The notes: generated by a model from the sequence alone, not told the origin. Shown: positions 1 through 64,000, counted from the first letter of the stretch. The stretch: DNA of 64,000 nt from Candidatus Cloacimonadales bacterium (GCA_963662655.2 CAXXTU010000002.1:2880001-2944000); one strand, 5' to 3'. Numbers and translations are program-made.

Positions 1-244
1 GGTGAAGGCGAACAGCCAGTTCATCAAGGCGATCCACAGGATCGATCCGGAATTCTACATCGAGATTTACCGAAGCTACAACAACACCCGTAATCCGGTG
101 TTCGTGGAAATACTCGCTGGCGCGATCGTCGATTACGATCAGATTATCGAGGAAGCGGTGGCAAACTGGGTGAAGAGTGGAAACGCTCGATTGAAGAAGG
201 CCGCGGTCGCTGCGGAAAAAATGCTGAGAAGAAAAAAGAAATGA
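1..244 (+). CDS. C-terminal part of a hypothetical alpha-helical (possibly HEAT-like) protein, probably truncated by the window edge
   Basis: Open frame from the window start to TGA at 242-244, directly upstream of greA on the same strand; no diagnostic motif. Confidence 0.55.
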   Translation, partial: VKANSQFIKAIHRIDPEFYIEIYRSYNNTRNPVFVEILAGAIVDYDQIIEEAVANWVKSGNARLKKAAVAAEKMLRRKKK

Positions 245-252
245 GATAGATT

Positions 253-726
253 ATGGCTGAATACATTACTGAAGAAGGAATGAAGAAACTTCGCCGACGC
301 ATGAGTCATTTATTGGAAGACGAGCGCCCGGAGGTGATTCGCCAGGTTCAAACAGCCCGTGAAATGGGCGATCTGAGCGAAAACGCCGAGTACCACGCCG
401 CCCGTGAGAGACAACGTCATATCGATAACGAGCTGGAACACCTGCGCAGACGCCTATCGGTTCTCCAGGTGATTAATCCCGACGACATCCCGAAAGACGC
501 CGTTCGCTTCGGCGCGTACGTGGACGTCGAGGAAAGCGAAACCGGGAAGCAAGTTCAGTATCGGCTGGTCGGCGTTGATGAAGTGGAAGATACCGGTAGC
601 GATCTGGTGCTGATTTCCGTCGCGTCTCCTATTGGAAGAGCGATGGTCGGCAAAAAGATAGGCGAAGATTTCATCGTCAAAGCGCCGGTTGGCGATCGTA
701 AAATGAAGATACTCGATATCAAATAA
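253..726 (+). CDS. greA: Transcription elongation factor GreA
   Basis: GDLSENAEYHAARE motif, VRFGA, ISVASPIGRAMVGKK; 157 aa. Confidence 0.96.
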   Translation: MAEYITEEGMKKLRRRMSHLLEDERPEVIRQVQTAREMGDLSENAEYHAARERQRHIDNELEHLRRRLSVLQVINPDDIPKDAVRFGAYVDVEESETGKQVQYRLVGVDEVEDTGSDLVLISVASPIGRAMVGKKIGEDFIVKAPVGDRKMKILDIK

Positions 727-737
727 AGGATGATAAC

Positions 738-2153
738 ATGAATAAAGAACAAGCGAAAAAACTTACGTACTCCAGAAAGAATTTCTGGGAAGACGCCGAC
801 AAAAAAGAGAAGCAGAGCGCTCTGGATTTCAACAGAGGCTACAAAGAATTCCTGAACTACTGCAAAACCACGCGCGAAACCGTGCTCTTCGCGGAAAACG
901 TGCTGCTCGAAAACGGCTTCAAGGATATCTATAACTCGAAATCCGCGAAGAAGGTCTTCGGCGTTTCCAAAGAGAAGAACATCATCGCGGTTCGCTTCGG
1001 CAAGAAGAAAGTCTCCGAAGGCTTGAATATTGTCGCGGCGCACGTGGATACCCCGCATATCGATCTGAAACAATGCCCGGTTTACGAAGACGGTCCTACC
1101 GGATTCGGAATGCTGCGCACGCATTATTATGGCGGAATCAAGAAATATCAGTGGGTCTCTACCCCGCTTGCGCTGCACGGCGTCGTGATCAAAGCGGACG
1201 GCGAGAAAGTTCGCATCTCCATCGGTGAAGATGATGGCGATCCGGTGTTCGTCATGCCGGACTTGCTCCCTCACCTGGCTCACAAAGAACAATACCCCAA
1301 GAAGCTTGACGATGCGGTTGACGCCTCCCGCCTGAACGTTGTGTTCAACACCATGCCGTTCATTTCGGACGACGAAGACGACGACGTGAAGGAAGCAGTG
1401 AAGCTGCAAGCGCTCATCATGCTGAACGAAAAATACGGAATCACCGAGGAAGACCTGATCTCGGCCGAGCTGGAGCTTGTGCCTTCCGGAAAGGCTCGCG
1501 ACTGCGGAATGGACGGAAGCATGGTTCTCGCTTACGGCCAGGACGATCGGGTTTGCTCCTACACGGCGCTTACGGCGCTGCTCGATTCTCCCAAACCGGA
1601 ACACACATCCGTCGTTTATCTGGTGGATAAAGAAGAGATCGGTAACGTGGGCAATACCGGCGCCGATTCGGTCTATCTACTCGACTTCATCTCGGATCTT
1701 CTGGCGTACAACGGTGAGAAAAACGATAGCGTTACGCTGCGTAAAACCCTCATCAACAGCCGGTTCCTCTCAGCGGATGTCAATGCCGCGATCAACCCGA
1801 ACTACCCCAATGTTCTCGAACACGACAACGCCGTGCATCTCGGTTTCGGCGTCGGCATCGCGAAGTATACCGGGTCCCGCGGAAAGGGCGGCACAAACGA
1901 CGCGAACGCGGAGTTTGTGGGCCAGGTAACGCGCCTGTTCAATCAGGAGAAGGTTTTCTGGCAAACGGGTGAACTCGGCAAGGTGGATGAAGGCGGCGGC
2001 GGAACCATCGCTCGCAAGCTTGCCGATTACGGCTCGGAAGTGATCGACTGCGGCCCCGGTGTCCTGGGAATGCACTCGTTATACGAACTGACCAGCAAAG
2101 CGGACGTCTATTCGACTTACCGCGCATATAAAGCATTTTTCGAGAAGGCGTAA
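738..2153 (+). CDS. apeA: M18 family aminopeptidase (aminopeptidase I / ApeA-like)
   Basis: AHVDTP, YYGGIKKYQW, QDDR, DKEEIG, SADV and GMHS metal-binding motifs; 471 aa. Confidence 0.88.
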   Translation: MNKEQAKKLTYSRKNFWEDADKKEKQSALDFNRGYKEFLNYCKTTRETVLFAENVLLENGFKDIYNSKSAKKVFGVSKEKNIIAVRFGKKKVSEGLNIVAAHVDTPHIDLKQCPVYEDGPTGFGMLRTHYYGGIKKYQWVSTPLALHGVVIKADGEKVRISIGEDDGDPVFVMPDLLPHLAHKEQYPKKLDDAVDASRLNVVFNTMPFISDDEDDDVKEAVKLQALIMLNEKYGITEEDLISAELELVPSGKARDCGMDGSMVLAYGQDDRVCSYTALTALLDSPKPEHTSVVYLVDKEEIGNVGNTGADSVYLLDFISDLLAYNGEKNDSVTLRKTLINSRFLSADVNAAINPNYPNVLEHDNAVHLGFGVGIAKYTGSRGKGGTNDANAEFVGQVTRLFNQEKVFWQTGELGKVDEGGGGTIARKLADYGSEVIDCGPGVLGMHSLYELTSKADVYSTYRAYKAFFEKA

Positions 2154-2154
2154 C

Positions 2155-2910
2155 GTGAAGATTCAATTGCTCGTCGCGTTGCTGGTTCTGGCGCTCTTCC
2201 TCGGGTGCTCCAACACGGCTGTCCTCGAAAAGCGGATTGCCGAGAACGAGAAGCGTCTCGAAAACCTCGGTATCGATGTTAGCGACAACACCATGAAGAT
2301 CAACAACATCGAGCCTTCGGAAGCCGGAACGGTACGAAATGCCGAACCTGAACCCGATAACGGGCAATTGAAACAACGCATCGAACGACTCGAGAGAGAC
2401 ATCGTCGATCTCAAGCGTGAATTACGGTCGATCCAATCGCGGGAAGCGGACACCTTTACCAGATTCGCTCAGCCGGAGGCGGTTGAGGATAAAAAGGCGG
2501 AGCCGAAGATCGAGAGAACGGTTGAACCAGCGCCGTCTCAAGTGGAAATTCAGTATCAGGCGGCACGCGAGCTTTACCTGAAACGTAAATACGATGCCGC
2601 CATCCTGAGTTTTCAAGAGCTGATCAGTCGCTACCCGACCAACGACCTTGCTGCCAACGCGCAGTACTGGATCGGCGAATGCTTCTACGATCGCGATTCC
2701 TTCGTGAAGGCGATCGACGAATTCCAGAAGGTGATCGATTTCTACCCGACCTCGAAGAAAGCGCCGGACGCGCAGCTCAAGGTTGGGCTTTGTTACCAGC
2801 AATTGGGCAAGGTCGAACAAGCGCGCTTGGAAATCCAGCGCATCGGCAAGATGTATCCCAATTACGAACGCAAAGAGCTGATCGAAAAGATTCTGAAGGA
2901 TATGCAATGA
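2155..2910 (+). CDS. cpoB: Tol-Pal associated TPR lipoprotein CpoB/YbgF
   Basis: Lipobox LFLGC, coiled coil, TPRs with YPTNDLAANAQYWIGECFY and YPTSKKAPDAQLKVG. Confidence 0.85.
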   Translation: MKIQLLVALLVLALFLGCSNTAVLEKRIAENEKRLENLGIDVSDNTMKINNIEPSEAGTVRNAEPEPDNGQLKQRIERLERDIVDLKRELRSIQSREADTFTRFAQPEAVEDKKAEPKIERTVEPAPSQVEIQYQAARELYLKRKYDAAILSFQELISRYPTNDLAANAQYWIGECFYDRDSFVKAIDEFQKVIDFYPTSKKAPDAQLKVGLCYQQLGKVEQARLEIQRIGKMYPNYERKELIEKILKDMQ

Positions 2911-3419
2911 GAATTCTGAGCTTCCTCGCTGTGTTTCTGCTGCTGATTTCGCCACTTTTTGGTGAAAACGAGGTTCTATCTCCGGTAACGGATCAGGACG
3001 ACGCGGATATGATCGCATTGCGCCTGATCGAAGTGCTGGATATCGATATTCCGCAGCAGCGTCAGCTCTCATTGCAGATCGATGCCGGCCCATACACGGA
3101 CGCGCTCTACACGAAGCTCACGGAGTATTTCTTACAATCGGACGTGCAGGTATTGAACCGCGCTATGCCGGAATGCCTCGTGCTCCGGGTAATGTTCACG
3201 GGAATCGAGTTCCCCGGGGGGCGCGACGTTGACGTCGCGGGATTCACGCTGGAGCTCTCCGAAAACGACACCAGCCGGATACTGGATATCCAGTCGATCA
3301 AGCTTGATGTGGCGAAGTCGGAGAATTCGGATGACTCCACGATGCACTGGTACGATCCGGTTATCATCACCTCGATCGTGGGTGGATTGTTGTATATATT
3401 CTATTACGGAAATCAATAA
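2907..3419 (+). CDS. Hypothetical exported protein with C-terminal transmembrane anchor
   Basis: ATG at 2907 overlaps the cpoB stop (ATGA); signal peptide MRILSFLAVFLLLISPLFG; C-terminal hydrophobic WYDPVIITSIVGGLLYIFYY. Confidence 0.7.
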   Translation: MRILSFLAVFLLLISPLFGENEVLSPVTDQDDADMIALRLIEVLDIDIPQQRQLSLQIDAGPYTDALYTKLTEYFLQSDVQVLNRAMPECLVLRVMFTGIEFPGGRDVDVAGFTLELSENDTSRILDIQSIKLDVAKSENSDDSTMHWYDPVIITSIVGGLLYIFYYGNQ

Positions 3420-3427
3420 GGAATGTT

Positions 3428-4174
3428 ATGGTAAAGTATCTGTCAATACTACTGGTTGCAGCCACGATACTGGCCGGTTGCAGCAATGCCGATAAAATCG
3501 CAAGGATGCCTGTCGAAGAAAAGATGCGCATCGGTAACGAAGAATACGCCGACGAAGATTGGGACGACGCGATCGATTATTTCAAGTCCGTCGTCTTCGA
3601 GAGAAACGCGGCATTCACACCGGAAGCTCAGCTCAAGCTCGCCAATTGCTATTTCTTCCAGAAGGAATACACCGACGCGCGTTTCGAGTACGAAGAGCTG
3701 ATTCGGCTGTTCCCGGATTACAGAAATCTGGAAGACGCGTTCTTCAATATCGGAATATGCTATTACGAGGAATCGTTGCCTCCGCAATACACCCAGGAAG
3801 AGACCGACAGCGCGATCGAAGCGTTCGAGATTTTCCTGGAGAAATACCCGTTCAGCGAGCGACGCCAGGAAGCGATCGACTATATCGAGAAATGCGGCGA
3901 GAAGCTCTGGATCAAGACCTACTACAACGGATACATCTACTTCATGATGTACGATTACAGCGCAGCGCTCATGTATCTTGACGAGGTTACAGACGCCGCC
4001 CGGTTCGATAAATACGACCGGAAAGCCTGGTACTACAAGGCCCGTATCTATCTCAAGCGTGAAGACAAGCTGAACGCGAAGATTACCGTAGATAAACTCG
4101 TGAAACGCTATCCTGATTCATCTGAAGCCAGGAGGATGAAAGAAAAGCTGGATATACTTCTGGCAAAAGACTAA
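3428..4174 (+). CDS. bamD: Outer membrane protein assembly factor BamD (TPR lipoprotein)
   Basis: Lipobox LAGC, TPRs, QEETDSAIEAFEIFLEKYPFS pattern typical of BamD/YfiO. Confidence 0.88.
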   Translation: MVKYLSILLVAATILAGCSNADKIARMPVEEKMRIGNEEYADEDWDDAIDYFKSVVFERNAAFTPEAQLKLANCYFFQKEYTDARFEYEELIRLFPDYRNLEDAFFNIGICYYEESLPPQYTQEETDSAIEAFEIFLEKYPFSERRQEAIDYIEKCGEKLWIKTYYNGYIYFMMYDYSAALMYLDEVTDAARFDKYDRKAWYYKARIYLKREDKLNAKITVDKLVKRYPDSSEARRMKEKLDILLAKD

Positions 4175-4197
4175 CACAAACGATTGTCGGGTATGAG

Positions 4198-4797
4198 ATG
4201 ATGCTTCAAGCCGGAAAACACGAACGGGTGAAACTTGGTTTTCTCGGAGGAACGTTCAACCCGATTCACAACGGTCATATCGCTGCGGCACTGAACGCAA
4301 TCGAATGCCTGGGGCTTTCGAAGGTGATTATGCTGCCAAATAGCACGCCCCCCCACAAGGGTGACGACGAGCTGCTGCCCTTCGCCGTTCGCTATCGCCT
4401 GATCGAAGAATCCATCCGCGAATACCCGCAATTGGAGGTCAGCGATCTCGATAACACGCATTCGGACAAGAGTTACACCTATCACCTTCTTCAACGGCTG
4501 AAAGAAAGCTATCCCGCGGCCGATTTCTTCTTCATCATCGGTACCGACAACATCCGGAAATTGAAGACGTGGTACCGCTACGAAGAACTTCTCCGGGAGA
4601 TTACCTTCGCCGTGGTTACGCGCAACACGAATGACGACAATCTTGAAGACAAACCGGACTATTACGACAGGATGGTGTTTCTTCCCATGCAGCCTGTGGA
4701 CATCTCGTCGACGGATATCCGTAACCTGATACGAAAAGGTAAAGACATCACCGGTTTCGTGCCGGGGGCGGTCGCGAAGTACTTTGATAAATCATGA
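4198..4797 (+). CDS. nadD: Nicotinate-nucleotide adenylyltransferase
   Basis: GGTFNPIHNGH, PPHK, SYT, FIIGTD, ISSTDIR. Confidence 0.95.
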   Translation: MMLQAGKHERVKLGFLGGTFNPIHNGHIAAALNAIECLGLSKVIMLPNSTPPHKGDDELLPFAVRYRLIEESIREYPQLEVSDLDNTHSDKSYTYHLLQRLKESYPAADFFFIIGTDNIRKLKTWYRYEELLREITFAVVTRNTNDDNLEDKPDYYDRMVFLPMQPVDISSTDIRNLIRKGKDITGFVPGAVAKYFDKS

Positions 4798-5861
4798 ACA
4801 AGAAAAGAGATAAGAAAAAGTTTACACGACAGAACATCCGACTGCGGAACCTGGCAGCGGACGACCTCGACGCGTTTTACGTGGAGGATATCCACGAAGA
4901 AAAGCGCGCCAGCAAGAAGGAGGTCGAGCGAGCCCACAAGACGCTAAAGTCGGATATTGAGCTCGCAAGGGGGAGAGTCCTCGAGGTGCTTTCCAACCAC
5001 ATGGCGATGGTTGAGCTTGATGGAGTAAGTCAGCAGTGCATCATCGGCGGAAGGTTGAAGAACTTGAACTTCGAAACCCGCAGTCTGTTGTTTGCCGGCG
5101 ACTGGGTGAGCGTGGATCGATCCATGGAAGAGCCCCGCATCGAGGAGATTCTTCCGCGAGAGAATTCGCTTTCCCGTTTCTCGGAGGACGGCTTCCAGAA
5201 GGAGATCGTCGTTGCCGCGAATATCGATCAGGTGGTTGTAACTTGCTCGTGGGCTCAACCGGAGCTGCGATTGGGTCTCCTGGACCGATACCTTTGCAGC
5301 GCGGAGATATCGGAAATCGAGCCGGTGATCTGCGTGAACAAAATTGATCTGGCCGAGTCGGAAGACGAGGCCAGGGAGGCGTTCGCGTATTATGAGCAGA
5401 GTGGGTACCCCGTGTTCTACACCTCCGTGAAAGAGGGCATCGGAATCGAAGCGCTTCGCAAGCGGATGATCGGTAAGCAGACGGTGTTTTCCGGCCACTC
5501 GGGTGTGGGGAAGACGTCGCTGATCAACAGCCTGCACCCCACATACAGCGCGGAGGTATCTCATATCAGCGAATCGACGGGCAAGGGACGGCACACGACC
5601 ACCCGAACATGCCTGATACCGTTCGAATTCGGGGGATATCTCGTGGATACGCCCGGAATTAAAACGTTTGGCTTGCACCGGAGCGATCAGGAAGAACTGC
5701 CCCGCGTGTTCCCGGGATTCACCCGGTACGCTGCGGGATGCAGATTCAACGATTGCACGCATACGCACGAGACCCAGTGCGGCGTTCTCGATGCGCTTGA
5801 ACGCGGCGAAATCCCGCGTGAAAGGTACGAATCTTACCTAAGGATTATGGAATCGCTATGA
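4794..5861 (+). CDS. rsgA: Ribosome small subunit-dependent GTPase A
   Basis: Circularly permuted GTPase (NKID, GHSGVGKT, GRHTT, DTPG) with CRFNDCTHTHETQC zinc finger. Confidence 0.96.
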   Translation: MNKKRDKKKFTRQNIRLRNLAADDLDAFYVEDIHEEKRASKKEVERAHKTLKSDIELARGRVLEVLSNHMAMVELDGVSQQCIIGGRLKNLNFETRSLLFAGDWVSVDRSMEEPRIEEILPRENSLSRFSEDGFQKEIVVAANIDQVVVTCSWAQPELRLGLLDRYLCSAEISEIEPVICVNKIDLAESEDEAREAFAYYEQSGYPVFYTSVKEGIGIEALRKRMIGKQTVFSGHSGVGKTSLINSLHPTYSAEVSHISESTGKGRHTTTRTCLIPFEFGGYLVDTPGIKTFGLHRSDQEELPRVFPGFTRYAAGCRFNDCTHTHETQCGVLDALERGEIPRERYESYLRIMESL

Positions 5862-6721
5862 CAAAACGTGTTGGTGTCTTTATTAATCCGTTCTATCCCA
5901 GGCCAGCGCTCATCACCGACGAGCTGAGGAGCCTGATCGATAAAATACCCATAGAGCTTTACGGCTCCATCGAGCAAAAAGATATTCTGCCTGATTTCAT
6001 TCCGGCCCTCACCGACGAGCAGGCAAAACAGAAGAACCTCGACTGGATTTTCGTTTTTGGTGGGGATGGAACGATCCTGCGTTCCGTGAAGTTCTCGTTG
6101 GCCACCGATACCCCAATTCTGGGCGTGAATTTAGGTCGACTGGGCTTCCTCTCCGATGTCTCGCTCGAGGAGCTATCCAAATCGGTGCGCAAGCTGTTCG
6201 ACGGGAAATATACCATCCAGGAGCGCATGATGCTCCGCGCGAATGTGCGCAGAGGTGGAGTCTGTATCTACAGCGATTGGGCGCTCAATGACATCGTCGT
6301 CCACAAGGGGCGCATCCCCACGTTGATTGAAATCCGCCTCAGCGTGAATCGCCGGTTTGTCCTTGAAGCTCGCTGCGACGGCATGATTGCCAGCAGCCCC
6401 ACGGGCTCTACGGCGTATTCGATTTCGGCCGGCGGACCCATTCTCTCGCCCGTGATGGAAGCGATCATCGTTTCCCCGCTCAATCCGCACATCCTCTCGG
6501 TCCGACCCATGCTCTTCGGTCCCGAAGATACCGTAGGATTCCGCCTGACCCGTACGCACGGGGTGGCAACGCTCCAACTGGACGGACGCAACGTGCTGGA
6601 AGTGCAGGATCGCGATGATATCCTCATCAGCAGAGCGGCCAAGAAAGTGCGGTTCGTGAAGCTCTCAAACAAGACTTTTTATCAGATTCTTCGTAAAAAA
6701 ATGCACATGGGTAGAGTATGA
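5858..6721 (+). CDS. nadK: NAD(+) kinase
   Basis: GGDGTIL, GVNLGRLGFL, ALND, SPTGSTAYSISAGGP. Confidence 0.96.
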   Translation: MTKRVGVFINPFYPRPALITDELRSLIDKIPIELYGSIEQKDILPDFIPALTDEQAKQKNLDWIFVFGGDGTILRSVKFSLATDTPILGVNLGRLGFLSDVSLEELSKSVRKLFDGKYTIQERMMLRANVRRGGVCIYSDWALNDIVVHKGRIPTLIEIRLSVNRRFVLEARCDGMIASSPTGSTAYSISAGGPILSPVMEAIIVSPLNPHILSVRPMLFGPEDTVGFRLTRTHGVATLQLDGRNVLEVQDRDDILISRAAKKVRFVKLSNKTFYQILRKKMHMGRV

Positions 6722-8412
6722 TTACCTCACTGAGAATCAAGAATTTCATTCTGGTTCGCGATCTCCATCTCGAGTTCGAAGAAGGACTTCACGTCCTCAC
6801 CGGCGAAACCGGAGCCGGTAAATCGGTGATTGCAGGAGCTATCGGAGTTATCATGGGAGCGCCCATCCGTGCGGAGATGCTCTTCGATCCGAAGAAACCG
6901 GCGATGCTCGAAGCGGCCTTCAAGCCCGATACCGACGATCTCGAACTGAAATCGTTGATGCAGAAGCACGATGTCGAGCTCTCGGACGGCGAAATATTCT
7001 TCAGCAAGGAGATTTCCGCCAACCGGACCGGTAAGAGCTTCATCAACGGAAGGCGTGTAACTGCATCCATTATTCGGGATTTTCGCGGCTGCCTCATCGA
7101 CTACAGTCGCCAGAGCGATCAATCGCTTCTCTTCGACGTAAAGCACCAGCTCGATGTGCTGGATCGTTACGGGGAGTTGGTGCCGGTACGCGATGCGTAC
7201 CTGAGAGTCTACAACGATACACTCGCGCTTCGCAGGACGCTCCGGCGGATGCTGGAGGAGGAAGCGGCGCAACGAGAAAGGATATCTCTTTACAAGTACC
7301 AACTCGAGGAGCTGCAAGCGCTCGATCTGGAGCGGGGAGAGGATGAGCGACTTCAGGCGGAGCTCAATCTGCTTACACACGCTGAGGACATCCAGCGGAT
7401 CGCGGACGAGATCGAGCAGGAAATGTTCGAGTCGGAAAACTCCGTTTTCGACAAGGTGCAGACCTACCTCAAGTCGCTTTCACAGTACGAGGATGACAAC
7501 AAGGGAATCGAGAACGCCGCCATCGCGCTGCGGGATGCGCTGGCAAATCTTGATGCGGCGGTCGGAGAGATGCGCGAGGTTCGGGAATCCCTGGATACGG
7601 ATCAAAAACGCCTCGAGGAAGTCGAAGAGCGCATCAACCAGATTAATCTCATTAAGCAGAAATATCACTGTGATCTGGATGGTATTTTCGATTATCGGGA
7701 GAAGATCGGCAACGAGATCGAAAGCTATTCTTCGCACACGGCTGAGATCGAGAAGGTTGGGAAGAATCTGCGTGATTCCGAGAACGCGCTCGCGAAACAA
7801 GCGCTGGAGCTCTCGAAGAAGAGAAAAGCCTGCGCGAAGTCGTTCAGCAAACAGCTCGCGTCCGATCTCAAGCGTCTCGCCATTCCCGAAGCCTCCTTCG
7901 ATATCGAGTTTATCGAGAAGAAAGAAGGGGCGGATGATCGCTACTCGAATACGGGTGTCGATCAGGTGGAATTCCTCTTCTCGGCGAACCGCGGCGTAAA
8001 GGTGAATCCCCTGCGACAGGTGGCCTCGGGCGGCGAGCTCTCACGCGTTCATCTCACGATCATGAAAATACTTGCGGAAAAGGATACCGGCAAGACCATC
8101 ATCTTCGACGAGGTCGATACGGGTATCGGAGGAAAGACGGGTGATGTGCTGGGAGAGTACATCCGGGATATCAGCGATTTTCATCAAATAATTTGCATTA
8201 CGCACCTTCCGCAGATCGCCTCCTACGCAAAAAACCACCTGGCAATAGAAAAAGTTATTGACTCTGAACATACCGAGATTGAAATAAGAAATTTAGACAA
8301 CGATGGCAGTGTAAGGGAGATTGCGCGCATGTTGTCTGGGGGTGAGAGTTCTCTCGCACTTGAACACGCAAAGGAATTACTAATGAAAAATAAGAGAGGA
8401 AAGAATGATTAG
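6718..8412 (+). CDS. recN: DNA repair protein RecN
   Basis: LTGETGAGKS, coiled coil, VASGGELSR, IFDEVDTGIGG, ITHLPQIA; follows nadK as in many genomes. Confidence 0.96.
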   Translation: MITSLRIKNFILVRDLHLEFEEGLHVLTGETGAGKSVIAGAIGVIMGAPIRAEMLFDPKKPAMLEAAFKPDTDDLELKSLMQKHDVELSDGEIFFSKEISANRTGKSFINGRRVTASIIRDFRGCLIDYSRQSDQSLLFDVKHQLDVLDRYGELVPVRDAYLRVYNDTLALRRTLRRMLEEEAAQRERISLYKYQLEELQALDLERGEDERLQAELNLLTHAEDIQRIADEIEQEMFESENSVFDKVQTYLKSLSQYEDDNKGIENAAIALRDALANLDAAVGEMREVRESLDTDQKRLEEVEERINQINLIKQKYHCDLDGIFDYREKIGNEIESYSSHTAEIEKVGKNLRDSENALAKQALELSKKRKACAKSFSKQLASDLKRLAIPEASFDIEFIEKKEGADDRYSNTGVDQVEFLFSANRGVKVNPLRQVASGGELSRVHLTIMKILAEKDTGKTIIFDEVDTGIGGKTGDVLGEYIRDISDFHQIICITHLPQIASYAKNHLAIEKVIDSEHTEIEIRNLDNDGSVREIARMLSGGESSLALEHAKELLMKNKRGKND

Positions 8413-9328
8413 TTTAAGGCGAAAATACAAAATGTATATCGTTATCGGTATCGTTTTACTTTCCATTTTTATCGCACTGAGATTTTCAAACATAATGGAA
8501 GTTTTTGGAAAGAAACCCGTGACGAACCTCGATAAGGCCAAGCCTTCCAAAGAGTTCGAAGAGATGGAAAATTTCCGGAAAGTCCAGATATCGTATACGG
8601 TTAAAGATTACAGCGCCTTCATGAGTGAAATCAGCCAGCTGTACAGCGATTACGCGATCGACGAACTCGATTCGGAAAGAAAAGGCAATTATCACCTTTT
8701 CATCATCAATTTCCCGGATTCTGTGGCCACTGAAATTGTGGCAAAGCTTCGCGCGATACCTGGCAGCCAGGATGTTCAGATCGAAACGCGCCAGGTTCCA
8801 CCGCCACTCAATATCGAAGATCATAAGACAAACCTCGAGTTTACAAAGGAACGGTATCAACGTAGTATGGAAGTTACCGCAACCGCGGACAATCTCTCGC
8901 GCTTGCAATCCCAGATGGGGCGCGTACAGGCTTCTATCGATAGTTTGAATCTTGTTGAAGAACGCTACAAACACAACAAAGAAACGTCCGCGGCGCTCGT
9001 GAAGGTCTCGATCATCGCTTCAGCGGGTATGTCCGTGGCACAGAAGGTACTTTCATTCGTAAAGAACTTCGTTCTCGCGTTCCTGTTCCTTACGGTTCTG
9101 TTCTTCCTCATCTACTTCGGTCTCTCGATCATGCTCCGGCTCATGTCGTACTTCGGAATTCACACATCGCGTTCGTCCGGCTCTGGTGGCTATAATTACT
9201 ATAGCAAGAAAGGTTACGGAAGTTATGGCGGTTACGGCGGCTATGGCGGTTATGGATCGTATGGAAGACGCCGCAAGGTGAAGAGAGTCTACAAAAACAA
9301 AGACGAAGATTCGAAGGACAAGGAATAG
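8405..9328 (+). CDS. Hypothetical membrane protein (DUF4349-like) with Gly/Tyr-rich cytoplasmic tail
   Basis: N-terminal hydrophobic segment, coiled coil, C-terminal TM helix, then GYGSYGGYGGYGGYGSYG and a basic tail. Confidence 0.65.
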   Translation: MISLRRKYKMYIVIGIVLLSIFIALRFSNIMEVFGKKPVTNLDKAKPSKEFEEMENFRKVQISYTVKDYSAFMSEISQLYSDYAIDELDSERKGNYHLFIINFPDSVATEIVAKLRAIPGSQDVQIETRQVPPPLNIEDHKTNLEFTKERYQRSMEVTATADNLSRLQSQMGRVQASIDSLNLVEERYKHNKETSAALVKVSIIASAGMSVAQKVLSFVKNFVLAFLFLTVLFFLIYFGLSIMLRLMSYFGIHTSRSSGSGGYNYYSKKGYGSYGGYGGYGGYGSYGRRRKVKRVYKNKDEDSKDKE

Positions 9329-9330
9329 AA

Positions 9331-10882
<1,552 letters not shown>

Positions 10883-10933
10883 AATATCATAATAAGCATT
10901 TAGCGTTTCGTTCGATATCGGACAGAGCGCGGT

Positions 10934-10984
10934 AAACAGCTCTCGATATTCGCCTTGTGCGAACCTGAACTCGAGAGCTGTTTT
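10934..10984 (+). terminator. Stem-loop downstream of eno (possible terminator)
   Basis: AAACAGCTCTCGA ... TCGAGAGCTGTTT 13-bp inverted repeat with inner TTCGC/GCGAA, ending in a short T-run. Confidence 0.45.
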
Positions 10985-11136
10985 ATTATGAGCCTTGCTC
11001 CTTCTGATTGCAATTCAGGATTGTCTGGCAGGGTTTGTGCATCTATATTATGATAGGAGATTCTGTAAAAGCTGGTGCTGTGAATATCTTGGTTGACAGG
11101 GAATCGCGTCGCTAGGATATTATAATCCGATGGAGA

Positions 11137-12630
11137 ATGATAAATATGATGATATTGGGAGATAAGAAGACCAAGTCGCTCAAGATACTGCGCAGGATTA
11201 TCGTTAAACCGCATCGTATCGAGCTGCGTATCGTCGATTATCGCGTCTCTTCGTATCTCATGTATCTGGATAACGATTCGATCATGATTTCCGAGTTCGA
11301 GCCCAAGATGTACAACAATCTTCTGGAGCACTTTTCGGAATTCACCATGTACCTTTCGGAACTCGACGGCTTCAAGCAGTACGACTACACATTCAAGACG
11401 GAGCTCCTGGAAGAAACCACCTACAAGGATACCAAAGCCTACCGCCTGACGGTTCCCGAACTGGTTCGAACGAAATCGTCGGATTATGTGATCAAGCCGC
11501 TGCTCGCGGACAATGTGGCCGTTCGTTTCAAGCTGAAGGACTTGCCGCAATTCAGAAGGGTCGAGGAGATCAACGAATCGCAGATGATCATCACGGGGAA
11601 CTACGACCTTTTCCGCACGGAGTACGGTAAAGAAATCCATGGCCTCGAGCTGAAGTTGCCTTTCGAGAGAATCACGTTTGCTGCGAAATTCAAGCACCTG
11701 AAGGGTGAAAAATACGCCTTCGAAGGCTATATGGAAGATAACGAAATGCGCAGCCTGATGTTCAAGTACGCGGATACGGATTTCTCGGAGAAGAACAACC
11801 TTTCGCATTACGATTTCCACAAGAAGGCCGAGGAAACTCAGATCGAGGAGATCGAAGGCCGTGAGAGAAAAGTGGTTCTCCTCGTGGACGACAAGCCCGT
11901 CGTGACGGACATCATGAAGGAAATGCTCGAGGCGAAAACGAATTACGATGTCGTTGTCACCAACGATAGTACGAAAACGATCGAGATGGTCATCGAGTAT
12001 GAGCCGGATGTGATCCTTCTCGACCAGATCATGCCCGGGATGAGTGGACTGGAAGTGGCCACATTGCTCAAAGAGAAGCGCATCACGTCCCGCATTCCCA
12101 TCCTGTTCATGACGGCATTCAACGATAGTAAGGTGGTCAAACAGGCTACGGATTTGGGGATCGTTGGCTATTTGCTCAAGCCGGTCGATTCGAAGAAGCT
12201 GATCGAGAAGCTCCAGGATGTGATGGGCAAGACGACGAAGAAGTCGATCAACCTTGTGAATAGCGTCGTCTATATCTGCTCGGACGACGAAAAATATAGC
12301 GCTGGTCTGCAAAGTGTATTCCGGAGCAGGAAAATAGAGTGCAGGCACTTCCGCTCGCTGGAGGACATGATCCGCTTCAAGGAAGAAAAAGAAGTGAGTG
12401 TGATTGTTATTCGCATGACGACTCACAGCGGTATGTCCCTCTCGATCGTGAATACCACGCGCAGGCGCAAGCAGCTTCACGACACCTATATCATCGTTTA
12501 TCCGCAAAAAGAATCAGAACTGAAATTGCTCAAGGCATTGAAGGACCCACGTCTTGTCACATTGAATACGGCCGTGGACGCCGAGATGCTGGGCGGCAAT
12601 CTCGAGAAATACTTAGGAGTGTTATCATGA
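11137..12630 (+). CDS. Orphan response regulator with central REC domain and uncharacterised N- and C-terminal domains
   Basis: VLLVDD...PDVILLDQIMPGMSG...FMTA...GYLLKP at about residues 245-360. Confidence 0.82.
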   Translation: MINMMILGDKKTKSLKILRRIIVKPHRIELRIVDYRVSSYLMYLDNDSIMISEFEPKMYNNLLEHFSEFTMYLSELDGFKQYDYTFKTELLEETTYKDTKAYRLTVPELVRTKSSDYVIKPLLADNVAVRFKLKDLPQFRRVEEINESQMIITGNYDLFRTEYGKEIHGLELKLPFERITFAAKFKHLKGEKYAFEGYMEDNEMRSLMFKYADTDFSEKNNLSHYDFHKKAEETQIEEIEGRERKVVLLVDDKPVVTDIMKEMLEAKTNYDVVVTNDSTKTIEMVIEYEPDVILLDQIMPGMSGLEVATLLKEKRITSRIPILFMTAFNDSKVVKQATDLGIVGYLLKPVDSKKLIEKLQDVMGKTTKKSINLVNSVVYICSDDEKYSAGLQSVFRSRKIECRHFRSLEDMIRFKEEKEVSVIVIRMTTHSGMSLSIVNTTRRRKQLHDTYIIVYPQKESELKLLKALKDPRLVTLNTAVDAEMLGGNLEKYLGVLS

Positions 12631-13226
12631 GAGGGTATGTACTAATCGTTGCAATCGCGTTGATCCTGATGGGGTGTGAGAGTTCGGGGGATCTGCGCAT
12701 CAACAACAGAACCAGCCACAACGTATACTTCACCGTAAACGGGTCCGATTACACCGTTGAGGGCGGTCAATCCAAGAGTGTGGAGCTCGATGTTGATCGG
12801 GACTGGCAAATTTTCGAGACCAATTCCAAGCAATATTCGCTCGATCTTGAAGGCGAGACGTACAAGATTTGGGACAGCTACAACGGCATGTATATAAACC
12901 ATACCGATGTGGATATCGAGAACGGCAAGACCCTAGATGTCTATGCGATCCCCAATCTGGCCTGCATCAAAATCGTGAACAACGGTGACCTCGATATCGC
13001 TCGTGTTGCCTGCGATAAATACATCAACGGCAACATGGACCATCCCAATCTGGTTCTCACCAATACCGCGATCGAGCCCGGCTCGACTTGGTATCTTCAG
13101 ATCGAAGGAGCTTATACGGGGCGTGAGATTGCTTATGTGTTCTATGTGACTTTCGCCGATGGCGCAAGGATGGAATACCCGCTCATGATTCTCGACGTGG
13201 ATGAAATGTTTCTTCTGGAGCTGTAG
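12627..13226 (+). CDS. Hypothetical lipoprotein
   Basis: ATG 12627 overlaps the upstream stop; AGGAG RBS; lipobox LMGC; beta-rich. Confidence 0.72.
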   Translation: MRGYVLIVAIALILMGCESSGDLRINNRTSHNVYFTVNGSDYTVEGGQSKSVELDVDRDWQIFETNSKQYSLDLEGETYKIWDSYNGMYINHTDVDIENGKTLDVYAIPNLACIKIVNNGDLDIARVACDKYINGNMDHPNLVLTNTAIEPGSTWYLQIEGAYTGREIAYVFYVTFADGARMEYPLMILDVDEMFLLEL

Positions 13227-13230
13227 AGAA

Positions 13231-13572
13231 TCAGGAGAGCTTCTTCAATAGCTGCTTGAGATCCTTGAGTTCCCGGATGACGTTTTGCTTGACGGCGCTA
13301 CGATCGTCGGCGAAGAAAATCTCCTTCTGAACGGGTTCGCTGGCCTCTTTTGCAAGCCTTTTCTTCGCGCCTTCAATGGTATACTTCTGATTGTGAAGCA
13401 TGTCCTTGATGCGCGTGATGAGATCGATATCGGAGCGTGTGTATTTGCGGTTGCCGCCACGGGTCTTGTTGGGGCGCAGTTGCCGGAACTCGGTCTCCCA
13501 GTAACGGATCACGTGGGGTTTGAGATCAAGGAGATTGCTGACCTCGCCAATCGTGTAGTAGTACTTTTTCAT
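13231..13572 (-). CDS. MerR family transcriptional regulator
   Basis: YYTIGEVS...PHVIRYWETEF..LRP.KTRGGNRKY...YTIEGAKK. Confidence 0.92.
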   Translation of the reverse strand: MKKYYYTIGEVSNLLDLKPHVIRYWETEFRQLRPNKTRGGNRKYTRSDIDLITRIKDMLHNQKYTIEGAKKRLAKEASEPVQKEIFFADDRSAVKQNVIRELKDLKQLLKKLS

Positions 13573-13573
13573 A

Positions 13574-15148
13574 TCACAAATCTTTATGTAATGCCTTGTA
13601 ATCGGACAGTGTTAGGTTCCTTGTAAGTGCGACGAGCCCCAAAAACAGTCCCAGCGCGCCCAAAATCGGTGGAAGGAGATACATCCACCGGCAGTAGGGA
13701 GAACGTCCCTCATACAGCGATACCGGAGCTTCGAGCATTCCCTTCTTGTATAAACCCAGCCTGCTGGAGATTCTTCCTGTGGGCTGCACGATCATGGATA
13801 TCCCCGAGTTGGCGGCGCGGAATATCTGCCTGCGGGTTTCGATGGCGCGGAATTTCGCCATCATCGCGTGCTGATAGGTTCCCACCGTGTGCCCGAACCA
13901 TCCGTCGTTTGTCAGATTCACGATGAATTGCCCACCCCCTTGCGAGATATCGCACGTGAGATGGGGCAGGGCGATCTCAAAACAAATCAGCGGCGAATAA
14001 TCGATCCCGTCAACAGAATAATGACCGGTGCTGTCCCCAGGCTGGAAATTCGCCTGGCCCAACTGTATCGACCACAGAAAGGGGAAGGTCTTCAGCCAGG
14101 GAGTTCGTTCGCCGAACGGAACCAGCGCTCGTTTATGATAGGGCGGATCATGCATGCCGTTCGGTTTGAACTGCGTGCAGGAATTGAAGTAGTTGTATTC
14201 CTCGTGCGAGCCTTGCGGGGCTTTTTCCAGATAAGGAAATCCCGTGAAGATCGACGCATCCAGTTCGTTACACAGGTTTTGAACCGGGTTGAACCTCCGG
14301 GGCGAGGAGAGAAGATAGAGTGGAATTCCCGATTCGGGGTAAAGGATCAAATCGGCGCTGTCCTGATGCGCTTCCCGGGTCATGTCCTCGTAAATGGAGA
14401 GCGTGCTGTCCAGGTAAGCGCGATTCCACTTGAGCTCCTGGGGAATGTTCGGCTGAAGCACGGCCACCCTGGTGTCGGTTTCTCGGGTGGGAAGCCCGTA
14501 CAGTCTGATTCCGCCGTACACAAGCCAGATCAGCATCAGAATCGAGAGTAGCGTCATATATTTTTCCGGACGCCGGTAGCTTTTGAACAGCATCCAGTTG
14601 ACTGCGATAATCAGGATCGATACGAGATAAACGCCGCCGAGTTCCGCAACTTGCAGCAGGATGGTGTATTCCGATAGGGCGTAACCGAGGTTGTGCCACG
14701 GGAAATGGAAATCGCCATAATTCTGGATCCACTCGAAGCCGACCCACAGTCCCATGACTGCAAGCAGACGAAAACCGCGTGCGCCTTTCCACGCTGCATC
14801 AATCAGGCCGAAAAGAATGTAGAAGTAGAGCGAGAAAAGGAAGGCGATTCCAACAAACATCCCGATGCCCACGGGAATTTCCGACCACTTGGGGACGGAG
14901 GCGTGCTGCGCGGTAAAAGCCACCCAGTGCAGGGCGATAAAGGTATAGATCAGCGAGAACCAGATGCTCGCCGGAAGAATTTTCGCATGGCTCCGGGAGC
15001 GATTCTCGAAGAATGTGAACAGAGGGATGAGCGCAAAGAAGGCAAGAAATCCGAGGTGCCAGTTCAGGCGCGAAACGCCCAGCAGAAGCGCTGAGAGGAG
15101 CGGTTCCTGATACCTTTGCAGGAGATCACGGGTTCGGCTGCCTGTCAT
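13574..15148 (-). CDS. lnt: Apolipoprotein N-acyltransferase
   Basis: TM helices, FPW.NLGY, QPNI, YPES, YHKRALVPFGE, ICFE, TNDGWF, RAIE. Confidence 0.95.
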   Translation of the reverse strand: MTGSRTRDLLQRYQEPLLSALLLGVSRLNWHLGFLAFFALIPLFTFFENRSRSHAKILPASIWFSLIYTFIALHWVAFTAQHASVPKWSEIPVGIGMFVGIAFLFSLYFYILFGLIDAAWKGARGFRLLAVMGLWVGFEWIQNYGDFHFPWHNLGYALSEYTILLQVAELGGVYLVSILIIAVNWMLFKSYRRPEKYMTLLSILMLIWLVYGGIRLYGLPTRETDTRVAVLQPNIPQELKWNRAYLDSTLSIYEDMTREAHQDSADLILYPESGIPLYLLSSPRRFNPVQNLCNELDASIFTGFPYLEKAPQGSHEEYNYFNSCTQFKPNGMHDPPYHKRALVPFGERTPWLKTFPFLWSIQLGQANFQPGDSTGHYSVDGIDYSPLICFEIALPHLTCDISQGGGQFIVNLTNDGWFGHTVGTYQHAMMAKFRAIETRRQIFRAANSGISMIVQPTGRISSRLGLYKKGMLEAPVSLYEGRSPYCRWMYLLPPILGALGLFLGLVALTRNLTLSDYKALHKDL

Positions 15149-15956
15149 ACCTGGACTCGTATAAAATGATTTGGCGGTTGCTCACCACGATGAAATAACC
15201 GGATTCAATGAAGAATCGTTTGATGCCCGTCAGGCCGATAGCCAGCTTCTGGCCGGTGGACGTTTGCTCGATGGCGTAGGCGTCTTTGCGGAATTGCTGA
15301 TTGAAGCGGTCGAGCTGGATAAACCCCGGCGCGTCCTCGATGTGCTGCCCCATCGCGTTGTAAATCACGGTAGCGTCTTCCGCTTCGTCGTACACCCAAA
15401 CGTAATCGCGGTTGCAGGTGACACGCTGGGGTTTGGTAAGCTGGAACTTACCGAAGGCGAAGTGCTCCTCCTCCTGCGAATTGCGGATGATGGTGACGTC
15501 CTTGCTGAAGTTGTCGTAGATATAGAATTCCTCGTTGTCGTTGACGTCGAACCGTGTGGGTTCCTTGAGGAAGTTCAGATCGTAATTCGCGATCCAGCCG
15601 CCGTCTTTGTCGAACTTCTTGATCTTCCTGCTGAAGCTGTCCAGCGCGAGAAGCTTCCCGTCGGGCGCGAGGGTGATATCTTCCAGCCGGTTGAAATTGG
15701 ATTTATCGAATCCGAGTCGGCCAATGATATTGATCTCCTTGCCATCCCGGTAGATGTGGATCGTATTGTCGTTCTCGGGCATGATGTAAAGGGTTTTGGA
15801 TATCGTATCGAAGCAGCATTTCCGGATATCGTTCGGGAAATCGATTTTCTGCGATTCCTCGAGCGTCACGGGGATGACAACCGTTCGATCCTGCAGCCAG
15901 GAGCAGCCGGAGATCAGCGCCGCGATCAAGATGATCCAGTTAATGCTTCTGAACAA
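15126..15956 (-). CDS. NHL-repeat / 6-bladed beta-propeller lipoprotein
   Basis: Lipobox ISGC; NHL-like repeat FNRLEDITLAPDGKLLALDSFSRKIKKFDKDG. Confidence 0.72.
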   Translation of the reverse strand: MFRSINWIILIAALISGCSWLQDRTVVIPVTLEESQKIDFPNDIRKCCFDTISKTLYIMPENDNTIHIYRDGKEINIIGRLGFDKSNFNRLEDITLAPDGKLLALDSFSRKIKKFDKDGGWIANYDLNFLKEPTRFDVNDNEEFYIYDNFSKDVTIIRNSQEEEHFAFGKFQLTKPQRVTCNRDYVWVYDEAEDATVIYNAMGQHIEDAPGFIQLDRFNQQFRKDAYAIEQTSTGQKLAIGLTGIKRFFIESGYFIVVSNRQIILYESRYDRQPNP

Positions 15957-17664
15957 AGTGGATATCCTTCAATTTACCCTGAATTGTGGTCTTATCCTGC
16001 CAGGTGTTCCACTCCAGCGAGTACGCGATATCGATGTTGATATTCTTGCGCAGGAACGGAAGCAGATTTCCCATGTTGAAGCCGATCAGATCCAGGACGC
16101 ATCCGTCCTTCTTTACCTTCATCTTCAGGTGATTTCGTCCCACCAGATATGGATAGCCAACAACCATCACGTTGCGTGTAAAGAAGATGGGGCGCATGTT
16201 GCCCGGACCGAACGGAGCGAATTTCTCCAGCCATTCGATCAGGTTGTCGTTGATTTCATACAGCTCGAGCTTGTATTCGACCTTAAGCGGTGGAATCAAC
16301 TGCTCGGGGGTGGTGTTCTCCTTCACGTAAGCGTCCAGTCTTTGCTCGAACTGCTCGAGGTATTCGGGCAGGATCGAGAGTCCGGCAGCGTACTTGTGGC
16401 CGCCGAAGCTTTCGAGAACGTCCTCCACGTTGGAGAGGGCCTCGAAGAGGTCGAATTCGGAGATGCTACGTCCCGACCCGCTTCCGACGCCGTCGGTCAG
16501 GGCGATCATGATCGTGGGACGATAATATTTTTCCACCAGCTTGGAGGCGACGATTCCGATAACGCCCGGATGCCAGTTTTCCGATGATATCACGATGCAG
16601 TGCACGTTGTTCATATTGGCGTACTTGCGCTCGATGATTTCGCAGGCTTCGTGAAATGTTTGCTGATCGACTTCCTGCCGGAGGGAGTTCTCCTTCTCGA
16701 TGGTTCGCGCCAGTTCTTCGCTCTGCTCGCGACGCTCGGAAATGAGCAGCTCCACCGCTCGCATCGCGCTTCCCATTCTTCCGGCTGCGTTGATGCGCGG
16801 GGCGAGGCCGAACACGATATCGGTGGTGTTGAGCTCCTTGTTGATGAGCCCGGAGATATTGATCAAGGCGGTAAGCCCGAGGTTTCTTTTACGGATGAGA
16901 TGCTTGAGTCCGACGCTGGCGAAGATACGGTTTTCTCCCGTAAGCGGCACGATATCGGCGATGGTTCCCACGGCCACCAGGTCCAGGAATCGCATGACAT
17001 TGTCTTCCGTGGCGACGTCCATCACCTGATAGACGGCCATCATCAGCTTGTACGCCGCGCCCACCCCAGCCAGATCGTGGTAGGGGTACCCGCAGTTTTC
17101 CATCTTCGCGTTGATTACTGCCAGGGCTTCGGGCAGGATGTCCTTGGGGTTATGGTGGTCGGTGACGATCAGCTCCATGCCCAGACGGGTGATTTCATCC
17201 ACTTCCTCCACGGCGTTGATACCGCAGTCGACCGTAACGATGAGGGAGGTTCCTTCGTCGCGAAGTTGCTGGACGCCGTTGAGGGACAGGCCGTAGCCGT
17301 CGATCATCCGGTGGGGGATATAGTAGTTGACGATCGCGCCGACACGTTTGAGCCCAAGGTACAGCAGGGCTGTTGCCGTGGTACCGTCGACATCGTAATC
17401 GCCGTAGATGGTGATTTTTTCCTGGTTTTCAACCGCCAGCTTGATTCGCTCCGCAGCCTTTCGCATGTCGTTGAACATGAACGGGTCGTGCGTGAAATCC
17501 ATGACTGGGTTGAAGAATTTGTTGATTTCGTCGATATCGGTAATCCCCTTTCGGATGAGGATCTCTGCAATGATATCGGGAGCGTGAATCGCGTCAGCGA
17601 TCTCTTTTTTCAATTCAAGCTGTTCACTTGTTAAATCTTGAGCATGATGCCATCTCTTTTCCAT
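15940..17664 (-). CDS. recJ: Single-stranded-DNA-specific exonuclease RecJ
   Basis: YGDYDVDG, TVDCG, TDHH, GTIADIVPL, PRINAAGR, FGGH.AAG, PFGPGN. Confidence 0.97.
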   Translation of the reverse strand: MEKRWHHAQDLTSEQLELKKEIADAIHAPDIIAEILIRKGITDIDEINKFFNPVMDFTHDPFMFNDMRKAAERIKLAVENQEKITIYGDYDVDGTTATALLYLGLKRVGAIVNYYIPHRMIDGYGLSLNGVQQLRDEGTSLIVTVDCGINAVEEVDEITRLGMELIVTDHHNPKDILPEALAVINAKMENCGYPYHDLAGVGAAYKLMMAVYQVMDVATEDNVMRFLDLVAVGTIADIVPLTGENRIFASVGLKHLIRKRNLGLTALINISGLINKELNTTDIVFGLAPRINAAGRMGSAMRAVELLISERREQSEELARTIEKENSLRQEVDQQTFHEACEIIERKYANMNNVHCIVISSENWHPGVIGIVASKLVEKYYRPTIMIALTDGVGSGSGRSISEFDLFEALSNVEDVLESFGGHKYAAGLSILPEYLEQFEQRLDAYVKENTTPEQLIPPLKVEYKLELYEINDNLIEWLEKFAPFGPGNMRPIFFTRNVMVVGYPYLVGRNHLKMKVKKDGCVLDLIGFNMGNLLPFLRKNINIDIAYSLEWNTWQDKTTIQGKLKDIHFVQKH

Positions 17665-17737
17665 AATAACCTATTTTTATTTTTTTATATTTTCTAATAA
17701 TAAAAGGGAGACCCCGGCACTGCCATAAATAATATTC

Positions 17738-18180
17738 GTCGGAGAAGATGATAAGCCGAATTCTGTCCACCGCCTAACAAGCCGTGTAATGTCTATTTAT
17801 CTTGACCGGGTATTGCTACTCCCAAAGGGGATCGCCAAGCGACCGGTTCATGCTGCCTACCCGGGAATCAGGCGGATCGGGCAAATCCGCGTACCGCAAG
17901 CGGCACTCTTCCCCTATTCGGCATTGCACCGGATAAGGCATTCCTGGCATTCCAACTCACGCCGGAATCCGGTAGTCTCTTACACTACCATTTCACCCTT
18001 ACCCGGCACAAAGAAGCGCCCCGATCAAAGTGAAGTCGATTGGACGCTTGTTCGTGCCGGGCGGTTTATTTTCTGTGGAGCTGCTCTTCGTCACCGAAGC
18101 TTCCCGTTAGGAAGTATCCTGCCCTGTGGTGTTCGGACTTTCCTCTCCTTTGCAGGAGCAGACATTTTTTCTTCTCCGAC
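17738..18180 (-). ncRNA. rnpB: RNase P RNA (bacterial, probably type A)
   Basis: Minus strand has GAGGAAAGTCCGAACAC near the 5' end and ACAGAATTCGGCTTA near the 3' end; ends GTCGGAGAAGA / TCTTCTCCGAC form P1; lies downstream of a C4 zinc-ribbon gene as in many bacteria. Confidence 0.95.
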
Positions 18181-18377
18181 ACAATTAGGTAAAACACAAA
18201 TTTTCCGCTGGAAACTGTAAATAATATAATGCGCAGCGGAAATCAATCATGGATGTTCACGTCCGACGAGAGCTGAGCATCCACGGTTTCAATATATGGA
18301 TATCAAGTATCTTCTCTGAAAACAACTTCCGCCTCTTCAGATATTCCAGTTCATGGGCTATCAAAGCGGAAATTGTA

Positions 18378-19094
18378 TTACTGGAAATTTTCCGGTTTAC
18401 GAACGACGAGCCGGCCACAGCTTTCGCAGCTCACGACCTTGTCTCCCCGCTCGATTTCAATGACAAGCTGAGGTCTGATTTTAAAACCACAACCACCGCA
18501 GGCATTTTTTTCGAGAAACACAACAGCTTTGCGATCCTTGGCCTTGATCAGATTCACATAGCGCTTAACGAGAGTCCGCGGTAATTGCTTGGCAAGTTCA
18601 CTTCTCTCATTCTTGCGCTCCTCGATTTCAGCGTCAAGCTCATTAATTCTTTTTTTCAGGCGATCTTCATTTTTACCGAGTTCGCCCTTCGCTTTTTTAA
18701 CGTCTTCCTCGGCTTCGACAACCTCTTCTTTGAGCTTGTTCTCGATTTCCATCAGTTCCAGAATCTGATCGTCGATTTCGCTGTTTTTCTCTTTGAGGTG
18801 GTTGATTTCACTGTTGAGAGCCTTGTATTCTTTATTGTTCTTGATGGCGAGTAGCTGATTGGCATACTTGTCCATCGTTTTCTTGTTGGTCTGGATATCC
18901 ACGTCTTTCAGCTTTTGCGTTTTCTTGTTCTCGTTGAGGCGGTCTTTGGCTGCCGTCAAGTCGTCTTCTGCATTCTGGACGCTTTCAATAAGGTTCTTCA
19001 GTTCTGCAGGCAAATCTTCTTTTAATACTTCTCTCGTACCGATTTCGGCATCCAATTCCTGCATGGCTAATAATACTTTCAATTGATCTATCAT
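18378..19094 (-). CDS. Coiled-coil protein with C4-type zinc ribbon (DUF164 / CT398-like)
   Basis: Long coiled coil with KNNKEYKAL..EI; C-terminal CGGC...CESCGR. Confidence 0.9.
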   Translation of the reverse strand: MIDQLKVLLAMQELDAEIGTREVLKEDLPAELKNLIESVQNAEDDLTAAKDRLNENKKTQKLKDVDIQTNKKTMDKYANQLLAIKNNKEYKALNSEINHLKEKNSEIDDQILELMEIENKLKEEVVEAEEDVKKAKGELGKNEDRLKKRINELDAEIEERKNERSELAKQLPRTLVKRYVNLIKAKDRKAVVFLEKNACGGCGFKIRPQLVIEIERGDKVVSCESCGRLVVRKPENFQ

Positions 19095-19097
19095 TGC

Positions 19098-19919
19098 TCA
19101 CTCCTTAAATAACATGCTAATGTCCAACGACGAATACGAATGGGTCATTTTACCCGCCGAAATGAAATCGACGCCGGTGGCGGCGATTTTCTGCACGGTA
19201 TCGAGGCTGACGTTCCCGGAGGCTTCGAGCTCGATTTTTCCGCCGTATTTCTTCACCGCTTTTTTCATGTTCGGGATGCTCATGTTATCCAGCATAACAC
19301 GATCGACGCCGCACTCGAAGGCTTCGTCGAGTTCTTTCAGGTTGGTAACCTCTACTTCGATTTTGTAGGAAACTACCCGTGTTCGTATTTGATTGACCGC
19401 TTTGGTGATCGATCCTGCCGCCCGAATGTGATTCTCTTTCAGCATCACCATGTCGTATAGGCCGAAGCGGTGGTTGAAGCCTCCGCCGACCCGGACAGCG
19501 TACTTCTCGAGTTCTCGCAGGAGCGGTGTGGTTTTTCTGGTGTCGAGCAAACGGGCTTCGTGGGGTTTGATCGCTTCGACGAACAGGTGCGTGAGGCTCG
19601 CGATTCCACTCATCCTTTGCAGGAGGTTCAAGGCGAGGCGCTCGGCTTGCAAGAGCTTTGCAGCGTTTCCGGATATCCTGGCGATCTCGTCGTTCTTCTT
19701 CAGGCAGTCGCCGTCGCGGTAGTAGGCGATGCAGTTGCACTCGGGATCGAGTCGTTTGAAGACGGAGAAAGCGATATCGAGTCCGGCAAGGACGCCCTCT
19801 TCCTTTGCGATCAGGGACGCCTCAGCGCTTTTATGCCCGAAATCCAGCCCTTCCGTCGTGATATCGCCGTGTCCGATATCTTCTTCCAGCGCCAGTTTGA
19901 TTATCTCATCGACGTTCAA
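19098..19919 (-). CDS. nadC: Carboxylating nicotinate-nucleotide diphosphorylase (quinolinate phosphoribosyltransferase)
   Basis: ALEED...GDIT, ERLALN, DTRKTTP, NHRFGL, KENH, MLDNM, EASG; start taken as TTG 19919. Confidence 0.95.
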   Translation of the reverse strand: MNVDEIIKLALEEDIGHGDITTEGLDFGHKSAEASLIAKEEGVLAGLDIAFSVFKRLDPECNCIAYYRDGDCLKKNDEIARISGNAAKLLQAERLALNLLQRMSGIASLTHLFVEAIKPHEARLLDTRKTTPLLRELEKYAVRVGGGFNHRFGLYDMVMLKENHIRAAGSITKAVNQIRTRVVSYKIEVEVTNLKELDEAFECGVDRVMLDNMSIPNMKKAVKKYGGKIELEASGNVSLDTVQKIAATGVDFISAGKMTHSYSSLDISMLFKE

Positions 19920-20139
19920 AATACCCCCAAAAAACAAAAAAAGCATTTGTCAGCTAAAAGACAAATGCTTGCTTTATATAAATCATTCTGTTGACTATTC
20001 TTCAAATATCGCATGGGTTTCCATCTCCCTGTTTATCAGGAAAATTATTGCCAGCATATTTGTCAAATAGAATCTTCATCGTTTCCATACATTATCGATT
20101 CTTACGAAATGCTGCTGAGTATAGAGATTTCCCCACCGT

Positions 20140-20433
20140 CTAGCCGATGTCCATCATATTGTCGAAACCCGCGACTTCGAACACCTTTTTGACGTTGTCC
20201 GTCGTGTTGATGATGCGGAACGATTTCGTGTTCAGGTTCTTCGCGGTTTCCAGGCAAATTCGCAGAAACAGCGAGCAGATGTAATCGACTTCCGTCATAT
20301 CGAAAATGATGTTGCCTTCGAATGTGTCGAGGATGTTTTTGAAGTCGGGTTGCCACCTGGTGCAGGTAAGTGTGTCCTGGCGGCCGGTGAACGCGCAGGT
20401 GAGGATACCGTTTTCTATGGTGTGGTTGAACAT
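20140..20433 (-). CDS. STAS domain protein / anti-sigma factor antagonist
   Basis: AAGGAG RBS; FTGRQDT...IIFDMTEVDYICSLFLR...VKKVFEVAGF; 97 aa. Confidence 0.82.
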   Translation of the reverse strand: MFNHTIENGILTCAFTGRQDTLTCTRWQPDFKNILDTFEGNIIFDMTEVDYICSLFLRICLETAKNLNTKSFRIINTTDNVKKVFEVAGFDNMMDIG

Positions 20434-20539
20434 GTTGGTCTCCTTGTGTATTCGATGGTCAGATTGTAGTTCACGTGTCTGTGCAGTCAAGATGAAAGGG
20501 GAGCGGGGGACGTTGCTCGAAGTTTGCTCATCCGACTCA

Positions 20540-20652
20540 GCGGCGGGGCGGCTTGTGTGCTCCGCACACAGAGCGCTACAAAAGTTGTTGTCGGTAAAGA
20601 ACAACTTTTGTAGCGTTCCGGGAAGCGAAAGCTTCCCAAGCCGCCCCGCCGC
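20540..20652. repeat. Four-way-junction palindromic intergenic element, copy 1
   Basis: Outer stem GCGGCGGGGCGGCTTG/CAAGCCGCCCCGCCGC encloses TGTGTGC-TCC-GCACACA, CGCTACAAAAGTTGTT..AACAACTTTTGTAGCG and GGGAAGC-GAAA-GCTTCCC. Confidence 0.8.
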
Positions 20653-20696
20653 GGGAATGGCACTGGCAAAGGAGTGCTAAGCGGGATTCTGGAAAT

Positions 20697-20725
20697 AAAA
20701 AAAGGGCGGTTTGTCGCCGCCCTTT
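20697..20725 (-). terminator. Intrinsic terminator
   Basis: AAAGGGCGG/CCGCCCTTT stem followed by a T-run on the minus strand. Confidence 0.75.
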
Positions 20726-20903
20726 GGGGGGAATTGCCTGCAGTCCAGTGCGTTTGAACCGGGCAATCATATGAACCCTCCACGCGTCTACCCTATCCTC
20801 CCCGACTGTCACGTCGGACATCTTTTGCGCGTTTCTTCTTATGTACCCCACATAATTCACTACTATTGCATCACCATTTCAGATGATCTTGTGACTCGCG
20901 TCA

Positions 20904-23048
20904 CTATTTCAAGAGAAGCATCTTGCGCGTAAGCGCCTGATTCTCCGTTTGAAGCTTGTAGAAATATACGCCACCGGAAACCGTCTCGCCCTGCTCATTT
21001 TTACCGTTCCAGGTAACGGTGTTGGCGCCGGAAATCTGGCGACTGTTCAAGAGTGTTTTCACCTTCTGTCCCCGAACGTTGTAGATGCTGAGATTCACGT
21101 GACCGTCCTTCGCAAGCGAGTAGGAGATCGTCGTTTCGGGATTGAAGGGGTTCGGGTAATTCTGTCCCAAGTCGTTCGCGAAGGCCGGGCTTTCGTCCGT
21201 ACCGTCGACTCCCTCATAGTTGAATGTGATATCCAGAGACATGAAGGAAAGCTCCCCGCCGTCGTTGGTTCCGTTTCCGGCAACGTACGATCCATGTGAA
21301 TGGTCGTCGAAGAATCCCAAGCGAAGAAGCCCGTGCTTGTTACCCTGATTGTCGGTATAGAGGTATTCAATCTTGTCCGCCGGATAGATGTAACATGGAT
21401 TCAGGCCGACCAGCTCGGGAACGTAATTTCCGTCGTCTGTCTGATTGTTCGCATGCATCCGGATGGGGTCCGCCCAGGTTTCACCGCTGTCCATGGATAT
21501 CGCGATGCATATCTCGGGTTTGTCCATCCAGCTATCGTAACCGGAGACACCGTCATGAGCAAGTTTGGAATAGAGCGCATCCTGCCATACAACAGCCAGC
21601 CAGCCTTCGTCATCGTTCTGGGATATCTTCCAGTTGTTCTCATCCCATGCGTCCTCCGAATCCCAGTAATAAAAAGGCCAGCCAAGTTCCATCGTTACAT
21701 TACCCTCGTCGTCATACTCGTCTACAATACCGTTTTCGTCTAAATCCCAAGGAATCATAGGAGTGTTGTCTGAAGGATGCGCTCCCTTTGGTGAAAGGTC
21801 AGAGAAGAAGAATTCCCCTTCTTGAAGATCAAAACCGTAAACTTTGGCATACGTCAGGTTCAGGAACCATTGGAAAGAACCGTCGTCATTGTCTCGTCTC
21901 AGCGCCATGTTACCCGGAAAGAACAGCTTCGAATCGTTTACCAGTACCGAATTGAAATTCGTGCATTTCGTAAACGAGAAGTAGAGGTTGTCATAGGGTT
22001 CTCCGGATGTCTCTGCAAATACCCATTCTCCATTCTGGTTCTGTATGTTGTCTTGCGGGAACCTGTAATTCTGGATGAATTCAGTGAATTCTCCTTCTCC
22101 ATAATTGTCGTTTTTATATACGTAAATTTCCTGTGTCGAATTCGAGTAGCCGACGAAACCGACTGTGCCGCTATCTTCCGTCACGAAGAAGGTGTGGTTC
22201 CCCTGATAGAACTCGGGGTCGGGAACATCCCATGCGTCCATCTGAGCGACGGTGTTGTAGCGCCAGTTCAGGTTGGCTAGGTTGATGCTCTGGTCGTTGC
22301 TGTTGTAGTCGGCGTAAGCGATAATCGGATTGTGCGCCGCATACCCGCTTTCGTGCTCGGTATAGTTGTTTGCTACGACATACAGCCTCTTGTAAGGAGC
22401 TTCGAGAGGTGACGGGCCAATGTGTACGTACGGCCAGTTGTATTCGTTGTCCTGGCGCGGGAACACCTCGGCGCATGCCTCGATATCGTCATCAATAATC
22501 ACCTCGGGAACCACCAGAACGCCAGGGAATCCCAGCAGATGGAAGCTGTCGTAGGATATGAGGATTTCCTGCATTCCGTCGTTGTCGATATCGCAGTGCC
22601 ATACGAAGAATGGATCCGCAAGATCGCTGTCGATTGCGAGCCCGGGGTAACCTTCCCTGATGTCGGATTGCCCCAGGTAGTTGGTGGAATAGAATTCGTC
22701 GTTCTCGTCAAAATAAGTAGAATATACTCTACGCTCGGCGGAAGAGGTTTCCGTTGCGTGATAGACGAAATAGAATCCGCCAGCATCGTATCCGCCTGAG
22801 CTTGTCACCGGCTGCAAACAAAGAGGCTCGCCATTGTAACTTCCGGGCATATAATCGTAATAGGATGTCTGGAATCCAACCGGAAGCGTAACAAACTGCC
22901 ATTCGGGCGCGAAACGTCCTCTGGTCGGTGTTTTGATCTTGGTATAGTCGGCATTGACAGCATCGCCGGAGAATGTTGCCTGATGCGCCAGAAGTGTGGT
23001 AAACGCCATGATCAAGGACAGTGCGAATATAAATCTTCCTGCTTTCAT
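20904..23048 (-). CDS. Secreted protein with C-terminal FlgD-Ig / T9SS type A sorting domain
   Basis: Signal peptide; acidic beta-rich body; LGQNYPNPFNPETTISYSL...IYNVRGQKVKTL...GVYFYKL...RKMLLLK. Confidence 0.85.
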   Translation of the reverse strand: MKAGRFIFALSLIMAFTTLLAHQATFSGDAVNADYTKIKTPTRGRFAPEWQFVTLPVGFQTSYYDYMPGSYNGEPLCLQPVTSSGGYDAGGFYFVYHATETSSAERRVYSTYFDENDEFYSTNYLGQSDIREGYPGLAIDSDLADPFFVWHCDIDNDGMQEILISYDSFHLLGFPGVLVVPEVIIDDDIEACAEVFPRQDNEYNWPYVHIGPSPLEAPYKRLYVVANNYTEHESGYAAHNPIIAYADYNSNDQSINLANLNWRYNTVAQMDAWDVPDPEFYQGNHTFFVTEDSGTVGFVGYSNSTQEIYVYKNDNYGEGEFTEFIQNYRFPQDNIQNQNGEWVFAETSGEPYDNLYFSFTKCTNFNSVLVNDSKLFFPGNMALRRDNDDGSFQWFLNLTYAKVYGFDLQEGEFFFSDLSPKGAHPSDNTPMIPWDLDENGIVDEYDDEGNVTMELGWPFYYWDSEDAWDENNWKISQNDDEGWLAVVWQDALYSKLAHDGVSGYDSWMDKPEICIAISMDSGETWADPIRMHANNQTDDGNYVPELVGLNPCYIYPADKIEYLYTDNQGNKHGLLRLGFFDDHSHGSYVAGNGTNDGGELSFMSLDITFNYEGVDGTDESPAFANDLGQNYPNPFNPETTISYSLAKDGHVNLSIYNVRGQKVKTLLNSRQISGANTVTWNGKNEQGETVSGGVYFYKLQTENQALTRKMLLLK

Positions 23049-23062
23049 GTTTCCTCCCTTCC

Positions 23063-23794
23063 TTAGCGAACAGGTTTCTTACCTATGATGAAAAGTCGCG
23101 CGGACGACCCCAAGCCGTGCCTGATGAGTCTCTTCTTGATGCGCTCTTTCTCAATTCCCAGTTTTACGTAATCTGGATGGTTCTTGATTCGCTCGTGGTA
23201 AGGATCAAGGATGGCAATTGTTTTCTCGACTGCTTCGACGGGCGCTTTTTCTTTATAATCTATGAGATAGAATTCAATGTCTTCGAGACCAAGGCTGCCG
23301 GCAAAACGCTCGAGGCGTTCGCGACTGTAGGTGGCGTGATGAGGAATCCCAACGCGTCGATCGATCTGCGCACACCAATGGTGCATGAATACGTGATTCT
23401 TCTGCGCTTTAGACTGGTCGCCGTCGCGGAACATCTCCGAAATAAAGATCAGGCCCTCGGGTTTTGTCACGCGCAGCATTTCGTTAATGACTCTTTTCGG
23501 TCTGTCCATGTGATGCACGGAGTTGGATATTGCAACGATGTCGAATTCTCCATCGGCAAAATCCATCTTCTGGGCATCCATTTTAATCGCCTCGACCGGT
23601 GCGTCCTTGAACTGCTGGTTGCTAAACGCGATCGCTCTTTCTTCGCTGTCGATCCCGACAAACTTGTTGAATTTTCCCAGGCTCGGCATCATCATCGCGA
23701 TGAATTCTCCCCTGCCCGTCGCGACATCCAGAATTTTATCTGCGGAAATCCCCTTCAAGCGCTTTTCCAGTCTCTTCATATCGTTGGCTTTCAT
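23063..23794 (-). CDS. Class I SAM-dependent methyltransferase
   Basis: ILDVATGRG motif I, GID, FDIV, LRVTKPEG; GGAGGA RBS 7 nt before ATG 23794. Confidence 0.88.
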   Translation of the reverse strand: MKANDMKRLEKRLKGISADKILDVATGRGEFIAMMMPSLGKFNKFVGIDSEERAIAFSNQQFKDAPVEAIKMDAQKMDFADGEFDIVAISNSVHHMDRPKRVINEMLRVTKPEGLIFISEMFRDGDQSKAQKNHVFMHHWCAQIDRRVGIPHHATYSRERLERFAGSLGLEDIEFYLIDYKEKAPVEAVEKTIAILDPYHERIKNHPDYVKLGIEKERIKKRLIRHGLGSSARLFIIGKKPVR

Positions 23795-24084
23795 GATTGA
23801 TTCCTCCACACTTTTTCCTGCTGTTCGCTCTGTCCCATTATCGTACAGCCGTCAATCAAAATTCCGCTGGACAGATTTCGGGGCAATGAAACAACTTGGT
23901 GTACAGGTAATAAACATATTGAAAGTGCCATCTCGGGATCGTTATTGGTTGCTATCGGGTTGCTGAAGGTGATTCCGGAATTTTTAGACAAAAAAAAAGA
24001 AAAGGGGAGGAAATCGATAGACAACAAGCTTTGTGGTCCCAGATATGTCTTGTTTTTTTTGATCGTAATGCTTGCTGCCTTCAT
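23791..24084 (-). CDS. Putative sigma54-dependent small/leader ORF (97 aa, MKAASITIKKNKTYLGPQ...)
   Basis: GGAGG 5 nt upstream of ATG; about 40 nt downstream of a -24/-12 promoter; stop overlaps the methyltransferase start (ATGA). No recognisable family. Confidence 0.4.
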   Translation of the reverse strand: MKAASITIKKNKTYLGPQSLLSIDFLPFSFFLSKNSGITFSNPIATNNDPEMALSICLLPVHQVVSLPRNLSSGILIDGCTIMGQSEQQEKVWRNQS

Positions 24085-24121
24085 CGTTTCCTCCGTTTCT
24101 TGTTCCGGCAATTTATACGTT

Positions 24122-24137
24122 TGCACGGGCCGTGCCA
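24122..24137 (-). promoter_or_regulatory. Sigma54 (-24/-12) promoter
   Basis: TGGCACGGCCCGTGCA, GG-N10-GC spacing; next to a sigma54 activator gene. Confidence 0.72.
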
Positions 24138-24254
24138 CTGAATTCCATTCATTTTTATCTCGTTTTTTTGCAAGCTTTTGCGTATTGGCGTGTGCTTGTT
24201 TGTGTGGAATTGGCTCCGTAGGGCTTATGAGCAGCACGTAAAAATCCATGTCTT

Positions 24255-24270
24255 TTCCCATATATGGGAA
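24255..24270. promoter_or_regulatory. Palindrome TTCCCA-N4-TGGGAA (candidate enhancer/UAS), site 1
   Basis: TTCCCATATATGGGAA, about 118 bp upstream of the -24 element at 24137. Confidence 0.65.
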
Positions 24271-24447
24271 CGCGAAAAACTGAATGGTTGGCTTTTGATG
24301 AAAGTTGACGGGATGTAATTCTGCGCCCCACCCCCTTCTCGATGGTCGTTTTCGAGCGCAAGAGATGTGCTGGTTTCTTTTATAACAACGTTTTTATGCT
24401 TCTTGACTGCATCGCACAGCGCGGACCTTTCAATGTTGGCAATACTA

Positions 24448-24463
24448 TTCCCATATCTGGGAA
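24448..24463. promoter_or_regulatory. Palindrome TTCCCA-N4-TGGGAA (candidate enhancer/UAS), site 2
   Basis: TTCCCATATCTGGGAA. Confidence 0.6.
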
Positions 24464-24757
24464 TGCCATCGTCTCACGTTTGGTGAATATCCTGTAACGG
24501 AGCGCATTCTTGTGCTACGCATGCACGCAAGTCCTCCTAGATATCCATGCTTGAATTCTGCTTCAGTCCTGAAAGGGAGGGTGTCCAGGTTCGCGCATTA
24601 TGAGTGTATAAATGGTAAAATACTTGAAGTTATCAAGGCAGAGGTCTGTGCTGGGGGGCGTAAACAAGCTTCTTATCCAGGCATGGATTAAACGATTTCG
24701 ATTTGTCGGTATGAAGGTGATATTGTCATTCCATTCATTTTGCATACGGAGAGGTTG

Positions 24758-24773
24758 TTCCCAAATATGGGAA
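24758..24773. promoter_or_regulatory. Palindrome TTCCCA-N4-TGGGAA (candidate enhancer/UAS), site 3
   Basis: TTCCCAAATATGGGAA, 3 nt after the activator stop codon. Confidence 0.6.
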
Positions 24774-24776
24774 TCT

Positions 24777-27700
24777 TTAGATGTCCTTTTTGTTTGCGAG
24801 AAGCCGGTAGAAGGTCGACTTGGTCAGCCCCAGCTCTTTCTGCACTTCTTTAGCGGAGCCGAGGCATTCCTTGCGCCATTGCAGATATGCGGAAACCAGA
24901 TCTTCCACGGTAGCGATTCCTTCCGGATCTACCTCGAACGTGTCGGGAGCGCTATCGACGGGGAAGTTGCGCGGCATGAGAAGCATCTTGTAGACCTTGT
25001 TCTCCAGTTCGCGGATGTTTCCCGACCAAACGTCCTTCGTCCACAGGTTGATGGTTTCGTCGGGAATGCCGGTCACGACCAGATCCGGCTGGATCTCCAT
25101 GAAATTCCGGGTAAAATGTTTCACCAGAAGCGGAATGTCCTCGAGTCGCTCCCTCAGAGGCGGAACGTTCACCTGAAACGCCGAGATGCGGTAGTAGAGG
25201 TCCTCGCGAAAGAGGTTGTTCTTCACGTCCTGGTACAGATCGCGATTGGTGGCAAAGAGGAAGCGAGCGTTGGAGCGGTGCTCCTTCTTGGCTCCGATGG
25301 GATAGTAGGTCTTTTCCTGAAGCACACGCAGGAGCTTGGTCTGCATATCCATCGGCAGATCGCCGATCTCGTCCAGGAAGAGGATGCCGTCCTCCGCGAG
25401 CGCGATTTTCCCCAGAGAATCCTTGATCGCGCCGGAGAATGCACCTTTCTTATGACCGAAAATCTCGCTCTCGAAGAGGTCCTTCGGGATCGTGCTGACG
25501 TTGAGGGATATCAGCTTGCCCTTGTAGTCGCCTTCATAGTAGATCGCCTTGGCCACGACTTCCTTGCCGGTTCCCGTCTCCCCGGTAATTAAAACGGGGA
25601 AGGGAACGTTGGCCAGCGTAACGATCTGCTTATAAATCTCCTTCATGGCCAGGCTCTTGCCCACGATTCCATGAAAATTCTCCTGAACGTCGATATCGCG
25701 CAGGCGTTTTTGCATTTCCTTCTGGTTGAGGTGCTCCAGGAATACGCCCAGAATGGACGCCAGGTTTTCGATATTGCGCGTGTCCTCGTCGTTCAGGGAG
25801 TGATCGCGCTTCACCGAGTGCATGTAGATCGTTCCCAGAAGCTTTCCGCCCACCACCATCGGAACGCAGAGCGCGCGATAGATGCGGAGCTTCTGGATGC
25901 TGTCGTTGCGGAAGCGGGTGGACGAATCGTATTGCAGGGTATGGTAGGCGTCCTGCGTGTATTGCAGGAGAATGTTGTTGCTGTACTCGAGCGCGCGGTA
26001 GCTCTCCTCATCCTCGTGGATGATGTTCCGGAAGGGCACGAATCGACCGCTCTCCTCGTTGTAGATAAACGGGATCACGCTGTCGAAGCGGTAGGTCAAC
26101 TGGAAGAAGCTTCCCAGCTCCCGGAGGAATTCGTCCAGGTGGGAGATAACCGAGAACTTCTCGATGATATCGTTGATGTCGAGCCGGCATATCTGGCGGC
26201 GGCGGATCTCCCAATCCTGCAGGAGGGTCTGCGCGTCTGCGGAGCGAGACTTGAGGCCCATACCGTTGTAGATTTCCATGGCGTTCTGCATGAAATCGAT
26301 CGCCAGTTCGGGGTTTCCCATCCTTTCCAGGGCGAGGCCGGTCCAGTAGTAAGATTCCGCTCTCTCGTAACCGCTTTTCGATTCGATCTGCGTCGATATT
26401 CGTATCAACTCATGATACCGCTCCTCGAAAAAGAGGTCGATGATCTTCTGATAGGGCTTGGTTGCCACGAATCGCTCGCGGTTCCAGCCGAACCTTGCCG
26501 AGTAGCGCTTGCGGACATCTTCCGGCGCAAAACGGTAAATGAGGTAGATCGTGTTGTCGTCGTCGCGCTGGAAGTAGGAGGAGAGTTCTCTCGCGTTCAG
26601 GTCAATGAGCTTCTCCAGCCAGGGCTCGAAGGTGAACTCGTGGTCGTAGAAACTACAGATAAGGTAAACCTGTATCATGTAGGCCGTCGCGTACCCGTGT
26701 GACTGACGGATGCGCGAGATGATGCGCTCACGGCAGACATCGTAGTTCTCGCGTAGCATATCGTGATACACCTGCACGGAGGTGAAGTGGGTCTGCATGA
26801 CCATGGGAAGGTATTGTATGGATATCTTATCGTAGAAATTCAGGATCAGTTCGATATCCCTTACGCTTCGCTGCGCGGTGTAATACAGATAATAGAAAAG
26901 CAAGCGCCCGATCTGGTATTCAGAGCCGATCAGAAGCGACAGAACGAGCAGGTAGTCCAAAAATTCGTCCGCCAGACGAAGCCGGGGTTTGGCTTTGCCG
27001 AGTGTGTTGACGAACTCCTCGGGATCGGTGTTGGTCGCGATCAGGTTGGAGAGCTTGACGAAAACCTCGCGATCGAAGCTTTCCGGCGAAACGTAGCACA
27101 GGATGTCGATGTAGTGATACAGCATGACCTGCGTTTGGGGGTGAAGCTTCTCTCGTCGGCAGAATTCGTTGATTCCCTTCAGGTCCTTCTTCTGATAAAG
27201 CGAACGTATCGTCTCGATCTGATCCAGCACCGCCGTGATCTCGGGTGACATGTTCCGCTTCAATTCGGGCGTGATTTCAAGGTCGTCGTGCGTGATGAGC
27301 TCGGTGAGGACGTTGATGTTGTAGATGTATATGTTCATCTTGCCGATGATATTGGGCGTCAGTTCGTTCTTCGCGATGAAAAAACGGAGCAGTCGCGCGG
27401 CAAGCGTGTAGTTACGGGTCAGGAGATACCTGTGCAGGACAAGGAAGTCGTCGACGTGCATCTGTGCGAGCACGTCGAGCTGCGCGCTGTCGGCATAGCG
27501 CAGCTTTCCGAGCAGGTCGGCGCCGAGGGTGACGTATTGATCGAATCTCCATTCTTCCAGCGACACGCGAAGCTTTTTCGTGGTCTCCACGATCGCTTCT
27601 TCGGACGATGTGGGAGCCTGTTCCATGTGAGGCAGGATTATCTTTCCGTCATGCCAGGTGATGCCGGATTCTTGTATGATCTGCTGAAGGGGTACGTCGT

Positions 27701-28568
27701 GGTTGGCGTGAACGTGGAAGTTTTCGATATCTTCCGCCCGTTTGAAGGGGAGCTTCAGGCAGTATTTACGGTACAGCTCGAACGTATCCTTGTAGCTGAA
27801 CTGGTCCGTGTAGAACAGGTCCGATATCCGCTGATGGAATTCGAGATAATTGCTGTAGGAATCCTCGTACGGCAGGATGAGCACTTGATCGTGCTGCGAG
27901 AATCTGCCGATCCACTCGTCGAGGTCCTGAATGCGCGACCAGGGATCAACGGCCAGGAACTTGTGGGTCAGGCGGAAAATGGGCGACGTCTGAGGCAGGT
28001 GCAGTCCCTGATCCTGCTCGACCTTCTCTTTCACCTCGTCCGGGCTGGAGTATAGCGACGCGAAAATCAGGGCGATCGTATAGAGGTTGGACGCCCAGGA
28101 CATCCGTCCCTTGATTTGTTCAGGAGCAGCCCACTGCGGAGTTATCCGGCTTTCGTGCGGCGTGAGATCGATAATGCCGATTTTGATCTGCTCGCCCTCG
28201 CGCCGGATGCGAATATGCTCCGGCTTCATATCGCCGATGAAGGTTTTGTGATATTTCAGGTAGCGCACGAAGTGAAAGAGCTTCTCCCACAGGATGGGGA
28301 TGTCGTCGGGGTAGCGCTCCATATAGATGTTGATGGGCAATCCCTCGAAATATTCGTACTCGAAGCGCGCGCTTTTTTCGTCGAACCTGTACTTTGTCAG
28401 CGGGACAAAGTAGGGGTGTCGGCGCTGCTGAAAGAAATCTACCTCTGCCTTCAACTGCGAGCTGACAAGCACTCCGGGATTCGTATAGTACTTGACGATG
28501 CGCTTGCCGCTCGATGTCTTTTTCAGGTATATCTCAACCGTGTCTTTCTTTTTCAGGTAGTATTTCAT
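24777..28568 (-). CDS. Sigma54-dependent enhancer-binding protein with N-terminal degenerate Ser/Thr kinase domain, helical/TPR region, GAF, AAA+ and HTH
   Basis: IVK, GDMKPEH, WAAPEQ (kinase); ALCVPM...LLGTIYM (GAF); GETGTGKE, ESEIFGHKKGAFSGA, LFLDEIGD, ATNRDL, FREDLYYR, WSGNIRELEN (AAA+); LGLTKSTFYRLL (HTH). Start taken at ATG 28568. Confidence 0.9.
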   Translation of the reverse strand: MKYYLKKKDTVEIYLKKTSSGKRIVKYYTNPGVLVSSQLKAEVDFFQQRRHPYFVPLTKYRFDEKSARFEYEYFEGLPINIYMERYPDDIPILWEKLFHFVRYLKYHKTFIGDMKPEHIRIRREGEQIKIGIIDLTPHESRITPQWAAPEQIKGRMSWASNLYTIALIFASLYSSPDEVKEKVEQDQGLHLPQTSPIFRLTHKFLAVDPWSRIQDLDEWIGRFSQHDQVLILPYEDSYSNYLEFHQRISDLFYTDQFSYKDTFELYRKYCLKLPFKRAEDIENFHVHANHDVPLQQIIQESGITWHDGKIILPHMEQAPTSSEEAIVETTKKLRVSLEEWRFDQYVTLGADLLGKLRYADSAQLDVLAQMHVDDFLVLHRYLLTRNYTLAARLLRFFIAKNELTPNIIGKMNIYIYNINVLTELITHDDLEITPELKRNMSPEITAVLDQIETIRSLYQKKDLKGINEFCRREKLHPQTQVMLYHYIDILCYVSPESFDREVFVKLSNLIATNTDPEEFVNTLGKAKPRLRLADEFLDYLLVLSLLIGSEYQIGRLLFYYLYYTAQRSVRDIELILNFYDKISIQYLPMVMQTHFTSVQVYHDMLRENYDVCRERIISRIRQSHGYATAYMIQVYLICSFYDHEFTFEPWLEKLIDLNARELSSYFQRDDDNTIYLIYRFAPEDVRKRYSARFGWNRERFVATKPYQKIIDLFFEERYHELIRISTQIESKSGYERAESYYWTGLALERMGNPELAIDFMQNAMEIYNGMGLKSRSADAQTLLQDWEIRRRQICRLDINDIIEKFSVISHLDEFLRELGSFFQLTYRFDSVIPFIYNEESGRFVPFRNIIHEDEESYRALEYSNNILLQYTQDAYHTLQYDSSTRFRNDSIQKLRIYRALCVPMVVGGKLLGTIYMHSVKRDHSLNDEDTRNIENLASILGVFLEHLNQKEMQKRLRDIDVQENFHGIVGKSLAMKEIYKQIVTLANVPFPVLITGETGTGKEVVAKAIYYEGDYKGKLISLNVSTIPKDLFESEIFGHKKGAFSGAIKDSLGKIALAEDGILFLDEIGDLPMDMQTKLLRVLQEKTYYPIGAKKEHRSNARFLFATNRDLYQDVKNNLFREDLYYRISAFQVNVPPLRERLEDIPLLVKHFTRNFMEIQPDLVVTGIPDETINLWTKDVWSGNIRELENKVYKMLLMPRNFPVDSAPDTFEVDPEGIATVEDLVSAYLQWRKECLGSAKEVQKELGLTKSTFYRLLANKKDI

Positions 28569-28692
28569 CGCATTCCTGCCCAGTTTGAAACAGTATCTTA
28601 GGATTCCGATGTTTCGTGTCAAAGGTTTTATTAAGGGAGCATAGCGAACGATGTGAAAGAACATTCTGATCGGAACTCGATGGGATGGCTTT

Positions 28693-28708
28693 TGGCACCG
28701 AACGTGCA
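28693..28708 (+). promoter_or_regulatory. Sigma54 (-24/-12) promoter, divergent from the activator gene
   Basis: TGGCACCGAACGTGCA, GG-N10-GC; 13/16 identical to the promoter at 24137-24122. Confidence 0.7.
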
Positions 28709-28755
28709 TATTAAAAAACGTGTATCCAGCCTCAACCATAGGGGGGATGGGGCGG

Positions 28756-28809
28756 ATGCCTGGATTAACGGTAAAGTCTGTGCGTCAATATGAGATAATG
28801 CCTATATAA
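28756..28809 (+). CDS. Putative leader peptide MPGLTVKSVRQYEIMPI (20 aa if it starts at ATG 28747)
   Basis: G-rich RBS-like AGGGGGG upstream; lies between the sigma54 promoter and a terminator hairpin. Confidence 0.3.
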   Translation: MPGLTVKSVRQYEIMPI

Positions 28810-28851
28810 CTTTGATATGAACGCATGCGATTCATAATTCCTGCTCGATTC

Positions 28852-28893
28852 GCTGTCGGATTGACGCATACCACAATCCGGCAGCCTTTTTTT
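28852..28893 (+). terminator. Intrinsic terminator upstream of the ABC permease gene
   Basis: GCTGTCGGATTG/CAATCCGGCAGC stem plus T7. Confidence 0.75.
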
Positions 28894-29059
28894 ATATTCT
28901 GCACCTCATCCATAAAATGTTCATAAACGGACACTTGGAATTCGCAATCGAACGAAACAAGCTGAATGGACGATCCTGCACTGCCGAATCATTTGGAATC
29001 ACTTGTGCATAGGAGAAGCCGGAGAGAAGAGGAAATAAAAAAAAAGAGGCTACATCAAT

Positions 29060-31456
29060 ATGCTGGGGAAAATATTAATTGTAGGTTTCAGAAATCTTCT
29101 AAAAAACAAAACGTTTTCTCTGATCAATGTTGTGGGGCTCGCGGTGGGACTTGCGTCCTGCGTGTTTCTGATACTGATAGCCAATTTCCATTTTCATTTC
29201 GATGACTACCATTCGAAGATTGATCGAATCTATCGACTGAACGACCGCATTGTCGGGCATGGAAGCATCGACCACAACACTGCACTCACACCGCCCGAGT
29301 GGTCTCCCGCGATGATGGAAGAGTACCCGGAGATCGAGAATTACGTACGTTTCGAGGACGGAAACATCAATATTCGCATCGGAGACGAGCTGAAGAATTT
29401 CTATGTCGTCTTCGCCGATACGACCATCTTCGATGTGTTCGATTTCCCGCTCATTGCCGGGGACCCCAAAACCGCCTTGAGAGATCCTTACTCGATTGTA
29501 TTGGGAAAAGATTATGCGGAGCAGATGTTCCCGGGCGAGAATCCCATCGGCAAAACGCTCTTTGCAACGGTGGAAAACCGCAACTACCGTGTTACGGGAT
29601 TGATGGACGAGATACCGTACAACACAACGATGTTCCTTCCCGCAATCGCATCATACAGCACGCTGGGCGAGGTCAACTGGCAGTACTACGGCTCCTGGTA
29701 CTATCACGCCGTAACGAATTTCCTTCTTCTGAAGCCGAACACGGATTATAAAAAGCTACAGGAAAAATTCCCCGATTTCATCGACGAGCACATGGACACG
29801 GACAAGGTGGGGCGCTACAAGCCTTTCCTGCAACCGATGAAGAATTACCATCTGAGAAAACGTTTTCTTCGCAGCGAGCAGGGCAATTTCATCGATCAGA
29901 ATATTGTCTTGCTGATCGGCGGAATCGGTCTGCTGGTGATCGTCCTTGCATCGATCAATTATATCAATTTATCCAGCGCCATATCATTAAAACGATCCCG
30001 CGAGGTCGGAATGCGTAAGATTTTCGGTTCCGTCAGGCAGCAGATCGTCGCGCAGTTCATGGCAGAATCGCTGATTTTATCGATTCCTTCCGGCGTGATC
30101 GGCTCGGTATTGATCGAGCTCATTATCAAGTATCTGAATTCCGCTTACTTCGATAACATATTTCCCACGCCATACTACAGCATCTCTTTCATATTCATGG
30201 TGACGATGATCATATCGGTTATCGTGGGGCTATTGGCAGGAATCTATCCGTCCTTTGTCCTTTCTTCCTACAGGCCGTCCGCCGCGTTGAAGGAGGGTTC
30301 CACCAAGGGTCTGAAGGGGATGTGGTTTCGCAAGCTCTTCATTGTGGTTCAGTTCTTCCTGGCGATCACCCTGCTGGTCATCAACATCAATTTCTACCGG
30401 CAGATCAAGTATATGGAGACCAAGGATTATGGGTTCAGTCCGGACAGCCTGTTTATGATTTCGAATCCGCTCGATTCGCGGTACGAACGGGCAGAGACAT
30501 TCCGGCAGAGGCTGCTCGACGTTCAGGGTGTGAAGGAAGTGGGTTTTTCCGCCAATACGCCCGGACTGGGCTACTGGTGGGGTCGTTTCCTTCCGGAGGG
30601 AGCAGACCAGCATGACGGCAGGATGTACAAGGTGCTTTTCACGGATGACAGAACCATGCAGATCATGGATTTCAAGCTGCTTGAGGGGCGCTTCTTCTCG
30701 ACGGAATTCGCGACCGACAGTATCAACACCGCGATCATCAATGAGGCGGCGCTTCGTGAGTTTGGCTGGGATACGGCTGTCGGCAAGAAGGTCAACTATA
30801 TGTATCAGGAATTCGGCGATTCCACTCGCACGATCATCGGTGTGGTGAAGGACTTTCATTCGGACAATTTAACCGAACCGATCACCCCCATGATCATTAT
30901 GTTCAACCCCAATTTCATGAACATCGCGAACATCAAATACGATATATCGCGGCGCAAGGAAATCAAAGACGAGATCGTGGAGATATGGAAGGAGTATCAG
31001 CCGGATTCTCCGATCAATTACGGGACGTTTTTCGACGACATCCTTGCCCGTCGTATTCAGAGCATCAAGCCGTTCGTTCAGATGATCTCCATGTTTACGG
31101 GATTATCGATCTTCATTGCGTGCATGGGATTATTCGGCCTGGTATCGCTTGTGGCGCAGCAGAAGAGGAAGGAGATGGGTATCCGCAAGGTGTTCGGCGC
31201 GTCCGGAGGGAGGATTGCCTACGAGGTGTCGTCGTATCTGTTACGATACGTGGTGGTGGCGAATGTATTGGCAATACCCTTTTCGGTATATGTGCTGTCT
31301 CAGGTGACAAAGAACATTGCGTATGTGGTTGAATATGCCTTATGGCCTTATGTTGTGGCTGCGTTGGCTACGCTGGTCATTGCGTTTATTTCGGTGGGCT
31401 GGCACGCGGTGAAGACGGCGGCATCGAACCCCGTGGAATCGTTACGATACGAATAG
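29060..31456 (+). CDS. MacB/FtsX-like ABC transporter permease (duplicated periplasmic core plus FtsX domains)
   Basis: RNLLKNKTFSLINVVGLAVG, INYINLS..ISLKRSREVGMRK, IACMGLFGL, RKEMGIRKVFGA, NPVESLRYE. Confidence 0.92.
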   Translation: MLGKILIVGFRNLLKNKTFSLINVVGLAVGLASCVFLILIANFHFHFDDYHSKIDRIYRLNDRIVGHGSIDHNTALTPPEWSPAMMEEYPEIENYVRFEDGNINIRIGDELKNFYVVFADTTIFDVFDFPLIAGDPKTALRDPYSIVLGKDYAEQMFPGENPIGKTLFATVENRNYRVTGLMDEIPYNTTMFLPAIASYSTLGEVNWQYYGSWYYHAVTNFLLLKPNTDYKKLQEKFPDFIDEHMDTDKVGRYKPFLQPMKNYHLRKRFLRSEQGNFIDQNIVLLIGGIGLLVIVLASINYINLSSAISLKRSREVGMRKIFGSVRQQIVAQFMAESLILSIPSGVIGSVLIELIIKYLNSAYFDNIFPTPYYSISFIFMVTMIISVIVGLLAGIYPSFVLSSYRPSAALKEGSTKGLKGMWFRKLFIVVQFFLAITLLVININFYRQIKYMETKDYGFSPDSLFMISNPLDSRYERAETFRQRLLDVQGVKEVGFSANTPGLGYWWGRFLPEGADQHDGRMYKVLFTDDRTMQIMDFKLLEGRFFSTEFATDSINTAIINEAALREFGWDTAVGKKVNYMYQEFGDSTRTIIGVVKDFHSDNLTEPITPMIIMFNPNFMNIANIKYDISRRKEIKDEIVEIWKEYQPDSPINYGTFFDDILARRIQSIKPFVQMISMFTGLSIFIACMGLFGLVSLVAQQKRKEMGIRKVFGASGGRIAYEVSSYLLRYVVVANVLAIPFSVYVLSQVTKNIAYVVEYALWPYVVAALATLVIAFISVGWHAVKTAASNPVESLRYE

Positions 31457-31507
31457 CGCCTGCTTGGAAACAGACGCTATTCACAAAAAATACAAGGAAG
31501 CGCAGAC

Positions 31508-32197
31508 TTATTGATTCATTATGTTCTGCGCTTCTTCTTTATCGTCTCCATAGGTGAAAACGCTCAGGATGTTGTGGGAGTTCTCCGGGTCCACAACTTT
31601 GGGATACAGGATTCTCAGCGCAGATATCTGATCGTCCGAGTACGTGAGAACGCTTAATACGCGAGCGGATTGATCGACCGTGAAATGATTGCGTTTCGCG
31701 GCTGTTCGGATGACATTGAGCTGGTCATCGGCGAAGCTTTCGTTTCGGATTTGATTCAGCAGGCGGTCGAAGTCCACTCCGTTCATCGCCTGATTTCCCG
31801 ATTCTGCTTCCACGCTGCCTGCATCGATGTCGGTGCCGGTCTCGGTGACGCTCACATTCATGGAGAAGCTAGCCGACGATTCATTCGAGGATGTGGCGGA
31901 CGTTGAAACGCTGATGCTCTGGTCCGATGGGATGTTGGCAAGCATTGCGAATACTTCATCCATGAGTTTTTTAGCCTTCATGCTTTCAGTTCTGCCCAAT
32001 TTTCCGCTATACAGCGTCTCGAGAGCTTCCAGCTTGTAGCCGATATTCTCGACGATCTGGCCGGTTGTCACCGAATTGCCTTGGGTGTTTCCAGACATCT
32101 CAACTGTTATCTGACCATTGGGAGTCGTGAACACAACATCGGCTGCAAACAAAGGTAATGCTAGCAATACGAATAGAAATCCAATATACCTTTTCAT
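31508..32197 (-). CDS. Exported DUF4476-domain protein
   Basis: GGAGG RBS, signal peptide; MNGVDFDRLL..IRNESFADDQ...FTVDQ...LYPKVVDPEN. Confidence 0.8.
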   Translation of the reverse strand: MKRYIGFLFVLLALPLFAADVVFTTPNGQITVEMSGNTQGNSVTTGQIVENIGYKLEALETLYSGKLGRTESMKAKKLMDEVFAMLANIPSDQSISVSTSATSSNESSASFSMNVSVTETGTDIDAGSVEAESGNQAMNGVDFDRLLNQIRNESFADDQLNVIRTAAKRNHFTVDQSARVLSVLTYSDDQISALRILYPKVVDPENSHNILSVFTYGDDKEEAQNIMNQ

Positions 32198-32286
32198 TCG
32201 AATCCTCCAAAATTTTTGCAAGAAACGGCTTTAATGATTACGGCGTCAATAAAAAATAAAAGGAACTCGTTGAAGTAATAAACAGC

Positions 32287-32321
32287 AAAAAAAAGAAGCA
32301 GATCGAGATTGTCTGCTTCTT
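32287..32321 (-). terminator. Intrinsic terminator
   Basis: AAGAAGCAGA/TCTGCTTCTT stem with an A-run on the plus strand, just downstream of the gene at 32347-32607. Confidence 0.65.
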
Positions 32322-32346
32322 CTTGTATTCGTGATTATAACAGGAT

Positions 32347-32607
32347 CTACTCGTAGTTGAAATCCATTCCCTTCACCTGGATGCCGTCGATGACGTTCAA
32401 TTCCTCTTCGAGTGAATCCCAAATCGCTTTGTCGCCCACAAGCTCGAGGATTAACAGGCCGGTACGACTGCAGTAGCTTTCGCTTGTTTCATGCAGTCCG
32501 AGACGAGTTTTGATATTACAACCATATTTGGTGAGGATTTCCTGTACTTTCGTTGCTTCGGTCAGGCGATTTGTAACTAAAACACCCATAATGCGAATTT
32601 TTTCCAT
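32347..32607 (-). CDS. Small ACT-like protein (TM1266 / iron-only hydrogenase regulator-like family)
   Basis: AAGGAG RBS; IMGVLV.NR...A.KVQEILTKYGC.IKTRLGLHE...GLLILEL. Confidence 0.7.
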   Translation of the reverse strand: MEKIRIMGVLVTNRLTEATKVQEILTKYGCNIKTRLGLHETSESYCSRTGLLILELVGDKAIWDSLEEELNVIDGIQVKGMDFNYE

Positions 32608-32719
32608 ATTACACTCCTTTAAGGATTTATGCTAAATTACACCTTGTTTCATTTTGATGTCAACAAGAAAATTGCGAGGGATTGAATCCGGCTCAACTCG
32701 AAGCGTAGCAATGAACGCA

Positions 32720-32895
32720 CGGCGCGGCGGCGGGAAAGCCCTTTCGTCCGCCGATATGCCCACGCGACTCGAATTTTATCCGAGCGCCCGATCCCATCGC
32801 GGACATAGAAAGGGCTTTCCGATCATGAATCGAACCAGTCCGTCATGCTGGTTCGATTCATGATTGATGTGCGGAGCACATCCGCCGCCGCGCCG
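32720..32895. repeat. Four-way-junction palindromic intergenic element, copy 2 (inverted hairpin order)
   Basis: Outer CGGCGCGGCGGCGG/CCGCCGCCGCGCCG; inner GGAAAGCCCTTTC..GAAAGGGCTTTCC (long loop), ATCATGAATCGAACCAG..CTGGTTCGATTCATGAT and GATGTGC-GGA-GCACATC. Confidence 0.75.
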
Positions 32896-33104
32896 CGCTG
32901 GCCGGCAGTCGACTTCGAGTGCGTTGGTCGATGCAGCGACTATGATTTCCGGCAGATTCGATGAATTTCTTGACGACTGATACCGATGCTGTTTTTTGAT
33001 ATTCTCCGTAACAAATCCGCAGGGATATTGTTGATATTAAGAGAGAAGGAAGTTTGTGCCCATTTTAATGACCGCATCTGGGCGTTAGCTTCAAAGCAGG
33101 ATGC

Positions 33105-34136
33105 ATGTTAGAACGAATCATTTCCCCGGAACAGCTTGATACCGAACGTGAATTCGACCGCACGTTGCGACCGAAAACGCTTTCGGACTTCGTGGGTCAG
33201 GATCAGGTAAAGGAAATCCTGGATATTTCGATTCAAGCAGCGAGAAGACGCAACGAACCCTTGGATCACGTGTTGCTCTATGGTCCTCCCGGACTTGGAA
33301 AAACCACGCTGGCTCACATCATCACCAACGAGCTGGATACGGATATGAAGGTAAGTTCGGGACCGGTCCTCGAGCGTCCCGCGGACCTCGCGGGTGTGTT
33401 GACGAATCTCGAACGCCGTAATGTCCTTTTCATCGATGAGATTCACAGGCTCAATCACGTGATCGAGGAATACATGTATCCGGCGATTGAAGATTTCGAG
33501 ATCGAAATCATCGTCGATAGCGGCCCAAGCGCAAGAACCTTCAAGATCGATATCGATCCGTTCACGCTGATCGGCGCTACGACTCGCGCCGGACTCCTGA
33601 CCGCCCCGATGCGCGCCCGTTTCGGAATCATACTGCGACTGGATTACTATGATGAAATCAGCATCCGGCGGATCATCGAGCGCTCGGCGCGGTTGATGAA
33701 CGTGGAGATCGACCCGGAAGGCCGTGACGAGATGGCGCGCCGCTCTCGCGGAACGCCTCGCGTGGCGAATCGATTGCTCCGTCGTGTGCGCGATTACGCC
33801 GAGATCAAAGGCGATGGCGTGATAACGCGGGAAATTGCCATGAAAGCCCTGAAGATGCTGAACGTGGATAACATGGGGCTCGACGACATGGACAAGCGTA
33901 TCCTGAAAATGATCATGGAAAACTACCGCGGTGGGCCGGTCGGACTCAAGACGCTCGCCGTTGCCGTTGGCGAGGACCCGGGAACCATCGAGGAAATCTT
34001 CGAACCGTATTTGATTCAGCAAGGTTTTCTCGAACGAACCATGCAGGGACGCAAGGTTACCATGAAAGCATACCGCCATTTCGGCCTGACGCCAACCGGT
34101 GATCAGGCATCCCTCTTCGACGAGGTGGAGCGCTAG
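33105..34136 (+). CDS. ruvB: Holliday junction branch migration helicase RuvB
   Basis: LRP..L.DFVGQ, GPPGLGKTT, FIDEIHR, GATTRAG, SRGTPR.ANRLLRRVRD, EPYL. Confidence 0.98.
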   Translation: MLERIISPEQLDTEREFDRTLRPKTLSDFVGQDQVKEILDISIQAARRRNEPLDHVLLYGPPGLGKTTLAHIITNELDTDMKVSSGPVLERPADLAGVLTNLERRNVLFIDEIHRLNHVIEEYMYPAIEDFEIEIIVDSGPSARTFKIDIDPFTLIGATTRAGLLTAPMRARFGIILRLDYYDEISIRRIIERSARLMNVEIDPEGRDEMARRSRGTPRVANRLLRRVRDYAEIKGDGVITREIAMKALKMLNVDNMGLDDMDKRILKMIMENYRGGPVGLKTLAVAVGEDPGTIEEIFEPYLIQQGFLERTMQGRKVTMKAYRHFGLTPTGDQASLFDEVER

Positions 34137-34137
34137 T

Positions 34138-35238
34138 ATGCGGAATCGATTGATGTCACTCGGGATTTCCCTGATTATCGCCGCCGTGATATCGCTCTCG
34201 CTTGTATCGTGCGAAAGCAGCACTTCGTCCGATCCGCTTTCCGCGAAGATCGTGATACCGGGTGACGAATACGTTTGGGGCGACAGCCTGCTTGTTAGCA
34301 TTTCTTCATCCGGAGGAACGGTTGCAAGCGCTGTTTTCTTTGTAGACGGGAGCAGCGAATTGTTCGACGAGGAAGCTCCATTCGAATTCTGGTGGGACCT
34401 GAAAGATTTCGATTATGGCTCGCACACGCTGCAGGCAAAGGTGTTCTTCTCCGATGACAAATTCCTTGAAACGGACAACCGCATCGTTGTTCACATGCCG
34501 TTTCCTTTTTATGACGAGTTTTTAGCTGACTTCGACGGTATAACCGAAAGAGATGCAAACGGAAACCTGGTCGGGGAAGTCGATCAAAGCGACTGGAAGC
34601 TCACGGAGCTGAGTCAGACAGATTCGAGAGAGACGTTCGTTCTCTCCCTGAATATCGGTGCGTCCGATCGAAAGGTATATCTTAACTGGAGAACCGCCTA
34701 CGAATACAATCACGACGGATTCTATCTTCTGCGCGGCACATCGGAAGATGCGTACGAGCAGGATCGTGCGATTCAACTGAATCCGTATCCGCTTACCGGC
34801 GAATGGAACGAAGATGAGTACACATACTATGAATTTGTGGATTCGCTCAATATAGAATACCTGACCTACTACTACTGGCTGGAAGCGATCGATCCCGTGA
34901 GCGAGAACGAGGTTTTCGGTCCCTGGAGCATTACCGTAGAGGAAGACCAGCAGTGGAGCAGCCAATTCAATCCGCCCTACCCAAATCCGGCTCAACAATC
35001 CACGACATGCCACTTCTCGCTCGAGAAGGAATGCCTCTTATCCGTTATTTTAATCGACGACGAGGCAACAATCATCGGCGAAGTCATGTCCGAAGCGTCA
35101 TTGTCCGCCGGTGAGCATTCATTTTCCCTGGATTGTTCTGAAATGGACGTAGGCCTGTTTCGTTGTGTATATTACATAAGCGATAACGAAACGGAATGGA
35201 TCGGTTATGGGGACATCCGGCACGGGGCGGATGAATAA
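34138..35238 (+). CDS. Lipoprotein with Ig-like domains and a degenerate T9SS-type C-terminal domain
   Basis: Lipobox LVSC; Ig-like FFVDG...PFEFWWD...GSHTLQA; VYLNWRTAYE.N.DGFYLLR; FNPPYPNP. Confidence 0.7.
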   Translation: MRNRLMSLGISLIIAAVISLSLVSCESSTSSDPLSAKIVIPGDEYVWGDSLLVSISSSGGTVASAVFFVDGSSELFDEEAPFEFWWDLKDFDYGSHTLQAKVFFSDDKFLETDNRIVVHMPFPFYDEFLADFDGITERDANGNLVGEVDQSDWKLTELSQTDSRETFVLSLNIGASDRKVYLNWRTAYEYNHDGFYLLRGTSEDAYEQDRAIQLNPYPLTGEWNEDEYTYYEFVDSLNIEYLTYYYWLEAIDPVSENEVFGPWSITVEEDQQWSSQFNPPYPNPAQQSTTCHFSLEKECLLSVILIDDEATIIGEVMSEASLSAGEHSFSLDCSEMDVGLFRCVYYISDNETEWIGYGDIRHGADE

Positions 35239-35335
35239 TGGGTTTCATGGAAAAGGATTCAAGTGTTTCATGCTGTTATATAATTCCTGAAACAATACTT
35301 GACGCTCGTAATGATTAGGACAAATTCGGCACAAT

Positions 35336-36124
35336 ATGAAGAACTCGATGATCGCGGTTGATATTGGTAATACGCATATTGCCTGTGGTATTTACGAAAA
35401 GAACATACTGACGCATTCCTGGAGGATGAGCACGGATATCAGCAAGACGGAGGACGAATACTTCGCCGTTCTCGATAGAATGCTCGATTATGCCGGCTAT
35501 GATCCTTCGAAAATAGGATATGTGGCGCTTTCGTGCGTTGTTCCACCACTGGTGAGAGTTTTCAGTCACATCTCTGAAAAGTATTTCAAGGCTCAATTCA
35601 TCAATGTGAACAGCGGCACAGACACGGGTCTGAAGTACCCCGTTCAGGATCCATCCTATATCGGAGCGGACCTCATCGTAAACGCCTACGCTGCCTGGAA
35701 GAAATATGGGACGAATTGCATCGTCTGCGATTTCGGAACCGCCACGACCATCCAGCTGGTTGGCTCCGACGGCTTCTTCCACGGAGCGATTATTGCTCCG
35801 GGCGTGATGACATCGTCGGAAAACCTAATCAAGAAGACATCACAGCTTTCCGCTGTGCGGCTGGAGAAACCGGGCCAGGTGCTTGGAACCAGCACGCGCG
35901 ATGCGATGTTGTCGGGAATCGTCGGAGGCAGCGCCCACATGATCGATGGCTTTGTTCGTGAAATCAAAGACAAATACAACCATCTCGGGAATATCATGTC
36001 CATCGCTACGGGCGGAATATCCGGCCTGATTGCCGAATACGCCCAAACGTTGGACAAAGTCGATAAAAACCTGACGCTTGACGGGTTGAACATGATATGC
36101 AGGAAGATGCTGATACATGAATAA
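35336..36124 (+). CDS. coaX: Type III pantothenate kinase
   Basis: AVDIGNTH, CVVP, IGAD, DFGTATT, GAIIAPG, ATGG, LTLDGL. Confidence 0.94.
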   Translation: MKNSMIAVDIGNTHIACGIYEKNILTHSWRMSTDISKTEDEYFAVLDRMLDYAGYDPSKIGYVALSCVVPPLVRVFSHISEKYFKAQFINVNSGTDTGLKYPVQDPSYIGADLIVNAYAAWKKYGTNCIVCDFGTATTIQLVGSDGFFHGAIIAPGVMTSSENLIKKTSQLSAVRLEKPGQVLGTSTRDAMLSGIVGGSAHMIDGFVREIKDKYNHLGNIMSIATGGISGLIAEYAQTLDKVDKNLTLDGLNMICRKMLIHE

Positions 36125-39100
36125 AAAACTCCTGCTGAGCTTTCTCTTCCTGGCAATCGCCCTTTCTTCCTTTGGGGATGTGCCTTTCCGCATGCAGTAT
36201 ACGCTCAAAAATTACTACCCGATGACAGAAAACCGGCTGGATATTCTGAAATATCATCGCGGTCTTTCGATGAGCGTCAAGCCCAGCAAGATTATTAGAA
36301 ACTTCGAGTTTACCACCAGAGAAATCGTCGATGTGGAAGATTCACTGATTGTGATGGTTGCCGAATATCACGGTATCGAATTTCCACAGCAGAACATTCT
36401 CACCTTCGATCAATACATCCAAAGCCAGTTCACGGCGTCTTTTCACAATCTGCTGCGCGAGAAGGCGAAAGAGCGGATAGAGGAAGGCGAGCAGCAGGTT
36501 GGCGAAGGTATTTTCGGTAAAGAGCTCTCCATTGACCTTCCTAAAATGGCGCTGCCGAAGGTGGTGAAAGATTTCATGGGCGACAAGGCTGCCCGTTTGA
36601 ACATCGATGGTAGTGAAAAGCTCACGTTCCGTATCGGTAGCACCAGAAATGACAACAACAGATCCACTGAAAGCAGTGGTTCTGAAGACCTGGACCTCGA
36701 TCTCAAACAGGAACTCAGACTTCGTTTGCGCGGTACCATCGGTGAGAAAATCCACGTGAACATCTCCCATACTTCGGTGTCGGATGAGGAAATCGGAAAC
36801 CCGAATACCATCGAAATCAAGTATGTCGGTAACGAGGACGAAATCGTCCAGACGATCGAGGGCGGTAATATATCCCTGTCGCTGACCGGTTCGCAATACA
36901 TTGGCTATTCCGCGTCATCCGAAAGCTTGTTCGGTATCAAATCGACGATGAAGGCCGGTCCGCTCGATCTGACGTTCATTCTCGGTAAAGAAGAAGGTGA
37001 GAAGAACACCGAGAAATACACGGGACAATCTCAGCAGGATTCCCTGACGATTTACAGTAAGGACTATAAAAAATACTCCTATTTCTATGTGGTTGATCCG
37101 GAAGTATTGTTCAGTATCTACGATACAGATCCTAGTGCGCCGCTGCCCGATAATGTACCGCCTACATGGTCGGGGAACGCAATTGTTACTGTGGCCGGCT
37201 CATGGGTGATAAACCATCCCGAGCTTCTGCCGGACGATCAATCTCTGCGGGTTTTCCTCGACGATGCCAATTACAGCAACGACACGATTGAAACACTACC
37301 GGGTGTGGCATGGCAGGATCCGGAAGACACCGAAACGTACAGGTTTGAAGAATTATACTCCGGTTCGGACTTTGAATACGATTACGACACGGGGATTCTC
37401 TCGATCGATCGTGCCGTGAATAAGGGTTATGCCATCGGTGTTACCTACACGACCAATAACGGAGCGAACCAGGTCGGTAACGATGACGAGAGCAACCTGC
37501 AAGTGAAGATGCTGTACAGGAAGAACCAGCTGCCGAGTTACAATACCTGGAAATTCCAGATGCGCAATGTTTATAACTTGAACATGCAGAATGTAAAAAG
37601 CGACGGATTCAAGGTGAATGTCTATACCGAAATCAACAGCGGTCAGGACATGATGTTCTCTCTACCGGACGACCTTGCTGTGGGATCGAACTACTCGACA
37701 TACAACGACTACCTACGTCTCGACAGCAATGGCGACGGTTTGATTAACAGCGACGACAATACCATCAATCTCGGTGAGGGCTATATTATCTTCCCGTTCC
37801 TGGAACCGTTCAAAAGCCTGGAAACTGAAGATACCGATATCTACTCGGATGGAACCGTTGTAAGCGACGATACGATCATGCGCATGTACGTGGTTGGTAA
37901 GGTGGGGCGAGATCAGATTACGCTGAACCAGATGAACATCGTCAAGGGATCCGTCAAAGTTAAGGTTAACGGTAGAACCCTCGATGAAAACGTCGATTAC
38001 ACCGTCGATTACGATTTCGGTACGATCACCTTCCTGAATAACGAAGCGAAGGACTCCAACAACGAGATCGAGATTGACTACGAATTCAGGCCGCTGTTTG
38101 CGATTTCATCCCGCATCATGACCGGCCTGCGCGCCGATTGTAAGATTGGCGATAACGCCCGTCTGGGCGGTACGTTCATCTATCATTCGGAGCAGGTGGA
38201 AGACAAGCGTCCCAAAATCGGCAGCGAAAACAAAATCCAGATGATGGGCGATATCGATGGGGAAATCAGTTTCGAAATGCCACTGCTTACGCGAATTGTA
38301 GACTGGCTCCCTCTCGTGAAAACCGATGCCGAATCCGAGGTAAACCTTTCCGGTGAAGTGGCCGTTAACATTCCGCAGATCTACGGCAATCCCGATAAAA
38401 AGGGTGATCCCGAAGCCTATCTGGAAGACATGGAGTCGATTCTGAGCACGTTCCCGCTGGGCATATCGCGTGCAACATGGGTTCCCGCCAGCGAGCCGCT
38501 CGACTATAACTTCGGCAAGGGTAAAATCAACTGGTACAACCCCACCGATATATACATGAACGACGTTTACAACGATGACTTGCTCACAGAGGAAGAGGAA
38601 AACGAAAAGGTTTCCGTGATGCAGGTGAGAGTGCTGACGCCAAACGTTCACATGCCGGGGGTGAACCAGAAATACTGGGCCGGTATCATGAAGTATGTCG
38701 GTAACCAGCTCGATTTCTCCGACAAGAAGTATATCGAAATCATGGTCAAGGCCGATAGCACCAATTCACCGATCAACATGCACATCGATCTGGGCGATGT
38801 TAGCGAGGACTTCTACACCGATTTCGGCGGACTGGGTATCCTCAATACCGAGGACGGTAAAAATGGCGGTGACTCCGACGGCACTTACGACTACGTGGAA
38901 GACGTCGGATTGGATGGTTACCCGAACGGAAATCCCCTGGATGATCCTGAAGACGACTTCGATAACGATAAAGTCAACAACATCTATCCTAATATAAACG
39001 GAACCGAAGGAAACAAGAGCCTCGATACCGAAGATCTCGATGCAGACGGTAGTCTGGACACGGTCAATCGGTATCTCGAGTACTCGATATCTCTCAACAG

Positions 39101-42100
39101 CAATGAATATCTCGAGAGCCAGAACGAGAAGGGTTACCGCACCTACCGCATACCCATTAAGAATGCGGGCGCTTTTCAGGCTGTTACCGATTCGAGCACC
39201 GATCCCGATATTGAACGCGTCAGCTACATTCGTGTGTGGTTCGAGACCGAAGAAAACGCGATCATCAACCTCGTTACCATGGATATCGTGGGTAACAAAT
39301 GGGAAGAATCGGCGATCAAATACACCGGGTCGGACGATATTGTTCCATCGTCGTTTATCGAGAGCCACAACGTTTCCATGCAAACCGGCATCATCGATAA
39401 CCAAAAGGATTACAGCTATACTTCCCCTCCGGGGACAACGGAGAAGACCGACGGTGTGGAAGAGTTCGAACAATCCCTTACGATCGACTACGAGAATATT
39501 CACAGCGGAACGTACGCGCTGGTCCACCAGAAATTCCAAACCTCGTACAACCTCCTGAACTACGGCAAGCTCCGGTTCTGGGTATATCCCGAGGTGGAGG
39601 ACTACAGTTCGGTTTCCGATTCGATCGAGATCGTGCTGCAGTTGGGCGGCGACTCTCTGAATTTCTATGAAATAGCGATCAAAATGGAACCGAACGAGAA
39701 GCGAGAGAAGCTTCAGCGGGACTGGTGGACGGATTTCGAGATCGATTTCAACAGCCTGACCAAGCTCAAGCTGATCGATCCAGACACCTACTCCATCATA
39801 TCCGATACCGTTGGGATTTACACGTACAGGAAGTACCAGAATCCCACGTTGACGTCGATCAAATACATGGCGCTGGGTATCCGCGTTCCGGGGGGAAGCG
39901 AGAAATTCTCCGGCCGTGTGTTCTTCGACGATATCCGCGTTGCGGAGCCTTTCAACGACATGGGCTATGCCGCGCGTTCGACCTTCCGTGTCAATTTTGC
40001 GGATTTCTCCGATCTCAGCGTGAATCTGACATGGAAAACGCCAAACTTCTATGAAATCAGAAATCGTACTGGAAGCAGCACGACAACTTCGACAACCGCT
40101 TTCAACGAGTCAATCAACCTGGACATCACCAATAAATACTCGCTGCACAAATTCTTCCCTGCGGAGTGGGGATTGAGCATTCCGCTGAATCTTTCTCAAA
40201 GCCAGTCGGAGACAAGATCGAAGTATATCTACAACTCTGATGTGGAAGTAAGCACGATCACCGACAAAGCTGAGAAGGATCGTCAGATTTCCAGGACGCT
40301 CAATCGGTCGGCGAGCATCTCATACAGCCAGAGCAAGACGCCGGACAACTGGATTCTGGCATATACGCTCAAGAACATTTCGTTCAATGGCGACATTCAC
40401 AAGAATATCAGCAACACGCCTTCATCGCGAGATACCACCCTTTCCTACACGCAGAAATACCAGTACAATCTGGATATTCCGCGGGATAAATTGGGATTCA
40501 AGATTTTCAACGATTACTGGATATACGTTCTGCCGAAATCCTACAAGAACAGCCTGAATTACGCCATCTCGTTCCCGCGGAAATGGCGCTGGCTACGCAG
40601 CTCCGACGGAACGTACGGATGGGAGCGGGAGACGCAGGACCAGACAACGAAGACGATGAAGACGAACAATACGATCGCCTACGACATCACTTCGGATTTG
40701 AACCTGACGTATATTCTCAACACCACGAAGAACATGCGTTGGCGCAAGGAGTGGCAGGGCATCAATCTTGGCCGTACGAAGGATAAGACGCAGAGCTTCG
40801 ATCTTTCGTACAATCCCGATTATATCGACAATATTCTGACTTTCAGCGCCGGATTGGGCATCGACTACGTGGAAACGCAGCGCGAGTACAACAACACGAC
40901 CGACGAGACGCTCCCGGCAGTTTATTACAGGTATCAGGGTGGTGTATCGAGAACCGTCAATATCGATGTGACGCTGAGAAACAGCGATTTATTGAACAGT
41001 CTGGCCGACTGGCTTGGCGCGCCTCCGGATGAGCTGGAAAAGATGCCTTCAGGTTTGGACAATCCCATCGACGATCTGAAAGGTAAAAGTGACCAAGACG
41101 ATAACAAGGACTTGATTGAAGAAGATAGAAACACCTTCAACTGGGATGGTCTCGACGGCTTGGGGCACGGCGACGAGGATCCACCCAAACCTGATCTCGG
41201 TAAGATCGAAACGCAAAACAGAGATCAGGCCCCCGATCACGATGATCGCGGGAAACCCGAACTTCCGAAGCGCGATCCATTGATGGATTCGGAAATCGTC
41301 GTGAACGATTCAACCGTTGTCGATTCTGTTGTCGCGGAACCCAAAGAACCTATGACGACCGGCAAGTTCCTTGCGATTCTGGTTCGTTATCTGGCCCGAT
41401 TCGAGAATTTTACCATTGATTACAGCAATTCCTACGACACGGATTACGAAGAACGGGCAAAGCCGCCGAATTTCAACTATCAGTTGAGTTTACCGCACGT
41501 GCTTTCGGAGAATCCGGAAGATGGCGAGATCGGTTCGAAGACGATAAGTGACGACATAAGAATTTCCACCGGTTTCCAAATTCTGGACAATCTGAATACT
41601 CGATGGAGTTATACGCGCAATATCAGTAATACATATTCCAGCTCTACAACGAAGACGGACAAGTCCACATTCCCGGATGTGACGGTTACGCTCAGCAAGG
41701 TTGAGGATATATTGGGAATTTCGGACTATCTGTCCAACTCCACGATAAGAAGTAATTATTCCTACACGAGAACCGATGATTGGAATTCCGGCAGCCACAT
41801 ACGCGTTTATGAAAAATACACGATGAGTCCTCTTGCCGAGTGGTCTGGAAAATGGAGTTTCGATTTGACCACCAAGGTCGGATACAACATGGACACTTCC
41901 GAGGATGCCAACCTTCGTCAAGAAAGTAAAGTGGTTACGGAAAGCAATAACTCACGTCTGTATGCGACGCTTACCCATACATTGAAGGCAGCGAAAGGTA
42001 TCAAAATACCCTTCGTCAAGGAACGCCTCCGTCTCAAAAACGAATTTACGACAGATATTACATTTGGCTGGGAAAAGAATAAAAGCACACGAAAGAATGG

Positions 42101-42284
42101 TAATGACATATCTCAGACAAATAGTGACGTGGAAAAATACGATGTTACGCTGGGGGGAAGCTACAATTTCCACCGGAACGTCAATGGCGGTTCGACGATC
42201 GATTATTCCTGGCAGCACGATAAAAAGAACAATAACCGGATTCGTACTTTTGGTGTCAGCCTCTGGGTCGAGATCCTCTTCTAA
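36117..42284 (+). CDS. sprA: SprA / Sov-like type IX secretion translocon (large outer-membrane beta-barrel)
   Basis: 2055 aa; GTIGEKIHVNI, IEIKYVGNEDEIVQTIEGGNISLSL, LFGIKS, GSVKVKVNGRTL.ENVDYTVDYDFG.ITF; amphipathic C-terminal strands ending in Phe. Confidence 0.88.
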   Translation: MNKKLLLSFLFLAIALSSFGDVPFRMQYTLKNYYPMTENRLDILKYHRGLSMSVKPSKIIRNFEFTTREIVDVEDSLIVMVAEYHGIEFPQQNILTFDQYIQSQFTASFHNLLREKAKERIEEGEQQVGEGIFGKELSIDLPKMALPKVVKDFMGDKAARLNIDGSEKLTFRIGSTRNDNNRSTESSGSEDLDLDLKQELRLRLRGTIGEKIHVNISHTSVSDEEIGNPNTIEIKYVGNEDEIVQTIEGGNISLSLTGSQYIGYSASSESLFGIKSTMKAGPLDLTFILGKEEGEKNTEKYTGQSQQDSLTIYSKDYKKYSYFYVVDPEVLFSIYDTDPSAPLPDNVPPTWSGNAIVTVAGSWVINHPELLPDDQSLRVFLDDANYSNDTIETLPGVAWQDPEDTETYRFEELYSGSDFEYDYDTGILSIDRAVNKGYAIGVTYTTNNGANQVGNDDESNLQVKMLYRKNQLPSYNTWKFQMRNVYNLNMQNVKSDGFKVNVYTEINSGQDMMFSLPDDLAVGSNYSTYNDYLRLDSNGDGLINSDDNTINLGEGYIIFPFLEPFKSLETEDTDIYSDGTVVSDDTIMRMYVVGKVGRDQITLNQMNIVKGSVKVKVNGRTLDENVDYTVDYDFGTITFLNNEAKDSNNEIEIDYEFRPLFAISSRIMTGLRADCKIGDNARLGGTFIYHSEQVEDKRPKIGSENKIQMMGDIDGEISFEMPLLTRIVDWLPLVKTDAESEVNLSGEVAVNIPQIYGNPDKKGDPEAYLEDMESILSTFPLGISRATWVPASEPLDYNFGKGKINWYNPTDIYMNDVYNDDLLTEEEENEKVSVMQVRVLTPNVHMPGVNQKYWAGIMKYVGNQLDFSDKKYIEIMVKADSTNSPINMHIDLGDVSEDFYTDFGGLGILNTEDGKNGGDSDGTYDYVEDVGLDGYPNGNPLDDPEDDFDNDKVNNIYPNINGTEGNKSLDTEDLDADGSLDTVNRYLEYSISLNSNEYLESQNEKGYRTYRIPIKNAGAFQAVTDSSTDPDIERVSYIRVWFETEENAIINLVTMDIVGNKWEESAIKYTGSDDIVPSSFIESHNVSMQTGIIDNQKDYSYTSPPGTTEKTDGVEEFEQSLTIDYENIHSGTYALVHQKFQTSYNLLNYGKLRFWVYPEVEDYSSVSDSIEIVLQLGGDSLNFYEIAIKMEPNEKREKLQRDWWTDFEIDFNSLTKLKLIDPDTYSIISDTVGIYTYRKYQNPTLTSIKYMALGIRVPGGSEKFSGRVFFDDIRVAEPFNDMGYAARSTFRVNFADFSDLSVNLTWKTPNFYEIRNRTGSSTTTSTTAFNESINLDITNKYSLHKFFPAEWGLSIPLNLSQSQSETRSKYIYNSDVEVSTITDKAEKDRQISRTLNRSASISYSQSKTPDNWILAYTLKNISFNGDIHKNISNTPSSRDTTLSYTQKYQYNLDIPRDKLGFKIFNDYWIYVLPKSYKNSLNYAISFPRKWRWLRSSDGTYGWERETQDQTTKTMKTNNTIAYDITSDLNLTYILNTTKNMRWRKEWQGINLGRTKDKTQSFDLSYNPDYIDNILTFSAGLGIDYVETQREYNNTTDETLPAVYYRYQGGVSRTVNIDVTLRNSDLLNSLADWLGAPPDELEKMPSGLDNPIDDLKGKSDQDDNKDLIEEDRNTFNWDGLDGLGHGDEDPPKPDLGKIETQNRDQAPDHDDRGKPELPKRDPLMDSEIVVNDSTVVDSVVAEPKEPMTTGKFLAILVRYLARFENFTIDYSNSYDTDYEERAKPPNFNYQLSLPHVLSENPEDGEIGSKTISDDIRISTGFQILDNLNTRWSYTRNISNTYSSSTTKTDKSTFPDVTVTLSKVEDILGISDYLSNSTIRSNYSYTRTDDWNSGSHIRVYEKYTMSPLAEWSGKWSFDLTTKVGYNMDTSEDANLRQESKVVTESNNSRLYATLTHTLKAAKGIKIPFVKERLRLKNEFTTDITFGWEKNKSTRKNGNDISQTNSDVEKYDVTLGGSYNFHRNVNGGSTIDYSWQHDKKNNNRIRTFGVSLWVEILF

Positions 42285-42293
42285 GGGAATTTT

Positions 42294-42893
42294 ATGCATA
42301 TTTTCCAATCGGAAATCCTAAACATTATCATTTTACCCATATTGATCTTTCTATCCCGCATTTTCGACGTAACGCTCGGTACGCTTCGCATCATTTTCGT
42401 ATCGAAAGGGATGCGGTATATTGCTCCGATCATCGGTTTCTTCGAGGTACTTATCTGGCTGATCGTGATTAGTCAGATCATGAAGAACATCGATCAGTGG
42501 TGGAACTATCTCGCGTACGCCGGTGGTTTTGCGACGGGGAATTTCGTGGGGATGTGGATCGAGAGTCGGATGGCGATGGGGATATCGCTTGTCCGTGTCA
42601 TCACTCGCACCAATGCGGAAGGTTTGATCCAGACGCTCAGGTTTGCCGGATATCGCGTCACCAATGTGACAGCGATGAACAACGACGGCGAAGTGGAAGT
42701 CATTTTCCTGCCCATTCGTCGCAAGGAAATCTCCGCTGTGATCGATCTCGTTAAAGAATACAATCCGAAAGCGCTTTACACGGTGGAAGAGGTGCAATCG
42801 TTGAGCGAAGGAGCCCTCCCGCACAGGCGATACAGTCATTTGGGCGTTCTCGATTTCAGTCAGCGTTTTTTCCGGCGCAGAAAAGGTAAGTAA
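42294..42893 (+). CDS. DUF5698/DUF2179 (UPF0316) membrane protein
   Basis: IFLSRIFDVTLGTLRII, GFFEVLIW, YAGGFATGNFVG, LR..GY.VT. Confidence 0.9.
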   Translation: MHIFQSEILNIIILPILIFLSRIFDVTLGTLRIIFVSKGMRYIAPIIGFFEVLIWLIVISQIMKNIDQWWNYLAYAGGFATGNFVGMWIESRMAMGISLVRVITRTNAEGLIQTLRFAGYRVTNVTAMNNDGEVEVIFLPIRRKEISAVIDLVKEYNPKALYTVEEVQSLSEGALPHRRYSHLGVLDFSQRFFRRRKGK

Positions 42894-42951
42894 AGCCTAA
42901 GCCGGAAGTCGTTCAACGAGCAGATAGCCCGGAGTTGTCTGCGCTCGAGCC

Positions 42952-43127
42952 CGGCGGGGCGGCGCGTGCGCGAAGCGCACGAAACATCCCCGAGCAGTTT
43001 GAAAACTGCTCGGGGATGTTTTCAGAAGCCCGTCAGGTTTTTCTGCGAAATCGAGTATGCTGTCCAACCTGGATGAATTGCAGCGCTGCGTGTATTGTCC
43101 AGCAGGGCTTCTGGCGCCGCCCCGCCG
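42952..43127. repeat. Four-way-junction palindromic intergenic element, copy 3
   Basis: Outer CGGCGGGGCGGCGC/GCGCCGCCCCGCCG; inner GTGCGC-GAA-GCGCAC, AAACATCCCCGAGCAGTTT..AAACTGCTCGGGGATGTTT and CAGAAGCCC..GGGCTTCTG (long loop). Confidence 0.8.
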
Positions 43128-43324
43128 CGCGGCTGGTGCGAAATGGCAAGTCGGAAAAGCAATCACTCAAGGAGCAGAGAGGGTAAGCGATAACCTCGGT
43201 CGCCTAAATTTTCATTGACCTCATACCCCAACCCTTTGTATTCGTACATGTAAGGCAATTTCCGCTTTGGTGGATTGTGAAATGGATGAAAGAATCAGAA
43301 ATAACAAGGAATTGAGGTTACACA

Positions 43325-45757
43325 ATGACCGGAAAAACAGGTATTGAACGAATAACCGATACGATCTCCCGATTTTACACGGGAAAATACGCTTACATTG
43401 CATTTGCGGTGGCAATTGCCGTGATACTGATGATCCGCTTCTTCCCCGTGGCATTCCAGGGGTATGTTCCACAAGCTCAGGATACTCAGCAATGGCGCTA
43501 TACTTCCAACAGCATGATCGAGTATAATAAAACGCACGACGATAAAGCGCTGTGGAACCCGAATCTGTTCTCAGGCATGCCCGGGTACCTGATTCATCTG
43601 CCGGCAAAATACCCATTTATCGATAACTTGCGAGACCTGTTCAAGCCTGTTATCGACTGGCGGGTTCTTGCCATGATCATGGGCGGCATTGGAGCGTACC
43701 TGTTCCTTGTAATGCTCGGATTCGAACCGATCGTCGCGTTCATGGGCGGAATCGCCTTCGCGCTGTCGTCGCATTTCCCCGGATTGATCGATATCGGCCA
43801 CAACACAAAGTTCCGGGCGATCATGTACATCCCGTGGGTACTTCTTACCGTCGAATACATGCGGAAAAACCGGAGCCTTCTATCACTCGGCCTGGCGATG
43901 CTCATGCTGATCGGCCAGCTTCGAGAGAACCACCCGCAGATCGTTTACTACACCTTGATCATGATCGGAATCTACTGGTTGATGAATCTGATCTGGTCAA
44001 TTAAGGACGGAAAGATGAAATCCTTCCTGCATTTTACGCTTTTGCTTGCGCTGGCTTTGATTATCTCTCTCTCGGCTGTGATGAATCCCTACCTCTCCAC
44101 GCGCGAATACGCCGAATACTCCATACGCGGCAAAGCCGGACTGGAAACGGGCTACGCACAAAGCTGGTCGTTCCACCCCGCGGAGATGATTACCTTCTTC
44201 ATCCCGAAATTCTTCGGCGGAATCTCTCCCTATTACTGGGGATGGATGCCATCCACCGAAACCTCGATGTACATGGGCGTGATCGTCCTGATCCTGGCGA
44301 TCATCGCGATTGCCACCCGGCGTGATCGCATGACCTGGTTCCTCGTCACCGTCTCGATTGTTTCGCTTCTGATTGCGTTCGGCAGACATTTTGGCTTGCT
44401 TTCGGTGTTCCTCTTGAAATTCCTGCCGTACTTCAATAAATTCCGCGTGCCGGTCATGATGCTGGTTCTGCTGGAATTCTCCATCGTCGTTCTTGCGGCA
44501 AAAGGCATCCAAATTATTCTGGAGATGCGGGAACAGGATAATCCTCGATTCCGCAAGAATATCCTCCGTGCGCTGATCGCGATGGCGATCCTGCTGGTCG
44601 TGTTCTTCATGCTGAAGGGTGCGTTCGCGGGGATGAGTCTCTCCAAGCCGATCGAGACGCAGCGCTATCGCCCTGAGCAACTGGAGCAGCTAAAGCAGTT
44701 GCGGCTGGACATGCTGATGTCCAGCGGACTCACCGCATTTATGTTCGCAATTGGCTTCCTGGGAATTACATGGCTGACGCTGAAGAGAAAGATCTTCAAG
44801 TATTCGTTCCTCTGGATCGTCGCAATCCTTGTCGTCGTCGATCTTCTTGTTGCCAACGCGGATTTCCTGCAGAAGAAATCGAAAGAGAACCCGGGAGGAT
44901 TGATCCCCAAGCAAAAAACGGAAGCCCGGCTCGAGAAAACGGCTGTCGACGACTTCCTGCTTCAGGACGATGAAACGTTCCGTATTTATCCTCTGGGCGC
45001 GGATTTCGGTAACAATCGCTGGACTGCCTACCACCAATCCATCGGCGGATACCATCCATCCAAACTGAGCCGCTACCGCGATGTTATCGAGCAGTGCCTC
45101 AACACGGAAATCCGGAGCGGAATTCCAATCAACTGGAACATCGTCAATATGCTGAACACCAAGTACGTACTGTTCAATCAGCGCATTCCGCTCCCCAATC
45201 TTGAATACGCCTACTACGATCAGAACGATAAGATGATCGTTTATAAAAACAAAGAATACCTGCCGCGAGCCTGGTTCGCCGATTCCCTGGAAGTCATCGG
45301 CGATCCGGAACAAATCATGCAGCGCCTGAACGATCCCAACTGGAATCCTGCGCACGTCGCGATTGTCGAAACCGCGATTGCCGGCATGGAAAAACCTGAC
45401 AGCGCGTCGGTTACTCTGACAGCGTTTGATCTTCAAGCGCTCTCGTTCGACGTGTCCACGGATAAACCAGCCTATCTCGTGATCAGCGAAGTCTACTATC
45501 CCGCCGGATGGAAGGCCTTCCTCGATGGCGAGCGAGTGGAAATCCACCCCACCGATTACATTCTTCGCGGTATCGAAATCCCGGCGGGAAAGCATACGCT
45601 CGAAATGAAATTCGATCCCGAAATCTATAACATCAGCAAGACCGTCAGCCTGATCGGGTTGTTGCTGGCCACCGTTATCACGGTCTTGGGAGCGTTTCTG
45701 TTCTATCGCAGGAATTATGGTGGTAAAACCGAGTTTGTACTCAAGGATGAATCATGA
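43325..45757 (+). CDS. YfhO family membrane protein (GT-C fold glycosyltransferase-like)
   Basis: LWNPNLFSGMP, HPQ..YY, SIR, PYFNKFR.P, SIGGYH, MLNTKY, SEVYYPAGW.AFLDG. Confidence 0.88.
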   Translation: MTGKTGIERITDTISRFYTGKYAYIAFAVAIAVILMIRFFPVAFQGYVPQAQDTQQWRYTSNSMIEYNKTHDDKALWNPNLFSGMPGYLIHLPAKYPFIDNLRDLFKPVIDWRVLAMIMGGIGAYLFLVMLGFEPIVAFMGGIAFALSSHFPGLIDIGHNTKFRAIMYIPWVLLTVEYMRKNRSLLSLGLAMLMLIGQLRENHPQIVYYTLIMIGIYWLMNLIWSIKDGKMKSFLHFTLLLALALIISLSAVMNPYLSTREYAEYSIRGKAGLETGYAQSWSFHPAEMITFFIPKFFGGISPYYWGWMPSTETSMYMGVIVLILAIIAIATRRDRMTWFLVTVSIVSLLIAFGRHFGLLSVFLLKFLPYFNKFRVPVMMLVLLEFSIVVLAAKGIQIILEMREQDNPRFRKNILRALIAMAILLVVFFMLKGAFAGMSLSKPIETQRYRPEQLEQLKQLRLDMLMSSGLTAFMFAIGFLGITWLTLKRKIFKYSFLWIVAILVVVDLLVANADFLQKKSKENPGGLIPKQKTEARLEKTAVDDFLLQDDETFRIYPLGADFGNNRWTAYHQSIGGYHPSKLSRYRDVIEQCLNTEIRSGIPINWNIVNMLNTKYVLFNQRIPLPNLEYAYYDQNDKMIVYKNKEYLPRAWFADSLEVIGDPEQIMQRLNDPNWNPAHVAIVETAIAGMEKPDSASVTLTAFDLQALSFDVSTDKPAYLVISEVYYPAGWKAFLDGERVEIHPTDYILRGIEIPAGKHTLEMKFDPEIYNISKTVSLIGLLLATVITVLGAFLFYRRNYGGKTEFVLKDES

Positions 45758-46464
45758 GTGAAGAAAAATTGAAACCGGGTCTATACGTTGTCGCAGTTCC
45801 GATCGGGAATCGTGACGATATCACACTGCGAGCCTTGAAAGTGCTGCAGAATGTGGACGCGGTGATCTGCGAAGAATTCAAGTCGGGAAGCCGCACCCTG
45901 AATCAGTACGACATCAAGAAGCCGCTTGTTCCCCTCAACGAGCACAATGAACGGGAAGCGACCCAGGATTTGATCGGTTGCCTCACCGCGAAAACAGAGG
46001 CGATGGCGTTGATCAGTGACGCCGGAACCCCGCTTTTCGAGGATCCGGGTACCCGCCTCGTGTGGGAGTGTCATCTGAACGATATTCCCGTTTACCCCGT
46101 CCCGGGCGTTTCGTCGCTGATGGCGGCACTCATGGCGTGCGGCGTCAGTTCCAAGCGGTTCAACTACTACGGTTTCCTTCCCGCAAACAAAGAGAATCGC
46201 GTCGAAGAGTTGAAGAAGCTTCGCGCCCGTACCTCCGAGACATTCATCTTCCTGGATACGCCCTACCGCCTCAAGCAGTTATTGCGCGATATGGCCGCCA
46301 TCCTGGGCAAGGACCGCGAGGCGATGGTCGCGTGGAAACTTACCTACCCCGAGGAGAAAGTACTCTGGGGAAATCTCTCGGAGTTGCAGACAATGGCGGA
46401 GGATATGCCGAAGGGTGAATTCGTCATGATCCTCAAGAAGAAGAGACGGAAACGGCAGCAGTAA
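45754..46464 (+). CDS. rsmI: 16S rRNA (cytidine(1402)-2'-O)-methyltransferase
   Basis: LYVVAVPIGN.DDITLRAL, ISDAGTP..EDPG, PVPG.SS, GFLP, KGEFV. Confidence 0.9.
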   Translation: MSEEKLKPGLYVVAVPIGNRDDITLRALKVLQNVDAVICEEFKSGSRTLNQYDIKKPLVPLNEHNEREATQDLIGCLTAKTEAMALISDAGTPLFEDPGTRLVWECHLNDIPVYPVPGVSSLMAALMACGVSSKRFNYYGFLPANKENRVEELKKLRARTSETFIFLDTPYRLKQLLRDMAAILGKDREAMVAWKLTYPEEKVLWGNLSELQTMAEDMPKGEFVMILKKKRRKRQQ

Positions 46465-46477
46465 GGCCGGGGACATT

Positions 46478-47206
46478 TTGAAAAACTATCGCATCCTGCA
46501 TCATGGCGTGTTCGATCGAATCGACGTTGATCTCGTCGAGGGCAAAAGAACTTACTCCCCTGCCATTCAAACCGTTATCGATAGGGAATGGGACGCCGCC
46601 GTCGAGAAGAATCCCTCTCTGTACAACGGCGTGGCATATTCCCTGGAGAGGAGCCACACCGTGGGGAGCACGCTCAAGCTCCTCTTGCAGGAAACCGACT
46701 ACAAATCGTTCATCGGAACCAACGCAACCCACGCTTCCACGCTCGAAAATCATGAGGATCGCGCGGACATCGTGGCTGCGTGCTGTATATGTATAACGTC
46801 CGACCACAAGGTATTTCTCGGAAAGCGAAGCACGATTCAGGCTCAGGGTGAAGGGAAGTGGCATGTTGTCGGCGGAAATCTAGATATCCCCGATCCCTTC
46901 CAACTGATGATTCGTGAAATCGTGGAAGAAACGGGAATCTATCCCGAACACATCCTCGACATGCGATGCATGGCGCTCGGAATTTGTACGATCGGCAAGA
47001 AACCGGAATTGCTTTTCTCCGCTGAGTTGAGCATCGATTCGGAGCAGATGGAAGATTGCCTGGAGCAAGCGCCCGATCGTCAGGAGCACAGCGAAGTGAG
47101 GTTTGTCGCCGTGGAAGACCTTCCGGATTTCATGCGCGAACACTCGATGGTGCCGGTATGCGAAGCCGCGATCGAGGAATTCTTTCGCATCCTGTCCGGG
47201 ATTTGA
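46478..47206 (+). CDS. NUDIX hydrolase
   Basis: Nudix-like box GG......FQLMIREIVEETGI; TTG start. Confidence 0.75.
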   Translation: MKNYRILHHGVFDRIDVDLVEGKRTYSPAIQTVIDREWDAAVEKNPSLYNGVAYSLERSHTVGSTLKLLLQETDYKSFIGTNATHASTLENHEDRADIVAACCICITSDHKVFLGKRSTIQAQGEGKWHVVGGNLDIPDPFQLMIREIVEETGIYPEHILDMRCMALGICTIGKKPELLFSAELSIDSEQMEDCLEQAPDRQEHSEVRFVAVEDLPDFMREHSMVPVCEAAIEEFFRILSGI

Positions 47207-47231
47207 CAGGATGGAATCGGGGGAGCAATCA

Positions 47232-48128
47232 ATGAAACGCTATTTGTTTATCGTGAACCCCATAACGCGCGGCGGGGAAAAGAGCCGCAAGTACATCGAC
47301 AAGGTTCACGAACACTCGAAGCTCGATATCACGCTCTATAGTACCGAGTACGCCGGAGATGCGAAGCGCAAGGCGTCCATTTCCGCAATTGAAGGCTATA
47401 CGCACGTTATATCCGTGGGTGGTGACGGCACACTGAACGAGGTCGTCAATGGTGTGATGGAAATCGCGCCGGGAAAGCGTCCGATTATCGGGACGATCCC
47501 CGCGGGTGGCGGGAACGATTTCGGCAGGATGATCGGCGTTCCGCGGGAACCGGCCATCGCGTTCGACGCGATTCTCAGAGATCGAATCATGCAGGTGGAT
47601 GTGTGCCGCCTCAACGACCGTTACTTCATTAACAATATCGGCGCCGGTTTCGACGCGAAAGCCTCCTGGATGGCGGAAAAGGTGCGCCCTTTACAGGGAA
47701 TGCTGCGCTACCTGGTGGGCGTGTTTCTTTCCTTTCTGCACTACGAAGGATATCCGATGGATGTCGTTGCCGACGGCGAACAATTCAGCGAAAAATACCT
47801 CCTTGCCGCGATCGGTAACAGCAAGACCACCGGCGGAGGAATCCCCATCACGCCCAAGGCCGAGCTGAACGACGGTCTTCTGGATGTGTGCCTTGTAGGG
47901 CATCTTCCGCTTCTCAAAGCGCTGGCCCTGCTTCCGAAGGTTTTCACGGGGAAGCATGTCGAGCATCCCATCGTGCGGGAATTGAAGTGCAAGAGCATTC
48001 GATTGAATGCTCCTTCCGGAATACCGGTGTACGTGGACGGCGAGCTTCCTCTGCCTCCAAGATGGACTGAGCTCGATATCGAAGTGATACCGCAGAAGCT
48101 CGAGTTCATTTGTGGATTGGATCAATGA
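47232..48128 (+). CDS. Diacylglycerol/lipid kinase family protein (YegS/DgkB-like)
   Basis: IVNP, GGDGTLNEVVNG, IPAGGGNDF, GAGFDA, NDGLLDV, VDGE. Confidence 0.92.
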   Translation: MKRYLFIVNPITRGGEKSRKYIDKVHEHSKLDITLYSTEYAGDAKRKASISAIEGYTHVISVGGDGTLNEVVNGVMEIAPGKRPIIGTIPAGGGNDFGRMIGVPREPAIAFDAILRDRIMQVDVCRLNDRYFINNIGAGFDAKASWMAEKVRPLQGMLRYLVGVFLSFLHYEGYPMDVVADGEQFSEKYLLAAIGNSKTTGGGIPITPKAELNDGLLDVCLVGHLPLLKALALLPKVFTGKHVEHPIVRELKCKSIRLNAPSGIPVYVDGELPLPPRWTELDIEVIPQKLEFICGLDQ

Positions 48129-49435
48129 AAGATCAGCTCGACATTTTCACGGAGGCGATCAAGCCTACCAACATACCGCTGGCCGAGAAGGCGCGTCCGG
48201 CAGATATCGACGACATCCTGGGGCAGGACAAGCTTCTCGCGGAGAACTCCGCGCTCCGCACGATGATCGAGAGCGGAAAATATTCTTCGTTCATTATGTG
48301 GGGGCCTCCCGGCTGCGGCAAGACAACCATCGCTCGTCTCATCCAGCAGAAAACGGACAGCAGGTTTCTCTCCTTCAGCGCGGTGCTTGCCAGCATCAAG
48401 GATGTGAAGGAAGTGATGAAGGAAGCCGAGTACAATCTGCATGCGGAGAACCGCGGAACCATTCTGTTCGTGGATGAAATTCACCGTTTCAACAAGGCGC
48501 AGCAGGACGCGTTTCTTCCCTACATCGAGTCGGGTGCGATCATACTGATAGGCGCGACAACGGAAAATCCGAGCTTCGAGGTGATTCCGGCTCTACTTTC
48601 GCGCTGCCATGTGCTCGTGCTGGAGAGCCTGGAAGAGACGCATCTGATTTCCATCTTGCAGCGTGCGCTGGAGAAAGTGGGGCGAAACCTCCCGGACGAC
48701 GTGCTGGATTACATTGCGCAGCTCAGTGGCGGAGACGCCCGTAAAGCGCTCAATTATCTCGAGATTCTCCTGAACCAGTTCATGGAGGGAGAGCCAGTCA
48801 GTGTCGAAATAGCATCGAAGAGGCTGGCAAAAAAGGCGATGTTCTACGACAAGAGCGGAGAAGAGCACTTCAACCTGATTTCAGCGCTGCATAAATCTCT
48901 GCGTGGCAGCGATCCCCAGGCGGGACTCTACTGGCTGGCGAGAATGCTCGAGGCGGGAGAAGCTCCGCTGTATATCGTGCGCAGGCTGGTGCGGTTCGCC
49001 TCGGAAGATATCGGGCTCGCCGATCCAAACGCGCTTCAGCAGGCGATTGCGGTGAAGGAAGCGGTTCATTTCCTCGGAATGCCCGAAGCGGATAACGCGC
49101 TGGCGCAGCTTGTGGTTTACCTGGCGACGGCCCCCAAGAGCAATTCGCTCTACGACGCATACAAGAAAGCACGCGAGGACGCGCGAAGTACAAGCCACCT
49201 GGGCGTACCGTTTCATATCAGGAATGCACCGACGCAGCTCATGAAAGACCTCGACTACGGCAAGGACTACGCCTACTCGCACGAGTTCGAGAATCACTAC
49301 CACTACCAGAATTACTTCCCCGGCAAGATGGGTGAAAAAACCTACTACGAGCCTTCGCCGTTCGGATTCGAGAAAGAAGTCCGCAAACGCCTGGACTGGT
49401 GGAAGAAACTGCGGGAGAAGCAGGAGAAGAAATAG
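48125..49435 (+). CDS. rarA: Replication-associated recombination protein A (MgsA/RarA)
   Basis: PLAE..RP, WGPPGCGKTT, DEIHRFNKAQQD, GATTENPSF, ISALHKSLRGSD, ASEDIGLADP, APKSN. Confidence 0.95.
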   Translation: MKDQLDIFTEAIKPTNIPLAEKARPADIDDILGQDKLLAENSALRTMIESGKYSSFIMWGPPGCGKTTIARLIQQKTDSRFLSFSAVLASIKDVKEVMKEAEYNLHAENRGTILFVDEIHRFNKAQQDAFLPYIESGAIILIGATTENPSFEVIPALLSRCHVLVLESLEETHLISILQRALEKVGRNLPDDVLDYIAQLSGGDARKALNYLEILLNQFMEGEPVSVEIASKRLAKKAMFYDKSGEEHFNLISALHKSLRGSDPQAGLYWLARMLEAGEAPLYIVRRLVRFASEDIGLADPNALQQAIAVKEAVHFLGMPEADNALAQLVVYLATAPKSNSLYDAYKKAREDARSTSHLGVPFHIRNAPTQLMKDLDYGKDYAYSHEFENHYHYQNYFPGKMGEKTYYEPSPFGFEKEVRKRLDWWKKLREKQEKK

Positions 49436-49484
49436 AAAAGCTTCCGGGATGATCCGGAAGCTTCATGAAATCTTCATCTCCGTA

Positions 49485-51017
49485 TCAGCGGATTCCAGCC
49501 CCATCGATCTGCCAAATGCTAATGGGGTTGTAGAAGACCATGTGGTTCAAGAGGTGATTCTCTTCATAATCGTTTCCATCGATTATCGATTCATCGATAT
49601 CACTTGTCTCGAAGTAGTTATTCGGTGAGGTGATATCTCGTGAAATCCCCTGGTAGTATTGCCCCCATGAATCTGGCATGGAATTTGTCCCAAACGTATT
49701 GATCGAGTGGTTGTTTTCACCATAGAAGTTATTTTGGTAAATGTTCGGCAAGCAGTAATGATAGCTGTTTTGAACATAATAAAGGTTCGTCTCAATATTA
49801 CTGGTGTCGTTGTAGAAATTGTTGAATCGTATGGTGTCGTTCGAGGCAGACAAGGATATGCCGAAGCTGTTTTGATCGTAACAGTTATTGTGGATATCCG
49901 AATAGCAATAGATCGTTCTGAATCCGATGTAGTTTCCAAAACAGAAGTTATCGAAGAGGTCGCCATCAACATACTTGATGCGAATTCCTTCCCGATTTCC
50001 ATAGAACAGATTGTAATTCAGAGTCAGCGACGTATAAAGGTCTTCATCGGAGCTGACCAGAATCCCCTGGCCCACATATCGGTTATCGATTTCAGACCAC
50101 AACTTATAGTTCATGAATATGCAATTCGAGATAGTTATACTGGCTGTGGAACTGTACTCCATCGTGAAACCGCGCATACCGGTATCGAAGATGAAATCCT
50201 TGATGTACATATCGGGATGCTGACAATTGATACCGTCGTTTGCAAAGGAGAGCCTTCCGGCCTGGAGGGGAAGAGAGTACGCGTTTCCTTGATACAGCGT
50301 GATGCGATTGAAGAAGTCGGGAGTTGTCCTTGTCGTGTTTACGAGGTCGTCGCAAAGGTCGTTGGATGTAAACCAGTACGGATTAGTAATATCCGTGCTT
50401 GGCAGGATGACACCGTAGAGCGTGAGATTCCGGTCGGTCGCGATCCGTATGACAGCCCCGGGTTCGATCGTTGCGCTGGAGATGGTTATGTCATTGCCTT
50501 CTGATCCAAGGATGTAATGATGACCGGTCTCGAAAACGGCAGGTGTCGTGATGAGCCCATCGTAATAGGTAACAGGGTAGAGCTGGATGGACTCGTCGAG
50601 GACGTGGTCGGTGTTTGAATCCACGACGACATTGAAGTGATATGCAAACCCGTATTTTGGATGACACGCCACAACGATGTACTCGTCTTGCGGAATATCC
50701 TTAACCGTGAAGTTTCCGTCGCTGTTTGTCTCTGCTGTTTTCACCGGAGTATGAAGGCGGTGATCGAATGTATTCCGGGCTGTGAGAGGGACGCCGATCT
50801 GCGGGTATTCATCGAGTATGGTCGTCACTTCGGAATTTATTTCAGGAACCGTGTAAACGCCGATCTGAATCCCCTGCAAAGTGTCTGCTTCCAGGCTGAT
50901 ATGACCCGAAATGGATGCCTTGGGTGATGTTTTATCTCCGCTGTCGTCACAACTGCAGAGAACGATTATTACGCTTATCAATAAAATGCCGAGAATGCCG
51001 GAAAACATCGCTCTCAT
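49485..51017 (-). CDS. Lipoprotein with carboxypeptidase-regulatory-like domain and right-handed beta-helix
   Basis: Lipobox LCSC; TNSDGNFTVKDI; Asn-ladder repeats (ISNCIF, LNYNLF, LFDNFC, IHNNCY, IRFNNF). Confidence 0.75.
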   Translation of the reverse strand: MRAMFSGILGILLISVIIVLCSCDDSGDKTSPKASISGHISLEADTLQGIQIGVYTVPEINSEVTTILDEYPQIGVPLTARNTFDHRLHTPVKTAETNSDGNFTVKDIPQDEYIVVACHPKYGFAYHFNVVVDSNTDHVLDESIQLYPVTYYDGLITTPAVFETGHHYILGSEGNDITISSATIEPGAVIRIATDRNLTLYGVILPSTDITNPYWFTSNDLCDDLVNTTRTTPDFFNRITLYQGNAYSLPLQAGRLSFANDGINCQHPDMYIKDFIFDTGMRGFTMEYSSTASITISNCIFMNYKLWSEIDNRYVGQGILVSSDEDLYTSLTLNYNLFYGNREGIRIKYVDGDLFDNFCFGNYIGFRTIYCYSDIHNNCYDQNSFGISLSASNDTIRFNNFYNDTSNIETNLYYVQNSYHYCLPNIYQNNFYGENNHSINTFGTNSMPDSWGQYYQGISRDITSPNNYFETSDIDESIIDGNDYEENHLLNHMVFYNPISIWQIDGAGIR

Positions 51018-51242
51018 GATTCACCTTCTTATTCTTTTTCTTATGAAGAGATAAACTTCCACCTTGTCAATCATTTTCTTGAAGATGCCCCCAAGTTATC
51101 GCTTTCCGGGCGCCCGTGCCGATGTATATCAAACGAAGTACCGGTGAAATCGGATGCATCAATCGGGGAATACAGAAAATATTCTTGACAAGCAACTTGC
51201 AGATATGAGTATGAAAAAAAGAAAACTGTCAAGAGGGATCGT

Positions 51243-52346
<1,104 letters not shown>

Positions 52347-52368
52347 CATCCAATCGATAAATTATTCT

Positions 52369-52400
52369 AAAGCCAGTACCTGTGTTCTGGCTTTTTCTTT
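52369..52400 (+). terminator. Intrinsic terminator
   Basis: AAAGCCAG/CTGGCTTT stem followed by a T-rich tract. Confidence 0.6.
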
Positions 52401-52497
52401 TCTCCGTCCCATGAAATACTGGTCTGCGAATGATTTATATTCACAATAAGGAACGATTCTTGCATCTGTTTCAAGAAAACCCCGGGGGTCCCATTAT

Positions 52498-55400
52498 ATG
52501 CGTAAAGTACTCATGTCTTTGTTGATTGGCTTGCTCGTTCTCTCCATGAGCGCAATTCAGAATAATGCAAAAGTATTCACACACGAATTCTCTTCTTCCA
52601 GCAGCACGGTTCTTCAGTTCAAGATTGGAGATTTCCAGCTCGTATCGCAGGAAGGCGATCATAGCAGCTACACGCGAATCCAACATCCTGAAGCAGCACT
52701 GACACTTGAAAAAGGAAAACCGGAGTTGCCGGTGTTTTCAACGACGATTGCCGTTCCGGCCACCGGCAACGTTGTTCTTGAATGGGATGTAATTCAATCG
52801 CAGACAATCCACGGGATCAACCTGTATCCTTCGCAAGGCGTGGACCTGTCGGGTAACGATACGACTTTTCACAGGGATTCTGCCATATACGCAAGCAAGG
52901 ACTACGTCGTCGAGCAATCGGCTCGTATCAGCGAACCGGTAGTCATGCGCGACGTGCGATTGGTAAACATCAGCGTTTCACCCGTAGGATGGGATGCCCG
53001 GAGTCAGGAACTGGAGATCGCCTCGGAAATCAATCTGACGGTTCGGTACGAAAGCGGGAATGGAGTAAACGAGATTCGTTCAAACCGCAAGCTTTCAAGA
53101 AGCTTCGAGAAGCTGTATGAAGCGAATATCGCCAACTGGGAGCAGGTACGCGACGATAATCCGGAGTATCAGCAGCGCTCGATTCTGGTCATATATCCGA
53201 ATATCACGGAGCTCGTCACGTATATCGAATCTTACATGGATTGGAAGAGGTCCAAGGGATTCTATATTGAAGCCCATAGTACGGCTGAAACAGGCACGAG
53301 CAACTCGGACATCAAAAGCTTCATCCAGGATTGCTACAATTCCTGGGAGAACCCGCCCGAGTACCTGGTTCTGGTTGGAGACCCATCCGGAACGTACAGT
53401 ATGCCAACGTGGTTCGAGAATTGGACAAATTACGAAGGAGAAGGCGACCATCCATACACATTGCTGGATGGCGACGACTATATCTCCGATATCCTCATTG
53501 GTCGAATCTCGATAGGTTCCGTAACGGATTTCCTCACTTTCCTGTCGAAGATGAACAAGTTTGAGCGTGCGCCGAACCTCGATGATATGGGCTATTATCA
53601 TCGCAGCCTGCTGGTGGGGGACACCAGCCCATCTGGGCTTTCGTGTATTCAGACGAATCTTTTTGTCAAGGACATGATCCTCAACAACGATCCTGAACAT
53701 ACTTTTACGGAGCTCTATAGCAGCGATCCGAGCGCAAGCTCGATGGATACGGCCATCAACCAGGGCGTTCAATTCTTCAACTACCGCGGTTGGGTAGGAA
53801 TGAGCGGGTGGAGTACCGGTAATGTCTCCGGTCTCACCAACACCAATAAACTCATGAATGCTATAATTCTCACTTGCGATACAGGCTCGTTTGCTTCAGG
53901 GACCGCGCGAACCGAGGCTGTGCTTCGCGCTGGGACGCCAAGCGCTCCCAGGGGTGGAATCAGCGCGATAGGCCTGGCGACCACCGGAACGCATACGCAA
54001 TTCAACAATATCCTTTGTGGCGGCATTTTCCAGGGACTCCTCGTGTACGATATGCGAACCATGGGCGAGGCCCTGTTCCAGGGTAAGATGGACCTCTATC
54101 GAGCATATGAGGAGCCCACATACCATTACACGCAAGTATTTACGCACTGGTGCAACCTCATGGGCGATCCCAGTATCGATGTCTGGGTTGGAGAGCCCAA
54201 ATCGATGAATGCCGATTACACGTCCACGATTCACCAGGGAGAGGGCTACCTCGATGTTACCGTGACCGATGGAAGCGGTTTGCCGATCGAAGGAGCATGG
54301 GTAACAATCCGCATGGTCGATTCACAGGGAGAAGAAGATATCTTCGAATCGGGTTATTCGGATGAGAATGGTACGATTACCCATGAATTCAGTAAAACGG
54401 CTGTCGGTGAAGTCTCGTTGGTTGTCACCAAACCGAATTATGTGCCGGTTCTGGGCGATTTCACGATCGAAAGTGGAGACGGCGTCAGATGTCAGAACTA
54501 CGTGGTCGACGATGACAACGAAGACGATTCCATTGGGAACGATGATGGGCAGGCGAACCCGGGAGAAACCATCGAACTGGTTCTCACGGTTCGCAATTAC
54601 AGCTCCTCGACGTTCCAGAATGTCGTGGCGGTGATTTCCTCGGATGATCCTTACATTCAGATTACCGACGACACCGAATCGTGGGAGACGGTCAACAGCG
54701 GAGCCGGAGGACCAACGCCGGACGATTTCGATATCGTCATCGCACCGGACGCGCCGGACGGACATCGTGCTCCGATCGAACTTGTCATTACCGCAGATGG
54801 AGATTATCAGTGGGAAGACAGGTTCTGGCTGGATATCGCGGGGAACGATCTTGATATTGTTTCGTATTCAATCGATGAAGGTGACGGAATCCTGGACCCG
54901 GGTGAAACCTGCGAAACCTCCATCACGATATACAATGACGGTCAGACAGCGCTTTCCGATGTCTATGCCGAAATATCCAGCAGGAATGCGCTGGCGTTGA
55001 CGCCGGATTCGATTGCCTATTTCGGTAACATCTCTCCTGGAAGCACTGTGACCTGTCCGACGGACTGCTTTGAAATCGGTACGCTTCCGCAGATTCTTCC
55101 AGGCATGAGCGTGGAGTTCGAGGTTCGCTTCTACAACGAATCAGGCCTCGACGAAACGGAAACCATCATTATCCCGATCGGAGAAATCGAAAATGGCGAT
55201 CCGATCGCGCCGGATGCATATGGTTATATATGTTTGGACGACGGCGATACCAGTTACACGGAAGCTCCGGACTACGACTGGATCGAGATCGATCCAGGAC
55301 TGGGAGGAACCGGAACGAACACAGGAATAACCGATACCTCGAATGAGGATGACGATATGGACTTCTTCGATCTCCCCTTTCCGGTGACGTTTTACGGAGT

Positions 55401-57720
55401 CGCGTATGAGGAGGTCGGTATCTGTTCCAACGGCTGGATAACCTTCGGCGACGGGGATACGGATCAGGTTACGTTCCGTAATTGGCCGATCCCCGGCGGC
55501 CTTGGACCAAGCCCGATGATTGCTGCTTTCTGGGACGACCTGAGAACGAGCGGCGGCGGTGTTTACATCAAATACGTTCAGGATATGACGATTGACGCTT
55601 TCGTGATCGAGTGGTCCGAGTGCGTTAATTCCATATCGAGTGCGGAAGAGACATTCCAGATCGTTCTATACAATACAGGATTCTATTCGACGCCGACCGG
55701 AGATACTCCGATCAAGATTCAGTACAAGGTTTTCAACAATGTGGACAGCAACAATTCAGCAGGCGGAGCTCAGGGAAACTATTGTACGATCGGGCTTGAA
55801 GATCATACCGGAGGGGTTGGGCTTCAATACTCGTACAATAACGAGTATCCCGATGGCGCGTCGCCATTGGGAAATCAGAGAGCGATTCTCTTTACAACGG
55901 TACCCATCGTTACGCAAGAGCCTAGCCTCGTGCTGGTAGGAACCGATATTGTCGGTTCTGCCGATGACAATGTCCTCATCTACGGGCGGGTTTCCGAATT
56001 TAACGTCTTATTGCAGAATTCGGGTATCGAATCGGCAACGAACGTGCAAGCGTCGATCTCGACAAACTCTCCATGGATTACGATCTTAAACGCTCAATCA
56101 GACTACAACGCCATCGATAGCGGGGAAACTGAAGCATCTCTTCAGCCGTTTCAGGTCGAGGTATCGCCCTGGTGTCCGGATATGGCGGCGCTGGCGTTCA
56201 CGCTTCATGTTACATGCGACCAGAACGAGTGGAATTTCGTGTGTGGGTTGAATTGCTGGGCGCCCAAGCTGGAAATTGAGTCCATCACGATCCTCGATGA
56301 AAACGAGAACGGGTATCTCGAACAAAACGAGGGTGCGGACATTGAAATACAGGTAATCAACAACGGCCACTATGAAGCGACGGACATTACCGGCTTCCTG
56401 TACGTGGATGACGCGATGATCGACATGGCATCGAGCATGGCAACGTTAGGGGATATCGCGGTTAATGAGAGCGTTGATCTCGATACACCGTTCAGCCTCG
56501 AGGTCGATGCGGAATGTCCTGTTCCTCATTCGTTCCGGCTCAATCTCACCCTTTCCTCCGAGACGGAGTATTATGTTCTGCATCAGTTCGAGTACCTGGT
56601 CGGCTACAGCGAATTCTGTGAGTTGGGAGATAACGGATGGTCGCACTATGCGCTCAACGGGGGATCCGACGAGTGGCATCTGGAAGATAATCGCTTCTAC
56701 TCTCCTGGGCATTCCTGGAAAGCGGGTGGTACCGATGGCGATGATTATTCGGACAACGTCAAAATTGGGCTGGAGAGTCCCGAAGTAACGCTTTCAACGG
56801 GAAGTTACCTGACATTCCGCCACTGGATGGATTCGGAGATAAGCGGAAACTGGCCGGGATACTGTTATGACGGTGGGCTAGTTGAAATGTATTACAACGA
56901 CAACTGGATTACGCTTTCTCCGATAGGTGGATATCCATATCTGTCCCGCGGCGAGAACAATCCGCCATTCGATGCGGACACCGGCTTGTTTGCGGGAAGT
57001 ATTGACTGGGAAAGCGCGTGGTTCGATGTTACGGGCTACAGTGGAACCGTGAAATTCCGCTTTGTATTCGGTTCAGATGGCGGTACAATTAAAGAAGGCT
57101 GGTACATCGACAATATCATGATTACGGACAGCTATCAGGCTGTCGAACCGCCTGTCGAGTTATCGGCCATACTTACCGCTCCGAATCAGATCGAGCTTCA
57201 ATGGGCTGCTCCGGATGAAGTACCGGACAGCTATCGCGTCTATCGTTCCCCGGGAGTTGATCAGCCGTTTGTGATGATTACCGAGACGGGCGAAACCGAT
57301 TTTATCGATACCGATTCCTATTCGGCGGTGATCCAGTACTATGCTGTAACCTCCGTGGTGGATGGCAACGAGAGTATCTTCAGCAATACTGCACAGGTTG
57401 AAACGGATTACAGCGGTCAGGGAGACGAGGGCGATGTGCCTCGTTATACGCATCTTGAATGCAACTATCCCAATCCGTTCAATCCGACAACGTGCATCCG
57501 TTATTCCCTGGCGCAAGATGCGAAAACGGAGTTGAAGATTTACAACGTTCGCGGCCAGCTTGTGAGAACGCTTGTTTCCGAGGCGAAACCCGCTGGTAAT
57601 CATCAGGTGTACTGGCATGGTATGGACGAGAACCGGAAGCCGGTCTCATCGGGTGTTTATTTCTATAAATTTAAAGCTGGTGACTACACGAATATTCGCA
57701 AGATGCTGTTGATCAAATAG
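52498..57720 (+). CDS. C25 (gingipain-family) peptidase-like protein with propeptide, Ig-like repeats, FN3 and T9SS-type C-terminal domain
   Basis: Signal peptide; GKPELP (C25 propeptide); WKRSKG, YLVLVGD, GRIS, NLMGDP; GxxNPGET repeats; NYPNPFNP...RKMLLIK. Confidence 0.88.
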   Translation: MRKVLMSLLIGLLVLSMSAIQNNAKVFTHEFSSSSSTVLQFKIGDFQLVSQEGDHSSYTRIQHPEAALTLEKGKPELPVFSTTIAVPATGNVVLEWDVIQSQTIHGINLYPSQGVDLSGNDTTFHRDSAIYASKDYVVEQSARISEPVVMRDVRLVNISVSPVGWDARSQELEIASEINLTVRYESGNGVNEIRSNRKLSRSFEKLYEANIANWEQVRDDNPEYQQRSILVIYPNITELVTYIESYMDWKRSKGFYIEAHSTAETGTSNSDIKSFIQDCYNSWENPPEYLVLVGDPSGTYSMPTWFENWTNYEGEGDHPYTLLDGDDYISDILIGRISIGSVTDFLTFLSKMNKFERAPNLDDMGYYHRSLLVGDTSPSGLSCIQTNLFVKDMILNNDPEHTFTELYSSDPSASSMDTAINQGVQFFNYRGWVGMSGWSTGNVSGLTNTNKLMNAIILTCDTGSFASGTARTEAVLRAGTPSAPRGGISAIGLATTGTHTQFNNILCGGIFQGLLVYDMRTMGEALFQGKMDLYRAYEEPTYHYTQVFTHWCNLMGDPSIDVWVGEPKSMNADYTSTIHQGEGYLDVTVTDGSGLPIEGAWVTIRMVDSQGEEDIFESGYSDENGTITHEFSKTAVGEVSLVVTKPNYVPVLGDFTIESGDGVRCQNYVVDDDNEDDSIGNDDGQANPGETIELVLTVRNYSSSTFQNVVAVISSDDPYIQITDDTESWETVNSGAGGPTPDDFDIVIAPDAPDGHRAPIELVITADGDYQWEDRFWLDIAGNDLDIVSYSIDEGDGILDPGETCETSITIYNDGQTALSDVYAEISSRNALALTPDSIAYFGNISPGSTVTCPTDCFEIGTLPQILPGMSVEFEVRFYNESGLDETETIIIPIGEIENGDPIAPDAYGYICLDDGDTSYTEAPDYDWIEIDPGLGGTGTNTGITDTSNEDDDMDFFDLPFPVTFYGVAYEEVGICSNGWITFGDGDTDQVTFRNWPIPGGLGPSPMIAAFWDDLRTSGGGVYIKYVQDMTIDAFVIEWSECVNSISSAEETFQIVLYNTGFYSTPTGDTPIKIQYKVFNNVDSNNSAGGAQGNYCTIGLEDHTGGVGLQYSYNNEYPDGASPLGNQRAILFTTVPIVTQEPSLVLVGTDIVGSADDNVLIYGRVSEFNVLLQNSGIESATNVQASISTNSPWITILNAQSDYNAIDSGETEASLQPFQVEVSPWCPDMAALAFTLHVTCDQNEWNFVCGLNCWAPKLEIESITILDENENGYLEQNEGADIEIQVINNGHYEATDITGFLYVDDAMIDMASSMATLGDIAVNESVDLDTPFSLEVDAECPVPHSFRLNLTLSSETEYYVLHQFEYLVGYSEFCELGDNGWSHYALNGGSDEWHLEDNRFYSPGHSWKAGGTDGDDYSDNVKIGLESPEVTLSTGSYLTFRHWMDSEISGNWPGYCYDGGLVEMYYNDNWITLSPIGGYPYLSRGENNPPFDADTGLFAGSIDWESAWFDVTGYSGTVKFRFVFGSDGGTIKEGWYIDNIMITDSYQAVEPPVELSAILTAPNQIELQWAAPDEVPDSYRVYRSPGVDQPFVMITETGETDFIDTDSYSAVIQYYAVTSVVDGNESIFSNTAQVETDYSGQGDEGDVPRYTHLECNYPNPFNPTTCIRYSLAQDAKTELKIYNVRGQLVRTLVSEAKPAGNHQVYWHGMDENRKPVSSGVYFYKFKAGDYTNIRKMLLIK

Positions 57721-57738
57721 GTTGATAATAGAATTTTG

Positions 57739-57767
57739 GGAGAGTTCTTCGGGGCTCTCCTTTTTTT
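57739..57767 (+). terminator. Intrinsic terminator
   Basis: GGAGAGTTC-TTCG-GGGCTCTCC plus T7. Confidence 0.8.
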
Positions 57768-57913
57768 ATGGCCGAACGTCGTGGCGCCTTCGCCCGATTT
57801 CCCTTCCCCCCGTGGATATACCACAGCTTCGAAAGGAGATGGACATGGAAGCTACGCTGTGAAACACCACGCGGTGAAGGGGAATCGAACGAATCCGCTC
57901 ACGACTTGCAGTT

Positions 57914-58657
57914 CTACTCGAATCTTCCGACATCGAAGAAAGTATCAATTTGTGGAATGCTGGCGTTTTTGGCTTCCTGAAGGGTGCCGTTGAAGAGCAT
58001 TTTACCGGAATCGAGGAAGATGATTTTGTCGGCGATGCGGTGTATGCTTGCCAGCTCGTGTGTAACGATGACGACGGAGATGTTGAGCTGCCTTTTGAGG
58101 GTGAGAATGAGTTCGTCGAGATTTGCGCTGGTGATGGGATCGAGTCCAGCGGAAGGTTCGTCGAAGAAGAGGATTTCTGGATCGAGGGCCATGGCTCGGG
58201 CGAGTGCGGCGCGTTTTTTCATACCGCCGGAGAGCTCGGATGGCTTCAGGTAGATTGCATGGCTGAGGTTGACCAGCTCCAGTTTCTTGCGTATGATACG
58301 ATCTTTGAGGATGTCGGGAATTTTGGTGTGCTGTTCGAGCGGGATGCTGATGTTGTCGTAGATCGAAAGGGAGTTCAGGAGCGCTCCGTTCTGGAAGAGC
58401 ATGCCGATGTGCGCGAGGATTTCTTCGAATTCGTTTTCCTCCATCCCCACCACGTTTTTCCCAAAGATTTCCACGGATCCGGCAGCCGGTTCGTAGAGGC
58501 GTAGTATATTCTTGAGAAGCGTGGTTTTTCCGCAACCGCTGCCGCCGAGAATCACGGTGATTTCGGCAGGGAGGATGTCCACACTGATGCCGTCGAGAAT
58601 GACCTTGTCCTCGTATTTAGCGACAAGGTCTCTGACTTTTATGATGGGCTCTGTCAT
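57914..58657 (-). CDS. mlaF: MCE/Mla ABC transporter ATP-binding protein (MlaF-like)
   Basis: GGSGCGKTT, GMLFQNGALL, PSELSGGMKKRAALARA, DEPSAGLDP. Confidence 0.88.
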   Translation of the reverse strand: MTEPIIKVRDLVAKYEDKVILDGISVDILPAEITVILGGSGCGKTTLLKNILRLYEPAAGSVEIFGKNVVGMEENEFEEILAHIGMLFQNGALLNSLSIYDNISIPLEQHTKIPDILKDRIIRKKLELVNLSHAIYLKPSELSGGMKKRAALARAMALDPEILFFDEPSAGLDPITSANLDELILTLKRQLNISVVIVTHELASIHRIADKIIFLDSGKMLFNGTLQEAKNASIPQIDTFFDVGRFE

Positions 58658-58669
58658 AATTCAAGCTTC

Positions 58670-59764
58670 CTAAATCAGGTAAATCAGGCTGAAAATCACA
58701 TCCAGCACGATAACCGCGAAAATGGACGCGACCACCGACGCCGTGGTTGCCTTGCCGACTCCCTCTGCTCCTCCGGTCACGCGGAAACCGTAGAAGCTCC
58801 CGATGATCACGATGACCCAGGAGAAGAATGTGCTTTTCACCAGACTGAGCACGATGTCCTTGAAGATGAGCGCGTTGACGCCTTGCTCGATGTAGGCGTT
58901 GATGGTGAGATCGAGGTAAACCATGGCAACGAGCGCGCCGCCGAATACGCCGACGAAGATCGATACAGTAACCAGAAGCGGCATGCAGACCGTCATGGCG
59001 TGGAACTTGGGAACGACGATGTATCGGATGGGGTTGATCGCCATCATCTTGAGCGCGTCGAGCTCCTCGGTAACGTTCATGGTGGCGATCTCCGACGCTA
59101 TGGCCGATCCGCTTCGCCCGGCGATGATGATCGCCGTCATCATGGGTCCCATCTCACGAACCATGGATATCGATACGAGGTTCGCAACGAAGATGTTGGC
59201 TCCGAACATGCGCAACTGCGCTGCCGACTGCAACGCGAGAATCAATCCGAGAATGAACGAAAGCAGACTAACGATCGGGAGGGCATCCACTCCGATCAAC
59301 AGACTCTGTTGAATGAACGATCCCTTGCGCTGCCCCTTGTGATTGAAGATACCCACGAACGCCCAGTAGAGCGTATCGGCGGTGAGATACAGGGAATAGA
59401 TGAACGATTCCCACCAGTTGAGCGCGTGGTCTCCCACCATCTCGAAAAAACCGGCAGGAGCGGTTTTTTCCACTTGCCGGAGGGAAAGCGAGGTGAAGGT
59501 GTCGATCGATTTCCTGACGTCTGTCGAAGCGCCGATCAATGCGGGAGCATTCCCGAGCTTTTCGACGCGCTGGATTATTTCATCCAGGAACGCGACGCCG
59601 GAACTGTCGATCATGGTGACGTTATGGATGTCGATCGACTCGATGGACGCGATATCCTTCATGACCGAAAACTGGGTGAAAAACTCGGGCACCACGACCT
59701 TGTTCAGATATCCGTCGATCTGAATGCCTTTCTCGCTGCGCTGAAGCCTGGGTGTCCGTTCCAT
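58670..59764 (-). CDS. mlaE: MlaE family permease with N-terminal STAS-like domain
   Basis: IDSSGV (STAS-like); REMGPMMTAIIIAGRSGSAIASEI, EELDALKMM, GGAEGVGKATT. Confidence 0.9.
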   Translation of the reverse strand: MERTPRLQRSEKGIQIDGYLNKVVVPEFFTQFSVMKDIASIESIDIHNVTMIDSSGVAFLDEIIQRVEKLGNAPALIGASTDVRKSIDTFTSLSLRQVEKTAPAGFFEMVGDHALNWWESFIYSLYLTADTLYWAFVGIFNHKGQRKGSFIQQSLLIGVDALPIVSLLSFILGLILALQSAAQLRMFGANIFVANLVSISMVREMGPMMTAIIIAGRSGSAIASEIATMNVTEELDALKMMAINPIRYIVVPKFHAMTVCMPLLVTVSIFVGVFGGALVAMVYLDLTINAYIEQGVNALIFKDIVLSLVKSTFFSWVIVIIGSFYGFRVTGGAEGVGKATTASVVASIFAVIVLDVIFSLIYLI

Positions 59765-59768
59765 GAGA

Positions 59769-61901
59769 TCAGTTGATGATGTATGTCAGACGCAGGTAGA
59801 AGAGGTGGTTCAGGATGTTGTAATCGGCAACGTCCTCGTTGTAGGTCAGGGTGAATTTATAGTCGAGCGAAACCTGCTTGAACAGGCGCAGGTTCAGGAT
59901 GTTTTCCCATTCGTAGCTTGGGTTGTCGTTGTCGAACGGGAAAAGGATATCGAGGTTGGAATCGTAGGAGAGGTTGAAAGGGAGCTCGATGCTGGCCACA
60001 ACCGAGAATTCGACGCCTTCCTGCGTGGAGTTACCCACTTCATTATAAACGTTGTAGGTGACGTCCGTTTCTCCCGAAACTTCGTCGGAGAAGCTGTAGA
60101 TATATACGTCCTTGGCGTAAAGCTGCCGGAAGCCGAATCCCAGCCTCGTGCTGAGGCTGCTTCGCTGTTTGTCCAGAATACGCCAGTTGATGCCGAAGCC
60201 TTCCTTGAACTCAGCGGGTTGCCAGGGCTCCTTGATTTTCACTTCGTCCCTCGCGAGCAGGGTGTCACGAACGCCCTCGGTATCGATGAAGATATAGTTG
60301 CGCTCATCGGAAGTATAAACTTTCTCCGGGAAGAAGTGGGTATTGGCGTCGCCGCGAACGTATAAGCCGAAGGATTTGACCAGGTAATAAACCAGCGTGT
60401 TTCGGAGATTGAAATAGTCGTCCGATGCCCGGATGTCCGTCTCCTCCTCTTTGCTGAGTCCAGCCTCGACCAGCAGTTTGCTGGTGAAGTGGTATGGATA
60501 GCGATCGTATACCAGGCGGTTATCGAGCTGCATGGTGGCTTTATACACGGTTGTCGGGTTGGACTTATCGTTGGTGTTGTCGCTTGAGATGTTTCCGTTC
60601 GCGTGGATTGCGCTGTAGATATCGAGATGCTTCTCTTCCTTGCTTACGACTGCTTCATCCAGAACGCCAGCGCCGATCAGGCTCTCGAAATCGCCATTGT
60701 CGTTCGTGTTGACAACGATCGTGAGGATTTGATAGGTGCCTTCTTCCAGGAAGACGGTCGAGAAATTCTGGTAGGTATTGAACGGCTCATTATTGACGGT
60801 GATTTTGTAGAGCCCCGGTCGCAGAACCCATACGCGATCTTTCTCACCGATGTCCTCTTCGGCGGGGATGTCGGAGCCGAAGCTTTCACCATTCGACTGG
60901 TCGAATATTTCGTAGCGTACCTTCATGTAGTTGCGGCTTTCATCCACGATTTTTACTTTCAGCGCTCCCCATTCCGGATTCAGCACGGTCTTATACCGGG
61001 GAATGATTTCGATGTTGGCTTTCTCGATCATCTGATCCGTGTCGCCGGAGCCCATTGAGAGGGTGTATTTTCCCTTCCACAGGGGAAGCGCTTCTCCCAT
61101 TTTCCCGGGCGTGACCATCCCGTATTTATCGGCAACAGTGAATTGGGGCTCCTCGTCCGTCTCGCTGATGGCCGGAAGCAGGAGGAGTCCCATGCCGCTG
61201 GGAAGCTCTTCCTCCGATCCCACGGAAAGAATCTGGCTATCGCCTCCGGATATTTCATTCGCGATGATCTCTTCGGCTGTTTCGCCCTGATCGAAGAATC
61301 GATAGATTCGCCGGATGAAGTTATCCGTCTCTTCGAGCAGGAGCTCGTTCACCTTCTGGACGAAAGTCTCGATCTCATCATCCACCATGTATACCACGCG
61401 ATTGACCGAGTGGGAGAGGAATATCGTCTGCTCGTTGGCTCGTTTCAGATGGAATTCGATATTGAGGCGAGCGGCGCGGTACGGATTCACTTCGGAAGAA
61501 TAGAGCTCGATGTTATTGATCTTCGTGGTGATTTCGAAGTCCGGAACCTCACTGAAGTATTCCTGATGGACTTTGGAGAAGACGTTGTATCGTTTCAGGC
61601 GTTGGACGACCAGTCCCGATACCATTTCGGACAGCTTCCCGCCCCAGTTGTCGTAATCCGAGTAGGTGAGTTTGGGTCCGAAGTGGCGCAGGACAATCTG
61701 GCGCCGGGTGTATGTGCGTGCGATATCGGCTTCGCTAACCAGAACCTTGTAGGGTAGAGGCGTTTCGCGCTTCAGTGAATCTACTTCCGTGTGCTGGTAG
61801 TATTCCATGACGTAGTAGTTTCTGGGTGCAATTTCTTCAACCGTACATCCGATAAGCAGGATAATGACCAGTGCCGTGAGTATCCAGATCGTTCGCTTCA
61901 T
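59769..61901 (-). CDS. PqiC-like ABC auxiliary lipoprotein fused to beta-sandwich repeats and a predicted C-terminal beta-barrel
   Basis: Lipobox LIGC; YYVM...YTRRQIV...YSDYDNW pattern of ABC_trans_aux; C-terminal ~280 aa of alternating amphipathic strands. Confidence 0.72.
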   Translation of the reverse strand: MKRTIWILTALVIILLIGCTVEEIAPRNYYVMEYYQHTEVDSLKRETPLPYKVLVSEADIARTYTRRQIVLRHFGPKLTYSDYDNWGGKLSEMVSGLVVQRLKRYNVFSKVHQEYFSEVPDFEITTKINNIELYSSEVNPYRAARLNIEFHLKRANEQTIFLSHSVNRVVYMVDDEIETFVQKVNELLLEETDNFIRRIYRFFDQGETAEEIIANEISGGDSQILSVGSEEELPSGMGLLLLPAISETDEEPQFTVADKYGMVTPGKMGEALPLWKGKYTLSMGSGDTDQMIEKANIEIIPRYKTVLNPEWGALKVKIVDESRNYMKVRYEIFDQSNGESFGSDIPAEEDIGEKDRVWVLRPGLYKITVNNEPFNTYQNFSTVFLEEGTYQILTIVVNTNDNGDFESLIGAGVLDEAVVSKEEKHLDIYSAIHANGNISSDNTNDKSNPTTVYKATMQLDNRLVYDRYPYHFTSKLLVEAGLSKEEETDIRASDDYFNLRNTLVYYLVKSFGLYVRGDANTHFFPEKVYTSDERNYIFIDTEGVRDTLLARDEVKIKEPWQPAEFKEGFGINWRILDKQRSSLSTRLGFGFRQLYAKDVYIYSFSDEVSGETDVTYNVYNEVGNSTQEGVEFSVVASIELPFNLSYDSNLDILFPFDNDNPSYEWENILNLRLFKQVSLDYKFTLTYNEDVADYNILNHLFYLRLTYIIN

Positions 61902-61909
61902 GATATCCT

Positions 61910-62806
61910 CTATTTACGTTTGGTTCGCAGCAGGAGCGAAGGTTCTTCGTCGATTTGTCTTGAAAATTCATTCAGGTAGTCGACCGTTTCTTTCATGGTT
62001 TCTACCACAGAGACGACGTCGTCTCTGATTTTGAGCATCATGTTGTTCAGGTTGGTGGTGATGCTGCCCGTCATTTCCGTTGTTTTCGCAAGGTTGTCCG
62101 TGATAATGACCGCATTGGCAATGACTCTGTCCGCCTCTTCCGAATAGAGGATATCGTTGAGTCGGTTCATGGCGTCGTTCATGGACACGACCATCTCGTT
62201 CAGGCTGGAGGTGGTGTAGTTCACGTTGTTCATGATCTGGTTGATGTGCTGACGATTTTCCGAGACCAGCAGGTCGAGGTTTTGAAGAATGTTGGCGATA
62301 TTCCGCTGGTTTTCTTCGCTTGTTATTTCAGCAACGTGCAGTAATACGACTTCCAGTTTTTCGGTAACGGATGCAATTCCTCCGGTGATATCGCCCATGA
62401 GCGATGTTCCCGCCTTAATCTGCGAGCCAGGTTTCAGCGTCTTCGCCTGATTGCTGCCGCCCACAAGTTCGATCAGTTTCAGTCCCGTGATACCTTGAGG
62501 CAGGAGGTTTGCCACCATATCTTCCTTGATCGGGGTGCCTTGCTCTACCTCCACGTAGACTTCTATGATTCCCACATCATCCTGATTGATGCGCATTTCC
62601 GTTACGGATCCGACCTGATACCCGCGATATTTGACCATCGCGCCAATCTGGAGTCCGTTGACGGAAACGTTCTGGTAGGAGATCATGTACGAGTCTTTTT
62701 TCTTGAGGAGCTTCTCGCCTGCGATCAGCACAATCAGTAAAATCATGAGTGACAGACTGACAACGAGGAACACGCCCAAACGAACTTTCTGAGCTTTACT
62801 TACCAT
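61910..62806 (-). CDS. mlaD: MlaD/MCE family protein
   Basis: AGGAG RBS; VRLGVF, SVNGLQIGAMVKYRGYQVGSV, QGITGLKLIEL, helical tail, PSLL. Confidence 0.88.
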   Translation of the reverse strand: MVSKAQKVRLGVFLVVSLSLMILLIVLIAGEKLLKKKDSYMISYQNVSVNGLQIGAMVKYRGYQVGSVTEMRINQDDVGIIEVYVEVEQGTPIKEDMVANLLPQGITGLKLIELVGGSNQAKTLKPGSQIKAGTSLMGDITGGIASVTEKLEVVLLHVAEITSEENQRNIANILQNLDLLVSENRQHINQIMNNVNYTTSSLNEMVVSMNDAMNRLNDILYSEEADRVIANAVIITDNLAKTTEMTGSITTNLNNMMLKIRDDVVSVVETMKETVDYLNEFSRQIDEEPSLLLRTKRK

Positions 62807-62967
62807 TATCCAACTCCTGAACGCACTTGTGGGAAATCTTATGCTGAGAATTCTGAAAGAAATCTCTCTTGTCAACTCTGAAATACAATCTTCGCTAATT
62901 TATGCCATTTTATCCCATTTTCTGCCTGCTCAACGTGCTGGCGATTTGCATACGTTTCCCCGACTCA

Positions 62968-63084
62968 GCTCCGCGGGGCGGCGTGTGCGCTTCGCGCACG
63001 ACTCCCTTTTCGCGCTGCCTGGCCAGGCAGCGCGAAAAGGGAGTCAGTAAGCCGGGAACGGCTTACAACGCCGCCCCGCGGAGC
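62968..63084. repeat. Four-way-junction palindromic intergenic element, copy 4
   Basis: Outer GCTCCGCGGGGCGGCGT/ACGCCGCCCCGCGGAGC; inner GTGCGC-TTC-GCGCAC, GACTCCCTTTTCGCGCTGCCTGG/CCAGGCAGCGCGAAAAGGGAGTC and GTAAGCCG-GGAA-CGGCTTAC. Confidence 0.82.
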
Positions 63085-63122
63085 GAAGATCGAGCAGATA
63101 ACCGTCGAGCAGCGGAATTCCG

Positions 63123-63158
63123 AAAAAAAAGCCTCCCGCGAAAACGCGGGAGGCTTTT
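63123..63158 (-). terminator. Intrinsic (potentially bidirectional) terminator
   Basis: A8-GCCTCCCGCG-AAAA-CGCGGGAGGC-T4. Confidence 0.85.
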
Positions 63159-63175
63159 GTATAGCCGTATATCGT

Positions 63176-64000
63176 CTACTTCATCATCAGCATCTTGCGA
63201 GTTGATTCTTTGCTGCCGATACGTGTTTTGTAGAAATAAATGCCGCTGGATACGTTCTTGCCGTAGGCGTCGTCGCCGCGCCAGACGATGTTGTGCATGC
63301 CGGCGTCGAGTCGATCGTTCAGCAGGGTTTTCACCTTCTGTCCGCGGATATTGTAGATGTCGATCGTGACAGGTGTATTTGCCTTCTGAACCGAGAGACG
63401 AATGGTCGTTTCGGGGTTGAAAGGATTCGGGCTATTTCCGTAAACCTTGTCGACGAAGTTAACCACTTCATCTCCGGCATCCATTCCTGATGTGGAGGCT
63501 ACCAGCGCAAGCAGGCTGAGCGTATTGAACGGATCGTTGCTTGTTAGGAGCGCGTTCGCGGAGTAAACCGCTTCTTCCTGCGGCGCGAAGGTAATCTGGA
63601 ACGTTGCCATTCCCATGGACACAACCGAATACTCGATTTCGTTCCTGCCCGGTTCGCCAATGCTGAATCCTTCCGGGACGTCGATGGTTCCGTTGAGCTG
63701 CGCAACGCCAAGGTTGAAGATGTTGAATTGACGTGTGACGGTTTCGCCCACATCGATGACGCCGAAGTTCAACTGGGTGGTGTCGAGCAAGAACCCGGGA
63801 ACCTCTTCCGGCGCGTTCGCCGGGAACGAAATGTTGTCGATCCAACCGCAGTCGGAACCGGAATCGACAAATCCGTCCTTCAGATAGGTCCATGTGAAAG
63901 TATGGATACCGGCGGAAACCGGGTACGCGGAGCGTGACCAGTCTACTTCGCCGTCCCAACGTCCCTGTTCTTCATCGTCGATGGCGAAGAACATGTAATC
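63176..64000 (-). CDS. C-terminal part of a secreted protein with an Ig-like (ASH/choice-of-anchor D-like) domain and T9SS-type sorting domain; truncated by the window edge
   Basis: LNFGVIDVGET...FNIFNLG; GNSPNPFNPETTI...IYNIRGQKVKTL...SSGIYFYK...RKMLMMK. Confidence 0.85.
   Translation of the reverse strand, partial: DYMFFAIDDEEQGRWDGEVDWSRSAYPVSAGIHTFTWTYLKDGFVDSGSDCGWIDNISFPANAPEEVPGFLLDTTQLNFGVIDVGETVTRQFNIFNLGVAQLNGTIDVPEGFSIGEPGRNEIEYSVVSMGMATFQITFAPQEEAVYSANALLTSNDPFNTLSLLALVASTSGMDAGDEVVNFVDKVYGNSPNPFNPETTIRLSVQKANTPVTIDIYNIRGQKVKTLLNDRLDAGMHNIVWRGDDAYGKNVSSGIYFYKTRIGSKESTRKMLMMK

Follow-up and report, generated by a model that had tools for sequence, protein, structure and literature searches.

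A sigma54 activator locus in a Cloacimonadales bacterium with two conserved leader RNAs predicted to pair with the mRNAs of paralogous secreted proteins

Main finding

The 64,000-nucleotide window analysed here (CAXXTU010000002.1:2880001-2944000 of GCA_963662655.2, a Candidatus Cloacimonadales bacterium) contains the gene of a sigma54 activator (bEBP) and, near it, two -24/-12 promoters that each precede a leader RNA with conserved complementarity to the region before or at the start codon of a secreted-protein gene. The preferred reading, which is given a probability of roughly 0.6, is that the activator acts through a set of palindromes on the left promoter and that both leaders are base-pairing small RNAs, the left one activating paralog A and the right one repressing paralog B. 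Both leaders are near-invariant as RNA while nearby synonymous sites are saturated. The proposal of an earlier note on this DNA that small RNAs may be among its products is supported. The same note had described the module as self-contained, which does not hold, since the two predicted targets are 0.6 Mb and 1.05 Mb distant from it. Should all the steps outlined below prove right, the complement of secreted propeller proteins would move from paralog B to paralog A and paralog O, the latter encoded at the locus itself.

The source genome (G000) was compared with three relatives of the same genus (G001-G003) and with a genome of another genus (G006), and the conservation counts for the left and right elements rest on the four genomes of this one genus of uncultured Cloacimonadota. 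G000 encodes rpoN and 19 bEBPs, in line with the sigma54 control proposed earlier. The two putative promoter 16-mers, at 24122..24137 on the minus strand (left) and 28693..28708 on the plus strand (right), are indeed identical at 13 of 16 positions, and both are conserved in G001-G003 (3/3). The left promoter is found in 4/4 genus genomes and in G006, and the right one in 4/4 genomes, where it travels with the macB-like gene. The GTGC at -12 is not the shared signature it had been taken for, as G002 and G003 have ATGC at the right site. TGGCAC-N5-GTGC has three copies in the G000 genome, two of them at this locus; a relaxed -24/-12 motif occurs 27 times on contig C2 compared with 30, 29 and 10 times in shuffled sequences and is not enriched by count, so that conservation and position carry the evidence for the promoters.

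The activator and the left promoter

The activator (24777..28568, minus strand; 1263 aa), identified by domain searches, alignment and predicted structure, comprises a kinase fold (about residues 1-230), a helical/TPR region, a GAF domain, an AAA+ domain with a GAFSGA loop, and a C-terminal HTH-like end that we take to be a Fis-like HTH. The AAA+ domain matches Sigma54_activat (PF00158, E=1.3e-58), and its Walker A/B and R-finger motifs are invariant. The N-terminal kinase fold is modelled with a pLDDT of 83, in Foldseek this region best matches domains of kinases and pseudokinases (E about 1e-6), and a profile of the N-terminus recovers 9 cluster representatives of full length at E<=1e-30. 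The kinase fold, TPR, GAF and AAA+ regions named in the earlier note were recovered, but its pseudokinase label is unproven, with K26, E42, D113, K115, D134 and APE invariant in 9/9 orthologues. By our own labelling of the kinase motifs, the activator has no Gly-rich loop and a His in place of the catalytic-loop Asn, with the Lys, the Glu, both Asp and APE kept; a regular expression for GDxKP matches 6 of 11 sequences of a wider activator set. GAFTGA is replaced by GAFSGA in G000 and by GSFSGA in close orthologues, and it is present in 3 of 11 family members, GSFTGA being present in one. A review describes most GAFTGA mutants as unable to activate (PMC7175178), and the variant loop counts against the preferred reading. 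A literature search found no publication that combines all five terms of this architecture.

Three exact copies of the palindrome TTCCCA-N4-TGGGAA are present in the whole G000 genome, all of them between the activator stop and the left promoter (24758..24773, 24448..24463 and 24255..24270, the last some 120 bp ahead of the left -24 element), and this arrangement is retained in G001-G003. As judged from the sequence, the palindromes are likely the binding sites of the activator. Upstream palindromic sites ~100-150 bp before the -24/-12 element accompany the left promoter in 4/4 genus genomes and in G006, where the activator (45% identical) lies on another contig, unlinked to its methyltransferase operon. 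Palindrome-type sites in G006 score 22.0, 22.6 and 16.5 at positions -441, -320 and -147 relative to a -24/-12 site, the site at -147 being the counterpart of the third palindrome, and this promoter heads a methyltransferase gene and the best match to paralog O; both pattern matches in that genome sit at this operon, with a control count of 0. In addition, a scan finds a sigma70-like promoter of the activator gene itself (TTGACA-16-TAAGAT; 28595..28622, minus strand), and in the relatives a fourth palindrome, absent in G000, lies directly upstream of its -35, where it likely serves autoregulation.

The genes around the activator are as the earlier note had stated, namely a methyltransferase, a CTD-bearing secreted protein and a MacB-like permease. 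Domain search identifies the first as a class I SAM methyltransferase (23063..23794, minus strand; 243 aa). Paralog O (20904..23048, minus strand; 714 aa), with a beta-propeller and a T9SS-type C-terminal domain predicted by domain search and model, belongs to a family of five members in G000; its best matches in Foldseek come from lyases and sialidases, with 7-13% identity and a query TM of at most 0.44, and its Atlas matches are unnamed clusters only. The activator would very probably bind the three palindromes, open the left promoter and so lead to expression of the methyltransferase and paralog O.

The left leader RNA and paralog A

The left RNA (23990..24110, minus strand, by its predicted ends; about 120 nt) has a z of -3.46 and a mean column identity of 92%, and it consists of a 23-bp stem that buries its own RBS and AUG, a 40-nt loop (24069-24030) and a U-tract. 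In the stem alignment 95.7% of cells are paired, and covariation is not significant among the four genomes (173/500 shuffles). The leader ORF (23791..24084, minus strand) has 97 codons (93-97 across relatives), and its stop overlaps the methyltransferase ATG (ATGA); it is open in 4/4 genomes, compared with 13-42 of 1000 shuffles for each. Its codons 1-33 show a pS of 0-0.17 against 0.46-0.82 in neighbouring genes, and 12 of its 13 four-fold sites are invariant, as compared to 6/57, 85/377 and 38/260 in three genes. ORF, hairpin and U-tract are conserved in 4/4 genomes, the loop being atypically long for a terminator, and a terminator scanner with a loop limit of 3-8 nt called neither leader hairpin (loops of 10 and 40 nt).

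This arrangement likely represents an attenuator, predicted from sequence, in which the leader ORF is coupled to the methyltransferase. It is rather probable that a ribosome on the leader RBS would block the 5' arm of the stem, permitting read-through and coupling translation into the methyltransferase, and equally that, when no ribosome is bound, the stem would close and the 120-nt RNA be released.

The open left ORF, together with pN < pS from codon 34 to its end among G001-G003, would also suit a peptide system, raised by the earlier note, in which MacB would export a methylated leader peptide that the TPR region senses. However, the conserved portion of the ORF is conserved as RNA, the G000 peptide is just 46-56% identical to the other copies, and its profile is found in 4/232 genomes as against 152/232 for methyltransferase homologues. 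Furthermore, the G006 methyltransferase operon is without any leader ORF, and on the right no short ORF preceded by an RBS is kept among the genomes, all of which leaves peptide signalling, modification and export unsupported and very improbable. What stands of the leaders as first described is the left RBS, ATG, stem and U-tract, with an ORF that proves to have 97 codons, and the right hairpin, which has 12 bp and is followed by U7; the palindromes and the left ORF are likewise kept beside homologous activators, but the right short ORF is not.

The left RNA is predicted to activate paralog A (G000:C2:3497577, minus strand). Its loop carries a 15-nt seed (24035..24049, minus strand) complementary to positions -39 to -25 of this gene, and neighbouring bases of the loop fit a second site, on the anti-SD strand of the paralog A UTR. 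In a ranking of 2917 start regions, paralog A comes first by duplex energy and second by ungapped score, and the seed is paired at 15/15 positions in 4/4 genomes, with changes restricted to C/U opposite G and A/G opposite U. The left score against the five paralogs is reached by 5/500 shuffles and the right score by 1/500, and since the family was picked after the first match had been seen, shuffle figures against the five paralogs are optimistic. The 40 nt before the ATG contain 27 invariant columns in paralog A and 35 in paralog B versus 22, 19 and 9 in three other genes, and in-genome BLAST of the leaders returns the paralog B start and the second left site among its matches. The left target motif was not found in G006 and G007, both of which are without the left RNA.

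The pairing site sits in an anti-SD hairpin. The SD of paralog A is predicted to be unpaired at 0.00-0.09 alone and at 0.58, 0.19, 0.91 and 0.48 with the loop in the four genomes, the mean with 60 shuffled loops being at most 0.08; in G001 the best fold of the loop takes the upstream site and frees the SD just to 0.19. Cofolding of the entire left RNA, by a method that cannot model loop-loop pairs, did not recover the loop pairing. By pairing in and beside this hairpin the loop would probably free the SD.

A further 21-nt match of the left RNA, ahead of G000:C2:2355240, is strong in G000 (-35.0) and G003 (-27.7) and weak in G001 (-21.6) and G002 (-17.8); it is located upstream of the sigma70-like -35 of that gene, which was not counted as a target. 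Pairing between the left and right RNAs (-15.1 kcal/mol) is not better than in shuffles.

CsrA is present in G000, and the left RNA contains GGA motifs, as would be expected of CsrB-like protein sponges; yet the GGAs are few, those of the SD type are hidden within the stem and the conserved complementary sites would be left unexplained, which makes such a role highly implausible. Neither Hfq (PF17209) nor ProQ was found in searches of G000, a 98.95% complete genome, which counts against the preferred reading.

The right leader RNA and paralog B

The right RNA (28720..28893, plus strand, by its predicted ends), supported by structure and conservation, is about 175 nt long (180-200 in relatives) and contains variable 5' hairpins, an invariant core, and a 12-bp terminator hairpin (28852-28885) followed by a U-tract. 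It is predicted to repress paralog B (G000:C2:1854667, minus strand). A 20-nt seed (28831..28850, plus strand), identical in 4/4 genomes with a control of 0, is complementary at 19/20 positions to the SD and AUG of paralog B, and a second seed in the terminator loop (28866..28872, plus strand) is complementary to an invariant 7-mer in the paralog B UTR at matching spacing. Paralog B ranks first by ungapped score and fifth by energy, and cofolding gains -21 to -30 kcal/mol. The target motif was not found in 4/4 other family genomes that are without the right RNA. By covering the SD and AUG of paralog B, the right RNA would probably repress its translation. The seed contains an anti-SD, which makes chance matches likelier.

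The right RNA is complementary to the paralog B UTR in register over about 43 nt, including the terminator loop and the top of its 5' arm. Such a register is expected of an inverted copy, and both leaders have terminator-like ends, so the leaders might act only in cis, as attenuators or ligand switches, and their complementarity might be a relic of an inverted paralog-UTR duplication, or chance. Against this, both pairing partners are conserved while synonymous sites are saturated, target changes preserve pairing, two unrelated RNAs match two members of one family, and the leaders are without an Rfam match, which renders this account distinctly improbable.

The same register would also fit the reverse direction of action, with the leaders as cis switches that sense paralog mRNAs: mRNA B in the terminator loop and upper stem would cause read-through into macB, and mRNA A, bound to the left loop, would change how transcription terminates ahead of the methyltransferase. 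An invariant upstream strand complementary to the right terminator loop is in keeping with this, and Rli51 is a precedent for an RNA binding an attenuator loop (PMC11394854). The target sites, however, lie on the SD and AUG or within the anti-SD hairpin, where pairing would alter translation of the target, and G003 has several hundred additional bases between terminator and macB; the reverse direction is considered improbable. It is compatible with the preferred explanation. A scheme in which one kinase-fold activator runs an Hfq-free paralog switch, with O expressed directly, A turned on by an attenuator-released RNA opening its anti-SD hairpin, B turned off by the second leader and the B mRNA unzipping the right terminator for read-through into the permease, appears rather unlikely.

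How the right promoter is driven is a separate matter. The MacB-like duplicated permease behind it (29060..31456, plus strand) is one of 10 paralogs, 4 of which carry a -24/-12 site in the 400 bp before the gene. That the same activator serves this promoter is a tentative proposal, favoured by a linkage of 0.1-2.7 kb in 4/4 genomes and by the match of both RNAs to one five-member family. The 300 bp next to the right promoter contain no palindrome in 4/4 genomes, the activator is flanked by promoters on both sides in G000 only, with a gene of 548-719 aa intervening in 3/3 relatives, and the three other macB paralogs with -24/-12 sites have no bEBP alongside. These points speak for two sigma54 regulons, with real pairing and another of the 19 bEBPs at the right promoter, which has slightly better than even odds and would replace only this last step of the preferred reading. 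The earlier idea that the activator controls its adjacent promoters is supported by the palindromes on the left and unproven on the right.

Occurrence and significance

Rfam, with families such as Qrr, GlmY/Z, CsrB and the riboswitches, gave three weak matches in 22500-32500 (E of up to 5), none of which covers a leader, and a DNA search of 232 phylum genomes found only weak matches to the leaders outside the genus, near E=5e-4 (3 left, 2 right). Covariance models match each leader in 4/61 genomes, and a left 20-mer occurs in three stretches among 185,579 genomes, all of known relatives; of two metagenome scans, one gave 0 matches and the other 2 without a surrounding leader. No such small RNA was found described in the literature on Cloacimonadota.

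The locus provides Cloacimonadota with two candidate small RNAs for which conserved targets can be named and a direction of action predicted, and suggests that leader RNAs can coordinate an expanded secreted-protein family, one member up and one down, with long pairing standing in for Hfq. For an uncharacterised family of bEBPs with kinase-fold, TPR and GAF regions, it also offers a likely binding site and a likely target operon.

Comparison with known systems

Qrr RNAs need Hfq, and GlmZ/GlmY, which are stand-alone and Hfq-dependent, combine the opening of an anti-SD hairpin with sigma54 control. The GlmZ/GlmY-glmS system resembles the left RNA in sRNA activation of translation (PMC2267818, PMC3045617), although its target is metabolic. 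Sigma54 transcription of an sRNA that depends on a bEBP is likewise known from LuxO/SypG and Qrr1 of Vibrio, where two bEBPs can serve one promoter (PMC10162802). In contrast to Qrr, the RNAs described here are leaders of coding genes without an Rfam match, Hfq was not found in G000, the input is of the kinase-fold/TPR/GAF type and the targets are paralogous secreted proteins.

In rnTrpL of Sinorhizobium, a leader ORF is combined with a terminator and the RNA, once released, regulates genes of related function in trans (PMC6614838); here there are no evident amino-acid control codons, the 93-97-codon ORF continues across the terminator as far as an overlap with the gene that follows, the leader's own RBS forms the 5' arm, and the promoter is of the sigma54 type. 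Rli51 of Listeria, 121 nt long with a single-stranded loop for RNA pairing (PMC11394854), and RhlS of Pseudomonas (PMC6786874) are 5'UTR-derived RNAs with cis and trans roles; they are unrelated in sequence, and the abstracts on them mention neither bEBP control nor targets paralogous to the product of the downstream operon. Finally, CJnc230 and CJnc170 of Campylobacter offer an RpoN-dependent sRNA and a pair of sRNAs with opposite effects, but CJnc230 is a processing product from the region downstream of flgE, and its targets are flagellar (PMC11187230).

The activator and its promoters

The 3.8 Mb genome around the window (G000; completeness 98.95%) contains rpoN, on which the sigma54 reading of the earlier note depended, and yields 20 matches to sigma54 activators, 19 of them full-length. 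The two -24/-12 16-mers reported on either side of the activator gene (24777..28568, minus strand; 1263 aa) are present as given, at 24122..24137 (-) on the left and at 28693..28708 (+) on the right. Since a relaxed motif is not enriched by count on contig C2 of G000 (27 occurrences versus 30, 29 and 10 in three shuffles), promoter conservation was examined. Both sites are retained in all three same-genus genomes (G001–G003), whose activator orthologues are 79–80% identical, despite synonymous sites that are close to saturation (pS between genomes 0.46–0.82).

A -24/-12 promoter right after a bEBP gene is a common arrangement in G000, where 5 of the 18 other bEBP genes have such a site 146–326 bp past the stop codon. 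Several bEBPs of 700–790 aa (G000:C2:2994736, 2546049 and 623454, and C1:35902) each have a site within 200 bp downstream, and at the three C2 loci an ORF of 87–113 aa accompanies them as a repeated module. The right promoter stays with the MacB-like permease gene (macB; 29060..31456, +) rather than with the activator, as a gene of 548–719 aa separates the two in G001–G003; 4 of 10 macB paralogs also have a -24/-12 site.

The activator, represented by nine full-length cluster representatives at E≤1e-30, has Pfam matches to AAA+, GAF and, weakly, TPR, and its N-terminus is modelled as a protein-kinase-like fold. Inactivity of the proposed pseudokinase is not established, because K26, E42, D113, K115, D134 and the APE motif are unchanged in 9/9 orthologues, even though the Gly-rich loop is absent.

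The exact palindrome TTCCCA-N4-TGGGAA occurs three times genome-wide (24758..24773, 24448..24463 and 24255..24270), each time between the activator stop codon and the left promoter, and the same three copies are retained in G001–G003. Judged by sequence, these are the probable binding sites of the activator. In the relatives, a fourth palindrome lies next to the activator's own -35 element; at 28595-28640, G000 lacks both this copy and the intervening gene. A -35 of one and the same TTGACACGA type stands at each end of the intervening gene in G001, and this repeat could mark a deletion point. A short interspersed GTAGGGGCAGG-type repeat is inserted in both intergenic regions in G002 and G003 (L034:2600-3000 and L033:9900-10050), and a contig end of G003 (L035; G003:C4:305-4090) carries another, near-identical activator gene, with a palindrome on either side and other neighbours. 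In none of the four genomes is there a palindrome with a positive score within 300 bp of the right promoter, and shared control of this promoter with the left one is a tentative proposal, with the odds somewhat against it.

The two candidate leader RNAs

The left RNA (23990..24110, -), with a predicted length of about 120 nt, comprises a 23-bp stem, a 40-nt loop and a U-tract (fold z=-3.46), the 5' arm of the stem being the leader's own RBS and AUG. Stem pairing is kept in 95.7% of cells versus 34–50% in slid controls; the shuffle control was not significant (173/500) in this alignment of four rows. The leader ORF remains open over 93–97 codons and ends in an identical ATGA overlap in 4/4 genomes, while shuffles of its 3' part remain open in only 13–42 per 1000, which is read as a probable sign that translation and coupling are under selection. 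Stem formation would be prevented by a ribosome sitting on the leader RBS, so that transcription reads through, while termination at the leader would release the RNA.

The right RNA (28720..28893, +) consists of an invariant core, a 12-bp hairpin and a U-rich tail. The hairpin, in which one two-sided change is seen, is retained in 4/4 genomes. Behind the right promoter, where a short ORF with an RBS had been proposed, no such ORF is conserved, and codons 1–33 of the left leader are conserved as RNA, because their pS is only 0–0.17; the suggested peptide signalling is thus unsupported. Neither leader matched Rfam, and the searches made outside the genus gave no match to either. CsrA was found in G000, and searches for Hfq and ProQ in this genome found neither.

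In two DNA runs from one sample, contigs break exactly at the leader RNAs (24080-24109 and 28811-28855), and depth is raised at the right one. This hints weakly at a relative in the same sample that shares just the two leader stretches.

Predicted targets

Both RNAs are complementary to start regions of a secreted-protein family with five members in G000, one of which is encoded in the window (20904..23048, -). Among 2917 start regions, with ORFs picked by a custom length and SD filter, paralog A (G000:C2:3497577, -) forms the best duplex with the left loop and ranks second by ungapped score. A 15-nt site in its UTR pairs completely in 4/4 orthologous UTRs, the sole changes being C/U opposite G and A/G opposite U, and the A-rich segment of the loop matches a second site further upstream in this UTR (-14 to -20 kcal/mol). 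In the predicted fold of the UTR alone the SD is sequestered (unpaired 0.00–0.09), and the left loop raises the predicted unpairing to 0.58, 0.19, 0.91 and 0.48, compared to shuffled-loop means of at most 0.08. Cofolding of the whole left RNA did not reproduce this release, which is to be expected because the method does not model loop-loop pairs, and activation of paralog A therefore stays a prediction.

The right RNA forms 19/20 pairs across the SD and AUG of paralog B (G000:C2:1854667, -), ranking first ungapped and fifth by energy. This 20-mer is unchanged in 4/4 genomes, whose orthologues of paralog B are 73–79% identical. Furthermore, the terminator loop contains a second seed, of 7 nt, which matches with equal spacing a 7-mer that is invariant in the paralog B UTR, and an additional family member in G002 carries both seeds. 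Whole-RNA shuffles equalled the real scores against the five paralogs in 5/500 (left) and 1/500 (right) cases, figures that are optimistic because the first match preceded the choice of the family. The conservation and complementarity are observed in four genomes of one genus, and the direction of regulation, with paralog A activated by the left RNA and paralog B repressed by the right one, is inferred from them; the other genomes of the family that were tested yielded neither target motif.

For the right RNA's seed, the second-ranking match is a 694-aa secreted-type gene (G000:C2:412090, +); its apparent orthologue (G001:C1:3863593, -) carries both seeds, and the gene is a possible further target. 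A 21-nt complement of the left loop (L142; G000:C2:2355383-2355403) lies 158 nt ahead of a 1067-aa secreted-protein gene that precedes paralog C; G000 and G003 have a strong match here, and G001 and G002 a partial one. About 50 nt further upstream stands a conserved GG-N10-GC, and the neighbouring gene is divergent and, from its sequence, presumably relA/spoT-like. Several short TTTCGCGGAGCGAAA-type repeat copies also lie behind a secreted-protein gene (G000:C2:3160090-3160310).

The secreted protein is modelled as an all-beta domain (pLDDT 88). Among its structural matches, propellers of the ulvan lyase and sialidase type score best, but at 7–13% identity they make glycan binding or cleavage no more than a lead.

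The probable regulon in other genera

The methyltransferase (23063..23794, -) passed no curated NCBIfam cut-off among the best 25 of 34 matches. Its homologues occur in 152/232 genomes of the phylum, and of 26 that were inspected from outside the genus, 4 are preceded by a -24/-12 site at a distance of at most 130 bp; those of G004 and G007 have no such promoter upstream. In these two genomes, from another genus, a 32% activator orthologue is divergent from a neighbour that we take to be FlhF-like (L039 and L037, respectively); about 130 bp upstream lies a variant form of the palindrome.

The decisive case for the palindrome as the putative activator site is G006, from another genus, in which the activator (45%) lies on contig C11, and the methyltransferase and the best secreted-protein match (46%) are neighbours on C19. 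Upstream of this pair are three palindromes of this kind together with a -24/-12 site, and the leader ORF is absent from the operon. In G010, from another family, the activator and two secreted-family members are arranged divergently, and the DNA between them contains a GG-N10-GT site as well as two related palindromes. Given these arrangements, the core regulon is likely to be the activator driving the methyltransferase and the secreted protein, to which the leader would have been added at the genus level.

Comparison with known systems

The proposed system combines the mode of a sigma54 sRNA with that of an attenuator-derived trans-acting RNA. In the former respect it works similarly to Qrr1 (PMC10162802), and in the latter it resembles rnTrpL (PMC6614838) and Rli51 (PMC11394854), although it belongs to none of the three families.
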